Source: Octopus sinensis
Taxonomy: Eukaryota
NCBI RefSeq assembly: GCF_006345805.1
Contig: NC_043006.1
Span: 15,624,001-15,688,000 of the forward strand
DNA length: 64,000 nucleotides
Reading direction: 5' to 3'
The notes below the pieces were generated by a model, which saw nothing but the letters and a program-made list of their open reading frames with translations, searched no databases and was not told the DNA's origin. The translations under genes and the position numbers were made by a program. Numbering within the stretch: position 1 is the first letter of the stretch; every line of letters begins with the position of its first letter. Below, piece after piece: positions 1-64,000 of this stretch.

Positions 1-337
1 AGATACTACTATGTTTTAATGTTTCTGTCACAATTTCTCTTTGAACTTTATTTTACTTCCAGCTTCTACATAATATTTGGAAGCCTCACTTAGGTTTCCA
101 CCTGCTGTTTGATCTTTGAGAAAGTTGAAGAATAATCCAAACGTAACGTAGTGTTCAAAGTTATATTTTGACATGAAATGTAACTACGTCTTATGTAAAA
201 TTTACAACTTGAGAATTCGGAGTAATAGCAATAAACAACAGATGATTATATATTAACTGCAAGAAATAAAACCAGACGCTAATCTTTAGGCGTTAATTTT
301 CATTGAGATTATAATCTTTATATTCTATCTTTGGAAA

Positions 338-692
338 TCACAGCTGGCAGAGGAAATGATGCCATTTTATGTCTAATGGCTGGTGGAGGATCATGTACTT
401 CGAAGACATAGGCTTAACTTTTGATGGTTTATTGACCGATATATTAAATTCTAGAAGATGCTCCATATAACCAGGACAAAATAGAATCAATGCCTTTGCA
501 ACTTGCATCATGAAGTTGAAAATATCGAACGAAGTTAAAATGGGAAGCATTTTACACCTTTCCCGCCTGATTGCATCCTTAAATATTCTCCCTTTTGAAA
601 TCATATTCCTTATATACTGGTGAGCACAAAAGTCACGAGGGAGGCTGAGGTCAAAGAAGTGGCAGAAAGGTGGCTTCATATTACTTTGAATG
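338..692 (-). pseudogene. Possible tyrosine-kinase-like (pseudo)kinase fragment, subdomains IV-VIII
   Basis: The 113-aa non-repetitive ORF has, in order, SKGRIFKDAIRRER (cf. SKGxLKDYLR), LTSFDIFNFMMQVAKAL (cf. LTxxDLLxFAxQVAKGM), NISVxxxxxVK (cf. NVLVxxxxxVK) and LDIKW (cf. LPIKW). HRD and DFG are absent. Possible acceptor AG at 694-693. Confidence 0.4.
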
Positions 693-765
693 CTAGGTTA
701 CTGTTGATGTAACTAGACGAATAAACAAATGAATTACCAGAATATTGCAAAACTTTTGATTCAAC

Positions 766-848
766 ACAATACACACACACACGCACATGCATACACATAC
801 ACGCAAACTCACAGACATACACACATGTATATAAGTGAATATCTGCGT

Positions 849-879
<31 letters not shown>

Positions 880-930
880 CACATACACACACACACACAT
901 ATATATATATATATGTATATGTATATATAC
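766..930. repeat. Compound (CA)n/(TA)n microsatellite
   Basis: Directly visible. Confidence 0.95.
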
Positions 931-1173
931 GTGTCTAGTCCTCTGATTTTGCAGTTTGTGTCTAATGAGAAGTTCTCAGTTTTAATGAATATACCTCCTT
1001 TTGCACTGACGTTGAGGTATTTGTCAGATGAAATATTCATTACCATGTCTTGGCTGAAATCATAGCCATTGAAGAAAGCTACAGTCCTGGATCCAAGCGA
1101 AAACCAAATCTACTGGAATCTGGAATGTTAGACGCTCACTGTCCTATGTCAGTTGGTAAGTACGGTGAGTGAT

Positions 1174-1480
1174 GTGGAGGCACATGGCCTAGTGGTTAGA
1201 GCAGCAGACTCGCGGTCGAGGATCGCGGGTTCGAATCTCAGACCGGGCGACGTGTGTGTTTATGAGCGAAGCACCTAAGCTCCACGCGGCTCCGGCAGAA
1301 GGTAATGGTGAAATTCTGCTGACTCTTTCGCTACAACTTTCTCTCACTCTTTCCTCCTGCATCTTGCAGCTCACCTGCGACGGACCGGCGTCCCGTCAAA
1401 GTGGGGAACCTATACGCCAAGGAAACTGGGAAACCGGCCCTTATGAGCCAGGCATGCGAGAAGGAACAAACAATCAACAA
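1174..1480 (+). mobile_element. tRNA-derived SINE (family C here)
   Basis: A-box TGGCCTAGTGG and B-box GGTTCGAATC. Flanked by a 12-bp TSD ACGGTGAG(T/G)GAT at 1162-1173 and 1481-1492. Similar copies at 16423 and 40371. Confidence 0.9.
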
Positions 1481-1984
1481 ACGGTGAGGGATACGTCAAC
1501 GTTTGCATTCTATAGTTGGGAGTACATAAACTGTCGGGCTATGGAGGACTGGTTGGATCCGGATAGCGCTTCAAATACACCGGGTTCGTATAAGATTCAT
1601 GCATAGCGACGAAACTATTCTGCGAAAACTCGTTCGGTATTCAAGTATTGCTCACGTGTCAAATTACGCCGAGCTGCCGTTACAGCTATAGGACGGATCT
1701 CCTCACGATCGTTGTCTGCCTTGAGAAAAGGTAATTTTCCCGTCCTTGATGCAACAGCGAAAGCACCTGTTCGGGGACGGATGCTTTTATGTTAGACCAA
1801 GCTTTCATCGATTTCATTTAAAACAAACAGGCAAAACTGGAAATGGAATCGTGGGGGGTTTTCTTCACGATTAGATTTACTGAAACATGAATGAAAACAG
1901 TAAAGACGCCCTATATCACAGGTAGCACTTGTAGGTCAGAACAAATCGCTAGACAAGGGAGCCACTCCGTCGTAGAAATACTCT

Positions 1985-2160
1985 TCTTCTTTTTCTTCTT
2001 CTTCTTCTTATCATCATCATCATCATCATCATCATCATATCATCATCATCATCATTATCATCATTATTATTATTATTATCATCATTATTATTATTATCAT
2101 CATTATTATCATTATTATTATTATTATTATTATCATTATTATTATTATTATTATTATTCA
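1985..2160. repeat. Compound trinucleotide microsatellite (CTT)/(CAT)/(TAT)
   Basis: Directly visible. Confidence 0.95.
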
Positions 2161-4820
2161 GTAGTTTTATTTTTATAGCGTGCTTTCACTTCACTACCGA
2201 GCGCAGCTCAGTGTGCCTTAGGTATGTGATGTGATTTGTTGTGATGATCTTATTATTATTATTATTATTATCAGAAATAGGAAGAGAACGATGAACAAGT
2301 AGAATCGTTACCGCACCGAACAAAATACTCAGTGGCATTTATTCCGGCCTTACGTTCTGAGTCAAATTCCCAAAAGTCCGACTTCCTCTCGAAGTCGATA
2401 AAATAAATACCAGTTGCTCACTAGGGTAAATTTAGCCGACTGGTCTCCTCCTCGCAAGACTGCTGACCACAATCTCTTGTTAAATTCAATATTCCGAAGT
2501 AGCTGTGGTCGAGAAGAGAACAATGATATCTAAATACTGGGTGTCCCAATATCCCTTTACGCTAAGGAATCGAGTGTTACGACTTCACATTCGTCTGAAA
2601 GAAATTGTCCTCCATTGACGAGATATATCAGCTATTATCATATTCACTTTCGAATCTGTCAAAATGCATTAAGAATGAATATGTAAGTCATCGCAATCTA
2701 CCTACGATTAATTCAAATTGCACAGTAATATTATATCCGTCTATATATTTGATTCCAATACCAAATCTGATAAACTTCAAGAAAATCTCTATTTCCAAAT
2801 TATATTTAACTCTAATTCTGCTTTAACGACAAGCAGTCTCGCTATTCACGTCATGATAATAATATTTAACAGCACGCTATCATCTAATGCCAAATCTAAT
2901 TCGCATATAAAGTATAATCACCTTTTGATAATTTCGAATAATATGCACCATTAAATTGTCCGTCGGGTTAGAAATATTATTTTATAATTAATGCCATGTA
3001 TGATGTATGCGATTAAGTTAGTTACTTATCGAGTCAGGGAGGAATCCTTTGGATGCAAGTAGAGGCGTATTAAGGGGGAATATTCTCTTATCAGGTACCA
3101 GCGATGGTGTTCTGTCATATATCTACAAAGATATACCGATATATGTATTATGTTACTATACTAGAAAGATTTGAGTTCAATATTAACTAAAAAATGTGGT
3201 ATATTATTAATGTATTTTTATCGATACAGCCAAAACCTAAGTGCCATATTGTCAATATTGCTTATTTTAATGCGTTAAAATAATTTTAAGCGCTGAGTGC
3301 AAAAACGGAAATGTGCTAGATTAAATATATTATTTGGTTTGGTTTTGTTGTTCCACATCTTGACTCAGGTTCTACCAGCTTGATTTCAGCTTTCGTCCAC
3401 GAATTCGACAGACAAAAGTTACCGGTTATGTATTTATGGTTCATTAAATTGATTACACACCCTCAATTTACATATTTATGGTGTTGAATTTGTGCCATAG
3501 AAAAAAATCACCTTTATAATGCTTTATAAAATGCCACTTACGTTATTTTGATTTCTGGATAGTAAAAATTCATAGAATATTTGCGATTATCATACAGGAA
3601 TAAATTTAAGTTATATATTATACAAGAATAAATTTTAAATGTATATCGTACATTTTAAGTTTCATACAAGAATAAGTTTCATACATTTTATGATACAGGG
3701 ATAATCTTAAAATGTATATCGTCACTTTGGCTTACATATTTAACTAAAAGCTTTGTAGTAAATAAGAAATGAAAATATTCACTGATTACTAATTGATGTC
3801 GAAGGGATTAGTAAAACAATTTTGAAAATCATAAACAGGCTAAACATTCATCTCGATTTAGTTATGTTTAAGAAAACATTAATAATCTCATGGGATCCCC
3901 CCATAGCTATGCTAATTAACGTGTTTCACAACTGCTTTCATAATAAATTGATAAAACCTCTGGTAAAATATTAAAAGACACTTAGTCTTTTGGAAGACTA
4001 AATGAGAACACATATATTATGTTATTTGTTGTAGTCATTGGACTTCGGTGAAACTGGAGGCATCGCTTCAGAGTGCAGCGTTTTAGTCGAGCAAATCGAC
4101 CACAGTACATGTTTTTAAATTTGGTACTTACATTATCAGTGTCTTTGGTGTAACTGTTAAGCTAAGGAAATGTGAAACCAGCACGGGTTGTCAAGCGGGG
4201 AAGGCAAACTGACACTTTGTCGTTTACGACGTCGGTGGCTCAAGTTGATCCGCTCAACGAAACAGCCTGTTCTTGAAATTAACGCGCAAGTGACAGAGCA
4301 CTCCACAGATACTCGTACTTTTTAACATAGTTCTCAGAGATTCAGCATGACAGAATGTGACAAGGCTTGTTCTTTAAAATACAGTACAATTTATTTCTGA
4401 GTATCGAAATCATGACCTTACTATTTTCAACCGATCATCCTAAACACTTAGCTACGTATCTTCAGTGGGGAGGCAAGCACAAACACAAAGACAGACAGAC
4501 TCTCTCTATATATATCTATCTCTCTCTCTTTATCTCTCTCTCTTTCTCTCTCTTTCTCTCTAACACATGCACACACGCACGGACAAACGCGGATACAGGC
4601 ATATTCGACGGGTCTCCAAACAGTCGCTGTTTACCAAATTCACCCGCAAGGTATTGGTTGGTGGGAGACCTTTGTAGAAAACACACGCCCAAGGTTTCAC
4701 TTATTGAGAATGAAGCTGAAAGCACATGCTTGCGAAATTTGCTTCTTAAGCAAAAATCCATATACATACATATATACATACCTACATATATGTGTGCACT
4801 TATATATGTATGTATGTATG

Positions 4821-4902
<82 letters not shown>

Positions 4903-5206
4903 CATCTCTTATGCAAAGTCAGAATTCCAGGATCTGGAATTATCCAGAAAAAAAACTTTTTTGCTAGTTTATTTGTCGCTCTGCCTTCTCTCCTGGTGCT
5001 ATATGAACATTTAATGTGGCTTTAGAGTCAGGTTTTGACTGCTATTTCAGCCTGGTGGTATCTCTCAGATAACATAAATTATAATTTTAAATAATTATTA
5101 CCTTAGTAAGGTTTTTATTCCCATGCTGGCCACTTGATAAGATCGATATTTAAATATCGATCTTATCCTCATTTATATAAATATACATACATTCATACAT
5201 ACATAT

Positions 5207-5261
<55 letters not shown>

Positions 5262-5444
5262 CATACATACTTACATGCATACATACATACATACATACAT
5301 ACATACATACGTACATACATACATACATACAACATACATACATACATACATACATACACATACATACATACATATACATACATATATACATACATACATA
5401 CATACATACATATACATATATATATATATATATACATACACGTG

Positions 5445-5770
5445 AAAGGCGGATGGCTCAGTGGTTTGAGCGTCGGGCTCACAATCACGAGGCAGTGAGT
5501 TTGATTCCCGGACCAGAGTGTGGGTGTGTTGTGTTTTGGTGCATGTTTCATTTCACTCAGCTGTAGAAATGAGTTACGACGTCACAGGTGCCAAGCTGTA
5601 TCAGCCTTTACCTTTTCCTTGGATAACATCAGTGGCATGGAGAGGAGAGGCTGGCATGCATAGGCAACTGCTGGTCTTCCATAAACAACCTCGCCCGGAC
5701 TTGCATCTCGGAGGGGAATGCTCTAGGTCCAATTCCATGGTCATTTACGACCGAAGGGGTCTTTTACCAT
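5445..5770 (+). mobile_element. tRNA-derived SINE-like element (family D here)
   Basis: Head with A-box-like TGGCTCAGTGG and B-box-like AGTTTGATTCC, followed by a non-tRNA body. Confidence 0.55.
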
Positions 5771-5825
5771 TTTTGTATAGATACACACATATATATGTGT
5801 GTATGTATATTTGTATATATACATA

Positions 5826-6744
5826 CAGGGTGTCCATAAAGTCTCTTTACAATTAAAAAAACTATTACAAAGGAAGTTGATGAGATATTTTAACCAGATT
5901 TATTTTATTTTAATAATTGTTTATTAAAGTTTGTATTGATATTAAATTTTTGTGTTTCAGATACTCTGTTGAAGGAAGGGAACTGATTCACTGAACCTCT
6001 ATAAAATGAGGATGAAGCATTCCTCAAGCCAGTTTGTTTTAGTGACGAGGCGACTTTTCATGTTTCAGGGAAATTAAACAGACACAATGTGAGAATCTGG
6101 GGATCAGAACACCCCCATGTAACTAGGGAGCTTCAACGGAATAGTCCAAAAGTGAATGTGTGGTGTGGAATCATGTGCAATCGAATAATTGGTCCATTTT
6201 CCTTCAACGAGGCAACAATTACTGCATATATTTACCTCGGCCTTCTGACCGAATATGTGGCACCACAACTGATTGATTTACAACCAACCATCATTCTCTA
6301 GCAAGATGGTGCACCACCACATTGGGGATGGCATGTTCATCAGTTCAATCAAACCTTTTCAGACCGATGGATTGGAAGGGATGGGCCAATTCCATGGCCA
6401 CCGCGTTCGCCAGACATCACTCCTTTGGACTTCTTTTTATGGGGTTATGTAAAAGATATCGTGTATCAAAACAAAGATACGGGACATTGCTGACTTGAAG
6501 CAAAGGATTCGTAATACCATTGCCACCGTTGATGGGGCTATCCCACAGCGAACATGGCAAGAAGTTGAGTACCATCTTGATGTGCGTCATGCAACTAATG
6601 GTACCCATATTGAGGTCTATTAAATAACAGTTAAAAAAACTTTAATAAACAATTATTACAATAAAACAAATCTGGTTAAGATATCCTGTCAACTACCTTT
6701 GTAATAAAATTTCAAAATTGTAAAGAGACTTTATGGACACCCTG
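5826..6744 (+). mobile_element. Tc1/mariner superfamily element (rosa/DD41D-like), internally deleted
   Basis: About 110-bp imperfect TIRs beginning CAGGGTGTCCATAAAGTCTCTTTACAATT, TA at both ends (5824-5825, 6745-6746), and a transposase remnant inside. Confidence 0.95.
6008..6623 (+). pseudogene. Transposase catalytic domain remnant
   Basis: FSDEATFH...VNVWCG...QDGAPPH...WPPRSPDITPLDFFLWGYVK. There are 40 residues between the 2nd and 3rd Asp (41 expected for rosa), a TAG at 6299-6301, one frameshift near 6470, and no N-terminal HTH region. Confidence 0.9.
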
Positions 6745-7413
6745 TATATATACATATACACATACACATAGATTAAATATATATAAACTTAACATAGATG
6801 CATATTTATGTATGTACTAACAAAGTTGTTGGCGTTAGTGTAGTTGTATGGCTATTAGTGTATAGCTTATTTCTGATGTCTGTAATTATTCACAATACTC
6901 AAAGCATTCGCACTTTCTTCTCACCTATTTAAAGAGGAAATTGCAAACAACCGTTGTGGGAATTAAATTCCACCATTCTCATAGTAGCCATGTTGAATAG
7001 AATTTCTTACATAAAGATTCAAATAGTGATCAATAAAATGTCTACCTCTAAACGAAAATGGTGGGGGTTATTCGTAAAAATATCATCCTCTGACTTCATA
7101 TAATTCTAATAGTATAAGCAAAACGAATCTAAATTGTTTATGGTATTTCGCTTCTTTTATATAATGTTATTTGTAAACAATAGGTTTTCATGGTAAAAAT
7201 TTTCCAGTAGATCCGTAACTGGATCATTGTAATTGAGTGGGCGGAAGTGATAATGGGGTGTTTGTAACTGGATGCAAAAGAAATATAGCAAAACACTTCC
7301 TTTAGAAAGCTATGGGTTTCCAGTTTTCTCATTGTGGTTTATTTTACCGGTATATATTACAGATTATGCATACATGCAAACGCACATTAATACAACCCCA
7401 CCATACACGCACG

Positions 7414-7448
<35 letters not shown>

Positions 7449-7452
<4 letters not shown>

Positions 7453-7578
7453 AAATTTAAAGGACTGACCACTAAAAGTGGACGGTCAACATGCTAGATA
7501 TAGATTTATAGCGATTTTGACGTCTATATCTAGCATGTTGACCGTCCACTTTTAGTGGTCAGTATTTTAAATTTTGTA
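7449..7578. repeat. Inverted repeat, ~56-bp arms
   Basis: TACAAAATTTAA..GACCACTAAAAGTGGACGGTCAACATGCTAGATATAGA is mirrored at 7523-7578. Confidence 0.9.
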
Positions 7579-7691
7579 TGTAAAAATATTTTAATCTTCG
7601 GATTTTTTTAATATGCTAGGCCACTGGTTTTAATTGGTTAATATCAATTTCTACCCTTATTAAATTTTATATATATATATATATATATATG

Positions 7692-7847
7692 TACAAGCTT
7701 CTTTCAGTTTCCGCCTACCAAATCTATTTACAAGGCTTTGATCTACCTGAGGCTATGGCAGAAAACACTTGCCTAAGGTTACACGGAGTGGGACTGAACT
7801 ATGTGGTTGGTAAGCAAGCTACTTATCACATAGTCACTCCTGCGCCT
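7692..7847 (-). mobile_element. SINE family A, 5' part
   Basis: Reverse complement of the GCAGGAGTGGCTGTGTGGTAAG...GAAAGAAGC head seen at 9861 and elsewhere. Confidence 0.8.
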
Positions 7848-9457
7848 TTTGGAAGACGGGCACTGAAAGAAACCTGTTGTATATGTGTGTGTGTGTGTGT
7901 GCGTGTGTGTGTCTGTGTTTGTTCCCCCAATATCGCTTGACAACCGGAGCATTGTAGTTCGCTACACGCATTGTGTCTTGCTTGTAAAATATAATGTATC
8001 TCGAATGACACAACAATGCACTATAATAACAATAATGGACTATAATGACTGTTATAATTTAATTATCCATAGTCTGATATAGTAATAATATTTTGGAATG
8101 CAAAAATTTCTCTTTCAGATATCGCTAGGAGTTGTTCGAGTCACTGTTACAATGGGTTTCCAACGGTTACTGAATTTTTTTTCTGGAAGCGTCTCCATTT
8201 GTACACCAAATACTTAGCTTCGTGAAGGCAGAGTGTAGTAACGCAAATGTATCTATGAACATTGTTAGGGTACCCTTAGTCACAACTATATGGCATTATG
8301 TAACAATGCAAAAGTGTCTTCAAACATTCTTAGTGTACGCTTATTCAGAATCAGACGGCAGAATGTGGTAATATAAATGTATTTAAAACATTACTAGGTG
8401 TTATAACAAGGTATCACATAACAGTTATGCTACCCTTGGATATTTTCGTTGTTAATGAATGTTGATTGGTTTTAATCGTTCCTTGGTCTTTGTTGGTAAC
8501 TTGAATACTTTATGTACTGTTTATGTATATTTTTTTAACCTTCATCGCCTTTGTCGACATTGAACAAACATCTTAAACTTGAAACCTTTTATATTTGTTC
8601 TCAACGATATAGCTAATTCTTACGTTAAGAAAGAAACTCGATGAATTTCTTGAACTATGATAAGATAATAAATGTAATATGAAGATGTTAACGAATTTAA
8701 AAAGGAGATTAAAGAGAATACGAATTCATTACATACAAGAAAGAAAACTGCAAACGCACACACATACACACGTATATTCAAACACACACACAAACACACA
8801 CACACACACACACAACACGCACACACACAACACAGGCAATAAGTCATTTACACAAAATCCTCTACTATATAACTTAAATAAATATGAAACTTTATACTGT
8901 TAGACACTTTCAAAACTATTGAAATATAATTCGAATAAAATAAATATTTATTGAGCCAATGAATAAGAAAAATATAAAATCCCATATCATGTGACGCTCT
9001 CGAAAATATTGAAACGCAGCTCTTTTAAAATAAATATTTATTCAATCAAAACAGTCAGATATATTGAGCAAAATTGTAATGTCAGAAAGTAGAGAAATGG
9101 TAAAGAAATAAGCATGCATATGATATTGCCCACCTGTTGAAACATCGAAGCTCTCCTGCATGTGTAGCTACACATGGATGAAGCTTCTATAATGTACTAC
9201 TACGCTGGATAAGGATGTTTGTATCTGTCAGTTACAGATTTGTCGATTTGCCGAGATTTGTCTAAATATGATATATTCTTGTGAAATACCACAAATAACC
9301 TTATCTAAATAGAAAGGTTCAGGTAAAAATTCTTCAATAATACTTGTGTGGTTTGTATTAGCAAAAAGATATTTTTCATCTTACAGATGCAGAAAACAAC
9401 TGAGGACCAAGGGATGGATCTAATTCCACCGTGTGCTGCTATGTGTTATTAACGACG

Positions 9458-9523
9458 GCAGTAGTAGTAGTAGTAGTAGTGGTGGTGGTGGTGATGGTGG
9501 TAGTAGTAGTAGTGGTGGTGGTG

Positions 9524-9556
<33 letters not shown>

Positions 9557-9580
9557 ATAGTAGTAGTAGTAGTAGTAGTA
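9458..9580. repeat. (TAG)n/(TGG)n microsatellite
   Basis: Directly visible. Confidence 0.95.
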
Positions 9581-9860
9581 ACTTTAATTTGAGAGACAAA
9601 TGAGTGGCTAAAATATTTATTGCCTGGAAATTAGAGAAGCCACAATAAAACCATTTCTACCAGCATTTCACCCAGAAATGATGCATTTTGTATAGATACG
9701 GGCTAATTTACAGATCTTGTGGAATATTATAATGGTGAATATTAAAAAAGTGTTATTCAATCTTTTTATTTTTATTTTTTTTGTTTGCATTTGATAATAT
9801 ATTATGTAAAATAACAAACGGTTTATCGCTGATGGTAACTTGTTAAAATTGTTCAAGATA

Positions 9861-10041
9861 GGCGAAGGAGTGGCTGTGTGGTAAGTAGCTTGCTTACCGA
9901 CCAGATGGTTCCGGGTTCAGTCCAACTGCATGGCACCTTGGGCAAGTGTCTTCTGCTATAGCCTCGCGCCGACCAGAGCCTTTTGAGTGGATTTGGTAGA
10001 CGGAAACTGAAAGAAGCCCGTAGTTTATATGTATATATATA

Positions 10042-10099
<58 letters not shown>

Positions 10100-10329
10100 T
10101 ATATGAGGGTGTGTGTGTGTGTATGTGTCTGTGTTTGTCCCCCAACATCGCTTGACAATCGATGCCGGTGTGTTTACGTCATCGTAACTTAGCGGTTCGG
10201 CAAAAGAGACCGATATAATAAGTACTAGGCTTACAAAGAATAAGTCCTGCGGTTGATTTGCTCGACTAAAGGCGGTGCTTCAGCATGGCCGCAGTCAAAG
10301 GACTGAAACAAGTAAAAGAGTAAAAGAGT
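9861..10329 (+). mobile_element. SINE family A, full length, with internal microsatellite
   Basis: tRNA-like head (GGTTCAGTCC B-box), ACCTTGGGCAAGT motif shared with CORE-SINEs, internal (TA)n/(TG)n, and a (GTAAAAGA)n tail. More than 10 copies in the window. Confidence 0.9.
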
Positions 10330-10988
10330 ATATAATTTCAAACATTTTCAAAGGTTTACTAACCACAAATCTATCCACAATTTGTTGAGATATATTTTCA
10401 ATTGAGCATACTTTCAGTTTAATGAGTAAATTAGTGTCCATTGAAAATATCCATCTTTCTGTAAATTTGCGCCTAACCATAGAGTCTGTGTGACGATTAA
10501 TTTGTATGGTACTGTAATTGTAATGTCTCTATAATTCTATTGCAACCGGTTACTTTAGCGACATGACATATCTTAAGTGGACATTGAAATCACTTTGTAT
10601 AAAGAAAGTATTTGAGAAGACAAAAGAAATTGAAAAGGAATTAAAAGCTGAAAACACATGATATTTCAAAAATATTCTGTGTTTATTCAAATAAAGACGT
10701 GCTTTTTAATGTTTGCACTGCTATCAGCTCCGGCAGTTCTTTTCAAAGCTACAAGCAGTATATGTTGACTAAAGAATTTAAATGAATTAATGGGACTATA
10801 TTGACAATAGTAAAATCAATTCGATTTTGATATTCTAATACTTTATTAAAAAAAAAGGCTGGACCGTTTTATCTATTCAGCAGGCTAGATAAAACGGCCT
10901 AGCTTTTTTTTTTACGTAGCCTAACAATAGCAAAAGCAATTCTAAGTCCTTATACTTATAATAGAATAAAGAAACTTAGAAGTTAACA

Positions 10989-11216
10989 TATTTTTTTACT
11001 ACCCACAAGGGGCTAAACACAGAGAGGACAGACAAACAGATTAAGTCGATTATATCGACCCCAGTGTGTAACTGGTACTTAATTTATCGACACCGAAAGG
11101 ATGAAAGGCAAAGTCGACCTCGCCGGAATTTGAACTCAGAACGTAACGGCAGATGAAATACGGCTACGCACTTCGTCCGGCGTGCTAACGGTTTTGCCAG
11201 CTCGCTGCCTTATAAG
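10989..11216 (-). mobile_element. SINE family B
   Basis: GGCAGCGAGCTGGCA...GAGTTCAAATTCC head on the minus strand. 16-bp TSD AACTTAGAAGTTAACA at 10973-10988 and 11217-11232. Confidence 0.92.
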
Positions 11217-11250
11217 AACTTAGAAGTTAACAGTTATCGCCAAGCTAATA

Positions 11251-11549
11251 TGGCAGTCCATAAATATAAGACTAAAGCTGCCGTTGATTAGCTCCAAGAG
11301 GCCATCGCCTCTGGCTAGCTATATGACACACGAACCTGTGTCCATTATAACCTTCGAACAGGGAAGGTCAGCCGCTTCCCCTTGCTGGTCAGGCATCTGA
11401 CCAGCACGTCTTTTAAAAGACGTGTTACAAAACCTCCCCTGTTCGAAGGTTATAATGGACACATGTTCGTGTGTCATATAGCTAGCTAAAGGCGATGGCC
11501 TCTTGGAGCTAATCAACGGCAGCTTTAGTCTTATATTTATACACTGCCA
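11251..11549. mobile_element. MITE with ~118-bp TIRs
   Basis: TIRs at 11251-11368 and 11432-11549, a 63-bp spacer, and TA at both ends. Confidence 0.85.
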
Positions 11550-12827
11550 TATATGTCTTATATTTATAGACTGCATATAGTCTTATATAAGGCGATAACT
11601 GTTAATTTCCAGTACCGCTGCCGTAGTCTCCTTTAGAGAGACTTAGAAATTTTAATATTTCTATTAACTTAGAAGTTCTTATCCATGAATATAAATCTTC
11701 AGAATGCTTGAAGGAAGTTGAGTACAGGGCGTGGTTGCTGACAGATGTAATCATAGTAAAGTTTAAAGAATGTAATATATTTCTATTTGTTTGTCATCAG
11801 TTTCGTTACTCTTTTATTCGTTTCAGCTTAACAGCTGCGGTCATGTTGGGGCACCCTGATGTAAAGAATTCGAATTTCTTTTAAAAGACGTGTTACAAAA
11901 ATATTAATTCGAGTTACTAAGGCTACAGTTTTAATAGTGAATCTTGAATTCATACTACGGTTAATGTTATCTACGGAGGTGTTTGTATGGGCCTACTAGA
12001 ATGAAATTATAAATTGAACATCACAAATACAAAAGTAGAAACAATTAAATATGATATGTGTAAGCCTCTGAAGTGAATGGTAATGTTGCTACAATATGGA
12101 ATATCTTGCATTTAATTCTGATGTTCTGAAATGGAACTGACTACACACTGAGTGCAATAGAATAGTATTTTAGAATCATTAAGTATAAACAGTATTGAAA
12201 TTGTTTCAGTTACGTCCAATAAAAAGACCTAATGAACATACGCGCTTGGAATACTATTAGATTAAAATTCTGGTGTCTACAGCATTCATAATACATACAT
12301 GCAAACGTAGAACGGCAATATGTTATCTGAGAAGAAGCTTCTCAAGCTGACTTGATCGCCAGATACGGCGTTCAAAGCTGATCAGGTCTCCTCTGTGCTA
12401 AGCCGAAAACGCTTGTTCCCATATAAAAATGAGTAAGCAAAATATTTACCTAAGAAAGCTAACCAGGCTAGAGTTCCAATTTGAATCATTTGACAATTGT
12501 TATTTATGCGATTTTATGTAAATTTCGTTATAAATTACTCTTACTATCAAGATACAGTAACTGTTCAACAAGGATTACTGGAGATGTTATGAATATTATT
12601 AAAAGCGAGTTATGCGTATACAAGTGAGATATCAATAAAATATTTTTATTTAATTACTAACAAATATTAGAAAATCATTTTTAAGTAATTCATATTTCTT
12701 AATTTAGAAACGCTTTTGAAGATCAAACACTTTGTAGATTATTGAAAAAAAAACAGCAAAATATATTTCTTTAAATAAATATTTGCTAGTACAATATTGA
12801 TTTATTGATTACACTGATATATATATA

Positions 12828-12901
<74 letters not shown>

Positions 12902-12920
12902 ATATATATATAATATATAT

Positions 12921-13082
12921 GTCATGGCTGTGTGTATGGTAAGGAGCTTGCTTCCCAACCACACGGTTCCGAGTTCAGTCCCGCTGCGTGGCACCTTTGG
13001 GACGTATCTTCTGCTATTGACTCGGGCTGACCAAAATCTTGCGAGTGGATTTGGTAGATAGAAACTGAAAGAAGCCTGTCGT
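12921..13082 (+). mobile_element. SINE family A, 5' part
   Basis: Matches the head and core of the 9861 copy and ends in the internal (TA)n. Confidence 0.85.
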
Positions 13083-13090
13083 ATATATAT

Positions 13091-13143
<53 letters not shown>

Positions 13144-13703
13144 CAAATAAGAAAATGGAGAGGATTAAAAAATGAGAAAAACTATTTTCGACCATCCACA
13201 ATTGGACGAAATAACATGGATCTTGGAATACAACACCGGAAGTCTCTAGCTTATTCCCCTTTCTATATCCAAATAATTTTACTAAGTTGTGCTACACTAA
13301 CATCCTCATTTTTGCTCCTAATCCTTTTCTGCTCTTTTAAGAAGTCAAACACATTGTACCTATTGTTAACTCTCCCAACCACTTAGACCCTCTGAAGAAG
13401 CCTAGAGGCACATTCATCATCCAAACTTTATTTGACCATCCCTACTGAACGCAGAGGAGATGGAGATGGCATGGAGAATTTCGTTGCCTCCTGGTAGAAA
13501 CGGCCGTTAGGAAATTAGAACCTTCTGACAATCTGATCTTTTGCTCTTTTCTGTTCTCTCCCTCTCTCTCTCTTTGCTCTCTCTCTCTCTCTCTCATTTT
13601 GTCTCTCTCTCTCTCTCTCATTTTGTCTCTCTCTCTCTCATTTTGTCTCTCTCTCTCTCTCTCATTTTGTCTCTCTCTCTCTCTCTCCTTCTCTCTCTCT
13701 CAC

Positions 13704-13734
<31 letters not shown>

Positions 13735-13777
13735 CATACATATATGTACAATTCTACATATATTTGCATATATACAA

Positions 13778-13935
13778 GCGCAGGAGTGGCTGTGTGGTAA
13801 GTAGCTTGCTTACCAACCACATGGTTCCGGGTTCAGTCGCACTGCGTGGCACCTTGCGCAAGTGTTTTCTACTATAGCCTCGGGCCTACCAAAGCCATGT
13901 GGGTGGATTTGGTAGACGGAGACTGAAAGAAGCCT
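13778..13935 (+). mobile_element. SINE family A, 5' part
   Basis: GCGCAGGAGTGGCTGTGTGGTAAGTAGCTTGC head through GAAAGAAGCC. Confidence 0.88.
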
Positions 13936-14342
13936 TATTTTGGGCATTAATAATGGTAGATTATGCCATTTACTTTGTATCACTTTCATTAAGCGTGAGG
14001 GGTGGGGCGTCTATGTTTTTATATTTTTAAATAAACTATATTCATAATCGACCAAACTATTGATAATACGATATGTGCGTCGTTTTTCACTATTTAAGAC
14101 AATATTGATCTTGGTTTTGTCTGTTGTCGTGTATGACATACAGACGGGCACCACACCATATACAAACACCTGCATTCACACACACACACGTCACACGCAC
14201 GTATGTATATTGCCTTAGGCTAGCACTAAACTTTTGAAAATATACTGTTACCAACACAACCAATAAGTTTTGTGCTTCATAACAATTTAAATATACATAA
14301 ATGTAATGTATACATACACATACTGAGGAGGAAAAATGTACG

Positions 14343-14384
<42 letters not shown>

Positions 14385-15091
14385 TGTACGGGTGCGTGTG
14401 TGCGCGTGCGTGTGTGTATCAATCGCTATGCTAATCGCATATCTTCCTTCCGACTCAGGGACAAAAGAAACGTTACTAAGTTGGCTAGCTACGTATGGCG
14501 TTTGAAGTTGAAAGTCGCACCACGTGCGATAAAATGGAAAATAATCTAAAAATTCACACCCTACGTTAACGGACAAAAGACTGTAACCTATGCGTAGCTG
14601 TAAGAACTGAGATTCATCTCAGATGTAAGAACTCTAACACACTGCTAAATTCTAGATTCGAAGTTCTCAGCGGGTGTAAGTATATTGCTAAGTTCCTGTT
14701 GACGAATTAGAACAAAAGTACCACGAACTCTATGCTACTATCCTTTCAGCCTTATAATTTAGGGCCTCAGAGGAAATAACTCGAATTGCCTCTTTCTGCT
14801 TTCGTTTCCGGTTTTTCAACCTTCCGTCTTTGATATATATTTTCTTCCGCCGTTTCTCGTTTTTTTTCCTCATCCTATCGTCTTACTTTTAGTTTTGTTG
14901 CCTGTGTCTGAAAATTATTCTAGGATACGAGACGTGTTAAAAATACTATCCGCCATGCTTACACCATATGAAACGAATAGTAGTACATAAAAACATATAT
15001 TCTGTTTATTAAATAATATGTATCCCTCGCCAGATGGAGAACTTTTATGGTTGATCTTACTATCACGGAACAGTACACTATATATATATAT

Positions 15092-15483
15092 GCGCAGGTG
15101 GGGCCGTGTGGTAAGTAGCTTGCTTACCAGCCACATGGTTACAGCTTCAGTCCCATTGCATGGCACCGTGGCAAGTTTCTTCTACTCTAGCCTCTGGCCT
15201 ACCCAAGCCTTGTGAGTGGATTTGATAAACGGAAACTAAAAGAAGCCCGTCGTATATATGTATATATGTATGTGTGTATATGTTTTTATGTCTATGTTTG
15301 TCCCGCCAAAATCGCTTGACAACGGATGCTGTTACGTTTAAGTCCCCGTAACTTAGCGGTTCGGCAAAATAGACCGATAGAATAAGTACTAGGCTTACAA
15401 AAGCATAAGTCCTGGGATCGATTTGCTCGACAAAAGGCGGTGCTCCTGCATGGCCGCAGTCAAATGACGGAAACAATTAAAAG
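15092..15483 (+). mobile_element. SINE family A, full length
   Basis: Matches the 9861 copy end to end. Confidence 0.88.
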
Positions 15484-15484
15484 A

Positions 15485-15584
<100 letters not shown>

Positions 15585-15619
15585 GTTTCCGACGAAGAGC
15601 TCCGCTCGAAACGTTAAAC
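15585..15619 (+). ncRNA. Minimal hammerhead-like motif, U4C variant
   Basis: GTTT-CCGACGA-A-GAGC tcc GCTC-GAAAC-GTT-AAAC: 4-bp stem I, 4-bp stem II and a loopless palindromic stem III. It begins a dispersed repeat also seen reversed at 25270-25350. Confidence 0.45.
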
Positions 15620-15711
15620 CCTCCTTCTTTCCTGAGCGTCCAATAATACTATATTTGTTCCACGTCCTCGCGTTGTTGTGTTGTTTTTTGTGCTTTCTTG
15701 TTTGGATTAAC

Positions 15712-15806
<95 letters not shown>

Positions 15807-16422
15807 TGTATGTATGTATGTATAATGCATAGCGTGATTGTGTGTGTTATACACCACACTGAAGAAGAAAATGTTTTCGCGTTTCTTTACTTTTATTATA
15901 TATTTCTTATATTTTCTAAAGAGATTTCTTCTTGTTTTAGTTTCGAACAAAACCGTACTTAGCTCTATGAATATTCAAGTCTTTCTCGGTGTAATCCTTT
16001 CATTGAAAGCACAACAGTGAATCGCTGCTGACGTATTTTGTAGAAGTCGGCAACGGATAAGAGTCATCTTGTGACAGCAAAATTGTCTTCACGGGATTTA
16101 AAATTATTTAATGATTAACTATCCTGCCATGTCGGTGATATATTTTCACTTAAATTGGAATCTATTTTGAAACGTGACGTTATATTTTCCTTCATCAAAG
16201 AAGCCTTATATGAGGAAATGTCAAAATATCTGAACTAGTACTAATTAATATCGGAAACATGAATACGCTATTATTCCAAACTATAGAACTACTAAGTACA
16301 CATCTACCCACACAAACTGCTACAAAAGGTAAAGCGCTCAATTAAATCACGGAAACCTCGAATTTCTTATAGACATGAACCAAACGCGACATAGTCATTG
16401 AATATGTGAATACATCATTACG

Positions 16423-16801
16423 AGTGGAGGCGCAATGGCCCAGTGGTTACGGCAGCGGACTCGCGGTCGTAGGATCGCGGTTTCGATTCCCAGACCGGGC
16501 GTTGTGAGTGTTTATTGAGCAAAAACACCTAAAAAGCTCCACGATGTACAGGTGGTGATCCCTGCTGTACTCTTTCACCACAACTTTCTCTCACTCTTAC
16601 TTCCTGTTTCTGTTGTAACTGTATTTCAAAGGGCCGGCCTTGTCACTCTCTGTGTCACGCTGAATATCCCCGAGAACTACGTTATGGGTAAACGTGTCTG
16701 TGGAGTGCTCAGCCACTTACACGTTAATTTCACGAGTAGGCTGTTCCGTTGATTCGGATCAACCGGAACCCTCATCATCGTAACCGACGGAGTGCTTCCA
16801 C
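16423..16801 (+). mobile_element. tRNA-derived SINE (family C head)
   Basis: A and B boxes present. Perfect 11-bp TSD ACATCATTACG at 16412-16422 and 16802-16812. Confidence 0.93.
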
Positions 16802-16977
16802 ACATCATTACGTACTATTTAAATAGAACATCTATCGCATATAGCGATAAATTAATATTATACAAAGACAAGGTTGTGAGCAGGCGGAATCGTTAGCACG
16901 TCGAGCAAGATGCTTGGCGGCATTTCGCCCGTCTTTACGTTCTGAGTCGAAATTCCACCTAGCTTGATTTTGCCTAA

Positions 16978-17768
16978 GGCGGCGAGCTGGCAGAAACGTT
17001 AGCACGCCGGATGAAATGCTTAGCGGTATTTCGTCTGTCGTTACGTTGTGAGTTCAAATTCCGCCGAGGTCAACTTTGCCTTTCATCCTTTCGGGGTCGA
17101 TAAATTAAGTACCAGTTACTATCTGGGGTCGATATAATCGACTTAATACCTATGTCTGTCCTTGTTTGTCCCCTCTATGTTTAGCCCCTTGTGGGTAATA
17201 AAGAAATAGAAATAGGTATTTCGTCTGCCGCTACGTTCTGAGTTCAAATTCCGCCGAGGTCGACTTTGCCTTTCATCTTTTCGGGGTCGATTAAATAAAT
17301 ACCAGTTACGCACTGGGGTGGATATAATCGACTTAATCCGTTTGTCTGTCCTTGTTTGTCTCCTCTGTGTTTAGCCCCTTGTGGGTAATAAAGAAATAGA
17401 TATTTCGTCTGCCGCTACGTTCTGAGTTCAAATTCCGCCGAGGTCGACTTTGCCTTTCATCTTTTCGGGGTCGATTAAATAAATACCAGTTACGCACTGG
17501 GGTGGATATAATCGACTTAATCCGTTTGTCTGTCCTTGTTTGTCTTCTCTGTGTTTAGCCCCTTGTTGGTAGTAAAGAAATCGATATTTCGTCTGTCGCT
17601 ACGTTCTGAGTTCAAATTCCGCCGAGGTCGACTTTGCCTTTCATCTTTTCGGGATTGATTAAATAAGTACCAGTTACGCACTGGGGTCGATGTAATCGAC
17701 TTAATCCGTTTGTCTGTCCTTGTTTGACCCCTCTGTGTTTAGCCCCTTGTGCGTAGTAAAGAAATAGC
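16978..17768 (+). mobile_element. SINE family B head followed by four tandem ~184-190-bp body units
   Basis: Units start at 17027, 17217, 17401 and 17585, each beginning TATTTCGTCTG. Confidence 0.92.
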
Positions 17769-18049
17769 TTGCCTTTGTCTTTCATCCTTTTGGGGGTCGA
17801 TAAAACAAGTACCAGTTACGCACTGGGGTCGATTTAATCGGCTTGGCTCCTCCCTCAAAAGTGCTGGCCTTGTGTCGAAATTTAAAACCATTATTACACA
17901 AAGATCAAAATTTGACATCAACACGCACTCTAAATACCTACCTGACGCACTACATTGCTAAACATATAACACAAACTTTTCTCTCCATACATAAGATTAA
18001 CTCCATACATAACTAAAATCAGTGACTTTGCAACTAAAATGCTACTGCT

Positions 18050-18520
18050 TAGGCACGTGCATTTCTGACATTGCCCCTAATGAACTCCTGCTAATTTTCT
18101 CTCTACTCGCAAATGCAAGTTAACCAACCTCCCTGGAAGTTGAATTGTGGGTGGCAGTTAATGGTGCTCTCCATACGAGTAGCCACAAAATTAGAGGTGA
18201 AGAGGACAACCACACTGTAGTTTCGTTGTTATTTAGCGGTATCAAGAAATCGGAAATACACAATCCAATAATCTATTTTGATATTATGAACTTTTACCCA
18301 TTCCTCACTGAATTTCTTCTCTTGAAAAGTTTGGATTTTGGATAGGAATTTACCATAGTTTTCCATCATGATTCTAGGATATTACTGGACGATATGATTC
18401 ACTGTTATGCAACGATGATTTCAACTACATTGGAAAAGAGGGATAACTCTCTATCCGAAGTTTCCAAGATGATCTACGATGGTACTGAGGGGAACGATCA
18501 CACAATCCCCTCCTCATAGC
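18050..18520 (+). pseudogene. Heavily decayed CR1/L2-like reverse transcriptase fragment
   Basis: With indels it reads AF.D..PNELLL...LWVAVNGAL...IHCYA(DD)...FQDDL, in the order expected for a LINE RT. Confidence 0.35.
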
Positions 18521-18628
18521 TCGAACGGACAACTACGAATATTACTTATCAGTACAACAACTACTGCCTCCATCTCTCACATTTTAGAACTAGCATTTTT
18601 GCGCGTATATATATATATATATATATAT

Positions 18629-18946
18629 ACGACGGGCTTCTTTCAGTTTCCGTCTACCAAATCCACTCACAAGACTTTGGTCGGTCCGAGGCTATAGTAG
18701 AAGACACTTGCCCAAGGTGCCACGCCATGGGACTGAACCCGGTTGGTAAGCAAGCTACTTACCACACAACCACTCCTGCGCCTGTATATATATATATACA
18801 CACATACGACGGGCTTCTTTCAGTTTTCGTCTACAAATCTACTCACGAGGTCGTAGGCTATAGTAGAGACGCTTGCCCAGGGTGCTGCGCGGCGAGCCTG
18901 AACTCGGAACCATGTGGTTGGGAAGCAAACTTCTTATCACACAGCC
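18629..18946 (-). mobile_element. Two tandem 5' parts of SINE family A
   Basis: Reverse-complement heads at 18629-18784 and 18806-18946. Confidence 0.85.
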
Positions 18947-19805
18947 ATATCCATCTTTTCTCTATCATTTTGTTCTTTTTTTTATCTATTTATTCTATAG
19001 GTTCTTACTTCTCCTTTAATTCATATTTCTACACCTCTCCTATCTTATAATTGATCTGATAGCTATTCAGTTGCAACACAATTATCGTTGTTATTGTTAT
19101 TGTTAATGTTAAATAAACATCATTAGGCTTTCTCTTCGCGTGGTTATTGATTCTTTGAGACCTTTAGATATTTCCATTAATCCAAATGCCGTTTGACGAT
19201 TGCCGATTCTATAGCTTTCTAACGCTTTATTTTCACTGTTATGTATTTCAGAGGATCGCATAAAATGACTTAATTAAATTACTCTATTTATTTTATCATC
19301 ATATTATTTCATTTTATTTCATCTTATTCTATTTTCTTATTATCTTCCCTCAACTCATTTTCCACATCTCAACTGGCGTACGACTTACTTCACACCTACT
19401 ATAATTAAACATTAGTTCCAACAATATATATATATAATTATCTTACCAGATTTAATTACTCATATCGAGTTATTTTATTGTATCACTAATTATGATATGT
19501 ATTATTCATTATTACTTAATTTGGTTTATCCCTACACTTTATAATTCACTCTGTTAGAACCTAGTGATAATTCTATTTTTGTATTTATTTATACACAATA
19601 AACATACGTTTTCACTAATATTTCAAAATCTAATATTTTACTGATTTGCTTCAATAGCTAACACCATTATAACCAATGGAAACTTACATTTTTATCACTA
19701 CTTGCCTTATCGCATTCATTATTGTAAGGACTATAATCTGAGAACTTAATTATCTTTTATACCCATTTTTACCACCTTCTAACATCTCCCATTTGTTACG
19801 TAATA

Positions 19806-20038
19806 TATTTCTTTACTATCCACAAGGGGCTAAACATAGAGGGGACAAACAAGGACAGAAAACGGATTAAGTCGATTACATCGACCCCAGTGCGTAACTG
19901 GTACTGTATTTATCGACACCGAAAGGATGAAAGGCAAAGTGTGCCACGGCGGAATTTGAACTCAGAACGTAACGTCAGACGAAATACCGCTAAGCATTTC
20001 GCCCGGCGCGCTAACGTTTCTGCCAGCTCGCCGCCTTT
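19806..20038 (-). mobile_element. SINE family B
   Basis: Full minus-strand copy. 17-bp TSD CCATTTG(T/C)TACGTAATA at 19789-19805 and 20039-20055. Confidence 0.93.
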
Positions 20039-20304
20039 CCATTTGCTACGTAATAGGCTTAGCCCACACTGGTGGTCAAAAATACGATGAGTTATTTGTA
20101 CACGCAGCATACCTCATTCTTTGTCAATAAACCGATTTCCCCTACTCACTTAATTTCCCATCCCTCTACACGCATATATAATTACTATACGCACGCTTGT
20201 GCATGTACATATGTATGCAGACAGACGTGTTTGTGCGCATGCATCTGTTTATGTCAATTTCTATACACATACGAATGCATATATGTATATATATAATAAG
20301 TACA

Positions 20305-20520
20305 AATGCGCCCTTTTAAAGCCCAGCCAGGCTCATGGGCCCGGTTTCCCGGTTTCTATGGCGTATGTTTTCCCCAGCTGGACATCACAGCGTTACTCAT
20401 TTTTGTCAGTTGAGTGGACTGAAGAGTTTTGCTCAAGAACACAATGCATCGCCTGGTCCAGGAATTGAAACCACAATCTTACGATCATGGTGCTGATACC
20501 CTAACCACTAAGCCACGCGC
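20305..20520 (-). mobile_element. tRNA-derived SINE related to family C
   Basis: Minus-strand head with A/B boxes. The tail GGGCCATGAGCCTGGCTGGGCTT is shared with the 40371 copy. Confidence 0.75.
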
Positions 20521-20523
20521 CTC

Positions 20524-20572
<49 letters not shown>

Positions 20573-21127
20573 CATCTGTACATGTATGAGCATCTGTACA
20601 TGTGTGTTAGTGTACACACACACACATGTATAATATATATATAGATATGTTTAAAATATTATTGATTTCGTGTGTCGCTGGTAAATGATGCATTGCTGGC
20701 TATTTTAGTTATCATTTCCAGTTTGAATGACTGAATAAACCAGTTTAGCTAGATGTTCATGAATCTTCTCTCTTGAGTGTGGTGCCTCCATATATATATC
20801 ACATTCTCTTTAAAGCCATCAAGATTTTGATAAGGTATTGTTGTAGTAGAGAGCTGCTTTATTCCAGCTGTAAATATCTATAGATAGCTGGGAAAGTCTC
20901 CGACGTATTCCGACAGCAAGATAATATAATTTAGAGGAATGTTGGAAGTTGTATGTATATACATACACACACACACTCACGCACGCACACATACACTCAC
21001 AAACATATTAAAACATGAGCAAGCGAAATATTTGACATCATTGTAGAACATTTGATTTATTTCATTTATTATATAAACAGAGTGCAGAGCACTTGTACTA
21101 AATATGTAGTCTCCTACAGTTGTTTCT

Positions 21128-22124
21128 GGAACTTTCCAGGAAGTTTCCAACCAATTTTCCAGGAAGTTAGAAAATCCCCGGACGTTTCCATAAAGCATTG
21201 GAATTTTCCAGGAAGTTTCCGATCAAATTTACAGGAAATCGGAGGAATCCCCGGAACTTTCCATGAAATCATCGGAACTTTCGAGAAAGTTTCCGATAAA
21301 TTTCCTGGAAGTCGGGGGAATCCCTGGAACTTTCGAGGGAATCCTCGGAACTTTCCACGAAGTTTCCGATCAATTTTCCAGGAACTAGGGAATCACCGGA
21401 AGTTTCCACGAAATCCTCGGAAATCCAGGAAGTCAGGGGAATCCCGGAACTTTCCATTAAATCATTGGAACTTTCCATGAAGTTTCCGATAACTTTTCAA
21501 GGAAGTTGGGATTGCCCCAGAACTTTCAATCAACCCTCGGAACTTTCCAGGAAGTTTCCGACCTAAATTTCCAGGTAGTCGGGGAATCCTAGGAACTTTC
21601 CATGAAATCATCGGAACTTTCCAGAAGGCCTGTAATTTTCCCTATAATCCGGGGTACTTTCCAGGAAGTTTTCGACCAAATTTCCAGGAAGATGGGGAAT
21701 CGCCGGAAGTTTCCATTAGAAACTCGGAAATTTCCAGAGGAACTTTCCATGAAATCCTCGGAGCTTTCCGACAAGTTTCCGACCAATTTTCCAGGAAGTT
21801 GGTGGAACCTCGGAACTTTCGAGGAAGTTCCGACCAAATTTCTATGAATTCGGGGAGTCCACGGAACTTTCCATTAAAACCTCGGCACTTTCCAGGAAGT
21901 TTCTGATTAATTTTCCAGGAAGTTGGTGAATCCCCGGAACTTTCCATGAAATCCTCGGAACTTCCCAGAAAGTTTCCAACCAAATTTCCAGGAACTTCAC
22001 ATAATATCATCGGAACTTTCCATGAAGTTTCCGACCAAATTTCTAGGATGTCGGGAGAAACCCCGGAACTTTCTATGGAATCATCGGAACTTTCCAGGAA
22101 GATTCCGATCAATTCTCCAGGAAG
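21128..22124. repeat. Degenerate ~73-bp tandem repeat (~13 units) built from 10-11-bp subrepeats
   Basis: Hand consensus GGAACTTTCCAGGAAGTTTCCGACCAAATTTCCAGGAAGTCGGGGAATCCCCGGAACTTTCCATGAAATCCTC, with alternating ~52-bp and ~21-bp modules. Confidence 0.9.
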
Positions 22125-23060
22125 CAGAATTGGCAGTCCGAAGACGATGATGTCCTCCGGCGGCGAGCGGGGTCTCGACTGGTCGGCGGCCGTGCGTATA
22201 CGCGCAAAAAAAACAACGCGCGAAGAAGCATTCGCGGAGCAAAAGTGGTTTGCGATCCGACTGCCGCACACCAACCACGGCACGCGCCAAGGTCAGCGGC
22301 GTAACCTGACCGGGCCCTCGTCTGCGAAGACGAAAACGAAGAGGCTGGGGGTCGGAGGCGAGGCGCGAGAAAATGTGGAAGCGAAAAGAAGAAACAAAGA
22401 TTTCGATTGAGAAAGGACAAACCTACAAGCGTTGACAGGCGGGTGGCGGAGATTCGGGGACGCCCCAGCCGTGTAGAGTCGATCTTGCATTGGTAAGCGG
22501 GGAGATAGTCGAAGGCGGGCGAAAACGGACGTCCAGAGGCGGGCGAAGGTGAGCGTGAAAAGGCTGGCTAAAGCGGGCAAACGCGGGCGTCAAGGGGCGA
22601 GCGAACGCTGCGTCTGAAAGGCGGGCGGTGTGGCGGCGAAGATTCGAGGACGCGCCAGCCGTGTAGAGTCGATCTTGCACTGGCAAACGGGGAGTTAACC
22701 GTTGGCAGAAAGGAGCGAAGAGATCATCCCTTCCAGACGGTCACTTATGCCGATCACCCACAACCCTACATAGTAGTCTGGACCCCCTTGGGGTGCGACG
22801 GTCACCTAGAGCGTGACTATCCAGCGTTGGCCGACCCATAAGCTTACGGGTCCGATTTTTTTAACTTACGGGTCGGACCAAGTCGCTGTATTTACCCGGT
22901 GCATATCGCCACAGACTCCCGGCGGCTGACGGCATCGGTCGCGGCTACGACCACGTGTACGTGGGCGATACCGCGAACTTCGGTTCGTTCTTACGATATC
23001 GGGCACTGTAGCGCGGCGGAGGCGGGCGTCAAAAGGCGGGCGAAGGCCTTTCAACACCCA
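22125..23060. other. GC/CpG-rich block with internal duplicated modules, origin unknown
   Basis: Sharp compositional contrast with the flanks, repeated AGGCGGGCGAA, and an identical core CCAGCCGTGTAGAGTCGATCTTGCA at 22465 and 22655. Confidence 0.8.
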
Positions 23061-23864
23061 TTGCGTTAAGCTTAGCTATTCCTTCCAGAACAGCAACGCT
23101 TCCTAGACCAGACACTGCAACTGGCAACATATAGTGCCTCATCTCAACCTCCAAATTGTACATATCGAAATCTCTCTTCCTGGCCGGCCAGGGATTTTTC
23201 ATCTAAGGCACACCTGGATGATATTGAAACAAACAACTTGAGACGTCACTACATATATTTTCAATGGCCGTTCATCTGAGAATGTATATTCAATAAGATC
23301 ATGGGACAGCGAAAACTCCAAAAGTTTCGCTTAATTCATCTATTATCTCACATCGTAAAAACGGAGTACTTTCCACTATAGTGGAGTATAATAAAAAAAA
23401 ACCTCTGTCATACTTCAATAGAGCACAAAAATATATCGTTTTCCTAATTGAAAACTGCACGATATTAAAACAGTTAAAAATATCATTTAATCAGAGATAT
23501 TAACTAAAGTGCATTATAAAAGAAATGTCCGCACTCTTTAACTGTCTCGAAATTGTGATATGCAGCCATCAAATGTAAAAGGCATCATTGAGTTACTTCT
23601 CTTGCTAATTGTAAGCATACAATACACAAATAAGTAAAAAAATTTTAAATAAAATTTCCACTTACACCATCAAAAATTTGACCCAATAAGAATGATCTTA
23701 ACTGGTATACAATGCATACATGGATACATATAGAATAATATTAGATAATGTAATATAATTATATATATATATTTGTATATGTACATGTAAATTTATATAT
23801 GTATATATATATATACACACACACATATGTACTCATACATGCACACACATACATATATGCATAC

Positions 23865-23935
<71 letters not shown>

Positions 23936-23999
23936 CAACTTCCTTCTGTGAATTTTATCTCACTGGTAAAATGCTATGTACATTATTTACGTTTGACGG

Positions 24000-24210
24000 A
24001 TATTTGTCCTTATCTTGTTTGTTGTTAACACAACGTTTTGGCTGATATACTCTCCAGCCTTCATCAAGTGTTTTCAAAAAATTTCGAACCTGGATTCTCA
24101 TTCCTAAAGATTTTTTTTATGTTATTATTATTCAGGTCACTGCCTCGAATTGAACTCGGTATCTTGGGGTTAGCAGCCCGCGCTCTTAATCACTACGTCA
24201 TATACCCGTG
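24000..24210 (-). mobile_element. tRNA-headed SINE-like repeat ending in a decayed PLE-type hammerhead motif
   Basis: Minus-strand head with B-box AGTTCAATTC. The tail reads TTGATGA-A-GGCTG..CAGCC-AAAAC, i.e. a hammerhead core with mutations, at 24027-24070. Confidence 0.5.
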
Positions 24211-24236
24211 GTAAATTATGGAGTGAATTTTAGGGC

Positions 24237-24340
24237 TTAAGGCAGGTCATCGAGGACAAGGGATACCAGCCGGAACAGGTCTTCAATATGGACGAGACTG
24301 GCTTGTTCTGGAAGAAGATGCCTTCCATAACGTACATCAT
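24237..24340 (+). pseudogene. pogo/Tigger transposase fragment
   Basis: LRQVIEDKGYQPEQVFNMDETGLFWKKMPSITYI, the characteristic first-Asp motif of pogo/Tigger DDE domains. Confidence 0.88.
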
Positions 24341-25240
24341 GAACTCTCTCTCCTTCAGGTGCGTGATTAAATGCAGATGTCAAGTTGACCCTAGGTGCCT
24401 CCATGTGGTCTTTGGCATGTTGGTAGAGTATAGAGGACTGCCTTTTATTGTTTCATGGTTTGAAATGTACATTTAGTCTCTCCGCAATGCTTTTAGATGT
24501 CTCACCTATGTATATCATGTTCTTGTCTTCACAAGCACCCTTTACGCACCTTATGCTGTAGACTACATTTCCAGTTCTACAGTTAATGTCAGGGTTAATC
24601 TTACATACCATGCCTGTTGTCATTGATGCATGTGGCATTCTCAAAGAGGTAGTCCTACATAGTTGTGATCTGATGGAGTTCCTTGGCTTTTCAACGATCT
24701 AAATACTGAGCTGAGTTTGGCCTCCTTCAGGGCTTCCTAAATCTTCGGGCTAGTTCTCTATGGGTTGTAGCCTCTACAAACATCACTCATTGGTATTTGT
24801 CGGTCTTGTACGACATGTTCACCCTGTTTGCTTTGTCACAAACTCTTTGTATCCTATTCCAATGTTTACTTATATATTTAGGGCAGGTACCATTGATTTC
24901 ATTACATATAGTGCTATCTAACTTCTTTCTAGCTCCCCTGTATACCCGAAATCTATCTTTCTTATCATATCCAGAGAATTGCATGCTGTGCATAAAGTTA
25001 TGTATATGTTTCTGTTTCGTAGGGTATGCATAGTGGAGACACGTTGATTATTATCCTAACTAAGTTTGCTATCAGTATGCTGATTTTCATTTTGTGTGAC
25101 AAAGCTAAATGATTGTGAACAATATATTTAGAATCTATGAGTTTCGTATAATAGGAGTGGAAGAGCTGCACTCTGTTGTCCACAGTCTCTAACCAAAATT
25201 CAATATCAAGAACAGGGAGTCTATTGTTAGGGTGTCCAGT
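24340..25240 (-). mobile_element. Penelope-like retroelement fragment (RT thumb, linker, GIY-YIG endonuclease)
   Basis: LPVLDIEFW...HSYYTK...SGYDKK upstream of INCRTGNVVYSIRC...YIGETSKSIAERLNVH. Broken by stops and frameshifts. Confidence 0.85.
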
Positions 25241-25651
25241 ATATATACATGCTTACATACATACATAGTTAATCCAAACATGAAAACACAAAGAGAAAAC
25301 ACAACAACCCGAAGACGTGGAACAAGTATAGTATTATTGGACGCTCAGGAAAGAAGGATACATACATACATACATACATAAATACATACATACATACATA
25401 CATACATACATACATCTGTGTATACACATGCATACTGACACACACACATGCGCACAAAGGAAAGGGTGCAATACGCAACGAAAATTTCACAAAGATTAAA
25501 TAACTAAATGAGTGGAAATCGAACCGGTGAGTGTGTTAATTAATGAGGCACTAAAAGAGAATGGCTCACCCCAGACGCAATAAAATATGCTTCAACACAC
25601 GAAAAAATAAATCTTGCAATAATATATTAATTTATCGTTATCTCTTATTGT

Positions 25652-25766
<115 letters not shown>

Positions 25767-25970
25767 TACACCATATGTTACATATATATTATATCATACC
25801 TTGATACTATGTGGACTAAAGATCCCCGTTGACAGATCTCTGGTATTTATGGAGGGCTAAACACTTTCGGTATGAAAATTAGGGACTCATTCATAGAGTA
25901 ACTGCTGCAGTTGTTGAGTATATAGACAGTTTGGCTGCTTGTCTCTCTGGAGACTGTCAGAATGATGTAG

Positions 25971-26016
25971 ATGCTTCTGATGAGAACCCAAAAAGGTTCG
26001 AAAATCGATTAAGATT
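25971..26016 (+). ncRNA. Candidate minimal hammerhead ribozyme
   Basis: CTGATGA-GAACC caaaaa GGTTC-GAAA followed by palindromic ATCGAT. Stem I is only 2-3 bp and the cleavage register is ambiguous. Confidence 0.4.
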
Positions 26017-26122
26017 GTTCATCGTTTTTTCAGTCTGCGGAGAAATGGTTAAAAATAGCCTTGCTTATAATTATACCATATGTTATATATATATATCTAT
26101 ATTTATATCTATATCTATATAG

Positions 26123-26363
26123 GTAAGATAGTCCAGTTTGCTGGACATTGTTGTAGAGTTGAAAATGAGGCAATTCTACTCTTCTCCTCTGGAAGCCATC
26201 TACTCGCAATACCAGAAGGCGCACACTCTCCTACCCTGATGTAATCTCCAGGGATACAGGCATCCAGCAACAGGACCTCCGTAATGCCATGATGGACCGT
26301 GAAGTCTGGTGTAGCATGGTAAATTCCATTGTCTCGACCACGGTCGAACAATGATGATGATGA
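26123..26363 (+). mobile_element. 3' end of an RTE-like LINE
   Basis: VQFAGHCCR...LLLWKP...DLRNAMMDREVW, then a stop and a (TGA)n tail. Confidence 0.8.
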
Positions 26364-26471
26364 TATCTATATATGCGTGTGTGTATGTATGTAGGTACGT
26401 ATTTCTTATGTCCCTGAATCCAGGAGTCACAATGGAGAAATACCAATGACAAATTTCTAGTTTATATATAT

Positions 26472-26537
<66 letters not shown>

Positions 26538-26922
26538 GCAATATCTGTAGGCATGTGCAAATGTATATGTATGCCTATATAAATACATACATGCACATGT
26601 ATGTGTACACATATATGCACAAGATACGCACACACATGCATGTATAAGTGCATACGTTTCTTGTGAGTTTGTGTACACAAGTATGTAGTTATCCCGAAAA
26701 ATTCGCGTTGATTGTTTGCTTAAATTGATGCTTAATTTCCCGTCATATCAAGACGTGTAGACGTTGCTAAAGAGATCGAAGACCTCATACTGAGATAATT
26801 GCAATCATAGGAACGGACGAACGAAAAGATTTATATCCGATGGGGAATTGCTAATGGTTGTCTCACAAACTAGCAGGTATTTTCCCAAAACATCCATCAT
26901 GTTAACGAGTAAGACTCATATA

Positions 26923-26967
<45 letters not shown>

Positions 26968-27261
26968 GTGAGTGTGTATGTGTGTGAGTGTGTCTGTGTG
27001 TATATGTGTACGTGTGTGTATATATGCATGTATGTATATATATATATGATAGATATATACCTACACATACATATATATATATGAATGTACGTGTATACAT
27101 AGATGTGTTCAAGTGTGGTTTGCTTGTGTGTATAGATAGATATACAAACGTATGTATATACACATACAAACACACACACAAATACACTCACGCGCGCACA
27201 CACACTCATACACAGGCACACGCATGAAGGTACATAATGTCTACATGAAATACGCGAACAT

Positions 27262-27725
27262 TGTCGCAGGCTGTATGGTAAGAAGCCTGCTTCCTAACCA
27301 CATAGTTGCAGTATCAGTTCCACCGCATGACACCTTAGGCAAGTGTCTTCTACTATTGCCACGATTCAACCAACACCTTCTGAGTGGACTTGGTATACGG
27401 AAACTAAAAGAAGCTTCTTGTAATATATATATATATATATATATATGTGTATGTGTGTGTGCATGTATATATATATATATATATATATAGATATGTACGT
27501 ATATGTATATATACCTGTATATGTATGTGTGTTTGTGTCCTTTGTGTATTCGTCCCTCACCGCCACTTGACAACTGGTATTTGTGTGTTTCAGTCCCGTG
27601 ACTTAACGATTCGGCAGACGAGAACGATAAATAAGTAACAGAATTAAAAGAAAATAAGTCCTGGAGTCGATTCATTGAACTAAAAAATGTTATTTAAGGC
27701 GGGTCCGCAACATGACCGTAGATTA
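27262..27725 (+). mobile_element. SINE family A, diverged full-length copy
   Basis: Head, core, internal microsatellite and 3' half are recognisable. Confidence 0.8.
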
Positions 27726-28072
27726 GTGAGTAAAATAAGATAGAGATAAAAGACACCTTGGTATGTTTGAGTGGTTAGTGTCTTGTTTTTCAAACAGGAG
27801 GTGCCGTGTTCGAACTTACCTCGTGGTGATATTTTTACCTGTTTCAGTTCGACCTACTCCTTGTGAGTGTAACCGCGTCGAGAGAAGAGGGGAAGGCCGT
27901 GTGAAATTCAAAGACCCTGCCTTGTCAAGGACTATATTACGTTAATTTGACCTGAGGGTTCTATCTATATCGAAAGATATATTAAGAAGGTCATTGATAT
28001 TATAATCTATCCTTCATTAGCAATTTGCTGTCTACGTCTCTATGTTCGGTTCTGTTAATGTATAACGAGATA

Positions 28073-28126
<54 letters not shown>

Positions 28127-29228
28127 CATTATTATTATTTTTAATGCGGCGAGTTGTCAGAATAGTTAGCACGCCGGGCGAAATGCTTAGCAGTATTTTC
28201 CACCAGTCAGTGGAAAATTCAGTCACCCAGACGTTAATACCTCCTGTAGCTAGTTCTCCCGTCCTAACAAGTGAAATACCAACAAGGAATCCATAATAAT
28301 AAAAGTGTTTGCTTTGAAAATCTCTCTCTAAATGATTTGCTTCACGTCCTCTTAGTTTGTACAGAATCTGTAGTTACAAAGAATATGGGAATTTATTCCA
28401 TCTGCTCAGCTGTAGACATCTGAAAGACAAAGATGTGTTTGAAACACAGACGTCCCTTACGTCTACTTTGGTTCCGTTGACCGAATTTCCAACGATATGG
28501 TTCCGAGATTAGTCGATGAGGCCTTTTCCTTCATTCTTTGTTTCTTCCCTTCGTTTTTTCTTTTCGTTTTTTTGTTGCAATTCAAAGTGCATAAAATGAC
28601 TGCCTATTTTTATATCTAAAAACCATCGAAGACTGATCTCTACTTTTTAAACTTTCCTGTTACCCCACAAAAGTCTACCTCTTACAAAATAAACCAAATT
28701 GCCCCAATCTGTTATTTTGATAAATTCCATAGTGAATGCAATTGCTTCTCTGAAAAGAAACTCAATACTCATCTCTAAGATGAGTTTACGATCTCAGTCT
28801 ATTCTGCTTTGATATTGATATGTTAATCTCAAAGCATTATTTTCCATTCACAGTATCCTGCCTCGCAGGATAATAAACTACACTTATATTGTATATGTAG
28901 TTAAAGAATTAATATGAATTATTAAGAAAAGGTTTCCAACAGAGATGACTTTGTTAATATTACACAAGAACCAGCAAGCATTATTTAATCAAGCAACCGA
29001 TGAAATCTAGCACCATCTTCTAAGTTTGCGACTGTTCTTTTTAAGCTCAATTGTGCAATAACTTTTCTCTTTCTCGTTTATCCGTTCTATTGTCAGGTAA
29101 CATGTGTTAACGGCTTGAAAGATATATTAAGAAGGTCATTGACAAGACATTGACATTATAACCTATCCTTCGTTAGCAATTTGCTGTCTACGCCTCTATG
29201 TTCGGTTCTGTTAATGTTTAACGAGATA

Positions 29229-29264
<36 letters not shown>

Positions 29265-29295
29265 CATTATTATTATTATTATTATTATTATTTTA

Positions 29296-29965
29296 TGTTT
29301 GACTTTTGCTTTACATTTGTACAAGTTGGCTCCAAGTCTCATTCAGAGACCTCAAGAGACAAACTGGAAGTTCATGTTGGTATTATGCCTAGGGTACCAT
29401 ATATTTGGTTTTGTACATATTATTGTTCTAGAGAATGTTTAAGAAACCATAAGAAAATTATATTTGTTTTAAAACTTGAGATTACACAGAAAGTATATTG
29501 TGTAGAATATGAGCAATTCCCATGAGCAATATCTTTTGAATTTCTGCCATTTTGAGGTTTCCTGGTATCTGAGCTAGGTAGGAATCAGCCCCTTTTACTA
29601 TCATTTCCAGGGCACCTATGACAACATGTTTTGTTATAGTCTTCAGGTTCCACATTTTGCTAATTTCTATTTCAAGATCTTTATATTTGCTCAGTTTTTG
29701 GTAGGTCTTGACAGATACGTTTATATCGATTGGGACAGTCATATCAATGAGGAGGCATGATTTTTGTCTGAAATCTTTCACTATCATATCTGGCCTATTC
29801 GCATCTATCTTTCTGTCAGTTTGAATGGCAAAGTTCCAGAGGAGTGAAATGTGATCATTTTCAAGCACTGGAGGTGGTTTGTTTTCCCACCAGTTTTTTT
29901 CATGGGGCAAGTTCTGGCTTTTGCAAATTACCCAGTGAATATATTGTGCAGCTCTATCATGCCTG

Positions 29966-29966
<1 letters not shown>
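29296..29966 (-). mobile_element. 5'-truncated R4/Dong-like non-LTR retrotransposon (restriction-like endonuclease end)
   Basis: RHDRAAQYIHW...RPDMIVKD...LIDMTVP...KLSKYKDL open to the stop, then a 3' UTR. (AAT)n tracts on both sides. Confidence 0.88.
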
Positions 29967-30007
<41 letters not shown>

Positions 30008-30530
30008 GAGTGAGAGAGCAGTGCATGCCACCAAAGTGACAATGGGGTAAAATATACGAAGCCCAGTATACCCATCATGACTACCCGTCTGATAAGGGTA
30101 CACTAGGTACATGCATCACAACCATATGTGCGCGACATGGTGATCTCATATTAAGATAAACAGCACATGACCTTGCAGGTGGGGCTCAATTAGAATTTTT
30201 TCTGGTCGTTTAGCCCATCCCACTCAAAAGGTCCCTGAATAAGGATTGTTTAAGGATGGTGAACGAACCACCCATGTTTCCAAAGGTGAATTATCCAAAC
30301 CTCTAAGAGTTCCTTTCAACACACAGCTATGATGCTCCCCCCACTACTTCTGCTCATGATCAGGGATGCATATATCGTCAGCCACTAAGGGGCATGCTCA
30401 ACTAGTTAAGGTCAAACAACTGACAAGCAAATCTGTGATATTGAGTAGAATATTTTCTGTAGCCCATCTTTTATACCAAGACAAAACAATGTACATGATA
30501 ACACTTCCAATCAGTTAAGATCAGAAGCCA
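30008..30530 (-). mobile_element. Unclassified non-coding retroposon-like segment ending in (AAT)n
   Basis: Higher-GC segment ending directly in the (AAT)n tract on the minus strand. No ORF. Confidence 0.35.
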
Positions 30531-30537
30531 TGAGAAC

Positions 30538-30860
30538 TGGCGGTGAACTGGCAGAAACTTTAGCACGCCGGGCGAAATGCGTAGCCGTATTTCGTCTGCC
30601 GTTACGTTCTGAGTTCAAATTCCGCCGAGGTCGACTTTGCCATCCATTCTTTCGGGGTCGATAAATTAAGTACCAGTTACGCACTAGGGTCGATATAATC
30701 GACTTGATCCGTTTGTCTGTCCTTGTTTCTCCTCTCTCTGTTTAGCCCGTTGTGGGTAGTAAAGCAATAGGTATTTCGTCTGCCGCTACGTTCTGAGTTC
30801 AAATTTCGCCGAGGTAGAGTTTGCCTTTCCTCATTTCAGAGTCGATAAATAAAGTACCAG
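30538..30860 (+). mobile_element. SINE family B with a partial second body unit
   Basis: Head, one full unit, then a restart at TATTTCGTCTGCCGCTACG (~30773). Confidence 0.88.
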
Positions 30861-30934
30861 ACAATTATTTTCATACTAGTGTTAGTATTAAACTTAGTTG
30901 ATCAACTTAGAACTGGCAAGAGAAGCAATGTTTA

Positions 30935-31120
30935 AAGGTAAATAGGTATAGCACGTGATTGACCTTCGCTATCACGTGGTTTTAAGTTCAGTCCTACTGT
31001 GCAGCACTTAGAGCAAGTATTTTCTTCTATAGTCATGGGTAGACCAATTCTTTGTCAATGAAGTTGGTGGATGGAAACTAAGTGGAAGCCCATCATATGT
31101 ATACACATACATACTCACAC

Positions 31121-31151
<31 letters not shown>

Positions 31152-31750
31152 TGTATGTATGTATGTATGTATGTATGTATGTATGTACGTATGTATGTAC
31201 GTATGTATGTATGTACGTATGTATGTATGTATGTATGTATGTATGTATGTATGTATGTATGTATGTATGTATGTATGTGTGTGTATGTATGTATGTATGT
31301 ATGTATGTACGTATGTATGTACGTATGTATGTACGTATGTATGTATGTATGTATGTATGTATGTATGTATGTACGTACGTACGTACGTATGTATGTATGT
31401 ATGTATGTACGTACGTACGTACGTATGTATGTATGTATGTATGTATGTACGTATGTATGTATGTGTGTGTATGTATGTATGTAGGTATGTATGTATGTAC
31501 GTATGTATGTACGTTTGTATGTATGTATGTATGTATGTATGTATGTATGTATGTATGTACGTACGTATGTATGTATGTATGTATGTATGTATGTATGTTT
31601 GTGGGCCTTTCTGTTTGACCTCACACCGCTTGACAACCAATGTTGGTACTAAACTTAAAGAAGGAAACCTAAGTATTGGGGAGTTTGCTAGCTAAAAATT
31701 TCAAGACGATGCTCCTATATGGCTGCAGTCTAATGAGTGAAGCAAGTAAA
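30935..31750 (+). mobile_element. Diverged SINE family A copy whose internal microsatellite expanded to ~480 bp of (TATG/TACG)n
   Basis: The 5' half ends at about 31090 and the 3' half resumes at about 31600. Confidence 0.8.
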
Positions 31751-32704
31751 AGAGTAATGCTTCCAGTAGTACGTCCAGGAACCAAAATTGCTTTTCAAGG
31801 CTATTAATAGAGTCACAAAATACACAACAAAAGACTCTACACATTTACTCGATATACTAGAACTATCAGCTAAATTTCACCATTAAATCACATCGTACCG
31901 TCTTAAGAACGGCAGTACACGTTGGACAAGGCAATCTTCGATATCTATTTAAGATTGGATGGTCATGGCTGGAATATCATCGATCGAATAACTTTTCGAA
32001 TAGGAATAACCGGGGAATAAATGAAAATAAATAACAGTTAAAATATGATGGACAGGCACTAATATGCAATCATAATTAGATAACTTGATTAAAGGACGAC
32101 TCATTGGAGCGTGGAATACAAACAAAAGACACAAATATATACCCAAGACCACATACTGTAACATCACATATTTCCCTGAAAAATTTTTCATTAATTTTAA
32201 AGATAAATTTAAATGAAACAAAATCTAAAAAGAAAAAAAAGGACGTGAATAATGTAACGATTCAACATTATTTCGTTTCAGGAAATTTCTGAACTTAATT
32301 TGATTATAATTTTCACAGTAATGAATCCATTAATCAACAGTCTCATGGCGATGAGAATAATCTAGAAGAAAGAAAATTTTAATTCTATTTACAGTGATGC
32401 TATCAAATAGCTATTGTAATATACAATTGTAATTTATAATTCTTTGCTTACCATTCATTCTTGAATACAAGCATTGAGAGAAGATAACAAATTGTATACA
32501 TAACTGTTGGCAACACACAATACTACACACATACGTGCATACGTATGTACATACATACAAAAATACATGCACGCGTACATATGTATACACATAAGTACAT
32601 GCATGCGTACATACATAAATGCATACAAGCCTACATGCATACATACGTACATGCGTAAATACATACCCACGCGTATTCATAAATCTTGCCAACGGCTATT
32701 AGTG

Positions 32705-32705
<1 letters not shown>

Positions 32706-32747
<42 letters not shown>

Positions 32748-32780
32748 CTTTATCTATCTGTATCTTTATCTATCTATCTA

Positions 32781-32849
<69 letters not shown>

Positions 32850-32870
32850 GTCTTTCTATCTATCTGTCTG

Positions 32871-32922
<52 letters not shown>

Positions 32923-32928
32923 CCTGTT

Positions 32929-32983
<55 letters not shown>

Positions 32984-32985
32984 GT
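32706..32985. repeat. (TATC)n/(TGTC)n microsatellite
   Basis: Directly visible. Confidence 0.95.
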
Positions 32986-34374
32986 GTCTGTCTGTTTGTC
33001 TGTCTATATGTATGCATGTTTGTTTGTGTGTGGGTGAGACGTTTAACCAAACAAATGAAATGGAAGCTTGTTAAACATATTTGATGTTGTTTCGCTAATA
33101 TTTATTTTTTAACGCTCAGTAAATTTAGTGTCGAGGCTGGTGGTAACAGTTTTTTGTAAAATACCTATTGGTTTAGTATTAACTCAGTTTTTCGGCATTT
33201 TCAAATTACTTTTTAGAATTGTGTGTGGAGGTATTATTTCGTGTCAGAACATTTGTTTTTGCTGTATGAAATAGGATAACGGACTTGTCTGTTCATGTAA
33301 AGATGTACTGTAAACATTGTTAGTAACAAAGTTAGTATTACACATATTATGAACAACCTTCTCCACAATCACTCTAACATCAATCATTAGAAACAAACTA
33401 ATAACAGGATCGACGTTAATATTGCTGCTCAAATTATCTACTATGGAGACAAACATATAAACTCTCCATAAAAAGAACCGTTGAGGCTTTTCCAATAGCT
33501 ACAGAAAATTACGTAAAAATATGCCTTTGAAGAGAGACCTTTATCATCTTCAAATAAAATACGCATAGGGTTTTGGGGTACATTACCAATTCATGATTAC
33601 CAGGCTAAAGATTCACTGAGCATCTGAAATTATAACATATAAAACGAATATAACTGGTTTTGTTAGTATTCGTATTATATATTTACATTGGAATGTAAAG
33701 CAAGTGTATGATTTAAAGTGAAGATATTGGATAGGAACGGACTCACATCGACGCATACACGCATCTTGAAGTAGATGATTGGTAAATGTAAGATGGAAAT
33801 TAAGGTGGACTGTTGAAGAGATATTGGTTTCAAATTTTAGCCAGTAAATTTGGGGGTAGGGAGGGGCTAAGAGAATTAAATCGATTCCCGTGTTCAACTG
33901 GTACTTATTTCATTAACCCCGAGGGGATGAAAAGCAAAGTCAAGCTCGATGGAATTTGAACGCAGAACGTGAAAACGGACGAAATGCCGCTAAGCATTTT
34001 CCCAGTGTGTTAACGGTTCTTTTTTACTCTAGGCAAAAGGCCCGAAATTTTGATGGAGGGGGGCCAGTCGATTAGATCGACCCAGTACGCAACTGGTACT
34101 TAATTTATCGATCCCGAACGGATGAAAGGCAAAGTCGACTTCGGCGGAATTTGAACTCAGGACGTAAAGACAGACGAAATACTGCTAAGCATTTCGCTCG
34201 GCATGCTAACAATTCTGCCAGCTCCCCGCCACGTGACTGTGCAACAAATATTAAATTCAAATTTTGGCACAAGACCAGCAGGACTGTAAGAAATAATATA
34301 CGAGGTCAAATATGTCAAGGAAAACATTGCTACAGACCACCACTATTAACAAATATCTATGAATATCTATAGGC

Positions 34375-34782
34375 GTTGGAGTGACTGTGTGGTAAGTAGC
34401 TTGCTTATGAACCACATGGTTCCGGGTTCAGTCCCACTGCGTGGCACCTTGGGCAAGTGTCTTCTACTATAAAGCCTCGGGTCGACCAAAGCCTGAGTGA
34501 ATTTGGTAGACGGAAAGTGAAAGAAACCTGTCGTATATATGTATATATGTGTGTGTGTGTATGTTTGTGTGTCTGTGTTGGTCCCCCCAACATCGCTTGA
34601 CTACCGATGCTGGTGTGTTTACGTTCCCGTAACTTAGCGGTTCGGCAACAAGAGACCGATAGAATAAGTACTAGGCTTACAAAACATAAGTCCTGGGGTC
34701 GATTTGCTCGACTTAAGGCGGTGCTCCAGCATGGCCACAGTCAAATGACTGAAGCAAAAGTAAAAGAGTAAAAGAGTAAAGA
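34375..34782 (+). mobile_element. SINE family A, full length
   Basis: Matches the 9861 copy and has a (GTAAAAGA)n tail. Confidence 0.9.
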
Positions 34783-35049
34783 GAGAACTTAGTGTCTTTA
34801 GCAAATTCAGGCTTGCTCCTATTTTCGTATTGATTAGTGGTGCTAAAAGTGACCTTATAATGCATGTACCACGAATGTATTCTCGAGCAATCATAGAAAC
34901 TCACCTTTCATGCAAACTGTTGTGTGGAAGCCCCCAGATGATGAAGTAGGCTCGCCCAATACGTAGATATAGAAGGAGAAGCCTAGACGTGAAGAGTAGA
35001 GTTGAGTAGAGGTCATTCGAACGTGCGACATAACACAAACATAACTGGT

Positions 35050-35665
35050 AATCTCTCGGTTACGATAACGAGGGTTCCACTTGATCCAATCAACGGGCAA
35101 ACCTGCTCGTTATTTTAATGTGTAAGTGGCTGTGGTCTCCACAAATGCGCGTATTCTTAGCGAAGTTCTCAGGGAGATTCAGCATGTCACAGATTGTGAC
35201 AAGGCTGACCTTTTGAATTACATGTACAATTCTTTTCTATCAGTTGAAAGGACTGGATCAATGTGAAATAAAGTGTCTTGCTCAAAGACAACACTCACCG
35301 GCAGGAATCGAACTCTCGACCTCGCGAATGTAAGTCGTATCTCATAACTACTAAGCCATGCAACTTCATATATAGACAAGCTGTGTACGTGAAGGTTAAA
35401 AAAAAAAGAAAAAGGCAAAGGTTACCTTCCCGATTCATGCTGACTCCTAAGGGCCGGTTTTCAGGTTTCACTAGCGCATAAATTCTCCGCCTGGACGGGA
35501 CACCAGTCCGTCGTAGGATGGCTCATTTTTGCCAGCTGAGCGGACTGGAGCAACGTGAAATGAAGTGCTTTGCTCAAGAACACAACGGATCGCCCGGTCC
35601 AGGAATCGAAACCACAATCTTATGATCATGTGTCCAACACCCTAACCACTTAGCCACGCGACTCC
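35050..35665 (-). mobile_element. Two adjacent minus-strand tRNA-derived SINEs (35050-35370 and 35430-35665)
   Basis: Both have B-box-containing heads. The first shares its 3' body with the 16423 copy, the second resembles the 20305 copy. Confidence 0.7.
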
Positions 35666-38561
35666 ACTTACGTGCAAGTTGAAGAGGTAGATTATCAAAG
35701 ATTGCGCCATATGAATTAAAACTAGATGGCAATCAAAACTCATCCGAATAGATCAAATGGTGACTTACAAGACAATCATTTGAAGGGAAAGTATATAATG
35801 AAATCTGGACATTGGTTATTGTCAGTTAATTAACATCGTTATATTAATCAATAAATAGACATGTGTCCTGAGCGGTGTAGTTCACCACTGTACGTATTTT
35901 GAACACTGTGTTCTTTGATGTATGTTTACTCTACGTTCTTTAATGTCATAGTCACAGGAATAACAATAATATTCATTACGCCTTTTCAGGAGCTCTGAAA
36001 ATAGCGGAAGGAAGGTAAGAAGAAAGGTGATCTCAGATCGGAGATATGACATTAACGCTTTCAGAGGCGACAGCTTCACTGAAGTTACTTAATTATCAGA
36101 GTTTTGCTTTGTCATCATATCCATCAACTCGAACTTTGATGCAGAGTATGCGGATCTTCATACTTCACAAACCTTCTCCACCCATACGTCATTTACAAGC
36201 CACTAACAGACCTCAAGCCAAGTCTGCGCTGATTCCATGAATAGTGTGCTCAAAAGCATTCTCCTGACGCTAGACCGCAAGAAAGTACTACCTATGAAAA
36301 CAGAAAAACCGCTTTGGACCTCATCCACTTCGAAGTCTACCGCCCTACAAGAACGTGTCAGTCATTCCAATGGCCTTCAGATAGACTTAAACTAGAAAAT
36401 TTAACTCCTAAGAATTTGGGCATTCCTAGGTTATAAGAGACGTACTTGCCTAAATTGACATGTTGAGGGATTTAAATCAAAACCATGCCATGTAAAAAAG
36501 AATTTCTTGACCATCATGGCCATATCTCATTTATAAAATGTGTTCTATTTTATCCAGGACATTTTTAGAGACTGATTTCTCCTAAAGCACATTTTCTTAT
36601 GCAATGCTTTTCTTACAACTTCGATGTGTGATGAGAGGAAGATAACAAAATCCAGTCATTTTGTGGAATATAAACTGATGAGTAACTTACGTTCACATAT
36701 TTTTTAAAGCAACAATTATTTATTAATATTTCATCTATAAAACTATCTTTTCATAGAGCCTCACTTGTTCATCAATCAATAACATTTACATGATAATAAG
36801 TTGGAATAGAAGTTTCATTTAGGTAGATTTAGCAGTTTAGCTGACGAGAAAGTAGTTACGTTTTAATACAGAATATAATCTATTTTCTTTTGATAATGGA
36901 TTATTAAGAATATCTGAACACTTATTTGCAGAACTATTATTATTTATTATTGTCACGAATGCAGTAGCTGTTAAGAAAGTGGCAATATGATGCAGTAGAC
37001 ATAGAATGAAAGAACAACACGCAATATGTTTAACATAACATCAGTTAATATGTTTATTTTTCATTATAAGCTCTGATACATAGAGTGTTCTTTGAGTATG
37101 TCTACCAGCCGTTGATGTCATAATATAGAATGATAACTTGAGAGCAAATTCTCATTATTGAATGCGTTAAGCGTAAGCAATGTCACCTCCTAATTAATAA
37201 ACATCCTACTTAGCAATGCTTGATGACCTAGCATCATTTAATTATTGGTTTGTCTTCTTTTAACGATGCTCTGCTACTACAAAATTGATTTATCAAAATT
37301 GATTGATCAAGCCAAGTACGATTTCTTAAAGGCTTTTATATGAATAATTTACGTGACAGGTTTTATTAAAATATTTGTTCGCTCGACTCTTTGCACGCAA
37401 GACTCCTTTTGACAATATTGATGTTCTTAAGTTTTATTCATATTTCCTATTTAAACACGTTAAACAATGTTAGCATTCTAACAACGCTATTGCCTTATCA
37501 TTCATTTTCTCACCCCTTTAATAATTTGAATTAATAATAGGTACACCTTTTAATTACCATCCGTGTAATGAGAAGTATTTGCACACGAAAGATTATCGTT
37601 CAGATATAAATGATTTCTTTAGATTTTCTTCTAATCGAGAGAATAAAACCACAATATAAAAGAACAATAATTATTTTTTGCAGACGCTTAAGTTAACCAT
37701 TTCTAAAGAAGTAGTTTATGCTATAGAACCAGCCCTGGACAAAATGGTATTGATTTTGTAGATCCTTGGGAAATAAAGACTAATTGTTTTTCTATAGAGG
37801 ATTGGATTTAAAATGTACCCAAACTCTTAATTAGGATTAATTAGCGTTCTAATAGAAATTACATTAATATATGCATCTTCATATGTTAGACCTTACCGTT
37901 TTACTAATTTGTATAACTGTGTTCTGTCATGATGATTGATTGTGGGTGGATCTGTACGTATAATGATTCTGTGCTTCCAACAATAATGAAAGATTCGCTT
38001 TCACAGCGACATATTTCAATATAGAAAATTTAGCCTATTAGTAACTATAATATAGGAAAGCATGTAGGTAATGTCATTCAAAACTTTAAGATTCTTATTT
38101 TTACAAAGTGTCCATTCTGCCGTTACTATAGAATTCTTTCAAATAACTGATTGAAAGAAGATTTAATTCTGTTATTATTTCATATTATTTTTCTAATGGC
38201 AAAATCATATTTACGTGAATAACAACCAGTGTGAATGTGTGCATGTATATATATATATATATTATATATATATATATATATAGATAGATAGATAGATATA
38301 TGTATAATATATATATATATATAATATATATATATATATATAGATAGATATAGATAGATATATGTATATAGATAGATAGATATATGTTATATATAGATAG
38401 ATAGATATATGTATATATATATATAATATATATATATATAGATATAGATAGATAGATATATGTATATATATAGATAGATAGATATATGTATATATATATA
38501 TATATATATGTATATATAATATATATGTATATATATATATAATGTATATATATATATATAG

Positions 38562-38618
<57 letters not shown>

Positions 38619-39911
38619 ATATATATATATAGATAGATAGATATATGTATATATACATACATACATATATATATATATATATGCATACACACACACATAC
38701 ACATATACATATGTATGTTGAATATTAAAATACATTCCAATTCCAAATTTGCAATAAATTTGGGGGGAATAGTTATCTAGAGTTATTGAGAATGAGAAAG
38801 ATGCCTGCGATAAAATTCAAGATGTTGTAGCTGTATTATATGTTTGTATTCTTAGTACTACCCACACAAACATGAATTGGAATAAAACACATACACATAA
38901 TGTACGGTATTAATTTAAGAGATGATAGAATTCTTTTATTATTTCACATTTTCCTAATGGCAAATACATTCATTTCAATATGTACCTGTGCGAATATATT
39001 AAAATTTTTATTTGTAGTTTTACATTTACAGAAAAACATTTCAAGAATTTCGAACATTTAAATACATTCTTAAATCCATTTCTAAAGTTGAATTGAAGTT
39101 TTGTGGGAGTATTTAGCTAAAGTTATCGAGAAGCTTGTAATAAAATGTAAACTAATTTAGCTACCTTATATGTTTGTATTAGTAATATACTGATAAATAC
39201 ACGTACCAAACACAACCATATATACAAGTATATTTATACGCAACATAAATATGAGCGAGGATATATGACACGTAAACACATCAACATAAAAATCAAAAAC
39301 AAGTAAATATACATTCTTTTATATATGCATATGTATGCGTGTATATACTTTATATACTGTGAAGTTTATTATGAATATCAAAGAAAGACACTAGTCTAAC
39401 TATTCGATATTCTGATATATTTTTGAAAAATCACTGAACTATTCGAAATAGTAATATTAAAAAATAATGTTGCTGTTTTCTGTCTAATAACGGATTTTAT
39501 AGTATCAGAACGTTTTCAAAACTTTTTAAACTTTGGAGTATCCTTGATATAGGTTTCCTGTCGAGGGAAGCCCTACCTACAAATTATAATACATTTTTTT
39601 CCTCAGCTATAACGATAGCTTTTATAGGGCATACTTATTTTTCTGATAAATTAAGTAAAACAACAAAAATAATAATACTTTCGATTATAGGCACAAGGCC
39701 TGGAATTTTGGAGAGGGGCGAGTCGATTACATCGACCCTGTCCCCAATGAGAAAGTACTTGGTCCGCAAGGTGTACAAGTTCATTGGCTGAAGAATTTTA
39801 CTCAGTTGCATGAAAGGTTGCAGGATGAATATCTACATTAGGGACACATCCCTATTTAGATGACACTTGGACGAATGTTGCTACGCCTCAAGGACCCCTA
39901 AATAGGAGAAC

Positions 39912-40145
39912 TGGCGAGCTGGCAGAAACGTTAGCACACCGGGCGAAATGCGTAGCCGTATTTCGTCTGCGATTACGTTCTGAGTTCAAATTCCGCCGAG
40001 GTCGACTTTGCCTTTCATCCTTTCCGGGTCGATAAATTAAGTACCAGTTACGTACTGGGGTCGATGTAATCGACTTAATCTGTTTGTCTGTCCTTGTTTG
40101 TCCCCTCTGTGTTTAGCCCCTTGTGGGCAGTAAAGAAATAGGTAT
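39912..40145 (+). mobile_element. SINE family B
   Basis: Full head plus one body unit. Confidence 0.9.
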
Positions 40146-40370
40146 TAATTTTTTTACGAATAGCCTGTTTATCACTTACGCGGAAGCCTATGACCGTTGT
40201 CTTGGCAGAAAGTTATATAAGCATTTGGAAAGTAACAGTCTACTTCCAGCAGAACAGAACGGATGCAAGAAGCAAAGTAGGGCAACAGAAGACAACCTAT
40301 TAATTGGCGAAATGATAATTAGGAAGTGTAGATGCAGACTCACGGGATCAAATGTAGCATGGCTGGATTT

Positions 40371-40647
40371 TTTTTCTCGCCCTTTTCAAGCCCAGCCAGG
40401 CTCATGGGCCCGGTTTCCCGGTTTCTGTGGTGTATGTGTTCCCCACAGCTGGACGGGACGCCAGTCCATCGCAGCGTTACCCAAGAAACAGGAAGAAAGA
40501 GTGAGAGAAAGTTGGGGCGAGAGAGTACAACAGGGGTCGCCACCACTCACTGCCGGAGCGTCGTGAAGCTTTAGGTGTTTTTGTTCAATAAAAACACACA
40601 ACGCCCGATCTGGGAATCGAAACCACGATCCTCTGACCGCGTGTGCG
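40371..40647 (-). mobile_element. SINE family C
   Basis: 14-bp TSD GCATGG(C/G)TGGATTT at 40357-40370 and 40648-40661, duplicating the RT AWxDF codons. Confidence 0.92.
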
Positions 40648-41313
40648 GCATGGGTGGATTTCAGAAAAGTATATGACATAAGTAAAACAATGAACATGTT
40701 TGGAGTGGCAGAAAATATGGTTTTGACCAGAGAACATCTAATTGTTAAAGCCTAGGATGACGTTAGGAGCTAATTTTTGAGAAGGTACAAGGTGTTATTG
40801 CAAAGTAGTTTGGAGATAGGGTTTCGAATTCACAGGCAATCCGTTCCTTAAATATTTGATTTATGTCTATTGTTTCAAGTCGATTTTCGAGAATAAATTG
40901 AGTTGTTTTTTTTTTCATGTTGTGGGTTGTTATTGTGTATTTAGTGGTTGATATCTTTTAATAAACATATTTTCTTTATCCAATCGGAATTGGGCTGAAG
41001 TGCTTCCTGTGCATTGATTTAGAGGGAAAATTTGGTATTTTGGATATTGGCTTGCGAGACAAAGATATAAGTGATTAATTACGGGAATTTTCCAACTTGT
41101 TCTTATGTTAATTTCTCCGGTCGAACTCTGCATCCGATTTAAACGTCGTACTCCCTTACTTGTAGAAGCAGAGTACTGTATGGAGTAATGAACTGAACTA
41201 TGGATGCATATTTGATATACAAAACGAATGATCATTTGTAAGATTAATCCCTGTTAGCATCATAATATTAGTATATGTATATGCCTGTATATATGTATGT
41301 ATGTACATATATA

Positions 41314-41349
<36 letters not shown>

Positions 41350-41376
41350 TGTATGTATGTATGTATGTATGTGTAC

Positions 41377-41413
<37 letters not shown>

Positions 41414-41424
41414 TGAATTCAATT

Positions 41425-41712
41425 CTTCACGACTACAATGCTCCCTTTCACTGAGCTCTCCTCACTCGTGAATTTCTCGCCAAAAAACTACATGGTATCG
41501 CATCCGCGACCCGGCCTATTCGTCAGATTTAGTGCCTGGGGACTTCCATCTTTTAGCCAAGGTGAAAATGCGGTTTAAACGTCTCCGTTTTAACACAGTT
41601 GTAGAGATCAAGAGCGAATCTCAGAAGGTACTCGACGCGCTTACTTAAAACGATTTCCAGGCCCGATGCCAAAAGAGGCAGAAACGCTGGGACCGGTGTA
41701 TTGCTGCTGCGA
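41425..41712 (+). pseudogene. mariner (DD34D-type) transposase C-terminal fragment
   Basis: HD.NAPFH*ALLTREFLAK...PAYSSDLVPGDFHL...RWDRCIAA, with frameshifts. Confidence 0.85.
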
Positions 41713-41843
41713 AGCAGATGATGTTAACATCATCTCGAAGCAGATGATGTTAACACTTATGTAAATAAATTATTTTATATTAAACATAACTTCTGGAAAT
41801 TTTTGATATCAGCACGTATGTTTGTATGGCTGTGTGTGTGTGA

Positions 41844-41877
<34 letters not shown>

Positions 41878-42410
41878 ATTATGCGGGTGTCTGTGTAGGT
41901 GGGTGGGTGTATGTGTCTGTGCGTGTGTGTGTGTGTGTGTGTGTTTGTGTGTAGTACAATACACTTTCTGAAAATGGCACAAAGTGGTACTAAATTCGGC
42001 ATTAAGTGGTTGGGAAGCAAATTTCTTGCCACTCAGCTACGATCAAGCCGGGTTGTGTGGTAAAACTACCTCAAAGTATGGTAATAATTCCCTCAATGTA
42101 GTGAAATGAAGTCACAAGAGAGAAGAAAGGAGAAGGGTCTTGGAGGAAAAATAAGATCGAACGACGTTCATCTTGCTCATTTTGCTCCAAATTCATACCC
42201 ATTTTCAAGCTAAAGATTTTTTTCATAGAGATCTTAGCCAGATTGTCAATTTACAATTATCAGGCCACGAGGAGAGAATATGGTGCAGACCAAATGGTTT
42301 TTAATGTCGAAATATATTAGAAGTATAACTCGCTCTATTACTTTCTCTGTCTGTTTTTCAGTCTACCTTCTTATCTGTCTGTCTGTCTGTCCCTCTATCT
42401 CTCTTCCTCC

Positions 42411-42447
<37 letters not shown>

Positions 42448-43405
42448 CACACACACAAACATACATACACAAAAATACACATGTATACATGCATACACAC
42501 AAATGCACATGTGCCACACTTCAGAAACACTGAAATGTATATACTGGCATCGATGTAGCAACATTTGAAATATTGTCCAGGTAGATATATATGTGTGTAT
42601 GTGTGTGTGTATATATATATATGTATACATACACACACACACACACACAAATATATATACGCGCGTGTGTATGTGAGTTGACCGAAGTGTTATGTCGTTC
42701 CATTAACAAGCAGAAAGGCATTTTGCAAAAGATTTTCCGTCGAATGATTTTCTGTTACAGTATATTCGTTAGAACTTTAACACGAAATTCTGGTATTCTT
42801 AGTCTCTAACGATTTGGCCATTTTCTTATCTCACAATATTAATGCTTCTTTCTTACATCTGACGAAGAGGTAACGCCCAAAGCGTTAACACACTTTCTTT
42901 CCAGTAAAATGTTAATCTAATATGCTATTTAATTTTTTTCTTGTTTTGTAATCTATATTGTCATTGTATTTATATTCTATGAATGTACGTATGTATCTAT
43001 GATTGTAGGTAGTTATGTATGCAAGTATATATGTATATATGTATGTATGCATGCATGCATAAATGTGTGTACGTATGTATGTGTATGCATGTAAATAGAT
43101 ATGTATGATTGCATGCATATATGTATGCATGCTTGCATGTATGCATGTATGTATGTATCTACCTATCTATCTATCTGTCTATCTATATAGCTCTTCCTCA
43201 TTATCTCTCTCTTCCTTTATCTCTCTCTCCATCTTTCTCTCTTTCTTGATAAAGGTATTGATAATTACCTGATGTTTGCACTAGATGAAATTATCAATAC
43301 GCTGAATACGGCTAATAGCTATGTCGAGATAGCCCGGTAAACAGTTGGTGTAAACACACTCACATACTTACACATGCACGCATGTATGTATATATGAATG
43401 AATGC

Positions 43406-43466
<61 letters not shown>

Positions 43467-43522
43467 GCTATATATATATATATACATAGCTAGCTACCTA
43501 TATATATATATATACATATATA

Positions 43523-43979
43523 TATTATATTAAATTAGAGATAAAACCACTATTAGGCAAATCATACAATGAAAAACTTAAGCCAATACATAAGATTATT
43601 TCATTTATATTATTTAAATATATAACAAAATTATCAAAAAAATATAATTAATATAACACTACGATCGTTTCATGGCTGTTAATTTCTTTAAATTTTCGAG
43701 TTACAGACATTCATCGGGTGGTTTAAATATTTAACTTGGCGAGGTTTAATCAATAAACCTCGCCAAGTTAAATATTTAAACCACCTGATGAATGACTGTA
43801 ACTCGAAAATTTAAAGAAATTAACAGCCATGAAACGATCGTAGTGTTATATTAATTATATTTTTTTAATAATTTTGTTATATATTTAAATAATATAAATG
43901 AAATAATCTTATGTATTGGTTTAAGTTTTTCATTGTATGATTTGCCTAATAGTGGTTTTATCTCTAATTTAATATAATA
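43523..43979. repeat. Near-perfect palindrome, 226-bp arms and a 5-bp spacer
   Basis: Arms at 43523-43748 and 43754-43979, spacer ATCAA. Confidence 0.95.
43779..43847 (+). ncRNA. Minimal type I hammerhead ribozyme
   Basis: CAC-CTGATGA-ATGACTGT...ACAGCCAT-GAAAC-GATC-GTA-GTG: intact core, 7/8-bp stem II, palindromic loop 3 and a short stem I. Confidence 0.7.
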
Positions 43980-44240
43980 TAATATTTTACTATAAAATTG
44001 GATTCAATCCTAAATCTGATTTTTCCCTGTAAGTTTGGATTTATTCCCTAATATTTATTATACATATATATATATATATATACATTTACACACAAACACA
44101 CACATATATATATGTGTGTATGTATATATTATATATGTATGTATATGTGTGTCTATCTATCTGCATGCAGGCATGTAAGTAATTTAGTTATTATTACATA
44201 TAATCATAAGAATTATCTTTACATGCTTCAAGCTTCGAAA

Positions 44241-44516
44241 CAATTTATCGTGGTATTTGAAATGTTTTTATTGTTAAAACAAATTTTCATCATACCATTT
44301 CTCTGTCTCTAAATATCATGGAAGTCATTTATCCTCAGCCGACTGGACTACTGCTCTCAGTTATGGTCACCTTATACTACAAGGCTGATAGCAGAGCTTG
44401 AAGCAGTCCAACGACATTACGCAAAGAAAATTGCATCGATGGAACGACTGAGCTACTGAGACAAATTGAAAGCGCTACGACTCTATTTCATGGAACTAAG
44501 GCGGGAGAGGTATGCA

Positions 44517-44552
<36 letters not shown>

Positions 44553-44557
44553 TGTAC

Positions 44558-44615
<58 letters not shown>

Positions 44616-44626
44616 TATATGATATG

Positions 44627-44688
<62 letters not shown>

Positions 44689-44923
44689 ATATATATATAA
44701 GATACTTGAAGAACTAGTACCAAACATGACTTGACCTCTGGTTCAGTGAGATCCCGGATGAGCCAATATATAGGCAGGCAACTCAAAAGAAGGCGTAACA
44801 TCGACTCATCGTCACCAAAAGCCACTCCCGACAAAGTGGAGAGTGGAAAGATGATCACAACGGAGGTGCTCCAGCACAGCCACAGTCATTTGACTGAAAC
44901 ATATAAAAGAATAACAGAATGTA
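44241..44923. repeat. Left arm of an inverted duplication (partner at 46395-46935)
   Basis: Mosaic of unique sequence, a LINE C-terminal fragment (RLDYCSQLWSPY...[17 protein letters not shown]), an inverted LINE piece and a SINE A tail. Confidence 0.92.
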
Positions 44924-44963
44924 TATATATATATATATATACATACATACATATATATTTATA

Positions 44964-45001
<38 letters not shown>

Positions 45002-45025
45002 CATATATTATATATTATATATATA

Positions 45026-45068
<43 letters not shown>

Positions 45069-45117
45069 CGTGTGTGTGTGTATGCATGTATGTACGTATA
45101 TATTATTATTTATATCT

Positions 45118-45164
<47 letters not shown>

Positions 45165-45166
<2 letters not shown>

Positions 45167-46325
45167 CTGCTGCAGTGGATCAAGTGCTTCCTGTCTAACA
45201 GAACCCAACATGTGTATCGAAGGAGTCAAATCCAGCCCAGCCAAAGTCAGCAGTGGTGTCCCACAAGGCACTGTGTTGGACCCACTTCTCTTCATCATCT
45301 ACATAAATGATATTACTGACACCATCAAACACAGTAACATCAGAACCTTCGCTGATGATTCCAAGCTCCAGAAGGTCATCAATGGCGTGGATGACCGAAT
45401 AAACCTTCTGTCAGACCTACTGGCTGTTGTCCAATGGGCGGAAAAGAATAACATGTTGCTAAATGAAGACAAATTCGAACTGATCCACTTTGGAAGGGAG
45501 GACGCTCTGAAACTCCCATACTCTCTTCCTTCTGGAGAAATTCTCATGGCATCCAACAACATCAGAGACTTGGGAGTAAACAGTGGACAACAACATAAGC
45601 TGGGCTACACATATAAGCAGCAAGTTGACATGGCCCGCAGAATGTGTTCCTGGATTCTCAGAACCTTCCAGTCGAGAGATTCCCACGCTATTATCCTTCT
45701 CTTCTCCACTTTTGCCCGACCCCACCTTGAATACTGCTGTCCACTGTGGTCTCCCTACACAAAACAAAATATTATGACAATTGAAGCTCCCCAAAGGTCA
45801 ATGACAAAAAGGTAGATGGCATGTCAGACCTTGACTACTGGGGTAGACTAGAGAAGCTGAAATTGTATTCACTCCAACGACGCCGTGAACGCTACATTAT
45901 CTGTATGATGTGGAAAATATTCCATCAGCACTGTCCGAATGATGTTGGCATCACCTTCAAAATACATCCAAGGCTTGGACCACGTGCCATCCGTCCACAA
46001 CAAAATCTAAATCGCATCACATAACGACAATACGGCACAACTATTTCACCTCAATTGGACCCGCTCTCTTCAACATTACACCAGGACACGTCAAAAAAGA
46101 AACTGACCACACACAAAATCAAGAAGTCTTTGGACAAATTCCTTCAAACAGTACCGGACAAACCACCCACACAACCGGATATGTCTCCGCAAACAATAAC
46201 TCTCTGCTCGAATGGCCTTGGTGCCCAAATCCTGAACTGAAAGACTTCGCCAGGTGGTGCTATTAAGTTAGACATGGCCTGGGCCAATACTGGCCCAAAC
46301 CTTTCTAAGTTATTCTAAGTTATTA
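45165..46325 (+). mobile_element. 5'-truncated CR1/L2-like LINE (RT to 3' end)
   Basis: [30 protein letters not shown] and LKLYSLQRRRER with frameshifts. Tandem TTCTAAGTTA tail. Confidence 0.92.
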
Positions 46326-46394
46326 TATATAATATGTATATATATATATAAATATATAAATATATATGTATGTATGTATATATATATATATATA

Positions 46395-46622
46395 TACATT
46401 CTGTTATTCTTTTATATGTTTCAGACAAATGACTGTGGCTATGCTGGAGCACCTCCGTTGTGATCATCTTTCCACTCTCCACTTTTGTCGGAGTGGCTTT
46501 TGGTGACGGATTGAGTTCGATGTTACTGCCTTCTTTTGAGTTGCCTGCCTATATATTGGCTCATCCGGGATCTCACTGAACCAGAGGTCAAGTTCATGTT
46601 TGGTACCAGTTCTTCAAGTATC

Positions 46623-46660
<38 letters not shown>

Positions 46661-46935
46661 GCATACCCCTCCCGCCTTCGTTCCATGAAATAGAGCCGTA
46701 GCTCTTTCAATCTGTCTCAGTAGCTCAGTCGTTCCATTGATGCAATTTTCTTTGCGTAATGTCGTTGGACTGCTTCAAGCTCTGCTATCATCCTTGTAGT
46801 ATAAGGTGACCATAGCTGAGAGTAGTAGTCCAGTCGGCTGAGGATAAATGACTTCCACAATATTTAGAGACAGAGAAATGGTATGATGAAAATTTGTTTT
46901 AACAATAAAAAATATTTCAATACCACGATAAATTG
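46395..46935. repeat. Right arm of the inverted duplication
   Basis: Reverse complement of 44241-44923. About 10 differences in a ~185-bp segment compared by hand. The internal (TA)n is much shorter. Confidence 0.92.
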
Positions 46936-47406
46936 ATATTATATATTATATATATATAATATATATATATATAATATATATATATATATCTATATATATA
47001 TATATATATAACATTGTATATTGATATATATATATATATTATTATATATATTATATACATTTGTATGTATGTATGTATACAAATAGACATGCACTGGGTG
47101 TTCTATATATATGTACATATATATATATATATAGACTGTATATATATATTACATATATTATATTATATATAAATATCTGTACATATATATATATATATAA
47201 TATATATATAATATAAATATTATATATATATATATATACATATATATAATACGTTTAAATATTTGTTGTGCAAGATTTTTATGTGAAGTCGTGTGTTGAA
47301 ACAGATATTGTTATATTTCGGAATGGTCACTGAAGCAAAATAACACCAAATATATAGTGCGTTGTTTTTAATTGGCTAAACTGGCAATATGACCATTCCG
47401 AAATAT

Positions 47407-47459
<53 letters not shown>

Positions 47460-47635
47460 ATACACACCGTATATATCCAACTATATATATATTCATATAT
47501 ATATATATATATATCACAATCAAGACGACGGCCCTAATAGGCCATTCACCCTAGAATAACAGCCAAAGCTTCAACCGCAAAATACATTAATTCCGCAAAC
47601 CAGGAATAAAATTAAAAAAAACATTTACCCTGTAA

Positions 47636-47739
47636 TTTCTTATACGATTCACCGTTTCATCTATTGTTTAATGGTAAACTAACCTGATTAAATTAAATCA
47701 AGCCAATCTCCATAGGCCGATAGATTCGTCAGTAAGAAA
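47636..47739 (-). ncRNA. Type I hammerhead ribozyme, complete core
   Basis: TTTCTTA-CTGACGA-ATCTA..(57 nt)..TAGAT-GAAAC-G gtgaat C-GTA-TAAGAAA: 7-bp stem I, 5-bp stem II, 3-bp stem III and a GUA site. Confidence 0.88.
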
Positions 47740-48223
47740 CACAGCCAGATCGGAACAGATATTTTCACGAGGCCACTTCTATCCCTGCCTCGGCAATATC
47801 CTGACCTAAAATTTTCAAAATCATCGCACTCGCGCCAAATTTATCGGCAGCAAATTAAATATAAGCCGGCCGATTCCATTACGGAATTAACCAGAAATCA
47901 TAATTAATCAATATAGGGTGGCAAAAAAAATTACCCTAAATTATATAAATGGTTTAAATGGCTAGGCTTAATTTATTTAATTCCCAATTACAAATTCGAG
48001 GCAAAAACCGTTAAAAATTTTATGGTTCTTAGACGAATCTAATTGCAAGATATTAATTTTATTTTCATTATCCATTATATAATATATATAGATATAAGAT
48101 ATTATATAAATTATAATAGGCATTTGTACTACATCTATAAATCACAAATAGGCCCGATGTATGGTTAGGTCTATGTAATCCTATGATTCTACATATATTA
48201 TTTTGTACTATATCTATATACAT

Positions 48224-48261
<38 letters not shown>

Positions 48262-49206
48262 TATCATATAATATAATATAGAGTAATGTATTTAATACAT
48301 ATATTACACAATAGGCATGCTCTGGCTGTTATGTCTATCAGTTCCTGCTACTGTATTATAGTTGCTCTTGTTATATTTTTTGTACTTACATACATAAATA
48401 CAACATACATACATACATACATACATACATACATACATACATACATACATACATAGAGTAATGAAAAAATTACTAATAAAGTTATATATTGACAGACAGC
48501 GGGGTACTGGAGTTAATTGTACGAGAAAATTCTCATATTTAGTTACAGGTAAACAAAAATATAAAATGAATGAACTTTAATGCATGAATGATAGCTACGA
48601 GAAAGCCTCCTGGAGAGATAAGTATGGTGATCGAAGAATTAAGAAGAATATTTGTATATTTTAGCAAATATGTTTTACTTCATAGATATTCTACAGTTTC
48701 AGTTACAACGCGAATATTAGAAATGAAGTAGTTCGCTCTGCAATACATTTAAGATGTTATCTTTATCATTGCCAAACATATATCCTTTATCTTTCTCTGT
48801 TGCCAAATCTACTCCCTGTTCCCCATCAATAATTTTCTCATCGAACTTATTGCTGAAAAAACGTCGATTTATTATATGTCAATAAATAAATAAAACGATA
48901 AGAGCTGCATTAAAAAAAAAAATCCGAATTATGAACAGTAGCATATATTTACCTAATTGTATATCGGGCTTAAGTTGATATATGGTACAGTATTTTTATG
49001 AGAAAGAACCTTTTAACTGGCGCGCATTTTCGCTTTGGAATATATTGTTTTTCTAATGGAATACATATAATATATTATTATATATTATTTCTGATGGGGG
49101 ACGAAATGAATCTTTTGTCGCTGTGGAGTTTTGTGTCGAAATGATTTATAAATGTAATATTGCGCATAATTATATATATATACATCCATGCACACACACA
49201 CACACA

Positions 49207-49247
<41 letters not shown>

Positions 49248-49375
49248 ACACACACACACACATATCCATGTGTATTTGTGAATGTGTGAATAAACAGGGA
49301 GATACATACATATATCTATGTATATATATATATATATATATATATAGATAGATAGATAGATAGATAAATAGATAT

Positions 49376-49447
<72 letters not shown>

Positions 49448-49672
49448 ACCCACGAACACACACTTAAGTATATATTTATTGAGCAATGTTATCACATTCA
49501 CCACTGATAACTGTTAGAAAACTTCTCTATAAATACTATAAAATTTCATGGGAACAAATTAATTTACGGCGACTTTTCTGTAAAACATTTAAAAGAGTTG
49601 ATACATATTATATTTTGTTATAAAGCTTTCCTTCTTGTTTGTGTATATACAGAAAGAGAGAGACAGAGAGAC

Positions 49673-49703
<31 letters not shown>

Positions 49704-51052
49704 TGGCATATATTCTTTCATCTCAGGATATCTTTTATTGCAGAAGATAATTCTATGTTATTTTTTAATTTCATACTTTCTTTCAATTTCTTATTATTTT
49801 CAAAATGATGTGAATGTTTACGACTTCTCTTTGTTTCAGAGAAAAATAATGCCGCAAAATATACCACATCATATGAACAGATTTCATAGGAATTAGAATT
49901 ATTCATTATAACAACGCTTAACGTACCCGTACAAAAAGTCTATTTCCTATATAGATTATTTAAATATCACACATCATGTGTTCGAGAACATGTTCACATG
50001 CACAACTAGTCGTACTTTCTAACATATATACACACGATTTCATGCAATATATTTTAATTCTACACTAAAAATAAGAGGTATAAATACTGGATTTCTATAA
50101 CTTCTCGGTTATAAAGACTTGATCTTTGGTTTCAAGGATAAGCCACTATTATCATTATTGTTAAAGCGGCGAGATGGCAGAATCATTAACATGCCGGACA
50201 AAATACATTGCGTCATTTCGTCCGTCTTTTCATTAAACTCAAATCTGGCTGAGGTCGACTATACCTTTCCATCCTTTAAGGGACGAAAAAATAAGTACCA
50301 GCTCTTAGGTCAATGTAGTAGACTAAAGCCCTCCCCACAAATTTCAGGTCTCGAGCCTGAAATAGAAAGATTGCTGTTAAAAGATTTATAGATAGATTAC
50401 TGTTAATAATATTATTATCTTTATTATTGCTGTCATTGTAGCTGTTGTATTTTATTCTTAATTTTTATTTGTTTTTGCAACAACTTACAACACTCAACAG
50501 AAGGACTTCGCCTTTCTCCATTTATGAAAGGTTGAGCACTCATCGTCAACTTGCTCGAGAATTTACCTTGGTATCTTCGACTCTTTCTATCTTTAGTGGC
50601 TCTTATGACAAGCAAGTTTTCTATAGAAATCAATTAACAAATCATCACTGAAACCATTGATCGATAGATTCATCCGATACACCACGTTACGTTTAAGATT
50701 AATTGTAAAATGATTATTAAGTGACATTGATTTTTGTATGCAATTAAACTCTTATAAGTTGCCGAAAGGTGAGTAATTAATGATTAACTACAAAAGAACA
50801 GACAAGGTTTTAAATACAGCTCACGTAAAATGTTTTAAATGCAGCTTACAAGATTCAGTTTTCTCATAGCGTATCTCAGACATATATAAGTAGTAGACGC
50901 GCGCACAAACATATAAACACATTTACATATGCTATAATATGTACTAGTACACGTATTGCCATTGCCACATACGCATACGTATGTCACCATATATATATGT
51001 ATATACATATACGTATGCATATGCATATATATATACATATATATATATTATA

Positions 51053-51120
<68 letters not shown>

Positions 51121-51685
51121 GTTATATATGTGTATAGGTATATATATCTTTGTAAAAAAGAAGTTTGAAAATGCCACTATATTAGATAAAATTTTAAATT
51201 TACATGTTTCGGTTCTTGAAGTAACGAACTTTATCAAAAAGAATTTTTTTATAATAAAGATTATAATGGAATAGTTCATAATTGTTTCATACATTCAATA
51301 GAGTCCATGCTATATACATAAAAAGTATAATGGAACAGTTCATAATTGTTACATACATTCAATAGAGTCCATGCTATATACATTCAATAGAATCCATGTT
51401 TCTTGAAAAGGCGAAAATATATATTATAAGGTGTAAGTCGTTCCGTACTGATTTGTCAAGGTAGTGCAGGAGATCATTATATATTTTACCTTGGTGTCCC
51501 GATGGAGCAACTGTAGTGATTCCTGGTTGTCGTAATTTTGGTCAACTTGTGATTGTTGGGTTTATATCAGTTAAGTCAGTAGTAGCTGTGGTCTCTGGCA
51601 CTGTTCACTGACGTCATATAATTCCAAACCAATCAAACCAAGCTTCAACGATTATAAGGAAAAGACCCCCAACTGTATCCTGTTT

Positions 51686-52215
51686 AGGAAACCAGCCAAG
51701 CAGAACGACAAGTTTGACCACGGAAGAAAAACGTCATCAATTTTTTAGCGAATCAAAATTAGATCTGACCCATAATTGTATCCTGTTAGGTGGCTAGTTT
51801 GACCACGGAAGAAAAACGTCATCAATTTTTTAGCGAATCAAAGTCAGATCTGACCCTTAATTATTTAGGAAACCAGCCAAGCAGAACGACAAGTTTGACC
51901 ACGGAAGAAAAACGTCATCAATTTTTTAGCGAATCAAAATTAGATCTGACCCATAATTGTATCCTGTTAGGTGGCTAGTTTGACCACGGAAGAAAATCGT
52001 CATCAATTTTTTAGCGAATCAAAGTCAGATCTGACCCATAATTGTATCCTGGTTAGTTTGACCACGGAAGAAAAACATCATCAATTTTTTAACGAATCCG
52101 AATTAGACCTGACCCATAACTGTATCTTGTAGGGAAACCAATCAAGCATGGCGACAAGTTTGACTACTGAGGTAAAACGTCATCAATTTTTTGACTAATC
52201 AAAATCAGATCTGTT
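51686..52215. repeat. Minisatellite, six ~65-70-bp cores with a 181-bp higher-order period
   Basis: Core AGTTTGACCACGGAAGAAAAACGTCATCAATTTTTTAGCGAATCAAA..AGATCTG at 51711, 51796, 51892, 51977, 52055 and 52157. Confidence 0.92.
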
Positions 52216-52858
52216 CGCAGAGAAAAAAATTCTTTTTATAAATTTTTCCTTCCCTAAGACATACCACTGCCAGCGGGAGTGACTGTTTAAGGATCTGAGA
52301 AATTGTAATTGCCCCCACCTCCACTATTTTAATTCTCTCACTGTAGCCGTAGTAACAGTGACCACGGTGGTTGTAGTAGTGGTAGTGTTAGTGGGAGCAG
52401 TCGTAGTTCTATGCTCGGTGAAAGAAGAGTTTGACGTTTCGAGCATTGCTCTTCGTTGGAAGGAGGGAGAGAACAGTCCAGAAATAAAAGATATATTGCC
52501 ATCGGCACTCGTGTAGTTACATTCTTTCATATCTCTCAAAGTTTCTAAATACGTGATGAAGACAACATATACATGTAATGTTTACATCAAGAATTTTGAA
52601 ACATTAAGATATATATATGCATCCCTACCCCCACCATCACCTCAGCCCACGCTCCGCCCTTGCTTTCCCCATTCTCGCCTCCTCTACACCCCACACCACC
52701 ACCACACCACACCACACATCACCATACTACACCACATCACTCCATATCACACCACCTTGCAGACACTGACCACGTCCTAGCTTTCCCTCTGTCCGGTATT
52801 CGCCATGATAGATCGCTAGGCACTAAACCTTTTTATTTTCTCTCCCTGTTTCTGTGTT

Positions 52859-52895
52859 CCTTTCTGTCGAAGAGCGTAGGCTCGAAACGTAAAGA
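52859..52895 (+). other. Degenerate hammerhead-like motif at the start of a PLE-type terminal repeat
   Basis: CTGTCGA-A-GAGC gtag GCTC-GAAAC-GTA, with A6 substituted. A related decayed copy lies on the minus strand at 52430-52462. Confidence 0.35.
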
Positions 52896-52985
52896 AGACT
52901 TTCTGACTTCCCGAGCATGAAACTAATGCATCTGTTTGTTGTTTACACACCCGTCTTTGTCTTTTGTCTTATTGTAAATTCTCAC

Positions 52986-53016
<31 letters not shown>

Positions 53017-53047
53017 ACGCACACACACACACACACACACACACCAC

Positions 53048-53092
<45 letters not shown>

Positions 53093-53639
53093 ATATTAAT
53101 ACACAATTGCAGCGTGGAAGGTGTTTATAAGCCATTTAAGAAACACACAAAGCCGTTAGATTCAGTTCAACATTTAAATTTAATTTGCCAAAATATTTTC
53201 GTCGCTAGTGTTATGACAGAGACTTAGAATGTTGGGGAGAAAAGGAGGAATGATGTATCCTTTTTGTAGGATTTCAAATACATAGCATCTAGCTGTGATG
53301 TAATGTATATACGGGTTCGAGTGAGGCTTAGTATTCCTGTCACTCTCTAGTTCTTGTGACCCTTATATTGAACCAGACGGATCACAGAGCTGAGAAACAT
53401 GTATATTATCTAAATAAACAAGGAATAGGGCAGAATATTTCTGCTCTTGACTCACTGAGAAGACAGCATCAGTTGTATTTATTCTCACCATAAAAACAAA
53501 AATCACGTCTACATTAATTTTCTCTTTCTAAGCAAATGAGATGTAATTCGTTTTGTAACCTTCATAACTTGCCCCAACAGTTTAACACCTCAAGCATTCT
53601 TCCTTTAATACATTACCTTTGCCTTTTATAGCAGTTGAA

Positions 53640-54130
53640 AATGGTATTACCACATAAGCCACTGGGTATAAGAATCTCCTATTCAAGTTGATTTACTTAG
53701 GGTCTGACTAACCCGCATCCCACTCCCATGAGTATTTCGTATCCGATACCTTCCCTACCTTCATATCTTTAATCACATTCTCCACTGTACGGCTGTAAAT
53801 TTGGATGGATGGCCCCCTCAACTGGGTTTACTTCCGATTCACTCTTTATCCCCCTTCTATTCTTTTCATCCAACAAATTCTCATTATAACACGTCTGCTC
53901 TTCTTTCTTTACATTTCATGAATAACAAGAGTATCATTGTTATTCCGTACAGAATCTTCATCAATAATGTCTTTCATTTCTCTCCCAAACAATCTTGCCA
54001 TTCAGAATGTGCCACACTTCTGATGTTCACTTCTGATGTCTTAAAACAATGATAAACTTCTTACTCTGCTCATCTTCCTTTCTTTGATATAAATGTTGCG
54101 TGCTTCTTTTCTTGCAACTTGGTGTTGCTT
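53640..54130 (-). pseudogene. Decayed RTE-like LINE fragment (region just upstream of RT)
   Basis: ENLLDEKN...EVNPVEGAI and VENVIKDMKVGK in adjacent frames. Confidence 0.45.
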
Positions 54131-54271
54131 TTTGTAGTCCCCTTTGCAAGCTTTCCAAGCCTGTCCCTTAATCTATGTGGCCCTTTTATGCAGCTATTCC
54201 ACTGCATATATAAATTACATATGTATGTGTGTTTGTGCGTGTTTGTATACATATATATATACACATATATA

Positions 54272-54754
54272 CAGGACAGTGCTTATAGCACCAGGAAGAC
54301 ATCTCCTCCAGTTGGCTAATGACACACAGTCTGTGTCCGATTAGTATTTGCAAGGGAGGTCATCGCTCCCATGTCTAGCCTTACGTCATACACCCGGACG
54401 CAAGTTTCTGGGTGATTACCTCCCCTCCCACCGAGCATGTGTTAATCACTAGCAAGTGATGAAAGTTCATTCCACTCGCAAATTATTATATATTTTTCTA
54501 GCGACTCACAGTCGCTAATCTCGTAAAACAGAGAGATATGTTATTTTAAATTTAATATAACATATACAGATTTAATATAACATATCTATCTCTTTACGAG
54601 ATCAGCAACAGTGAGTCGCGAGAAAAGCATATAGTGATTTGGCTACAGATGGAAGTGATGGCCTCCTCGCAAATTCTAATCGGGCACAGAATGGTGTCGT
54701 TATTCAGCTGGAGGAGATGTCTCCTGGGGTATAAAGAACAGTAGCACTGTCCTG
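54272..54754. mobile_element. Old palindromic MITE, Tc1/mariner type
   Basis: Ends CAGGACAGTGCT / AGCACTGTCCTG flanked by TA. The imperfect inverted arms extend almost to the centre. Confidence 0.8.
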
Positions 54755-54884
54755 TATAGCACGCCACATTCAGTTGGCAAATATAGTTTACAATTCCGTA
54801 CTGTTACTGTTTATATGTCTATCAGAAAATTTATATAAGATATGTATGCATGCATGTATGTATGTATGTGTAATAATTATATAT

Positions 54885-54931
<47 letters not shown>

Positions 54932-55264
54932 GTATATATATGTATGTATGCGTGTGGTGTGTGTGTGTGTGTGTGGTGTGGTGTGTTGTGTGTGTGTATT
55001 TATGTATGTACTTGGTAAAGTGGACACCCTTCGTTAACTCCCTGCAGGACGAAAAGCAAACTATTTCAAAGGCCGGAGAACACAGGAGAATCAACAGCCA
55101 TCCAATGGCTGGAGTGGCGATATAAACTGCTTTTGTTGTGACATCTCTCTTATGTAATACTTATGATGTAGAATAGTTGTTCGTTTGGCAGAAATGTTTT
55201 GGCTGTTTGGGGAGGGAGTTGGAATTGCCATGTGCAAAGGTTCTCTCCTTCTATTTTTCCTCAG

Positions 55265-55354
55265 ACGCAGCCAAAACGCACAGCCTTCGAACGACAAAGC
55301 ACATAGCCTGCGATCGGCAAAACACAAAATTGAAAATTTCCCGAGAGAACAAAG
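55265..55354 (+). other. Candidate 90-nt exon
   Basis: Strong acceptor TTCTCTCCTTCTATTTTTCCTCAG and donor AAG|GTATGA. Open in two of three phases. No recognisable protein. Confidence 0.3.
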
Positions 55355-57408
55355 GTATGAGTCAGGGAAGATGTTAAATCTCTCAAAACCTGCAGCAGGA
55401 AGTCTCCTTCGTTAGTATGTCTTTGATTACGCAAAAGTGTTTAGATCCCTAACAGGACTAAAAAATACTCGTCCCTGCTTCGTTGAGCAAACAAATGTGG
55501 CATATTTCGGAATCAAGTTGCAACCATAACATGTGTGTGTGTTTGTTTGTGTGTCATTGTGTGCCTTTCTGTTTGGGTGTGTGTGTGTGTTTTTAGAGGA
55601 CATGAATTACGTATTTAATTTTAATAAGCTCACTGCAGTTTCTAGTAGTTACAGTGCATGCAGAGATGAGTGCTAGGGAATAAGCTTATAGTTTCTTCGA
55701 AGCTTCTAAAACGAAGTGCTTGTTTGTTTTGGAAAGCATTTATATACGTGGAAAAGATTAGCATGGAAAGCATAAAAATGCATAAGAAATGCTGTAGAAT
55801 TTGAAGAATAGAAACGACAATCAGAAATAATCAGAGTTAGAGACAGAGAGAGTGTGAGTGTGTGGGGGGGGGGGGTGAGTGAGTGAGTGTGTGAAGGAGG
55901 GAGGGAGTGTCTGTGTGAGTGTATATATATATATATGCGTGTGTGTGTGTGTGTGTGTGTGTAAGTGCATAATGAAGCCACCTATTAATGAGTGTTCATA
56001 CATATTTATACAAAATACAATGAGTATATATGTTAATATTTATTGTACGTATCACTGACCTTAAGAATCCAGACAAAGAAAAAGGAAATGGAAAATGAGA
56101 GACTCTAAAATTTAAAAAGAAAAAAGAAAAAGTGAAGAAAAATACTATGAAACACTTATAATGAAATATTGTGTTAAGGTCGCAAATCTATCCACGTGTT
56201 TGTGGCCTTAGAGTCTCTTGCATGACTGACAATCTGACTTATCATAATGCTAGAAGGCATACACAACACTGGTAATTCCTCCAATAGTATTACACATTGT
56301 ACAGTATCACAACGTCAGGGTACAGGAACTCATTCGGATAAAGAATACAGAGCAGGAAGAATTGGTCAAAAGAATTAACTACCAACGAAAACTAATAGAC
56401 ACACGAGACAAAATAATTCAACTGATCATATCATTGCAAACTGTTCCAATCCTGTACAAACACGCGATTAAATAAGCCAAACAACACCTATAGGAATAGC
56501 CTATATTTCCTTATCCTAACACGATCCCTAAAGTAGTAGAGAACTGGTACCTGCTAAACCTACACGAAGAGACAGATATATTGGCTAACACCTGCAACTC
56601 AGCATTTTCATCCTGCGCTCTAATATACTGCTCTCTAGAAAGAAGACTGAAGAGTCACTACCCATCGAAGAGACATATCCACCTCTAATTTATTTTTAGA
56701 AATGATCAAGTAAGTACTGTCAAATCACGAATGGAATCATTCGGCGAGAAGACTTGAAGAAAGAAGAATGTCTTTCGACATCGAACAAGTCGCTGCACAT
56801 GGAGCAAAAATACCAGGGAAAATATCCTCCAACTGTTCTGTATACCCTGAACACCCTGGAGAAATAGTGACAATAGGATCAACACCAAATTGGACCCCAT
56901 AACATCAATTCCGATCAACAAATAAACACCCAGAAATGGGGGAGAGTCAAGAACACCTACTCTCACCTCACCAGAAATCTTATCTGAAGTTAAATCAGAA
57001 AATGGAGAGTAGCAGAAGAATTGCCCGCCGCATTATACTATGAAGAAAACATCTGAGTCCCTGACGACTCATCAAAAAAAAGACAAAATATCCTTCGAAA
57101 TCATAAACTGGAGACCTCCAGTATCCCTCAAAATAGTTACGGGACGTGGGAGAGACGTATTTCTCATACGTGACACAGAAACATGTTGAAACAAAGGGGC
57201 AAAAAAACTCATTCCGAACTATGGAATCTGAGGGTTTACAAACAAAAAGTCCGAAAAGAAAGGCTTAGGTGCGACAAATACAAAAGCATTTTGGGGATTT
57301 GTGAACTAAACCCCCATACTTTATATATACATTTTATATATTTGTTAAAAACGGTAAGATAACAAAAGAAAGAAAGAGACCTCAATATTATGTAAATAGA
57401 GGAAATTT

Positions 57409-57591
57409 ATCTATACAATAATATGTTACATTACTCAATAGTCAAGATAAAACTCTGAGTTCAGATGCCGAAGTGGGAATCCACGACATCTCTTCGGTTA
57501 TAACCGAAGAGATGTAGATTCCCACTTCGGCATCTGAAACTCAGAGTTTTATCTTGACTATTGAGTAATGTAACATATTATTGTAGAGATA
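57409..57591. repeat. Palindrome, ~90-bp arms with no spacer
   Basis: Centre GGTTA|TAACC at 57500/57501, with small indels between the arms. Confidence 0.92.
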
Positions 57592-57622
57592 TATTATATA
57601 TATATATATATGGTGTGTGTTA

Positions 57623-57700
<78 letters not shown>

Positions 57701-58451
57701 ATGTATATATGTGTATATATATGTGTATATATATATATATATAATATATAATAATATATATATATATATATATATATAACAAATTGAGATAGGGGTTGTA
57801 AGTGCAACCCTCCATGAGATAACATATATCCAATATACTGCTAGTGAAGCCACCTAACAAAGTTAATACATAAATGTTAAGAATTGCGATGCAATTAATT
57901 CATTTACTGTATTATATGGGCAAAGGTAAAATGTTTACCACAAATTAATAATACAAAATAAGAAGAAATGGAGAAACGCATCTTAATCAGTGATCAACTA
58001 CCAGATAATACCCAATCATATAATTTATTAAACCACTACATATGAACATTAAGGTCAAACATAATAATATAGAACAAAACAATGTACATGAAAGAGTAAT
58101 ATGATCCAATAAGTACAGTATGTATAAGTGAATATAATAAATACAAATATAAATATAAATAAAACATCTTACAGCTGTTTAGCCATGCAGATATGGGTGC
58201 CTCATTATGCATATTAGCCATGTGCGATAGGTTAATATGTAGTTATAACGAGACACTACAAAAATATCCCAAGGCCTCTTCAGAGTTTATGAAGAACAAA
58301 CTAAATTAAATATGAAAATCAGAGGAGCTACACCCATACAATAGTGGGTACATACCCATAATATATAATATATAATATAATATACACATACATATGAGTG
58401 CATATATCCATACTCCTATATATATATATACAATATATAGACATATATACA

Positions 58452-58525
<74 letters not shown>

Positions 58526-58659
58526 TACAACAATACACATACATATGTTCTATATTCAAGGTATCGAACCCAGCGGTAGTTTTTACAGCCATCATAGTAA
58601 TAAGAACGCTGTATTAGTATCGGAAACCAATCCCAATAGATTAAGGTTCTTATCTAGCA

Positions 58660-59005
58660 ACTCCAAAATTAGAAACGCCATTTATCAGTGCAGAGTTTAT
58701 ACTGAATCCGATGTCTTCCTCTATATCGGCGCTACATCATCAAAATTAGCCACAATTAGCCAAAATTAGCCACAAGAATATCGAACCATTTTTCCACGTT
58801 CCGAGATAGAAATAAACAACACGCTACAGGGCTAAGCAAATTAGTCTGGCGTTTGAAGAACGCGAATTCAACTTTTAGACTGGAATGGTCAATATTATCG
58901 GTATCTTTACCGTTTGATAAGGGCAAAATAATATGTGCCCTTTGTAATTCCGAACTATTTCATATTCTGTTCGCCCGAGGCCGACTAGTAAACTCGATTG
59001 TGTAG
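58660..59005 (+). pseudogene. Penelope-like GIY-YIG endonuclease fragment
   Basis: NAIYQCRV...YIGATSSK...HATGLSKLVWRLK...EWSIL...CALCNSE, the same PLE group as 60183-61960. Confidence 0.8.
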
Positions 59006-59629
59006 AGTTCTTTCAGATGCCTTCACTGGAAAAGGCATACCTTTCTCTCATACCAATGCAGTCTAATATAGATAACCCCTGGAATTCCTAATAAAATTTG
59101 AAAGGTGATATCTCATCCCTGTAGTATAAAAAGACTTTCTCAGTGTGTGAAGAACTGCTACCAATCCCTACAGCAACACTGTATCTTGTCATTGCTATTG
59201 TGGACGCCCCTCTCTCTATTAAGTTGTCACATTCGAACACACAGACACAGTCTTTTCAGTTTCTGACCGTTAATTCTTGCTACCTCTCTTTTCTCTGCCT
59301 TCAAAACACACTGTCACGCATTCAAAGACGCACACACACATACATTAAGGCAATTTTTCACACTCATACATTCTAGCACTCATTATAAAATAAATCAAAT
59401 ATAAGCACCAGTCATACAGAATACATTCACACTCTTTAATTTTCCTATACCTTCCTTCTACTACCTTGATTCTGACCTTGAACTATCTCAACGGACAATC
59501 TCTTCTGCTTTCATCCAATCTGACGTCAACCCATATAAATAGACATTTTGTATCATTAATTTCATGGGCTCCTCGTGAGCAGTTGTCGAAAAGCTTGTTG
59601 TGCATTTTGTTGGAGAATTAAGTTCCTGG

Positions 59630-59714
59630 ATTTTCCTGAAGAGAAAGCTGCATAATGGACTCCTTATTCAATCGGAATTAGGGACTTTGCAGACTTCGAA
59701 ACATATGTCGAAAA
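59630..59714 (+). ncRNA. Type I hammerhead ribozyme, complete core
   Basis: ATTTTC-CTGAAGA-GAAAGCTGCA...TGCAGACTTC-GAAAC-ATAT-GTC-GAAAAT: 6-bp stem I, stem II with a 2x2 mismatch, palindromic loop 3 and a GUC site. Confidence 0.85.
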
Positions 59715-59905
59715 TAAAGGAATTTTGTTAAATCTTCGTTCAGCTCCATTCTTTCCTATACTTAATATATAAAACTTCAAATTTCCGCACTAAGGCACGG
59801 ATTTTATGCCCTATGGTCGTAATTTCAACCGTGCCCTTTCTGTTGTGAATTTTGCTACCCAGATATCGGTTATCTTTCGAATTATCCGTAATAAGATAAT
59901 TCATT

Positions 59906-59947
<42 letters not shown>

Positions 59948-59956
59948 TATAGAAGG

Positions 59957-60007
59957 AGCTTCTACAGGACTAGAACTGTTTCATTCAAGAGAAATCTTCA
60001 GGAAGCT
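59957..60007 (-). ncRNA. Type I hammerhead ribozyme
   Basis: AGCTTC-CTGAAGA-TTTC tctt GAAT-GAAAC-AG ttctagtc CT-GTA-GAAGCT: 6-bp stem I, 4-bp stem III and a weak stem II with an open first pair. Confidence 0.75.
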
Positions 60008-60182
60008 AGTTAACAAGAATTGTATTGGCATTTATACATTTAGGCAGGTTTAAAGGGGTGTTGGTGGGGGACTTTTTGGGGGTAGGCATAGCGCAAAAAA
60101 TCATACTTGGGGGAGTGGTCAAGGAGTCAGTGTTAAATTAGATAGGAGAATAAATAAAAAATAAAAAATAAAAAATAAAAAA

Positions 60183-61960
60183 GCTCCAAGAACCTCCATG
60201 TCCCTTCGGACAAGACAAAAAATATTTACGCGGTGACTCCGGATACCTACAACAGACTAGCCGATAACGCCATCACAGCTAAGTACAAGAAAGTAGACGA
60301 CGCAGCGCTAACTGAAACCAATTTAGCCGGGAAAGTGATTGCCACCTCCCTTAAAATCGATGACCGAACCGAACCCCTGAGGGTGAAGTCCCCACACTTC
60401 ACCCTGAAGGACCACAAAGACCATTTCGAAATAAACCGTCGGTCCGTTTGATTAACCCAACCAAGTCTGACATCGGATCCGTCAGCAAGAAGATCCTGGA
60501 CAGGATTTTACCAAAAATGCGTGAAGCTTCACCCCTTCCACTCTGGAATAGGACCTCCGAGGCAATAACCTGGTTCCAGGATTTACCTGATAAAAGCAAC
60601 ACCCGATTCCTACAACTGGATATCGAGGATTACTACGCTCCATATCGGAGAGCTTGCTGATCGACGCGATTAACTTCGCCAGGAGGTCTTCCACCATCAC
60701 CGAGGTCGAGCAAGATGTGATACTCCACGCACGTAAGACTTTTCTTTTCTATGACGGATCCCATGGATCAACAAAAAATCTGTGACCCCTTCGACGTCAG
60801 CATGGGTGCTAACGACTCTGCTGAAATAAGTGACCTAGTGGGCCTTTTCATCCTCCATAGGCTGAAAACCCTATTCACAGGCCTCTCCGGTGGTTTTACC
60901 GCGATGACGGCCTTTTCGCCCTCCACAAAGTAAACCCAGGACCACGGATGGGTTCCGGAAAAATCTTTACACCTTCTTTAAAAAACTTAGGCCTTAGGAT
61001 TACCTTAGAATCCAACTTAACTAAAGCTAACTTCCTTGATGTCACCCTCGACTTAAAAACCTCACTTTATTACCCGTACCACAAACCGAATGAATCCCTT
61101 AAATATATAGATATTAATTCAAACCACCCCAAAAATATATTAGATAACCTAGTAAAAAGTGTCTCAATTAGAATTTCTAGCCTGTCCGCCACGGAAGATA
61201 TTTAAGGCCGCAGCCCCCTATTACAACGAGGCCCTGGCCCGTAGTGGCTTCAAAGATAAGATTACCTATACTAGTATAGCCCCACGCCAACCCAGGAAAA
61301 ATAGACGAAGACACATTAGCTGGTACAACCCCCCCTTCAACCGTGAGGTCGCTACACCTGTAGCTAAAATCTCTTCACTCTCCTACAGAAACACTTCCCC
61401 ACCCAACATAAGTACTACACTATCCTAAATAAGAACACTATTAGACTCTCCTACTCTACCACGCCCAATCTAGCAGGAACCTAGCCAACAACAATGTGAA
61501 AAAACTTAACATACCTACTTTTTCCGGGCCCATCCAACGTCCGATAGCAATTGCAACTGCCCTGATAAAAACTACCTGCCCCCTCAACAACAACTGCCTA
61601 CAGAGGGACCTAGTATACATTGCGAGGTAAGATCAGGCCTGACGATAAAAAAAATCCTACATAGGAATGACGTCAAACAGCTTTAAGACCCGTTGGTACG
61701 CACACACACACTCGTTCCGGCGACAGGATAAATCCAACCAAATACCCTCGCCGCCCACATCGGTACTTAAAAGGAATTCCATCCCTTCAAGACCAAGTGG
61801 AAACTACTACAGAAGGCGCGCTCGTACACAGGAGGCCATACCTGCTGTGTGACCTCTGCATATCGGAGAGCCTAGAGATCTTGTTCGCCAAAGGCCCTCT
61901 CCTTAACAAAATCTCAGAACACCCCAAATTGTATGCATAAGAAGTATGCGAACTACAAGA
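60183..61960 (+). mobile_element. 5'-truncated Penelope-like retroelement (RT plus GIY-YIG)
   Basis: TLKDHK..RLINPTKS, LDIEDYY, FDVSMGANDSAE, YRDDG, NFLDVTLDL, SNHP, WYNPPF, CNCxxxxxCPLxxxC and YIGMTSNSFKTRW..H, across frameshifted ORFs. Confidence 0.93.
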
Positions 61961-62079
61961 ACTATAGACCTACCGGCAACCAGATTGATGACACCCCACC
62001 CACCAAAACCCCCCCAATCCCACCGTCCCCCTAGCACCCCCGATTACCTTTTCTCCTAAGACCTTTCACATATTGTATG

Positions 62080-62187
62080 TGCACGCTGTAGATGTGTATC
62101 GTATACATGTATAGAAATGTATGGGTTATAGTAGGATTATACGCATGTATTATGTGTTGTGTGTGCGTGTATGTATGTAAAAAAATA

Positions 62188-62256
<69 letters not shown>

Positions 62257-62258
62257 GC

Positions 62259-62289
<31 letters not shown>

Positions 62290-62745
62290 TAGATGTATGT
62301 ATGTATATATGTATATTTGTGTGTATGCATATGTATGTGTATATGTATGTGTGTATGTATATATATGTGTGTAAGTGTGTGTATATATGTAAATGTAAGT
62401 GTGTGTGCTTGTATGAGAATGTATGTATGTTTGCACACATGTATATATATGTGTGTGTATGTGTGTGTGTATGTATATGTGTGTGTATATATATATATAT
62501 ATATATGTATACATATATATAATAATGTGTATTATATGTGTATGTGAGTGTGTGTGTATACATGTGTGTATGTGTATGTATGTATGTATATATATGCGTG
62601 TGCATGGGTATAGTATATGTACATATGCGCGTACGCTCGTGTTTATGTATGTGTAGGTACGTAGAGTTATTCTGTGTGTATTTATATGTACATGTGTAAG
62701 TATGTGTGTATATATATGTATGATGTGTATGTATATGTATGTGTA

Positions 62746-62780
<35 letters not shown>

Positions 62781-62888
62781 TATATATATATATATATGTA
62801 TGTATGTGTGTATGTGTATATGTAGGTGTATGTGTGTATGTATATATTTATATATATGTGTGTGTATGTATGTATGTGTATATATATA

Positions 62889-62945
<57 letters not shown>

Positions 62946-63115
62946 CTATGTGTGTAAGTTTATTATATGTATGTATCCGTCTATATAATAGGTAACTGCA
63001 CGTACATATACTTATATTTATTTTTGAGTATGCATTGTATGAATAACTGCGCGTATATATATTACTATTTACTTATTTTTGAGTATGCGTTAGTATGAAT
63101 ATATATAATGTATTA

Positions 63116-63156
<41 letters not shown>

Positions 63157-63294
63157 ATATGTACATGTATGATTTGTATGTAGGTGACATGTATGTATGT
63201 GTGTGTATTTATACTTATGGGTTGTATATGTATAGACTAGCCTTCGAAGAGTGTAGACATGAATCTGTAGGTACGCGTATATATATATATATAT

Positions 63295-63339
<45 letters not shown>

Positions 63340-64000
63340 TGTATGTATTTGTATGTAGGTGTACATGTATGTGTGTGTATTTATATTTATTGGTGTATTG
63401 TATAGACTAGCCTTCTAAGAGTGTAGACATGAATCTGTAGGTACGCGTACGTATGTGTATATACGTGAATGTATGTAGATGTATGTATGTATGAATATAA
63501 CGCGTGCGTGCGTGTATGCGTATGAGTGTTACGAATGAGTGAGTGTACGTGCTAAAGAGTGTGTGCGTGAGTGATGAGTAATTGTTTTCCAGTAGACGGA
63601 TAAATGGTCTGGCTGTCATAGCCAAGATGTTTGTGACAAGCGGCCAAAGATAACAAAAGTAATAAACGAAGATAATAAAATTAAAATTAGGGAATGGGTC
63701 TGTATTTGTATATGTATATATATATATGTGTGTATGTGTAGGTATGCATGGGTACACATATGTATATATATGTGTATATATATATATGTGTATGTATAAT
63801 ATATGTGTATATGTATGTGTATGTATGTATATATATGTGTATGTGTATGTGTGGGTGTATATATATGTGTGTATGTGTATATATGTGTATATAGGGACTA
63901 GTGTGCTGTGTGTGCATGTGTGTGTAGGATTTGTGTGTGTATGCGTGTATGTGAGTAGATGTGTGTGTATGTGTATATATATATTTTTCTGTGTGTATAT
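62080..64000. repeat. Compound (TA)/(TG)/(TATG) microsatellite field with a ~174-bp local duplication
   Basis: TGTATAGACTAGCCTTC..AAGAGTGTAGACATGAATCTGTAGGTACGCGTA occurs at about 63228 and 63399. Confidence 0.9.

What the first reader, a model, noticed from the sequence alone, without database searches (positions are those of the whole stretch)
21128..23060. Foreign-looking 1.9-kb GC-rich block: tandem subrepeat array joined to duplicated GC-rich modules (possible rDNA spacer orphon)
Seen: an abrupt switch from AT-rich, microsatellite-laden DNA to a CpG-rich block with no microsatellite, no SINE, no convincing ORF, and no TIR or TSD I could find. It is ~1 kb of 73-bp repeats plus ~0.9 kb of GC-rich sequence with internal duplications. 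Known: animal rDNA intergenic spacers, for example Xenopus, combine duplicated promoter modules with arrays of short enhancer repeats. Inference: a displaced rDNA IGS fragment. Alternatives are a viral origin/enhancer region (baculovirus/nimavirus hr-like) or part of an unclassified large transposon.
Basis: partly seen in the sequence, partly recalled or inferred. Interest (0 to 1): 0.75.

Follow-up and report, generated by a model that had tools for sequence, protein, structure and literature searches.

The report
rDNA promoter scrap fused to minisatellite
This block is a decayed piece of the ribosomal RNA gene's predicted promoter and leader, joined to an unrelated 73-base repeat that a DNA transposon family carries around the genome; both were likely patched into a chromosome break, and it is probably inert debris of a kind already known.

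Summary
The block is real but is two unrelated pieces. 22158-23048 (minus strand) is a displaced rDNA fragment: 85-87% identical to the DNA just upstream of 18S in dispersed rDNA copies, which are 98.5-98.8% alike there. It holds the predicted Pol I promoter and a deleted 5' ETS. The 73-bp array (21128-22124, 44% GC) is not a spacer repeat: it is absent from three complete spacers. It is a dispersed minisatellite, and 22 of 45 loci examined touch an arm of a non-autonomous hAT-like element with 8-bp target duplications. No arm is left here. There is no target duplication, poly(A) or ORF, but there is a 4-bp microhomology and a short inverted echo of the target, so capture at a break is the likely route. 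The array-rDNA and right junctions are bridged in independent runs. rDNA orphons are known, and the scan already found similar relics elsewhere in this genome. The more interesting results are family-level: the array is repeatedly chained to two other minisatellites and to rDNA, and 24 of 30 dispersed 28S R2 sites carry R2.

The parts
21003..21131 (.). Old dispersed repeat cut by the insertion; its last 4 bases (GGAA) are also the first 4 of the array (microhomology)
   Evidence: Four other copies match 68-77% up to this point and then continue differently
21128..22124 (+). 73-bp minisatellite (about 13.6 unit lengths), built of three shuffled ~21-27-bp sub-blocks; STAT-like TTCN3GAA and kB-like motifs (motif names recalled)
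   Evidence: 211 genome candidates, 40 scored; 25+25 motifs against shuffle means 1.7 and 2.4
22125..22157 (.). Poorly aligned linker between array and ETS
   Evidence: Only 8-11-nt blocks align to the reference ETS; bridged by contigs of runs X1 and X8
22158..22272 (-). Distal 5' ETS, ending about 120 nt before the 18S start
   Evidence: Matches L044:1555-1687; 18S starts at L044:1809
22278..22763 (-). Proximal 5' ETS with the native duplicated module; about 200 bp and 500 bp are missing relative to present units
   Evidence: a contig of run X8 skips 22465-22654, one module length
22764..23048 (-). Predicted RNA polymerase I gene promoter; start-like motif TATGTAGGG at 22772-22764
   Evidence: 29 spacer copies of this module stop matching at 22764; the window has the gene-type version; 1534-1598 bp from motif to 18S in 3 units; consensus from PMC2590618
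23060..23100 (-). Short inverted echo of the interrupted repeat's junction sequence; possible repair scar
   Evidence: Summed score 91 against background mean 59; 4 of 3000 random 60-mers of the window reach it; right flank otherwise near single-copy

Best explanation
The block is a two-part insertion, a decayed rDNA fragment (predicted Pol I promoter plus 5' ETS, minus strand) fused to a 73-bp minisatellite that is not part of the rDNA spacer, and both were likely captured as DNA at a chromosome break by end-joining and are likely inert. Shown: the identity of each half, the array's residence in a non-autonomous hAT-like element elsewhere, the lack of element ends, target duplication and poly(A) here, and the bridging of the array-ETS and right junctions in other runs. 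Inferred: loose rDNA (excised circles or fragments) and a piece of the break-prone array served as patch material; microhomology at the left end and a short inverted copy of the target at the right end are repair scars. The same process would explain why this array is chained to a 34-bp and a 22-bp minisatellite and to 28S at other loci. R2 cutting may be one source of loose rDNA (family-level inference; this locus has no R2).
For: rDNA identity: 749/862 and 737/872 aligned bases against two units, upstream of Rfam 18S. About 280 bp upstream of the predicted start are included, which ordinary pre-rRNA would lack. Other orphons run up to ~17 kb across terminator and spacer, and 18 of 18 boundary pairs examined show no flush duplication of 7 bp or more (one orphon counted twice). 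Array: 22 of 45 loci touch a hAT arm, 8 on both sides, at variable breakpoints; 6 of 6 copies with both ends found have an 8-bp duplication, 3 exact and 3 with one mismatch. Chains: 5 independent array-to-34/22-bp-satellite joins against about 0.03 expected on generous coverage assumptions. Junctions: X1 bridges 21946-22167; X8, another organism label, bridges 21946-22464 and 22981-23600, and 21006-21159 only just.
Against: No empty allele was seen, so the order of the two captures (together or in turn) is unknown. Leaving the window out, array-rDNA adjacency rests on one event (L061/L067 share an ancestor), P about 0.09. The window's array is not specially related to those two (ranks 118 and 569 of 741 pairs). 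The inverted echo is modest (4 of 3000). Most multi-piece orphons keep one polarity, which RNA templating would also give. Inertness was not tested. Array interiors are not collinear between hAT copies whose arms are ~2% from their majority, and this model does not fully explain that.
Confidence: 0.72

Rival explanations
1. Retro-chimera: a reverse transcriptase (R2, or a Penelope-type enzyme) primed at this site, copied an array transcript and jumped to a spacer-promoter/ETS transcript.
For: R2 is present in several lineages, and 24 of 30 exact 28S R2-site matches have an R2-type 3' end upstream, some with only 35-200 bp of 28S behind. Template jumping by R2 and carry-over of downstream 28S by R1 are described (PMC2718515, passages). 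The ETS piece stops ~120 nt before 18S, which could be a processing end (inference).
Against: No R2 sequence, poly(A) or target duplication at this locus. The piece includes ~280 bp upstream of the predicted start. The reported R1 carry-over is up to 14 nt, whereas orphons here reach ~17 kb.
Confidence: 0.15
2. The array is a former IGS subrepeat, or a satellite beside the nucleolar organiser, and the block is one fragment of an older rDNA region.
For: The fragment is old (13-15% from present units), so the spacer may have turned over. The array and two other minisatellites recur next to rDNA, R2 ends and telomere-like repeats. IGS-linked satellites outside rDNA are reported in moths (PMC10257491, passages).
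Against: The array joins inside the ETS here and inside 28S at L061/L067, neither a spacer position. It has no similarity to present subrepeats. Only 3 exact matches to a 27-nt unit motif exist genome-wide, so no homogeneous block is assembled.
Confidence: 0.1
3. Viral origin or enhancer region (baculovirus/nimavirus hr-like), or a selected STAT/NF-kB enhancer.
For: Palindromic sub-blocks; 25 STAT-like and 25 kB-like motifs per kb, 21 and 24 per kb in 34 other arrays; motif columns slightly better kept (0.81 against 0.77, P=0.03).
Against: 0 matches in viral contigs. No viral or host gene family in 101 window frames; only a GIY-YIG and an RT scrap. Motif density follows from one repeated unit. 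The conservation difference is small and the scan favours well-matching units.
Confidence: 0.03

Closest known systems
rDNA orphons and displaced rDNA pseudogenes (Robicheau et al. 2017, PMC5381670, abstract and outline seen; Childs 1981 and Guimond & Moss 1999 seen only as reference titles in PMC3225859)
   Same: Decayed rDNA including spacer sequence at sites away from the arrays. The Guimond & Moss title describes a Xenopus ribosomal orphon flanked by low-copy repeats.
   Different: Here the fragment is only promoter plus ETS, the neighbour is a transposon-borne minisatellite, and many sister orphons are young (98.5-98.8% alike), scrambled and R2-capped.
Spacer-promoter IGS of arthropods, e.g. 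Bacillus stick insects (PMC2590618, passages)
   Same: Repeated promoter-like modules in the spacer that end at a TATA>TANGRRRR-like motif; long ETS (1.7 kb there, 1.5-1.6 kb here).
   Different: The motif here is a near match (TATGTAGGG in gene copies, TATATTGAGGG in spacer copies), the start is not mapped, and the 73-bp array is not among the spacer repeats.
Satellite-assisted rDNA spread in Lepidoptera (PMC10257491, passages)
   Same: Satellites linked to rDNA and to its spread through circles or ectopic recombination.
   Different: There the satellite lies in the IGS of whole clusters; here three minisatellites absent from the present IGS are joined to broken fragments.
Non-autonomous hAT elements with captured internal DNA (8-bp duplication as hAT hallmark: recalled)
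   Same: The array's carrier family has short imperfect terminal repeats, 8-bp duplications, internal deletions and captured scraps.
   Different: This locus has neither arm; array interiors differ from copy to copy; no matching transposase was sought.

Membership tests
rDNA orphon (right half) | Homology to the organism's own rDNA unit | tested here: met
   85-87% to DNA upstream of 18S
rDNA orphon (right half) | Lies outside a tandem rDNA array, in non-rDNA flanks | tested here: met
   No Rfam hit in the 64-kb window; right flank near single-copy
rDNA orphon (right half) | Has escaped concerted evolution | tested here: met
   13-15% diverged plus two large deletions, against 1.2-1.5% among four other copies
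Xenopus-type IGS enhancer array (left half) | Repeat is part of the spacer between 28S and 18S | tested here: not met
   Absent from 3 complete spacers (L041/42, L043/44, L202/203) and from all other rDNA stretches fetched, except the two array-28S junction loci
Pol I gene promoter | Start-like motif upstream of 18S, duplicated as spacer modules | tested here: met
   a resemblance to an arthropod consensus
Pol I gene promoter | Mapped transcription start | not testable with these tools
   No RNA holder listed
Non-autonomous hAT (carrier family of the array) | 8-bp target site duplication | tested here: met
   6 of 6 copies with both ends found
Non-autonomous hAT (carrier family of the array) | Short terminal inverted repeats | tested here: inconclusive
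   Ends are constant but match each other only imperfectly over ~11 bp
Non-autonomous hAT (carrier family of the array) | Autonomous partner with the same ends | not tested
   Not searched
Non-autonomous hAT (this locus) | Element ends and duplication around the block | tested here: not met
   Neither flank matches an arm; no duplication
R2 3' transduction (this locus) | R2 3' end joined to 28S at the R2 site | tested here: not met
   No R2 or 28S here; met at 24 of 30 other sites
Viral hr or enhancer | Match to viral DNA or flanking viral genes | tested here: not met
   the collection searched may hold few large animal DNA viruses

The most novel reading that the evidence does not exclude
This genome runs a shuttle of tandem-repeat cargo. 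R2 cutting releases fragments from the rDNA array, and a break-prone, hAT-borne minisatellite packed with STAT- and kB-like motifs is rewritten from ectopic donors at each repair, stitching rDNA, R2 ends, two other minisatellites and telomere repeats into new sites. The window would be an old product that set a Pol I promoter pointing into such an array.
Probability: 0.2. Interest if true: 0.65.

Novelty: new member of a known kind. Interest (0 to 1): 0.33.

Why it matters
The locus itself is probably debris. It does mark a candidate Pol I start site and spacer promoters for this animal, likely an octopus; my paper searches found no such description. The family-level pattern is testable. If R2-occupied units are really over-represented among dispersed rDNA copies, R2 would be a source of rDNA orphons, a mechanism for a long-noted but poorly explained spread. 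If array interiors are rewritten inside otherwise young transposon copies, the array is a natural reporter of ectopic repair.

Tried and rejected
Array as present-day IGS repeat: rejected. Whole block as a repeated element: the array-ETS junction occurred in no listed match but the window itself (40 of 147 candidates scored, 150 of 356 matches listed). Common ancestry of the window's array with the 28S-joined arrays L061/L067: not supported. Coding potential: no Pfam family. Viral match: none. A large homogeneous satellite block: 3 exact matches only. An error-prone polymerase signature in arrays: ts/tv 1.22 against 1.28 in arms, so none. Hairpin potential is only moderate (z -2.5, 2 of 200 shuffles as good). 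RNA: no RNA holder listed, which says nothing on expression. Summed contig depth over the array (hundreds to thousands) was far below that over the rDNA half (up to 10^5) in four runs, but the tool warns that this is no copy number. Rfam searches failed, so L188 and L190 are annotated by BLAST and by reading only. Paper searches without a relevant hit. No supplements were read; a description of cephalopod rDNA spacers or of this transposon could sit in supplements or repeat libraries that I did not see.

Full report
Setting. The window is G000:C10:15624001-15688000 in a 2.72-Gb animal assembly. It is likely an octopus: my inference, and earlier scan notes use the same word. The window is mostly 26-47% GC, has no Rfam match, and yields only a GIY-YIG and an RT scrap among 101 of its 113 longer frames.

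Observation. The 73-bp array runs 21128-22124 and is made of three shuffled sub-blocks. It is 44% GC with ordinary CpG content; only 22125-23048 is GC- and CpG-rich. Contigs of run X1 (possibly the source sample) and of run X8 (a different organism label, about 2% diverged) bridge the array-ETS junction. X8 also bridges the right junction and, only just, the left one. The block is therefore not an assembly artefact and is older than the split between those labels, or an old polymorphism.

The right half is rDNA. It has 280 genome candidates, 40 scored, on many chromosomes. Flanks of ten of them showed GC-rich islands of up to ~17 kb, in which Rfam finds 18S, 5.8S and 28S. On the minus strand the window matches from ~1.8 kb to ~120 bp upstream of 18S, with two deletions of about 200 and 500 bp. 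Identity is 749/862 and 737/872, whereas four other copies are 98.5-98.8% identical to the same reference, so this is an old orphon. The module 22764-23048 is repeated in the spacer, and 29 spacer copies stop matching at exactly 22764, on a motif resembling the arthropod start consensus TATA>TANGRRRR (PMC2590618, passages). The window carries the gene-type version, 1534-1598 bp before 18S in three units. I read this as the Pol I promoter and spacer promoters; the start is predicted, not mapped. The 190-bp-spaced duplication lies downstream, in the ETS, and is native to the unit.

The left half is not spacer. It was found in none of the rDNA stretches, nor in L073-L100. These include three complete spacers, whose repeats are 141, 190 and 18 bp. 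It is its own family (211 candidates, 40 scored). I examined 45 array loci including the window: 22 touch an arm of one composite element, 8 on both sides (three pairs or trios are recent duplicates and were not removed). That element has constant ends, 912 left-end and 283 right-end candidates, captured mariner-, SINE- and LINE-like scraps (my reading), and 8-bp duplications in 6 of 6 copies with both ends found; it is hAT-like on that recalled hallmark. Six of 14 copies chosen by their ends alone held an array. Arrays join the arms at variable points, and the window's copy has no arm.

Chains. Arrays without arms are often joined to other tandem DNA. Five independent joins to a 34-bp or 22-bp minisatellite were seen against about 0.03 expected. 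Two loci share one 28S-array-34-bp junction. Telomere-like repeats lie beside two arrays, and one rDNA orphon has the 22-bp satellite on both sides. Array-rDNA adjacency alone is weak once the window is left out (P about 0.09).

Mechanism. Neither this block nor 18 orphon boundary pairs show a flush target duplication of 7 bp or more. The block interrupts an old repeat at a 4-bp microhomology, and the right flank begins with a short inverted echo of that junction (4 of 3000 background windows). It includes DNA upstream of the predicted start. I infer capture of DNA at a break by end-joining. Reintegration of extrachromosomal circles as a source of orphons is proposed in PMC3225859 (passages), and displaced rDNA units with spacer are known in human (PMC5381670, abstract). 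Whether array and rDNA arrived together is unknown.

R2. Of 46 genome matches to the 28S sequence behind the R2 site, I read 30 of the 31 exact ones: 24 have an R2-type 3' end upstream, 1 has long intact 28S, and 5 begin at or near the site without recognisable R2 (three C18 sites are duplicates of one event). One copy keeps a 639-aa RT frame. Contig depth of one R2 group was 1-6% of ETS depth in three runs but 16-32% in the fourth. The tool warns that such sums are not copy numbers, and other R2 groups were not measured, so enrichment among orphons is suggested, not shown. An earlier scan note describes ectopic R2-28S pads in this genome. This locus has no R2.

Unexplained. Arms of the transposon are ~2% from their majority (copies picked by likeness of their ends, which biases this low), but array blocks are ~20%, with the same ts/tv. 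Interiors are not collinear between copies: 11 of 1431 pairs of array pieces share 150 nt at 88% or more, several of them duplicates or two halves of one locus. Units are hardly more alike within than between arrays (67% against 66%). Repair of a fragile array from ectopic donors would fit but is untested. The STAT- and kB-like motif density is striking but follows from one repeated unit, and evidence of selection is slight.

Verdict. Interest 0.33, carried mostly by the family-level leads.

Noticed in passing
L207-L236 (genome-wide 28S R2 sites); L202:1-3594: 24 of 30 exact matches carry an R2-type 3' end from several lineages; L202 keeps a 639-aa RT frame; a ~1.8-kb insert without a detected RT match ends at the same site in L188, L220, L229, L232 and L233.
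   Followed up: partly
L041:~4330-4530: The start of the spacer holds scrambled short copies of the 28S R1 and R2 target regions, possible decoy sites; a 22-bp R1 site in the IGS is reported for D. ananassae.
   Followed up: no
L167-L174, L065/L066, L124, L129, L138: Non-autonomous hAT-like family, 0.8-6 kb or more, 8-bp duplications, hundreds of ends, captured TE scraps; L178 is a fold-back copy with two left ends.
   Followed up: yes
L060:966-2345, L143:4767-9001, L036:4056-7273: 34-bp and 22-bp minisatellites, dispersed (187 candidates for the 34-bp unit) and chained to each other, to the 73-bp array and to rDNA.
   Followed up: partly
L194/L195 (C25, ~50 kb from the contig end): About 4 kb of telomere-like repeat joined to ~14 kb of scrambled rDNA spacer.
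   Followed up: no
L190-L193, L076, L077, L085 (C18:3.8-4.75 Mb and C11612): Several duplicated, scrambled rDNA orphons clustered on one chromosome arm.
   Followed up: no
L042:1811-4455 and 4456-5613: 18S spans 2645 bp and ITS1 contains a 347-bp tandem repeat.
   Followed up: no
G000 contigs C4852, C6303, C8597, C8750, C10266, C12603, C12762: Intact R2-site-like motif without this animal's downstream 28S sequence; possibly rRNA genes of contaminating organisms.
   Followed up: no
window 16878-17767 and 51683-52130: Other tandem arrays (184-bp units of a SINE-like repeat; 85/181-bp units).
   Followed up: no
window 24456-24698 (-) and 45165-45812 (+): GIY-YIG (Penelope-like, recalled) and RT fragments.
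   Followed up: no
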